Assembly (NCBI GenBank): GCA_016840405.1 | Contig: JAEOSK010000042.1 | Location: forward strand, 1-20,116 | Reading direction: 5' to 3' | DNA length: 20,116 bases | Source of the DNA: Candidatus Hermodarchaeum yapensis | GTDB lineage: Archaea; Asgardarchaeota; Hermodarchaeia; Hermodarchaeales; Hermodarchaeaceae | Program-made: the position numbers and the translations under genes | The notes under the pieces: generated by a model | What the model was told of the DNA's origin: nothing | The model's input: only the letters and a program-made list of their open reading frames with translations | Databases searched by the model: none | In this document: piece by piece, positions 1 to 20,116 of the stretch | Layout: each line of letters begins with the position of its first letter | How positions within the stretch are numbered: position 1 is the stretch's first letter

Positions 1-98
1 GTGCTGGGGCAGCGGCTGGGGCAGGTGTTGGGGCAGGTGCAGGGGCGGGGGCAGGAGCTGGAACAGGTGCGGGGGCTGGTGCAGGGGCAGGAGCTGCA
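1..98 (-). repeat. Degenerate 6-bp coding repeat (CCNGCN) encoding a (PA)n linker
   Basis: + strand shows GGGGCAGG/GGTGCAGGGGC units; third positions vary, so the repeat is conserved at protein level. Confidence 0.85.
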
Positions 99-397
99 CT
101 CTTAATCTGAGGTAAGACCTGTTTTGTGATGGCCATTTGAATTGTTTTTTCAATCTTTTCTGCCATCTTTGCTTCCATTGGAGCTAGCCCATCGGTAACG
201 GCTTTGCCAGTAGCTGTCATGATATTGCCAATGGCATTATTCAACGCATCAATGCGTTTTTCAAGAGCCTTAAGCTGTTCTCCGTGTTCCTTTTGCACTT
301 TATATACTTGGGAAATGTATCCGATAATGTTTTTGAGTTCTTTATCTATTCCACCCTTTGCAGCAGCGGGTTGAGCGGCTTTCGTATCTTTGGACAT
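1..397 (-). CDS. Hypothetical protein (5' part; runs off the window): predicted coiled-coil N-terminus followed by a Pro/Ala-rich linker
   Basis: Manual translation from ATG at 397, with GGAG upstream: MSKDTKAAQPAAAKGGIDKELKNIIGYISQVYKVQKEHGEQLKALEKRIDALNNAIGNIM...IKSAAPAPAPAPAPVPAPAPAPAPAPTPAPAAAPA. Open to the window edge; absent from the ORF track because there is no stop. Confidence 0.85.
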   Translation of the reverse strand, partial: MSKDTKAAQPAAAKGGIDKELKNIIGYISQVYKVQKEHGEQLKALEKRIDALNNAIGNIMTATGKAVTDGLAPMEAKMAEKIEKTIQMAITKQVLPQIKSAAPAPAPAPAPVPAPAPAPAPAPTPAPAAAPA

Positions 398-528
398 AAT
401 AGTTCCATCTCCTGAAACACTACACTAACAATAATTAGCAAGGGGAAGTAAAATCCTTCCGCTATCACCCAGTCCGATGGATGTCAAATAAAGGTTTAGT
501 TACTTTTATGGAAAAAATCAGTCGAATA

Positions 529-981
529 TCATTCAGACTGTGAAACCTCGACATTAACGGGTATTCCTTGGCGAACCGCTGCTGTTACAATACAATAATT
601 TTCAAAAATCTCCACACACCGCTGGAATCGCTTTGGATCCTCTTCTGCGGTCTTGGTCAGGATCTTTACATCGACGTGGTGAACACGCCATCGCCCCTCC
701 TCATTCCGAGCTGTGGTTGGCGTCACTTCTGCCTGAAGAGAGTCAACTACTAACTTACTTCGTTGCAGGCAAAACATCAAACTGGCTGACAGACAGTTCC
801 CAATTGCTGCAGCTAGCACTCGTGTAGCGTTGGGCCCTTTGTCTTGGCCAAGCGGTGAGGGCTCATCGAGTGTCAATTCCGGGAATTCGGGTTTATCAAA
901 CTGGACGCGAAATTCGAAATCATCCACACGTTCAACAATTATTGAGTAACTGTTTGTCTCGTCTTTTTCTGGCAAGGGCAA
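529..981 (-). CDS. OsmC/Ohr-family protein
   Basis: DEP..LG.D.GPN motif, LAAAIGNC and ENYCIVT give the two conserved Cys of the OsmC family. True start may be the second TTG (975). Confidence 0.9.
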   Translation of the reverse strand: MPLPEKDETNSYSIIVERVDDFEFRVQFDKPEFPELTLDEPSPLGQDKGPNATRVLAAAIGNCLSASLMFCLQRSKLVVDSLQAEVTPTTARNEEGRWRVHHVDVKILTKTAEEDPKRFQRCVEIFENYCIVTAAVRQGIPVNVEVSQSE

Positions 982-1114
982 TCACCACTGGAGCAATGAT
1001 TCACTCTTCCTATTTATCGGCATTGGAAATTTATGCCGCTGACTACAAAACCCGATTCCAATGGAAGGTGTTACCTTTGATGAGATGGTACTCTTTCATT
1101 GGACACGAAGATAC

Positions 1115-2788
1115 CTATTTTCCTTTTTTCGCTAGATACTCTTCTTGAAGAACTCGACGTAGTGTTTTACCTACCATGCTCTTGGGAAGATCGTCACGGA
1201 ATTCGATATATTCAGGACGCTTATAGTAGGCAAGCTTGTCTTTGGTGTACTCTTTGATTTCTTCCGCAGTTGCGGTTTCGCCTTCCTTTAAGACGACGAA
1301 AGCCAAGACTGTTTCTCCGCGAGCTTCATCTGGAATGCCAACAACTGCTGCATCAGCAATCTTCGGATGTTCAAAGAGCACTTCTTCGACTGTCCTTGGG
1401 TATACTTTGAAGCCAGCTCGATCAATCATCTGTTTGGCTCGGTCGACGATGTAAAAGTAGCCATCTTCGTCCATTTTGGCGATGTCGCCAGTGTGGAGCC
1501 AGCCATTTGTGAGCTGTTCTGCCGTTTCCTCAGGTTTATTCCAGTATCCTTTCATTATCTGTGGACCCTTAATAACTAGTTCACCTTCTTGTCCTGGCGG
1601 CAGGTCTTCGCCTGAATCGAGATCAATGATTTTCGCTAGTGTACTTGACATTGGTAAACCAACTGAACCTTCACGTTTCTTGTCGAAGGGGGGCTTCTCT
1701 TGGATTGGATTACTGTGAGTAACAGGGCTAGCTTCGGTGAGACCATAGCCTTCCACAATATTGGCACTGGCAATGTCTTCAAAGGCTTTGGCAACCGCCA
1801 TCGGAAGCGGTGCAGCACCTGAAAGGCATGCGGTGACGGAACTGAGATCGTATTGGTCGAGGTCATCTCGTTGGAGAAGTGACGCATAAAGCGTAGGAAC
1901 ACCTGGGAACAAGTAAATCTGATATCGTGGTATATCGCGTAAAATTTGGTCGAGGTCTGGACGGGGATGGAGTACAAGTTTGCCTCCGAGAAGGATAGTG
2001 CTCAGCAAACAGACAGTAAGTCCGAACGAGTGGAAGAAGGGTAAGACCGCAAGTGTTGCTAGACCTGTTCCACGCTTTGCAAATGGAATCCAGTTTCGAC
2101 ATTGATGGGCATTCGCTACAAGGTTAAAATGCGTTAGGATTGCTCCTTTTGGAGTGCCCGTGGTTCCACCAGTATAGAGAAGAACAGCTGGTGTCTCTTT
2201 AGGCTTCACTGTGACTTTAGGTGGTTTAGCTTCAGCTTTTTCGAGTAATTCACCCCACAACTGATAGCCTTTCACATCTGGGGGAGTGAAACTGACTTGC
2301 ATACCTGGAAATGCATCAGCCATCGTCGTGACAATCGTATGTTCAATCTTGGTGTTGTCACGAATCTTCGCATAGTTATCATGCATAATGTCAATAATGA
2401 TGATGGCCTTTGCCCCTGCATCATTAAGCTGGAACTGAATTTCAGGAGCCTGATAGAGGGGATTGATTAGGGTGAGGATAGCCCCAGCTTTAAGAACTCC
2501 AAAAAATGCTGTGAGGAATTGAGGCATGTTTCCTAACATGAGGCCAACAACATCGCCTTGTTTAATGCCTAACTTATTCAACGCATTCGCTAATCGGTCC
2601 GATTCTTCATTGACTTGTTTGTACGTTCTTTCTTGTCCGAGAAAAATGCAGGCAGCAACTTCAGGAAACTCTTTGGCGGTGTCTTCAAGAAGTCGGTGGA
2701 GGGGAATTTCAGGGAAATCAATGGTTTCAGGGACATTGGGTTCGTAAAATTTCAGCCATGGTTTTTCCATTGGGTTGTAACCTCCCAA
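1115..2788 (-). CDS. fadD: Long-chain fatty acid-CoA ligase (AMP-binding superfamily)
   Basis: LYTGGTTGTPKG AMP-binding signature, EGYGLTE, GWLHTGD, LPKSMVGK. Start is probably the ATG of MEKPW. Confidence 0.95.
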   Translation of the reverse strand: MGGYNPMEKPWLKFYEPNVPETIDFPEIPLHRLLEDTAKEFPEVAACIFLGQERTYKQVNEESDRLANALNKLGIKQGDVVGLMLGNMPQFLTAFFGVLKAGAILTLINPLYQAPEIQFQLNDAGAKAIIIIDIMHDNYAKIRDNTKIEHTIVTTMADAFPGMQVSFTPPDVKGYQLWGELLEKAEAKPPKVTVKPKETPAVLLYTGGTTGTPKGAILTHFNLVANAHQCRNWIPFAKRGTGLATLAVLPFFHSFGLTVCLLSTILLGGKLVLHPRPDLDQILRDIPRYQIYLFPGVPTLYASLLQRDDLDQYDLSSVTACLSGAAPLPMAVAKAFEDIASANIVEGYGLTEASPVTHSNPIQEKPPFDKKREGSVGLPMSSTLAKIIDLDSGEDLPPGQEGELVIKGPQIMKGYWNKPEETAEQLTNGWLHTGDIAKMDEDGYFYIVDRAKQMIDRAGFKVYPRTVEEVLFEHPKIADAAVVGIPDEARGETVLAFVVLKEGETATAEEIKEYTKDKLAYYKRPEYIEFRDDLPKSMVGKTLRRVLQEEYLAKKGK

Positions 2789-2924
2789 TTCGTATCGACC
2801 TATAATGTATAGAAGGTAAGGAAAAGGCTTGTCATTGTCTTTGGAAAACTAACAACTCAGGTTGATTTGAGTTAGATAAACCATCAGAGAATCCAGATAA
2901 GTCAATAACCATTATATTCTGCCT

Positions 2925-3290
2925 AAAAGTGTCACAATACGGTGCAAAAGTGTCAGAATAGCACTAATCCTCACGTTTCAAACTTCAAAGAGGTGCTAAT
3001 CAGGTGCCGCTTTCCCTAAGCATTTCGATTAGCACTTCGGTTGTCAGAACAATTTCGCAACGGTTCCAGTGGACAACCCTTAGAGAAGGTGGGCTTAAAA
3101 TATTCTCTGTCTCCTCAGTTTCCATCAATAGAAGAGGCGCCAATAGGGTGCTAATCGCCTTCTGGCAATAGTTAGATATCGGATATATCCCTTAACTACA
3201 TTATCGGTTAACGTATCGGTTGCCAGAACACAAATCGCCTCAACAACGGTTGACAATTCATGAGGGAGTTGATAGCAACAACTGGCAACT
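2925..3290. repeat. Non-coding cluster of short direct and inverted motifs, including ORB-like elements
   Basis: AAAAGTGTCA(C/G)AATA at 2925-2939 and 2946-2960; GTGCTAATC at 2993 and 3148 with an inverse at 3027; CGGTTG(T/C)CAGAACA at 3038 and 3217; GTTCCAGTGGACAAC at 3063; palindrome GGATATATCC at 3181-3190. Confidence 0.55.
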
Positions 3291-3362
3291 CATCAGAGTA
3301 TGCTTCAATTTCCTTATTAAAAACTTCAATTAGCCCTTTATCAATTACCAGTTTATGAGTAG

Positions 3363-3878
3363 TTTATCCAAATTCCTAGCTCCCCTAATCTTAAAATCGT
3401 CGAGATTAAATCAACCTCTAACAGGTTCAAATGCTACTAATTCAAGACGATCCGTAACCTCACGTGGGAATATCGGAACCAGATCTATCCCTACATGGAC
3501 AAGGGCTTCCACAAATTCAACAAAAACTCCCTCAAGGAAGACGTTCTCACTTAACATCATACCGTTTTCAAAAATGAAATGAATCAGGACCGAAAACAGT
3601 ACCCGGGACCCTCGGACGGCTACCTTCACTTTCAAAGATGTAACCAAACAACTTTGATTTAGCAGCTAAGGTTTGCCCAAAGGGAAGTGGTTCAAATCGG
3701 CATTAATCAAGTGGTCTGAGCAGAAGTCCATCTACACATCTACGGCAAACCGGAGGAGATTTCAATCGCTTATACAATCATCTAGGTGGCAGGTATCTCA
3801 AAAAATGGATTTATATTTCTGGATGGGCGAGAGATAATTGGAATTCTTAAAGAAGGTTCCATCATTAGGAGGGGTTAA
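3363..3878 (+). pseudogene. Possible decayed gene relic with PD-(D/E)XK/RecB-like motifs
   Basis: One frame reads LKIVEIKSTS...*FKTIRNLTWEYRNQIYPYMDKG...GFIFLDGREIIGILKEG with several internal stops. The ExK and QxxxY-like motifs were spotted by eye only. Confidence 0.25.
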
Positions 3879-3880
3879 AA

Positions 3881-4225
3881 ATTACTCAACCGGAATCTCA
3901 GCAAGACACCAGAAGAAAGAAGTCCTATAAGCGCATAGTTGCCTATTATGCGGTCAATTTGATTGCGCTTTTCGTCCTGATCGTCTTCCTCATCCTAGGG
4001 GGGCAGCTAAATTTGGTGACATGGATGGTTACCTTAAGTCCATCAGCCTCTTTCCCCTTCTCCTGGCTGATAATAATAATCATTGTGAACGTAATCATTG
4101 TAACCGTTCTTATTTGGTTAGGTGTCCCTATGAGGAGTCTTTTCCTGTGCGGAACGACGCGCTCCCACTATAACCCCTTCCGGAGAAGAGCGAAAAAACC
4201 GCGAGATGACGAAGAAGCCAATTGA
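3881..4225 (+). CDS. Small two-TM membrane protein, paralogue of 12767-13138; probable non-canonical ATT start
   Basis: Frame is open from 3869, upstream of the track's TTG at 3959. Shares KKSY, GGxL, TWM and YNPFRR with the 123-aa protein. GGAGG (3868-3872) lies 8 nt before ATT 3881. Confidence 0.7.
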   Translation: MTQPESQQDTRRKKSYKRIVAYYAVNLIALFVLIVFLILGGQLNLVTWMVTLSPSASFPFSWLIIIIIVNVIIVTVLIWLGVPMRSLFLCGTTRSHYNPFRRRAKKPRDDEEAN

Positions 4226-4487
4226 TCGTGGACCCGACGTTGTATCTAGGCAAAAGGTTCGGTGGAGAAAAGCCGAAAGAAGGGGGGACTCCCAAACCAT
4301 CCTTGTGGGGCTGATTCGGGAGATATTTGTGGTGTTTGGGCAAAGCTCAAAGTCTCTAATCGTGATACCCTTTCCAGCAGACCCACAACCTGCCTAAGAA
4401 ACCCCAGAATCAAAGCCACCAGTCATCTTATCGTCACCGAATACCTTATGACCAACGAAATTACTCAATAAGCAAAGAGGGGAAGTT

Positions 4488-4619
4488 ATGAGTAAACTCC
4501 CAAAGGGCGTAAAGAAGGCTTTAGAGAAATATGGAAAGTATCTACAGAAGATAGATCTTGCCGAAGAACTGGCAATCAAAGAATTACCACAATTTAAAAA
4601 TATAATTTTTTTTTCTTGA
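4488..4619 (+). CDS. Small or truncated helical ORF (43 aa)
   Basis: GAGGGG precedes the ATG; MSKLPKGVKKALEKYGKYLQKIDLAEELAIKELPQFKNIIFFS; ends across the T9 run where the opposite-strand pseudogene breaks off. Confidence 0.35.
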   Translation: MSKLPKGVKKALEKYGKYLQKIDLAEELAIKELPQFKNIIFFS

Positions 4620-4955
4620 TATGGATGCCCGTCCGGGAATAAATAGGCTTTTTCTCGAAAGATGTAAGAAAACCCGAAAAGTCAAACAAGAAAGAAAAAC
4701 AGGAGTGGAAAGGCAATAAGTGCAAACTCAATCAAGACCAACAATCCTCCAATTGGGTTTGCTGTGAACCAGAGACCAATCACCGATACAATGGCGTTGA
4801 AAATAAGTGTAAAAATGAAAGTCTTCGTCATATATTTGATCAAATACCTACCTAACCCAAAAATTGCCATACGGTATTCCTAGTGCTGCATATGTGCTGA
4901 GCGGTGGGATGTGTTAGATTGTCGGTTCCTGATATTCTTCGATTTACTCCACCAT
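4612..4955 (-). pseudogene. Degraded paralogue of the central part of the 407-aa membrane protein (5038-6261)
   Basis: IPPLSTYAALGIPYGNFWVR aligns to IEPFSTYKHLSVPFANFWVR. Frameshift near 4850. FFFLV*LFGFSYIFREKAYLFPDGHPYQEK aligns to FIFILWLLLNSYIFREKAHLFPEGHPYQDK. Two further TAA upstream. Confidence 0.85.
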
Positions 4956-5037
4956 CCAAGGTTCTTTGGGACTCCCTGTCTCGACCGCCACAACTACAGC
5001 TTTGATTATATCTATAAGTTTTCCACTCTGAGCTTGT

Positions 5038-6261
5038 TTAGACTGGGATGCCGAATAATGTCGCGAGATAAAGGATTAATGGACCGAAGATGAAGAATAG
5101 AAACCAGATCATTAGCATGGCTCCAATTCCGAACCACAAAATCATCAGAACACGATAGCGAAAAAGACTGATGAAGTGCACTCGGAAATACACATCACTA
5201 AATTCACTATCAAAACGGAGACCAAGTCGATAGATGCGGAGTAATCCACCATCTTCAAGATCGATAGGGGACGGGATATAGATATGGTTCATAAACTCGG
5301 ATGTCCCATAGAAGTTAAGGGGATACGTTAGAATCAGTCCCATTCGTTTGCCTTTCCAGGAACGGGGAACTTGATGGCTAATTTCAAGGTCCCTGCAGGT
5401 TTGGTGCTTGGCTGGACCCCGTTGACAGGTCATGGAGCCTGGTCTTACGTTCCAGAGCACCTTGTCTTGATAGGGGTGGCCCTCTGGGAAGAGGTGTGCC
5501 TTTTCTCGAAATATGTACGAATTCAATAGTAGCCATAAGATGAAGATGAAGAAGAGGGGTACCATGAGGAGGAAGGCCAAAATCAAATACAATAAGCTGC
5601 GAGTCATATTGACAGGGTTTACAAACTGAATGGCTGAAAAAACGAAAGTTAGTATTAGCCCTATAACAAGGTACTTAGAAAATGCTTTGGTTAAATATCC
5701 AAGTCTAACCCAGAAATTTGCGAATGGGACGCTGAGATGTTTGTATGTGCTGAAAGGTTCAATGTCCTCGCTTTTTGCTTTAGCCTTTTTTGGACGGGTA
5801 TAATCCAGGATGGATTCCAAATCACTTAGGACGATTCTGGGTTGGTCGATTGGTGGAAGCTTTCTCTGATAACGCACGCGAACATTCGAGTCAAGGTAGG
5901 CACCAATAAGTAGTATTGCTGAACCAAGGACCACCATGACAAGCATGAAGAAAAGACCGATGTAAAGAGATAAAATCAATCCAGATATTACCAAAATTGT
6001 CCCTACGAGCATAATAGTAATACCCAAGTAGTCTTGGAGTGTTTGTCTATACTCGTCCCGCGATCTCCCCCCTCGAAATTGCCGGGGTTTATACGTGGTA
6101 AGCATCGATCCAATGAATATCAATACCAGACTAGGAATTAATGTTGCAATTGTCAATAAAAGAATCCTTAAATAAATAAACATCAATGCAAATAAATCCA
6201 AAATTACCCCAATGACGATAAGGATAAAACCCAATGGCTTCCAGCGGGTTCTTCGATTCAT
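5038..6261 (-). CDS. Hypothetical multi-pass membrane protein (about 7-8 hydrophobic segments)
   Basis: 407-aa ORF with GGTGA before the ATG; the adjacent paralogous relic supports it as a real gene family. Confidence 0.85.
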   Translation of the reverse strand: MNRRTRWKPLGFILIVIGVILDLFALMFIYLRILLLTIATLIPSLVLIFIGSMLTTYKPRQFRGGRSRDEYRQTLQDYLGITIMLVGTILVISGLILSLYIGLFFMLVMVVLGSAILLIGAYLDSNVRVRYQRKLPPIDQPRIVLSDLESILDYTRPKKAKAKSEDIEPFSTYKHLSVPFANFWVRLGYLTKAFSKYLVIGLILTFVFSAIQFVNPVNMTRSLLYLILAFLLMVPLFFIFILWLLLNSYIFREKAHLFPEGHPYQDKVLWNVRPGSMTCQRGPAKHQTCRDLEISHQVPRSWKGKRMGLILTYPLNFYGTSEFMNHIYIPSPIDLEDGGLLRIYRLGLRFDSEFSDVYFRVHFISLFRYRVLMILWFGIGAMLMIWFLFFIFGPLILYLATLFGIPV

Positions 6262-6457
6262 GTTTCACCCACAATGCTGTAATTTTTCGATAATTCCCTT
6301 TCGTGCCTCCGTTTGTACAGGGTTAACCTCTCCTATAAATTTACCAGATTGAACTGACCGTTGAAGTTTATGACTTTCTCCTCTTTTTGTCGCATTTTAC
6401 GATCAAGTATTGAGTAATTGTTTGAGATTGAACCCGAATTTTAGCTATCAACGGTCT

Positions 6458-6474
6458 AAGTAAAGGGTTTTAAA
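6458..6474 (+). promoter_or_regulatory. Putative BRE/TATA upstream of the C25 protease gene
   Basis: Purine-rich AAGTAAAGGG followed by TTTTAAA, the same pattern as upstream of the tRNA. Confidence 0.4.
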
Positions 6475-6592
6475 CCGACATACATATTCAGGTAGTGAGG
6501 TTATGACAGCGGGAGGTCAACGGAGGTATCAATTAGCCTAGGCTTTCCGTCATCAGTCCTGATTATACTGGCTCTTCAGGAATACGATTAAT

Positions 6593-9500
6593 ATGAATCG
6601 CCTTAATTTTACTAAATGGTGTGGAATTACCCTCACTCTTTTACTTTCTTTCTCAATTGTATTTCCCCAACTAATTCCACCGTCGTTTTCTCTGTCGACA
6701 ACGGCTAGCACTAAAACAGGTCCAATAAGATCTTTAGTTACGGATTCGGTTGTTCCTCAAACGGCTAGCCCTCAATATTTGATTATCACACCCAATAGCA
6801 CCTGGGTCGATTCGTTCGCCTTATGGAAGGACTTGAAAGGTGTGCCTACACAGGTAGCAAATATCTCGTCAATCCAAACACAGTATCCTCTCAGTCCGTC
6901 AATCCGTGATACTGCTGAACAAATCTGGAATTATATTCATGGCGTGTATACGAGTGTATCACCCGCCACGCTCCAGTGGGTTCTACTTATCGGAGATAAT
7001 GTGACGCTCCCCTCACGTTATGTGTATCTTCCTGACACATCGGAGTGGACAAATCTCAGTCCCACCCTTAAACCCACGGACTTCTACTATGGTGTGATGG
7101 ACGACTCCAACTGGGATGATGACAACGATGGGCGCTGGGGTGAATGCAACACCTTCAATGTGGGTGGGCCTACTACTGATGAAATTGGGGACTGGATCCC
7201 TGATGTCTTTGTAGGCCGGATTCCCTTCAATGACCAAACAATCGTGACCAACATACTCAACAAAACAATTACCTACTCTCGCAATCCGACGAGTTATTCC
7301 ACTACTGGCTGGGACACTTTCCTGTTAGCTGGCGCATTAAGCAACTATGATGAAGAAGTCTCCGGCTGGTATGATGGCGACTATACGGACGAAGCAGAAC
7401 TAAGCGACTATATCAACGACAATATCATTCCAAATTATTACAGTAAGTTCCGCTTCTATGAAGACCGCTTTTTTGTTTGGAACTACTCAACTTCTAATTC
7501 CTTTGAAAAATTGAACAACACCGCAGTCTTTCAAGGATTAAACGCTTACTCGCCAGCTCTCGTTAACTTGGCGAGTCATGGTAGTCCAACCGATATGCAA
7601 CGTAAATACGACTCCAGTGGCTTACCTTATGCAACTTACTTCAACCGTGCTTCTCCTGGTTGGAACGTCAACGTTACTGGAATCGCTATCGGTGATCCTG
7701 ATAACGATAACTTCAACGAAATCGTGTATACACATAATGCTGGTACGCCAGCTAGTGCTCAAAACGGGACCATCTGGATGGCGGACGGACTCGATTTCAA
7801 TACTAACGTCCTTGTATGGGATCTTTGGCTTAATCCTCCACCCGGTAATCCCTCCTCTTATGCCACCTGTGTTGATATCGGCGATGTCTGGAATAACAAT
7901 ACCATCTCGGTAGTTGTTGGAACAAGTGCTGGATCAGTGATCATCTTCACTAATTATGCTGCTAGTCTGTGGAGTGCTAGAACCATAAGTGGACCAGAAC
8001 CAACAGATCCTGTTCTCTGTATCGAAGTTGGGAACGCTGATAATGCGGCCATCCCCAATGGTGGACCCGGTATCAATACTGACATAGCTTGGGGTCATCA
8101 GAGTGGCTTTGTAGGAATTGCGACTTGCTTTGGGGGAGCTGTCCCAGCGATTAATGTGGTTATTCCAATTGACAATTTTGGGCAGGCTGTCTATTCCATA
8201 GACGTTGGTGACCCTGACGATGATATGGCCGGGGAAATCACGTGTGGAACAGGATATGCTGGTCCTGATGGGGATGTATACCTCCTCACCTACAATCCAA
8301 TCGCTGGTCCACCATGGACGCGTCAAACTATCGATACCAATGTTGGTGGCATTGTGTATGGACTCGACACTGGTGATGCTGGAAATGATAATTACAACAA
8401 AGTCGTCATCGGCGTTGGAGACGGTGCCATTTACATGTATGAAGCTGGCTGTTTGGCACTCGGCTGGGCTGGCTTTAATGGTGGTACTGATGCAGGAACC
8501 AAACAAACTATCTCGAATTCAGGCAGCAACGCTGGGTCAGTTCGATGCCTTAAAGTAGGATATGTGGACGACAACGATATTTCAGCAACCGCTCAGGTTG
8601 AACATATCAGTATTATTGCTGGAAACCAGTATTCTGGAATTCGGAAGTATCATGCAAACAATGTTTCTGGGTTCGTCGATTGGGTAACGATTGCACGGGA
8701 TAATCTCATGTTTCTTGGACCTATAGTTTCTGATTTGGATGTTGGCGAACTTAGTTACACAACAGGTGAAGTTACAGCGGATGAGGAAATTGCTGCAGGG
8801 TACAATGTACTATTTGGCTTTCCCATTCCTGGGTTCAATTGGTTTGAGTGGCCCTATGCGGACTGGGCTAACATGCTCTATATGGGTCAGGCAGGGAATG
8901 CCACATCAACCATTCCCCATCTGGTCTATGCTGATTCCTGTCTCACAGGAGCCTATGATTATCCAGGAGATTCATTATCTGATAGATTCCTCTATAACAT
9001 GGCAATTGGTTACGTAGGATCAATACGAATTTGCTGGTACTATCGGGGTACAATGGCAAACTCCTTTGCATGGGGACTAAGTCGCTGGATGTCGCAAGAC
9101 TACTGGCAAACCTTCTTCGGAGGCAACACCAACTTCCGATCAGGTGATACTCTCTACGTCAGCAAAATCAACTATATCACCGCTTTTCAATCAACACACA
9201 CGCAAGCAACCTGGGAGACCTATCACCGTAAGAATCTCCTCAGTTATGCCCTCTTCGGTGATCCTGAAGTCGATGTCTATACCAACAATCCTAGAACACT
9301 CACGGTCACATATCCCTCAAATGCCCTCTATACTGGTGACACTGTCTTCAGAGTGATGGATGGGTCAACACCAGTTGCAGGAGCAACAGTGTGTCTATGG
9401 GATACTGATGGGTCCTACTACGAAGTTCGATCAACGAATAGTACAGGCCACGCGATTCTCCATGTAGCTGCACCAGTTCCAAACACAGTCAATGTCACAG

Positions 9501-10036
9501 TGACCGCTCATAATTACGTTCCGTTTGAAAGTACTGTTGGTGTTGAACATTGGATTGATGTTTCTCAGCCAACAGTGTCTTACACGGCGGTAACTGCTTC
9601 CATTGATATTACTGGTGTGACTGCTACCTGTAGTAACCCTACTCATGGCACTCTGGATGACATCGAAGCCACTACTCATACCTATGCAATCTACGATAAC
9701 TCAACGGGTTACGCAACAGGGATAGATGGAGATTTGACCTGGACAGGCAGCGAATGGCAAGTAACGGGTCTTAACGTTTCAACGCTCTCTATCGGTTCCT
9801 ACTATGTGCAATGCATATTCGCAGATGCTGATGTAACCGACACTCTTGGGCCACCATCAGATGTTTTCACAATTAGTCCACCGACAACACCCACACCCCC
9901 GCCATTCGATATTATCCAATGGTTGATGCAAAACTGGGTCTATATTGCTATGGTGCTAGTTATTGTCATTTTGATAGCTATCATCATAATGATAATTCGA
10001 CCTAAGAAACCCAAATCCGAATCTGCCACATCATAA
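6593..10036 (+). CDS. Secreted, C-terminally anchored peptidase C25 (gingipain-like, clan CD) with an inserted FG-GAP-like repeat domain and Ig-like domains
   Basis: Signal peptide; C25 motifs YLIITP, WVLLIGD, TDFYY, VFVGRIP, SHG (His329), DSC (Cys783), AIGYVGS, LFGDP; Ig-like PVAGATVCL...TNSTG...VTVTAHNYVP; Pro/Thr linker, TM helix, RPKKPK tail. Confidence 0.9.
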   Translation: MNRLNFTKWCGITLTLLLSFSIVFPQLIPPSFSLSTTASTKTGPIRSLVTDSVVPQTASPQYLIITPNSTWVDSFALWKDLKGVPTQVANISSIQTQYPLSPSIRDTAEQIWNYIHGVYTSVSPATLQWVLLIGDNVTLPSRYVYLPDTSEWTNLSPTLKPTDFYYGVMDDSNWDDDNDGRWGECNTFNVGGPTTDEIGDWIPDVFVGRIPFNDQTIVTNILNKTITYSRNPTSYSTTGWDTFLLAGALSNYDEEVSGWYDGDYTDEAELSDYINDNIIPNYYSKFRFYEDRFFVWNYSTSNSFEKLNNTAVFQGLNAYSPALVNLASHGSPTDMQRKYDSSGLPYATYFNRASPGWNVNVTGIAIGDPDNDNFNEIVYTHNAGTPASAQNGTIWMADGLDFNTNVLVWDLWLNPPPGNPSSYATCVDIGDVWNNNTISVVVGTSAGSVIIFTNYAASLWSARTISGPEPTDPVLCIEVGNADNAAIPNGGPGINTDIAWGHQSGFVGIATCFGGAVPAINVVIPIDNFGQAVYSIDVGDPDDDMAGEITCGTGYAGPDGDVYLLTYNPIAGPPWTRQTIDTNVGGIVYGLDTGDAGNDNYNKVVIGVGDGAIYMYEAGCLALGWAGFNGGTDAGTKQTISNSGSNAGSVRCLKVGYVDDNDISATAQVEHISIIAGNQYSGIRKYHANNVSGFVDWVTIARDNLMFLGPIVSDLDVGELSYTTGEVTADEEIAAGYNVLFGFPIPGFNWFEWPYADWANMLYMGQAGNATSTIPHLVYADSCLTGAYDYPGDSLSDRFLYNMAIGYVGSIRICWYYRGTMANSFAWGLSRWMSQDYWQTFFGGNTNFRSGDTLYVSKINYITAFQSTHTQATWETYHRKNLLSYALFGDPEVDVYTNNPRTLTVTYPSNALYTGDTVFRVMDGSTPVAGATVCLWDTDGSYYEVRSTNSTGHAILHVAAPVPNTVNVTVTAHNYVPFESTVGVEHWIDVSQPTVSYTAVTASIDITGVTATCSNPTHGTLDDIEATTHTYAIYDNSTGYATGIDGDLTWTGSEWQVTGLNVSTLSIGSYYVQCIFADADVTDTLGPPSDVFTISPPTTPTPPPFDIIQWLMQNWVYIAMVLVIVILIAIIIMIIRPKKPKSESATS

Positions 10037-10048
10037 ATACTCAAGTCC

Positions 10049-10078
10049 TCCTCCAACAAGAAATCCCTTGTTGGAGGA
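10049..10078. terminator. Perfect 12-bp hairpin between convergent genes
   Basis: TCCTCCAACAAG-aaatcc-CTTGTTGGAGGA between the stops at 10036 and 10091. Confidence 0.65.
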
Positions 10079-10090
10079 TTCTCCCTCTTT

Positions 10091-10936
10091 TTACTCCAGT
10101 AATCCGACTTCTTGTCGATACGTCTTATATTCGCGGATACTCTCGAGAGAAATTCGGCTAACAACGACTGCTGCAGTATTTGTGGGTGCAATCTTCAGTG
10201 CTTGAGAGGATGGGCCCTCGTTATTTCGAAATCGATATGATGGATCTGCAATACAGGATCCACCGCAAGTAAATACGCCAGGGGCATACTCGCGTGAAGC
10301 TTGGTCCGCGCTTACAATGGGGATTGTGTATTCTTTCGCTCGAACGGCGATAAGGGATTGCCACGCCCATTGTCCATACTGAATCTGTTCCGAATCAAGA
10401 ACTGTCGTCATAGTGGGGATTGCCAGAAAATCAACTTTGGATGCAACTTGAGACACAAGGTCATGAAACCAGAGATCAGAGCAAATTAAAATCGCTACCC
10501 GAAAATCCCGAATTTTGAAGGTAGGTGTTTGAGTCCCTGCTTCTAATCCTAAGTGTTTCTCTGCACGAAAAGGGTGCCGTTTATCATAACTTCCCAGAAT
10601 TTTTCCACGAGATGAGAACAAGTAGGATCGATTGCGCCATTTGTGCTTTTCCGTTTGAGATGGAATCGTTCCTGCTATCATCGGAATTTTGTACTCTTGG
10701 GTTAGGTGGCTGATGGAAGCATGAATTCGTTTCGTAAGTTGATCACTTTCATGTTTCGTAGCCGCCCATTCGCGAAAGGTTCCGAATGCATATTCAGGTA
10801 AGACAACGCAATCGGGCGTTTCATTTTGTGATTGAATTTGATTGAGGCTCTCCTTAATTTGAAGAAATGTGTCAGTGGGATTAGGCGCCGGTTCAATCTG
10901 CAGTGCCGCTAATGTCACGGAATTTTCTTTGCTCAC
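10091..10936 (-). CDS. Carbon-nitrogen hydrolase (nitrilase superfamily, Nit/omega-amidase-like)
   Basis: Catalytic E-K-C triad motifs VLPEY, YDKRHPF, ILICSDLWF. Confidence 0.9.
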   Translation of the reverse strand: MSKENSVTLAALQIEPAPNPTDTFLQIKESLNQIQSQNETPDCVVLPEYAFGTFREWAATKHESDQLTKRIHASISHLTQEYKIPMIAGTIPSQTEKHKWRNRSYLFSSRGKILGSYDKRHPFRAEKHLGLEAGTQTPTFKIRDFRVAILICSDLWFHDLVSQVASKVDFLAIPTMTTVLDSEQIQYGQWAWQSLIAVRAKEYTIPIVSADQASREYAPGVFTCGGSCIADPSYRFRNNEGPSSQALKIAPTNTAAVVVSRISLESIREYKTYRQEVGLLE

Positions 10937-10961
10937 GCTTTTTACCTCTATTCCTGGTAAC

Positions 10962-12644
10962 CTAAGCTTCTAGGGATTCCAGGCGCTCTCCGGGTTTTGG
11001 AATCATATTCCCAGGATTCAATATCCATTCAGGATCAAGAACTTGTTTCACCGCAGCCATTTCCTGCAAACCGGATTCTCCGTACATGACTTTAAGGAAA
11101 GGTCGTTTAAGTTTGCCAATGCCGTGTTCAGCACTCACGGTTCCTCCTAATTCAACGGCTTTCTGAGCAAATCGTTGGTAAATGCGCATCCCTTCATCGA
11201 CTTCCTCATTGGTTCGTGGGAGAATATTGACGTGAAGATGATTATCGCCGATATGCCCGAATATGATGTATTCCATTTTTGCTTCTTCTAACAGCTGTTT
11301 ATAGAAGGCAAGTATTGTCTCTAAGTGTTCGTCTGGTACAGCCATGTCTGTGCCAAGTTTGTGGACTCGTGAATGTTTCTGTTTCCGCTGAGCGATTAAT
11401 GCGTTTACGGTTTCAGGGATAAGGTGACGGACAGCTTTCATTTTGTCTAGGTCGCCTGGGTCAATTCCTGCCCAAGTATCATCCATTCCAATTCCATGCT
11501 CATTGAGTAGTTCCTGCGCTGCCAAGAATGCGGACTCCATTTCGGCTTCCATGAAGGGTATCTCAAAGAAAATAATGGCCTGGCATTGTTCTACTTGGGG
11601 TGGCACCGTAACACCCGCACTCCCTTTCGCTCTAGCATCACGGAGCATTTGTACTGCATGAGAATCAAAATATTCAATGAGAGTTGGTTGGAGTGGGCTT
11701 GTTTCGCTTCTCACTGCTTTCACGAAGTTAATGGCTGCCTCCTCAGAGGGGAAAAATGCAAAGATGGTGAGTGTCTGTTCGGGATATTTTTCGAGCCACA
11801 CTTCTGTCTCCGTCACAACTCCCAGGATGCCTTCACATCCTATGAAGAGATCGATTAAATCCATCTTAGGATGCGCAAAAAGCCCTGCCGCATTCTTCGT
11901 TGAAGGCATTGAATACTCGGGGATTTTCACATTGATTGTAGAACCATCTGAGAGCATGATTTGGAAAAGACCATTATCAGCAAAAAACTCACCTCGGGGA
12001 ATCGTAAGGACATCACCATTAGCGAGCACCACTCGAATCTTGCGAATCCAATTACGGATGGCCTTGTACCGAAAAGAGCGAGCACCCGACGCATTCGCTG
12101 CAACAGAACCCCCTAGATGAGCGGTCATTTCTGTGGGATCCGGTGGAAAGAAATACGTTTGTGAGTCTTTAAGAAACTCTTCTAATGCTTTCTGCTCTTC
12201 ATGAGTTCCTTTTCCTTTCAATACATCCAGCAGTTTTTTCAGAACCGCGGAGTTGAGGGTTTCTAAGGTGACTCCTGGTTCAGCCCGAAGATACCACCGC
12301 TTCTGAGATTGGTCAAAGCCCATCCCAAGAAGATTAGTCATCAACTCCAAAGTCAGGAGAGCCCCTCCTTGTGGGACAGCCCCACCAGTGAGGCCTGTAC
12401 GTCCTGCAGTAATCGTCAGGGGTGTTTTTGTTTGATTCGCCCAACTGATAACAGCAACAACATCCGCCTCAGTACGGGCATAGAATAGGTGTTCGGCTCT
12501 TCCGTCACCAAAACGGGCTTCGTCAGTCAAATAATCACTACAGTCTTCAGCGATAGTTTTCTCGCCTTTCACCGTTCGTATAGTACTGAGTTTTGATGGG
12601 GTAATCGCTTCTGCCTTAATGTGATTTGTGGCCATGAATTCCAC
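10962..12644 (-). CDS. FAD-binding oxidoreductase, GlcD/D-lactate/D-2-hydroxyacid dehydrogenase family
   Basis: GRTGLTGGAVP, FFPPDPT, GGSVAANASG, GCEGILGVVTE, FGHIGDNHLHVN, SAEHGIGK, LNPG. Confidence 0.92.
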   Translation of the reverse strand: MEFMATNHIKAEAITPSKLSTIRTVKGEKTIAEDCSDYLTDEARFGDGRAEHLFYARTEADVVAVISWANQTKTPLTITAGRTGLTGGAVPQGGALLTLELMTNLLGMGFDQSQKRWYLRAEPGVTLETLNSAVLKKLLDVLKGKGTHEEQKALEEFLKDSQTYFFPPDPTEMTAHLGGSVAANASGARSFRYKAIRNWIRKIRVVLANGDVLTIPRGEFFADNGLFQIMLSDGSTINVKIPEYSMPSTKNAAGLFAHPKMDLIDLFIGCEGILGVVTETEVWLEKYPEQTLTIFAFFPSEEAAINFVKAVRSETSPLQPTLIEYFDSHAVQMLRDARAKGSAGVTVPPQVEQCQAIIFFEIPFMEAEMESAFLAAQELLNEHGIGMDDTWAGIDPGDLDKMKAVRHLIPETVNALIAQRKQKHSRVHKLGTDMAVPDEHLETILAFYKQLLEEAKMEYIIFGHIGDNHLHVNILPRTNEEVDEGMRIYQRFAQKAVELGGTVSAEHGIGKLKRPFLKVMYGESGLQEMAAVKQVLDPEWILNPGNMIPKPGERLESLEA

Positions 12645-12766
12645 CGGTAGTTCACTTTGAACTCGAACACTTCGCCAGTTCCTTAGTCAAATATCTTTTG
12701 GACATATTGACGTGCTGCTCGGGTAATTCAAGTATGTGATTAGCGAGGATGTGGCCTGGCATAAGC

Positions 12767-13138
12767 TTAGTTGTTTTCTTCGCTATTTTGTGCATCTTTT
12801 GTTTTGCGCCTAAATGGGTTGTAGTCAGAGAGGGGACCTCTAAGGCGCGGGATTCCTTTTAGTTCATAACCTGCCCAGGCTAAAATGGCGAAAATAAAAC
12901 CTAACACAATGAATGGCGTTATGAACCACACAAATGGAATTGGAGTGTAGCTAATTGGGCGTAAGGAAAAGGGATACGGAGGATTAAAATTAATCATCCA
13001 AGTTGTGAAGTCAAGGTACCCGCCAAAGACTAGGAAGAAGATAATGAGGCTAAATAGCACCCAATAGCCAAGTACCACATCATATGACTTTTTGTATTTA
13101 GGCTGTTGCTTGGTCTGTTGCTGTCCTATTCTCTTCAC
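12767..13138 (-). CDS. Small two-TM membrane protein, paralogue of 3881-4225
   Basis: KKSY...FGGYLDFTTWM...YNPFRR motifs shared with 3881-4225. Confidence 0.8.
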   Translation of the reverse strand: MKRIGQQQTKQQPKYKKSYDVVLGYWVLFSLIIFFLVFGGYLDFTTWMINFNPPYPFSLRPISYTPIPFVWFITPFIVLGFIFAILAWAGYELKGIPRLRGPLSDYNPFRRKTKDAQNSEENN

Positions 13139-13516
13139 CCTCCTATCTATCTGGTGTTGTTCATTAAGTCAATTCTATCTAGCAAACTGGAGGATTTAAA
13201 CCTGTTTCATTCGACACTTCCTTTAGGAACCCCCAACACCAAGAATGTGTCTAAAACCACTATCGCACCTGACGAGTATACTTATAGAATTGATGACTGA
13301 ACTCAAGGAAAGATTAATTGGAAGAAGGGCAAAAATCGAAGTATAGCTGCTCTCTATTCTTTTTTTCTCCAAAACCTAATTGGAGTTTTATGATTTTTTG
13401 CTTGTCAAAAAAGGCTAACCTTATATCTTTGGATTCAATTCCTTTTTTGCTGGAACTACTCTTGTGAGGGTAGGTATCGTTTCTTACAAAACAACTTATC
13501 TATTGCTCATTTTTTG

Positions 13517-14041
13517 TCAGAATGATAATGTGGCCTTTATCGTTGCATCTCCAAGAGATTTTATTTGAAATCCCAAAGACCTGACTAAGCTAATCATTCG
13601 GAAATTATCTGCCAGAATAATTCCATAAATGGAATTCATTTTCTTACTCTTACTGATTTCTATGATGTACTCAACCAATTTCCTTCCAAGCCCCTGCTTC
13701 TGCCATCGATCAGCGATAAAAACTGCAAACTCACCGGATTTCTCCTCCTAATCAAGGCAAAGGCGAACAACTCCAATGAGCTGTTTTCGTTCCCTCTCTT
13801 CAATCTCTGCTACGAAAGCTAGCTCAGAAACGAAGTCAATACTACAATACCGGACTAACTCTTCATGTGGCATATCACGAATAATATGAAAGAACCGGTA
13901 ACGCACTGTATCCGAAGAAAAACTACGAAATAATTCAAGCATCAAAGGCTCGTCTTCAAGTCGAATCGGTCTTACCAGTACAGATTTTCCATTCTTAAGT
14001 TTCCATGCCCTTCTCCTTTGTGAAGCTCGAATCCATTTCAC
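13517..14041 (-). pseudogene. GNAT N-acetyltransferase (Pat/acyl-CoA synthetase GNAT-domain type) interrupted by one in-frame TAG at 13748-13750
   Basis: N-part LKNG..VLVRPIRLEDE...YRFF...IDF..ELAFVA...IGVVRL continues after the TAG in the same frame as EEKSGEFAVFIADRWQKQGLGRKL...GIILADNFRM...LGF to TGA 13517; 174 codons. Confidence 0.85.
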
Positions 14042-14094
14042 ATCACTTCACTCCGTAATTCTGGTCGGGCTGTGTGTATTGATGCTGAGTACGC

Positions 14095-15237
14095 TTATTC
14101 AAAGGTGAATTCGTCTTCCTTCAACAGAAAGTCGTCGAGTTTATCTCGGGCTTTTTCTCGTCGGTCTTGGTGTTTGGTTAGGAATTTTATGGCTAAATCA
14201 ATGCAAATGTTTTTGCATTCGCCACAAAGCATCTCGCCACTTCGACAGCGTTGTTCCAGTTCGTTGAGTTTATCCTGTTGGGGGATGAAGACGAGCTGAT
14301 AATTTGCGAAGACAGAACAAATTTCGGGTTGTCCACCGAGTTTACGCTGTTCCGCCGCATTACCTCGACCACCCGTAAAGGCGTTTTGCAGTTTCTTCTT
14401 AATCACCTTTGGAGGATCCACGGTGAAAAGGGCAGACTCGGGATCTGATGCTGACATTTTTCCACCCTTTTGGAGTCCCTGGAGAAACCGTGAATGCAAT
14501 ATGCCTGGTTTGTAGTAGCCTAGTTTGGGAAGGACATCCCGGGCTGCTCGGAAGTGGGCGTCTTGGTCAATGGCTAGTGGAATGACGCAGGGTACATTGT
14601 GTCCTACGCGTACGGAATGGAGGAAGGCAGGAACGGCTTGGAAGCTGGTGTAAAAGATGGATCCTATGTTGTTCGAATTGGTGAAACCAAAGATGGCTTT
14701 CGCAGTGGAGAAGGTGATTCGTTTAGCCACATGAATTGCAAGTGGATAGATAGTACGGGCGTGATAAGAGTCGATGATGATATCAGTTAATTTCGGATCG
14801 AACCCAGTCGCAATTAGATCGAGGGCATTTTCTTTAGCAAAGTGCCGTGTCTGTTCGAGTTCAAGGTCAAAATGAAACAGGTATTTTTCGTCGTCGGTGA
14901 GTTGGAAGTAGTAGGGGCACTTGAATTTGTCTTGCATCCATTTGGTGAAGATAAACTGTGTGAGATGACCGATATGAGTATGTCCACTTGGTCCTCGTCC
15001 ATTGTACAAGAAGAAAGGATTCCCTTTGTCATATTCATCAAAAACGAATTTCATGTCACGGTGACTGAAGTAAATCCCTCGTTCCAACAAGTAATGGAGT
15101 TCACCTGTATACTTCTTGATACGGGCGAGCAGTTTGTTGTCAATCAGTTCGGTGCCAAATTCTTTCACTAGTTTCGCATAATCGACATCGCCTTTTACTT
15201 CCCATGGGGTCACTACAAATTCTTCATCACTGGGCAA
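14095..15237 (-). CDS. trpS: Tryptophan--tRNA ligase, archaeal/eukaryotic type
   Basis: VTPWEV, GRGPSG..HIGH, QLTDDEK, AIDQDAHFR, KMSAS, AFTGGR, CGECK. Start placed at TTG 15237 after GGAG (the track starts at 15270). Confidence 0.97.
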   Translation of the reverse strand: MPSDEEFVVTPWEVKGDVDYAKLVKEFGTELIDNKLLARIKKYTGELHYLLERGIYFSHRDMKFVFDEYDKGNPFFLYNGRGPSGHTHIGHLTQFIFTKWMQDKFKCPYYFQLTDDEKYLFHFDLELEQTRHFAKENALDLIATGFDPKLTDIIIDSYHARTIYPLAIHVAKRITFSTAKAIFGFTNSNNIGSIFYTSFQAVPAFLHSVRVGHNVPCVIPLAIDQDAHFRAARDVLPKLGYYKPGILHSRFLQGLQKGGKMSASDPESALFTVDPPKVIKKKLQNAFTGGRGNAAEQRKLGGQPEICSVFANYQLVFIPQQDKLNELEQRCRSGEMLCGECKNICIDLAIKFLTKHQDRREKARDKLDDFLLKEDEFTFE

Positions 15238-15536
15238 AGTGCATCTCAACTCCGTTCCGACAATGTTCAACTACAGGGCGACTCTTCTTTCCAAGGCTTT
15301 GAAGAGAATACGATACTCTGCAGGCTAAGTCCTCAAAAGGTGTTACGGTAGCAGAGCTCACTAGGCGGAGAGAAGAGAACAGGTTATGGATTTGGCCAAA
15401 AACAATCGCCTATCATCCTTAACTACCAACGCACAATCACTGGTGCTCGTATATAAATTATATTACTAAATTTCATCCAAATGCAATTCTGGAGTCTCTG
15501 AATTCGAAAGCAAGGCTTTTTAGAATCAATCTCCCA

Positions 15537-16641
15537 TTGAAACCCGAGGGAATCTTTCTCTCTGAGGGAAGAACATTGAATGAAAAATTGGATGCAACTG
15601 AACCCAAATATGTTCAATTAGATTTTGGTGAAGTACTTGGAAGTTCACTTCGCTATTGGCTGAAGAACGTCAAATCCTTCTGGATGATCTTCTTTGTCAT
15701 TCACCTGGTAATGGTGGCAATCGGTTATGGAGCCTTTTTCCTTTCTGGCGGTAGTTTACTGGTTGCTGAGGCTGCAGACATACTAGGCGCTATAATCCCT
15801 TACTGGGTCATATCTAGCTATTTCCTCGATATTGTATCCATTGCTATTGTCATTGTTCTCGGAGCTGTTATTATTGTAAACATTGGCATTGGAACAGTCC
15901 TCGGGGGTATGGTCATACGACATACCGCGGAGCATCATGCCGAACAGATACCCACGTTGGGTGAAAGCTTTAGAGACTCTCGGAACCGTTTTTTGGTCCC
16001 TCATAGGAGCCCAAATTTTGATTCTTCTCCTCACCCTTTGCCTATCCGTTGGGGGCACATTTCTCATTGTTCTTATCGCAGTGGGCTCAATATTCGTCTT
16101 CGGATTTTTCGGGGCTCTCGTTGGGCTTGTTATCAGTTTAGTCGTACTGTTGATAGCGCTCATTTACGTTCCAACACGTTTAGCTGTTGCATTCCCAGCG
16201 ATAATTCTCGATGGTGAGAGCGCTGCTGGGAGTCTTAATCGCAGTTGGAACCTCGTGAGTGGAAACTGGTGGCGAACCTTCGGTATCATGATCATTATTG
16301 GGCTTGTCAGCCTGTTAATTGGACTACCTTCTGCAATTGTCTCATCAATGATTACAATGAGTGTCTTTACTCCAAGTCTGACGATAATTTTCATCATCAT
16401 CTTTATCCCTGTTAGTGCAGCATTCTCCGGTTTTGTTGCTCCACTGGGACTCTCAACAACCACCATGATATATCATGACCTCATGGGTCGTCAATTTGGA
16501 CCTTTCGAACCTGCTCAACCTGGCGTTTCCGTACGAAGACCGGGTATGCTTCATCAATACAATGAATGTCCTGTGTGTAAACAAGCGGTTTCTGGACGTG
16601 ACCGTTTCTGTGGTCAGTGTGGTCGTGACTTAACCATCTAG
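15537..16641 (+). pseudogene. Membrane protein (GDPD-membrane-domain-like) with C-terminal zinc ribbon, split by one extra T in a T6 run at 15989-15994
   Basis: Frame 1 to ...ESFRDSRNR; removing one T gives RFWSLIGAQ in frame 2, continuing through SLNRSWNLVSGNWWRTFG to CPVC...FCGQCG. Confidence 0.8.
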
Positions 16642-16726
16642 AATCTAGAAAATGAGATGCTAACGGGAGTCACTGTTTAACATCTGTATTGTATTTCATT
16701 GGATTTCATCCGTTGTTTTCAGTGTC

Positions 16727-16745
16727 GGGAAAGAAGTTTTAAATT
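16727..16745 (+). promoter_or_regulatory. BRE/TATA promoter of tRNA-Trp
   Basis: GGGAAAGAAG-TTTTAAATT about 32-40 nt upstream of the mature 5' end. Confidence 0.6.
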
Positions 16746-16776
16746 CTACATCGGAGACTTTACGCCAGTCTGTCAC

Positions 16777-16921
16777 GGGGTCATGGCCTAACTAGGTATG
16801 GCAACAGGCTCCAGAAGAAACCACCAGACAGACGGACTGACCGGACATCCGGGATGACGATGTTCTGGAGCGACCTGGTGAAACCTGTAGATTCTGGGTT
16901 CAAATCCCAGTGACCCCACCA
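16777..16921 (+). tRNA. trnW: tRNA-Trp(CCA) with a 68-nt intron at 37/38 (16815-16882) and encoded CCA
   Basis: Acceptor GGGGTCA/TGACCCC; anticodon stem ACAGG/CCTGT with CCA at 16811-16813; T arm CTGGG-TTCAAAT-CCCAG; relaxed BHB (CTCC/GGTG); 3' ACCA. Confidence 0.95.
16815..16882 (+). ncRNA. tRNA-Trp intron carrying partial box C/D guide elements
   Basis: D' CTGA at 16837, C'-like ATGACGA at 16854, guide TCTGGAGC complementary to GCTCCAGA across the anticodon loop. Confidence 0.6.
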
Positions 16922-17015
16922 CCCTCTTTTTCAATTCCGTTGAGTGGTAAAACCAATAGGTAATTAAAACCAACCTCATAACTCAGCGCTATCTCTCTTT
17001 GGAGGTCAATCATTA

Positions 17016-17561
17016 ATGGTTAAAGATATGACAGAAGCCAATCTCCGTAGCGCCTATGCTGGTGAAAGTCAAGCGCATATGCGATATCTCATCTACAAGG
17101 AGATGGCGGAGAAAGAAGGCTTTCCAAACGTTAGCCGATTATTCCATGCTGCAGCTTACGCTGAACAGGTCCACGCGTCGACACATTTCAAACACATTAA
17201 AACTAAAGGTGACTTTCAAACCGTTGGTGGTGCCATTTTTGGCACGGAGAACACCTCAGAAGCCCTTCAAACAGGCATTGATGGTGAAAGCTTTGAAATC
17301 GCTGAAATGTATCCTGCTTATCGCGCTGTAGCCCAAGCTCAAGGTGAGAAAGGCGCAGACACTAGCTTCAGATGGGCTATGGAAGCTGAAAAAAACCATC
17401 TCGATCTGTATCAACGGGCGAAACAAGCTGTTGATCAGGGGAAGGATGCGGATTTTGGTGACATCCAAGTATGTCCTGTATGTGGTCACACTGTAGAAGG
17501 TGACGCACCTGATAAATGCCCTGTTTGCAATACACCGGGTAAGGACTTTAAAACCTTCTAA
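17016..17561 (+). CDS. rbr: Rubrerythrin
   Basis: AYAGESQAHMRY, AEQVHA, GESFE..MYP, AEKNH diiron ligands; C-terminal CPVCGH...CPVC rubredoxin domain; GGAGG RBS. Confidence 0.95.
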   Translation: MVKDMTEANLRSAYAGESQAHMRYLIYKEMAEKEGFPNVSRLFHAAAYAEQVHASTHFKHIKTKGDFQTVGGAIFGTENTSEALQTGIDGESFEIAEMYPAYRAVAQAQGEKGADTSFRWAMEAEKNHLDLYQRAKQAVDQGKDADFGDIQVCPVCGHTVEGDAPDKCPVCNTPGKDFKTF

Positions 17562-17591
17562 ATCAAGAAAAGTCTACAGTACTAATAATAT

Positions 17592-17637
17592 TAGCTAGCC
17601 CTATCAGCAGGGTTAGCTAGCATTTTTCTTTTTTATT
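17592..17637 (+). terminator. Hairpin plus T-tract terminator after rubrerythrin
   Basis: TAGCTAGCCCT-atcagc-AGGGTTAGCTA followed by TTTTTCTTTTTT. Confidence 0.65.
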
Positions 17638-17680
17638 TGATTGTTGCCCTACTAGCTTTTAGGCTCAAGAAACCAACAAT

Positions 17681-18640
17681 GTGCTTCATAGAATAGAAAA
17701 TTCTGTCAAGGTGTGTCGGTTGATATTTTTCGATCCGAATGTCATCATTTTCCTGCAAGCCGTGCTTCCATATGTGGCTTGGGAAATCCTAAACCTCTTC
17801 AGTGACCCGCTCATCTATGTTATCCTATTAAGTGTCGCCTTTTGGTGTGTGAACAAACGGGAAGGGAAAATCGCCATCATGTTGGTGATGTTTTCGCATT
17901 TCATTAACATCCTTCTCAAGTACGTTTTTGGTATGCCTCGTCCACCACCGGGACTACGTCATAATCCCGAATATGCTGCAGACCAGTCCTATGGATTCCC
18001 TAGCGGCGCAGCTCAAACTGCTACATCATTTTGGGGATGGGCTCTTCTTCGTCTACGACGATGGTCAGTTGCGATTATTGGAATTGTATTCATTATTATC
18101 ACGGCACTAGCTCGGATGGGCATTGGCATACACTACTTCGGTGATGTCATCGGTGGTGTAATTATCGGCATCATCCTCTTGGTATGGGCATATTTTCTTG
18201 TCCCCTCACTCGTACCTCGTTGGACGAAATTGCCTCAGAGTATCAAAGACTGGTTTTTCCCCCTCTTGGCACTCATTTTCTTCTTCTGCTACTTCGTTAC
18301 CTACGCTGTTGGCCTCGACTATTTTCCAACGGAAAACGTTGCCATATCCATGGGTGTCGTTTTCGGTTTTAGCCTTGGGCTCATCTTAGAAACACGTTAT
18401 GTTAACTTCAGCACTGAGGTATCAAAAAACACAAGGATATTTCGTGCAATCCTCGGAGTTCTACTTGGCCTTACCATCTATTATGGCCTGAGCATGGCCT
18501 TTTCCCTGCTCCCGGTATATCCACTCCTTAGCTATTCTGCTCGATTTATTCGGTATACGATTGTAGGCTTCGTTGGCGCTTTTGTCATCCCCTACCTTTT
18601 CAACTATCTCGAAATACGAAGAGGAGTAACAAAATCTTAG
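17681..18640 (+). CDS. PAP2-family membrane phosphatase
   Basis: K......PRP, YGFPSGAAQ (PSGH variant), ARMGIGIHYFGDV motifs; multiple TMs. Start may be TTG near 17720. Confidence 0.9.
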   Translation: MLHRIENSVKVCRLIFFDPNVIIFLQAVLPYVAWEILNLFSDPLIYVILLSVAFWCVNKREGKIAIMLVMFSHFINILLKYVFGMPRPPPGLRHNPEYAADQSYGFPSGAAQTATSFWGWALLRLRRWSVAIIGIVFIIITALARMGIGIHYFGDVIGGVIIGIILLVWAYFLVPSLVPRWTKLPQSIKDWFFPLLALIFFFCYFVTYAVGLDYFPTENVAISMGVVFGFSLGLILETRYVNFSTEVSKNTRIFRAILGVLLGLTIYYGLSMAFSLLPVYPLLSYSARFIRYTIVGFVGAFVIPYLFNYLEIRRGVTKS

Positions 18641-18684
18641 TCTTGGTAATCGAATTTCATTCAAATGCGCTTAGTCAGCCAATC

Positions 18685-19218
18685 CTATCGCACTTGGATA
18701 TCAGTGCCTAAAACAATTTCACCAAACATTTCTTGTTTCGCTTGACAAATTGGACACTTATGAGGTGGTTCTTCACGGAACGTGACATAACCACATACTT
18801 TGCAATAGAAGAGCTTGCGATTTGTATCTGATGTTTCACTAACGGCCTCTGACTTCACTGTTTTTTCGGGTGCTTTACCAATAGCTCGATCGACTTTTTC
18901 CTGGGGACGACGTTCCGGAATCGGTTGCATAGGACGTTTTCCTTCAACAACATCCTTGGAAACGTAGAGCGCACAGAAACATTGCCCGAACTCTTCCACG
19001 TCCGGATCCCGATAATCACAAGGACAAATGATGTCTCGGTCCCATTCAAAATTTCCCGAACCGAGTCGACAGGGACACGAAGCAAAACCATACCGGTCTT
19101 CGTTTTCTTTCAATCCCACAATCAGATTCTGGAGGAAATCTGGATCTGGGTTAAGGAAATAGCCATGCTTTTTCGCATTATTCTCTGCACGGCGTTTGAT
19201 ATTCTCTAAGCTGGTCAT
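18685..19218 (-). CDS. Ferredoxin:thioredoxin/disulfide reductase catalytic subunit fused to a C-terminal rubredoxin-like domain (FDR-like)
   Basis: CPC, CPC, CFC motifs; C-terminal CKVCGY...CPIC. Confidence 0.9.
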   Translation of the reverse strand: MTSLENIKRRAENNAKKHGYFLNPDPDFLQNLIVGLKENEDRYGFASCPCRLGSGNFEWDRDIICPCDYRDPDVEEFGQCFCALYVSKDVVEGKRPMQPIPERRPQEKVDRAIGKAPEKTVKSEAVSETSDTNRKLFYCKVCGYVTFREEPPHKCPICQAKQEMFGEIVLGTDIQVR

Positions 19219-19532
19219 AGACCCAACGCCTTCTTTATCTCATCCTTCTTGAACCCAGTAATAATTGTCTTATCGTCAATAATAATGGTCGGAAATGCTA
19301 AACGGGATCCCCGCTTCTTGATATCCTGATGAATGGTTTCCCGTTCATCTGGGGTTATTTTGTCAACATCAATATACTCATACGCGATGTCTGAATCTCG
19401 GAGGTACGCTTTTGTCATCTTACACCAGCCACAGGTGCTCAAAGCATACAAAAGCACTTGGTGCTTATCTATCGCGCCTTTTACTTTTACACGATCCATC
19501 GTTGAGAAATCCTCCGCTCCCCCTTGTGTCAA
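19215..19532 (-). CDS. Glutaredoxin/NrdH-like redoxin
   Basis: LYALSTCGWC, AFPTIII, GF motifs; ATGA overlap with the FTR gene. Start may be the ATG of MDRVKV. Confidence 0.9.
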   Translation of the reverse strand: MTQGGAEDFSTMDRVKVKGAIDKHQVLLYALSTCGWCKMTKAYLRDSDIAYEYIDVDKITPDERETIHQDIKKRGSRLAFPTIIIDDKTIITGFKKDEIKKALGL

Positions 19533-19657
19533 CGCTTTAAAAGGATTATCAACTTGCGGATGTCATCAGAACGTAGGATGTTTAAGGCTAGGAAACTCGA
19601 TAAATTGAAAAAATAGAAAGTGGACACTAGCAGGAAACTTGAAGGAGTGTAAGTTTT

Positions 19658-20116
19658 GTGAAGTTTGAACTCATCAACTCGCCGGGAATCGCCCATAATA
19701 GCTATTTCCTTGCCGATAAAGGTGAAGCCTTCGTTGTCGATCCACGGCGAGATGCGAATATCTACCTTGAACTGGCAAAGAAAGCCTGTGCGGATATCAT
19801 TTACATTTTTGAAACCCATCGCAACGAGGACTATGCTATAGGCTCCTTGGAATTACAAAATCTCATAGGTGCAGAAATCGCTCATAGTCGTCAAACCCCT
19901 TTCAAGTATGGGGAGCACAGGGTGAAAGATGGTGATACGTTCACAATCAGCAGATTTCGAGTTGACTCGCTTTACACACCTGGGCATACAAATGATAGCA
20001 TCTGTTATTCCGTAACTGACACAGCAAGTAGTAATAAGCCCTTTATGGTCTTCACGGGTGATACGTTATTTGTTGGTGATATTGGTCGGACGGATCTTCC
20101 TGGACTTGATATTTGG
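19658..20116 (+). CDS. MBL-fold metallo-hydrolase (persulfide dioxygenase/glyoxalase II-like), 5' part only
   Basis: Manual translation from GTG 19658 (GGAG upstream): HNSYFL...VVDPRRD...IFETHRNEDY...TPGHT...FTGDTLFVGDIGRTDL; open at the window end. Confidence 0.9.
   Translation, partial: MKFELINSPGIAHNSYFLADKGEAFVVDPRRDANIYLELAKKACADIIYIFETHRNEDYAIGSLELQNLIGAEIAHSRQTPFKYGEHRVKDGDTFTISRFRVDSLYTPGHTNDSICYSVTDTASSNKPFMVFTGDTLFVGDIGRTDLPGLDIW

Follow-up and report, generated by a model that had tools for sequence, protein, structure and literature searches.

The C25-type cysteine peptidase encoded in the window (the whole 20,116-nt stretch of Candidatus Hermodarchaeum yapensis DNA that was analysed) is predicted to carry a complete seven-bladed beta-propeller inside its catalytic domain, between the catalytic His and the catalytic Cys. 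On balance, the best explanation is that the protein is an exported surface protease in which the propeller serves as a rigid, substrate-selecting wall or exosite beside the active-site cleft. In clan CD peptidases, which include caspases, legumains and gingipains, the catalytic His and Cys lie on neighbouring strands that are joined by a short connection. A 415-residue domain within the His-Cys connection, conserved across an archaeal lineage, would mean that this loop can carry a large module with the fold left intact. The gene is a single uninterrupted frame, and its features are listed in Table 1.

Table 1. Features of the propeller-split C25 peptidase gene, in nucleotide positions of the window
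Feature	Position	Strand	Basis
Whole gene, C25 cysteine peptidase with nested propeller	6593..10036	+	Single open frame, stop codon counted; 1147 aa by translation
Predicted N-terminal signal peptide/hydrophobic leader, residues 1 to ~35	6593..6697	+	Hydrophobic residues 11-25 by eye; modelled helix 5-26
N-terminal part of the C25 catalytic domain up to just beyond the catalytic His, residues 60-342	6770..7618	+	Pfam; RgpB alignment
Catalytic His329, followed by Gly330	7577..7579	+	Aligned on RgpB His211-Gly212; His in 93/96 aligned relatives
Predicted inserted seven-bladed FG-GAP-like beta-propeller, residues 343-757	7619..8863	+	Model; profile matches; absence in 69 aligned close relatives
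Blade 1 integrin-type Ca2+-loop motif, D368-E376	7694..7720	+	Motif D-x-[DN]-x-[DN]-x-x-x-[DE]
Blade 4 integrin-type Ca2+-loop motif, D540-E548	8210..8236	+	Motif D-x-[DN]-x-[DN]-x-x-x-[DE]
C25 catalytic domain, C-terminal part with the catalytic Cys, residues 758-903	8864..9301	+	Aligned to RgpB 224-372; superposes together with the N-terminal part
Catalytic Cys783	8939..8941	+	Aligned on RgpB Cys244; 96/96 relatives
Predicted Ig-like beta-sandwich following the catalytic domain, residues 904-985	9302..9547	+	Weak Pfam matches; RgpB Ig-like alignment; model
Predicted second beta-sandwich (Ig-like) domain, residues 986-1097	9548..9883	+	All-beta, pLDDT 84-90
Predicted C-terminal transmembrane helix 1107-1135 and short basic tail	9911..10033	+	Read from sequence; modelled helix 1107-1135

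When the whole protein is searched, the Pfam profile PF01364 matches at 107.4 bits (cut-off 23) in two stretches, with profile positions 1-245 falling on residues 62-336 of the N-terminal part. The second stretch is visible only with the whole protein or with profiles: residues 740-930 searched alone gave no match in Pfam, and a single-sequence search of solved structures also gave none, so that profiles were required. With profile A3, the gingipain RgpB was matched with an E-value of 2.2e-41, with His329-Gly330 falling on His211-Gly212 and Cys783 on Cys244 (1cvr/4ief). A preliminary description, made from the sequence alone, had named these HG and SC motifs as the catalytic dyad, and no other His/Cys pair aligns at the gingipain positions. 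The same description placed the two residues at nt 7577 and nt 8939, 454 residues apart, and gave the gingipain gap as about 30-35 residues. Translation of 6593-10036 (+) returns the first set of values, and RgpB, with 33 residues from His211 to Cys244, agrees with the second. The much longer spacing in the archaeal protein is due to the inserted 415-residue propeller. Spacing is 28-59 residues in 158 unsplit C25 domains, as compared with 413-464 residues in 27 insert-bearing proteins; a gap of some tens of residues is usual for family C25 but does not define it.

Both dyad residues are kept in all or nearly all aligned relatives (Table 1), and within the insert-bearing family His329, Gly330 and Cys783 vary hardly or not at all. 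Gingipains proper have an S1 pocket specific for Arg or Lys, with a buried Asp; in the archaeal protein Asp266, found in 86/96 relatives, lies two positions off the residue that aligns with RgpB Asp163, beside an alignment gap. The best explanation of these sequence features is that the protein is a catalytically competent cysteine endopeptidase of the gingipain family (MEROPS C25, clan CD). In some insert-less relatives the catalytic His is replaced by Gln, as might be expected if the protein were a non-catalytic scaffold, or pseudo-protease; given the near-invariance of the three residues in the insert-bearing family, however, we regard such a role as extremely improbable.

Evidence that the two separated stretches form one domain came from structure prediction. 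A first full-length fold, made with 29 close homologues, gave a good propeller and good Ig-like domains, while the catalytic domain was unusable (pLDDT <50). This fold was replaced by a second one, made with a 96-sequence alignment (pLDDT 89.4, pTM 0.83), in which the N-terminal part of the C25 domain has a pLDDT >90 and aligns to RgpB. The model matches RgpB with Z 41.9 and an rmsd of 2.2 Å over 328 residues, at an identity of ~18%; the match spans model residues 16-859 and takes in both halves of the domain. Kgp is likewise matched across both C25 halves (Z 38.1). Since both halves fit RgpB together as a single rigid unit, His329 and Cys783 should, by this indirect argument, be positioned in the model as they are in RgpB. 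The model shows the two halves restoring a normal gingipain fold around the propeller, as anticipated by the earlier suggestion of a caspase-fold protease that is split by a propeller and has its dyad juxtaposed. The likeness to RgpB and Kgp of Porphyromonas gingivalis (1cvr, 4ief, 4rbm) includes the catalytic fold (rmsd 2.2-2.5 Å), the positions of the His-Gly/Cys dyad, and an Ig-like domain that follows the catalytic domain. In the archaeal protein, the latter domain (residues 904-985) is all-beta with a pLDDT of 74-88, aligns to the RgpB Ig-like domain at 324-421, and has weak Pfam matches to Peptidase_C25_C (E 0.0044) and CarboxypepD_reg (E 0.0014).

The chain leaves the modelled C25 domain ~13 residues past the catalytic His and re-enters it ~25 residues before the catalytic Cys. 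Residues at these joints, most of them aromatic, are nearly invariant (P345 and Y346; W750, E752, W753 and W758), pLDDT is good at both, and the junctions between propeller and C25 domain look rigid in the model, in line with its overall pTM of 0.83. Gingipains carry an N-terminal inhibitory propeptide, whereas the sequence of the archaeal protein shows none of the gingipain type: the catalytic domain begins at residue 60, directly after the leader, and Propeptide_C25 (PF08126) gave no Pfam match on the protein even at E-values up to 10. That domain is present in many relatives, and its absence here would suit a propeller that acts as a latency device in place of the propeptide and keeps the cleft closed until displaced by Ca2+ binding or by a ligand. 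The insert does adjoin the catalytic His, and Ca2+-type loops are present. Nonetheless, the normal gingipain arrangement is modelled confidently with no hint that the dyad is displaced, the model has no hinge-like or low-confidence linker, and a propeptide match is also lacking in many insert-less archaeal relatives. Taken together, these observations make a latency device quite unlikely.

The insert itself had been described as a complete seven-bladed propeller of FG-GAP/integrin-alpha type. Its seven repeat motifs begin at residues 364, 427, 477, 536, 591, 653 and 715, exactly where the preliminary description placed them, and in both models each motif corresponds to the innermost strand and the following loop of one blade. 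Because there is one motif per blade in both models, and because the insert is conserved in at least 27 homologues from independent assemblies, the repeats did not arise as a coincidence of sequence. Residues ~345-755 are modelled as a closed propeller of 28 strands in seven four-stranded blades, with an N-terminal strand (348-353) completing blade 7 and with pLDDT mostly 80-95. Solved seven-bladed propellers match it with Z 30-34 over model residues 301-711 (VIA-align), including ITFG2 with Z 31.8, in agreement with the propeller being complete.

Kinship of the insert to FG-GAP and integrin-alpha propellers is supported at the level of profiles. The insert profile A2 matches ITFG2 (E 1.5e-5), integrin alpha-V (E 7.5e-4) and also BBS7; profile A1 matches the repeats of P0148, a protein with 16 FG-GAP_3 repeats; and a shape search of the ESM Atlas matched FG-GAP propellers at TM 0.82-0.84. 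No Pfam FG-GAP model, however, matched the protein itself (P0001), on which Beta-prop_BBS7 (E 0.0016) and Itfg2 (E 0.085) were both below cut-off, and FG-GAP_3 fell below its cut-off of 26.9 bits in P0034 (21.2) and P0037 (18.6). Hence, the FG-GAP/integrin-alpha assignment holds for profile comparisons but not for Pfam models at their cut-offs. Like the propellers of integrin alpha, ITFG2 (KICSTOR) and BBS1/2/7, the insert is predicted to have seven four-stranded blades, and its blades 1 and 4 carry the integrin-type Ca2+-loop motif; unlike those propellers, it is nested within an enzyme domain. The canonical motif is kept in only these 2/7 blades, and the other five loops are without canonical ligands. 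Among the other close homologues in A2, the motif is found at the matching position in 25/27 for blade 1 and in 17/27 for blade 4.

Conservation in the insert averages 0.83-0.86 for strands A and B and 0.69 for the A-B loops, as compared with 0.45-0.52 for the remaining loops. The propeller's two chain ends exit from the face with the strongly conserved A-B loops, and therefore this face is probably turned toward the catalytic domain, an orientation read from strand topology. The conservation of the A-B loops could also reflect only the holding together of the propeller. We propose that the propeller would form a rigid, Ca2+-stabilised wall or exosite on the catalytic-His side of the cleft, and that it would select or restrict what gets to the cleft, much like the propeller of prolyl oligopeptidase. 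In prolyl oligopeptidase and dipeptidyl peptidase IV (MEROPS S9), a seven- or eight-bladed propeller sits inside the catalytic-domain polypeptide, by the active site, and limits substrate access. This family is the closest functional analogy to the propeller-split C25 protein, which may offer a natural case of a propeller beside a cysteine-protease cleft, parallel to the serine prolyl oligopeptidases. No homology is implied, as S9 enzymes are serine alpha/beta-hydrolases with a propeller from another sequence family, whereas the archaeal protein is a caspase-fold cysteine peptidase.

An alternative with a modest chance of being correct is that the propeller acts as an arm similar to an adhesin or a lectin. 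Its free face would anchor the cell, or the enzyme, to partner cells, to particles or to polymers, bringing the protease near its substrates without shaping the active site. In integrins and many bacterial surface proteins, FG-GAP propellers have a binding role, and the profile and fold matches back kinship to these propellers. This explanation would also suit a protein laid out as a single-pass surface receptor, and a C25 domain that is complete without the propeller in a close relative (P0036, see below). By contrast, conservation in the insert is lowest at the D-A and B-C loops (0.50-0.52), which form the ligand face in integrins. Moreover, an adhesin would not need to interrupt the catalytic domain, since it could be attached to one terminus, as happens in other C25 proteins. 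The joints of the propeller also look rigid and are conserved. A further, unlikely possibility is that the protein represents the first caspase-fold (clan CD) peptidase in which a substrate gate like that of prolyl oligopeptidase is built in, or else a fusion of a protease with an integrin-like adhesion receptor, by which Asgard archaea would grip and process the surfaces of partner cells or particles.

The insert-bearing architecture was found in 13/18 sampled genomes of the same Asgard family and in 0/282 others, and there is a divergent insert-bearing branch labelled Heimdall/Gerdarchaeota. An assembly chimera was considered and rejected, since the identical architecture occurs in many independent assemblies. 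Among the large clusters of the ESM Atlas, there were C25-only and FG-GAP-only clusters and none with the whole architecture. The authors of the preliminary description knew of no such architecture among C25 enzymes, and our literature searches on C25/gingipain peptidases, on FG-GAP domains and propellers, and on Asgard archaea agree, having found it described nowhere.

The nearest insert-less archaeal C25 peptidase, P0036 (1068 aa, from a MAG record), keeps all C25 motifs and has a 7-residue linker at the insert site. Because P0036 is complete with only this short linker, the fold can do without the propeller, and perhaps catalysis can too. P0036 resembles the insert-bearing protein in its catalytic domain (53% identity), its Ig-like tail, its membrane anchor and its clade (support 100). 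It differs in having no propeller and in having an unrelated 300-residue N-terminal extension without a Pfam match. The idea that the propeller was merely relocated to the N-terminus of P0036 was rejected, as a comparison of the extension with the insert using hhalign found no similarity. While trees place P0036 within the insert-bearing clade (SH-aLRT 99), an AU test gave p 0.26 for a topology in which all insert-bearing proteins form one clade and P0036 falls outside it. As this topology is not rejected, secondary loss of the insert in P0036 is not established.

Surface location is indicated by several features of the sequence and the model, namely the hydrophobic leader, a Pro/Thr-rich linker, the transmembrane helix that this linker precedes, and the basic tail. 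Gingipains end instead in a type IX secretion tail or in haemagglutinin domains. The archaeal protease would be exported and held outside the cell by its C-terminal membrane anchor. N-glycosylation sequons in the protein were not significantly enriched (17, as compared with 13.8 ± 3.3 in shuffled sequences). The archaeon may digest external protein with the help of this protease, as has been assumed for the C25 enzymes of sediment archaea. Such peptidases have been listed as extracellular and are also expressed (PMC6461988; bioRxiv 10.1101/2025.03.11.642519).

A membrane-anchored enzyme at the cell surface might also have a processing rather than a nutritional role, acting as a peptidase or sortase on other surface proteins, which it would trim or attach, with the propeller as the recognition module. 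The precedent is PorU, the T9SS sortase (6za2), which belongs to the same peptidase family and is likewise a cell-surface enzyme; it was matched by profile (E 2.2e-18), and there was a weak NCBIfam match to a T9SS sortase (E 0.0024). We consider a PorU-like function very unlikely, given that the RgpB match is far stronger (see above), that the sortase model NF033707, with its cut-off of 420 bits, scored only 15.5, and that the neighbouring genes are metabolic genes unrelated to the peptidase gene. The archaeal protein has no type IX secretion context, unlike PorU, and type IX secretion is not known from archaea.

For Asgard biology, the favoured explanation of a surface protease with a substrate-selecting propeller would point to a lineage-specific enzyme at the cell surface. 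Such a protease could serve as a lineage marker, and studies of the capture and digestion of external protein by these sediment archaea could target it. At present, insert-bearing proteins are labelled in databases only as "C25 family cysteine peptidase". The module of residues 986-1097 is present 4-5 times in P0034 and in other matches.

The window protein is encoded by a single long open reading frame (table), and a script reproduced both the codon positions that a preliminary description had given for its catalytic residues, His329 and Cys783, and the starts of the seven quoted repeat motifs at residues 364, 427, 477, 536, 591, 653 and 715. The Pfam Peptidase_C25 model matches the protein with 107 bits, against a cut-off of 23, in two stretches. 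Because the first of these (residues 62-336) covers only profile positions 1-245 of 374, it ends directly after the His-Gly. A search of solved structures with the single protein sequence gave no match; a profile of 29 homologues matched gingipain R, and in that alignment the strand ending at Cys783 lies opposite the one in RgpB that ends at Cys244. A profile from an alignment of 96 sequences, 27 insert-bearing and 69 insert-less, matched RgpB (E 2.2e-41), Kgp (E 7.7e-25) and the type IX secretion sortase PorU (E 2.2e-18). That the window protein is itself a PorU-like processing enzyme seems very improbable. The same alignment, which treats the insert as one gap, places His329-Gly330 on RgpB His211-Gly212 and Cys783 on Cys244, in agreement with the dyad proposed earlier. 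The Cys column is invariant (96/96), and the His-Gly columns are kept in all but three sequences (93/96), which are insert-less relatives with Gln. Asp266, kept in 86/96, is a possible S1 acidic residue, lying near the position of RgpB Asp163, where the alignment is uncertain. Among insert-less C25 proteins, P0077, P0095, P0115, P0102, P0111 and P0172 have Gln for the catalytic His and keep the Cys; these may be inactive or mechanistically altered variants.

Genes and other features of the window
Feature	Position (nt)	Strand	Remarks
C25 peptidase gene	6593-10036	+	1147 residues
His329 codon	7577	+	catalytic
Cys783 codon	8939	+	catalytic
407-aa ORF	5038-6261	-	directly upstream of protease gene, divergent
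Carbon-nitrogen hydrolase gene	10091-10936	-	downstream of protease gene, convergent
Region of ~2.2 kb	2849-5037		no ORF of at least 100 aa on either strand; no Rfam match
Longest stop-to-stop frame in this region	3869-4225	+	118 aa
tRNA	16777-16918	+	Rfam, 53 bits, 142 nt span

The propeller is a true insertion into this domain. A profile search of the whole library returned 6312 relatives; among the best 150 of these and the matches of the first search, the insert positions were covered only by P0001-P0029 (P0001 being the window protein) and by P0034, P0035 and P0037, and in the remaining relatives the two C25 halves matched back to back. His-Cys spacing is 34-60 residues (median 46) in the 69 insert-less relatives and 413-464 in the 27 insert-bearing proteins. 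In 158 unsplit C25 domains, measured separately, the spacing was 28-59 (median 39), and domains split at this site occurred only within two insert-bearing subgroups. The insertion begins about 13 residues past His329 and stops about 25 residues short of Cys783. No C25 or other clan CD enzyme with a propeller between its catalytic residues was described in the literature searched, in line with the earlier view that the architecture is undescribed. A shape search of the ESM Atlas returned clusters that were C25-only or FG-GAP-only and nothing else, and public records name the insert-bearing homologues merely "C25 family cysteine peptidase".

The first structure prediction, run on the full-length protein with a shallow alignment, gave good models of the insert and of the C-terminal domains and a poor one of the catalytic domain. 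When residues 45-905 were folded with the 96-sequence alignment, mean pLDDT was 89.4 and pTM 0.83. In an exhaustive structural comparison the best match to this model was RgpB (4ief_B; Z 41.9, rmsd 2.2 Å, 328 aligned residues, model range 16-859), followed by Kgp (Z 38.1). Since the RgpB superposition spans both sequence-distant halves, these are predicted to form one ordinary gingipain domain, which indirectly positions the dyad as in RgpB and fits the juxtaposition proposed in the preliminary description. Its complete seven-bladed propeller was likewise recovered in the model, where the insert forms seven blades of four strands each (28 strands in all). Blade 7 is completed by the first strand (348-353), which closes the ring and places the two chain ends side by side. 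Model residues 301-711 (protein 345-755) align with solved seven-bladed propellers at Z 30-34 (ITFG2, Z 31.8), and Foldseek matched the insert to ITFG2, BBS1/2/7 and integrin alpha chains. From the strand list, the flanking strands 334-339 and 757-763 may form a short two-stranded connector.

The suggested FG-GAP/integrin-alpha kinship stood at the profile level, with matches of the insert profile to ITFG2 (E 1.5e-5), integrin alpha-V (E 7.5e-4) and BBS7 (E 0.048), although no Pfam FG-GAP model reached its cut-off on the window protein. The divergent homologues P0034 and P0037 have sub-threshold FG-GAP_3 matches, and the family profile matches the repeats of P0148, which carries 16 FG-GAP_3 repeats. 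An integrin-type Ca2+-loop motif is present in blades 1 and 4 and kept in most homologues; in the other five blade loops it is degenerate. Conservation in the insert is highest in the inner strands A (0.86) and B (0.83), with 0.69 in the A-B loops. Strand topology suggests that both chain ends leave on the A-B/C-D face, and this conserved face is therefore probably turned toward the catalytic domain. The opposite face, the ligand-binding side in integrins, is variable (0.50-0.52), and we regard a propeller serving purely as an adhesin arm as rather unlikely. In the reading that we propose, the propeller would be a rigid exosite or wall next to the active-site cleft, given that it is inserted in the loop that follows the catalytic His, that its junction aromatics are nearly invariant and that pTM is high for the whole model. 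The closest functional analogy to the nested propeller is the propeller of prolyl oligopeptidases.

The catalytic domain begins at residue 60, directly after a hydrophobic leader, and Pfam gave no Propeptide_C25 match in the window protein; P0042 is among the relatives that have this domain. That the propeller is a latency device in place of the propeptide appears improbable. An Ig-like domain that aligns with that of RgpB follows the catalytic domain, and after it a second beta-sandwich; a Pro/Thr-rich linker then leads to a transmembrane helix (1107-1135), and a basic tail ends the chain. This predicted layout is that of an externally displayed, membrane-anchored enzyme. Sequence and model show that the gingipain-type catalytic apparatus is intact and houses a closed propeller, in a protein that lacks a propeptide and has a surface-anchored layout. 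The window protein would degrade external protein; for sediment archaea, C25 enzymes have been listed as extracellular and as expressed (PMC6461988; bioRxiv 10.1101/2025.03.11.642519). Between 2 and 7 tandem copies of the second beta-sandwich (profile ~981-1096) are present in P0034, P0035, P0038, P0039 and similar matches, some of which have no C25 domain whatsoever.

Homologues are labelled Promethearchaeota, Hodarchaeota, Thorarchaeota and Hermodarchaeota/Hermodarchaeia, with Hermodarchaeia records within the window protein's own 90% cluster; in a divergent branch (the P0037 cluster, with inserts ~25% identical) the labels are Heimdallarchaeota and Gerdarchaeota. A survey of 301 sampled genomes of the phylum detected the insert in 13 of 18 genomes from the family to which the window belongs (two genera), against 0/282 others; it was single-copy throughout. 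One clear C25 gene is present in the genome from which the window comes, which is 86% complete. A tree from catalytic-domain columns alone united all insert-bearing proteins and the insert-less P0036 in one clade (support 100), which favours a single origin of the insert. P0036 (L009:6001-9207), the nearest insert-less relative, falls inside the insert-bearing clade (SH-aLRT 99), a placement that hints at a clean and precise secondary loss, although an AU test did not reject the alternative placement (p 0.26). A 7-residue linker joins its C25 halves where the propeller sits. At its N-terminus P0036 is extended by 300 unrelated residues, which gave no Pfam match and show no similarity to the insert.

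Elsewhere in the window, the 407-aa ORF is without a Pfam match. ARAGORN found no tRNA in the window; the Rfam tRNA match is long enough to imply an intron of ~70 nt inside. The carbon-nitrogen hydrolase gene keeps its position in five related genomes (loci L003-L007), at 68-75% identity.
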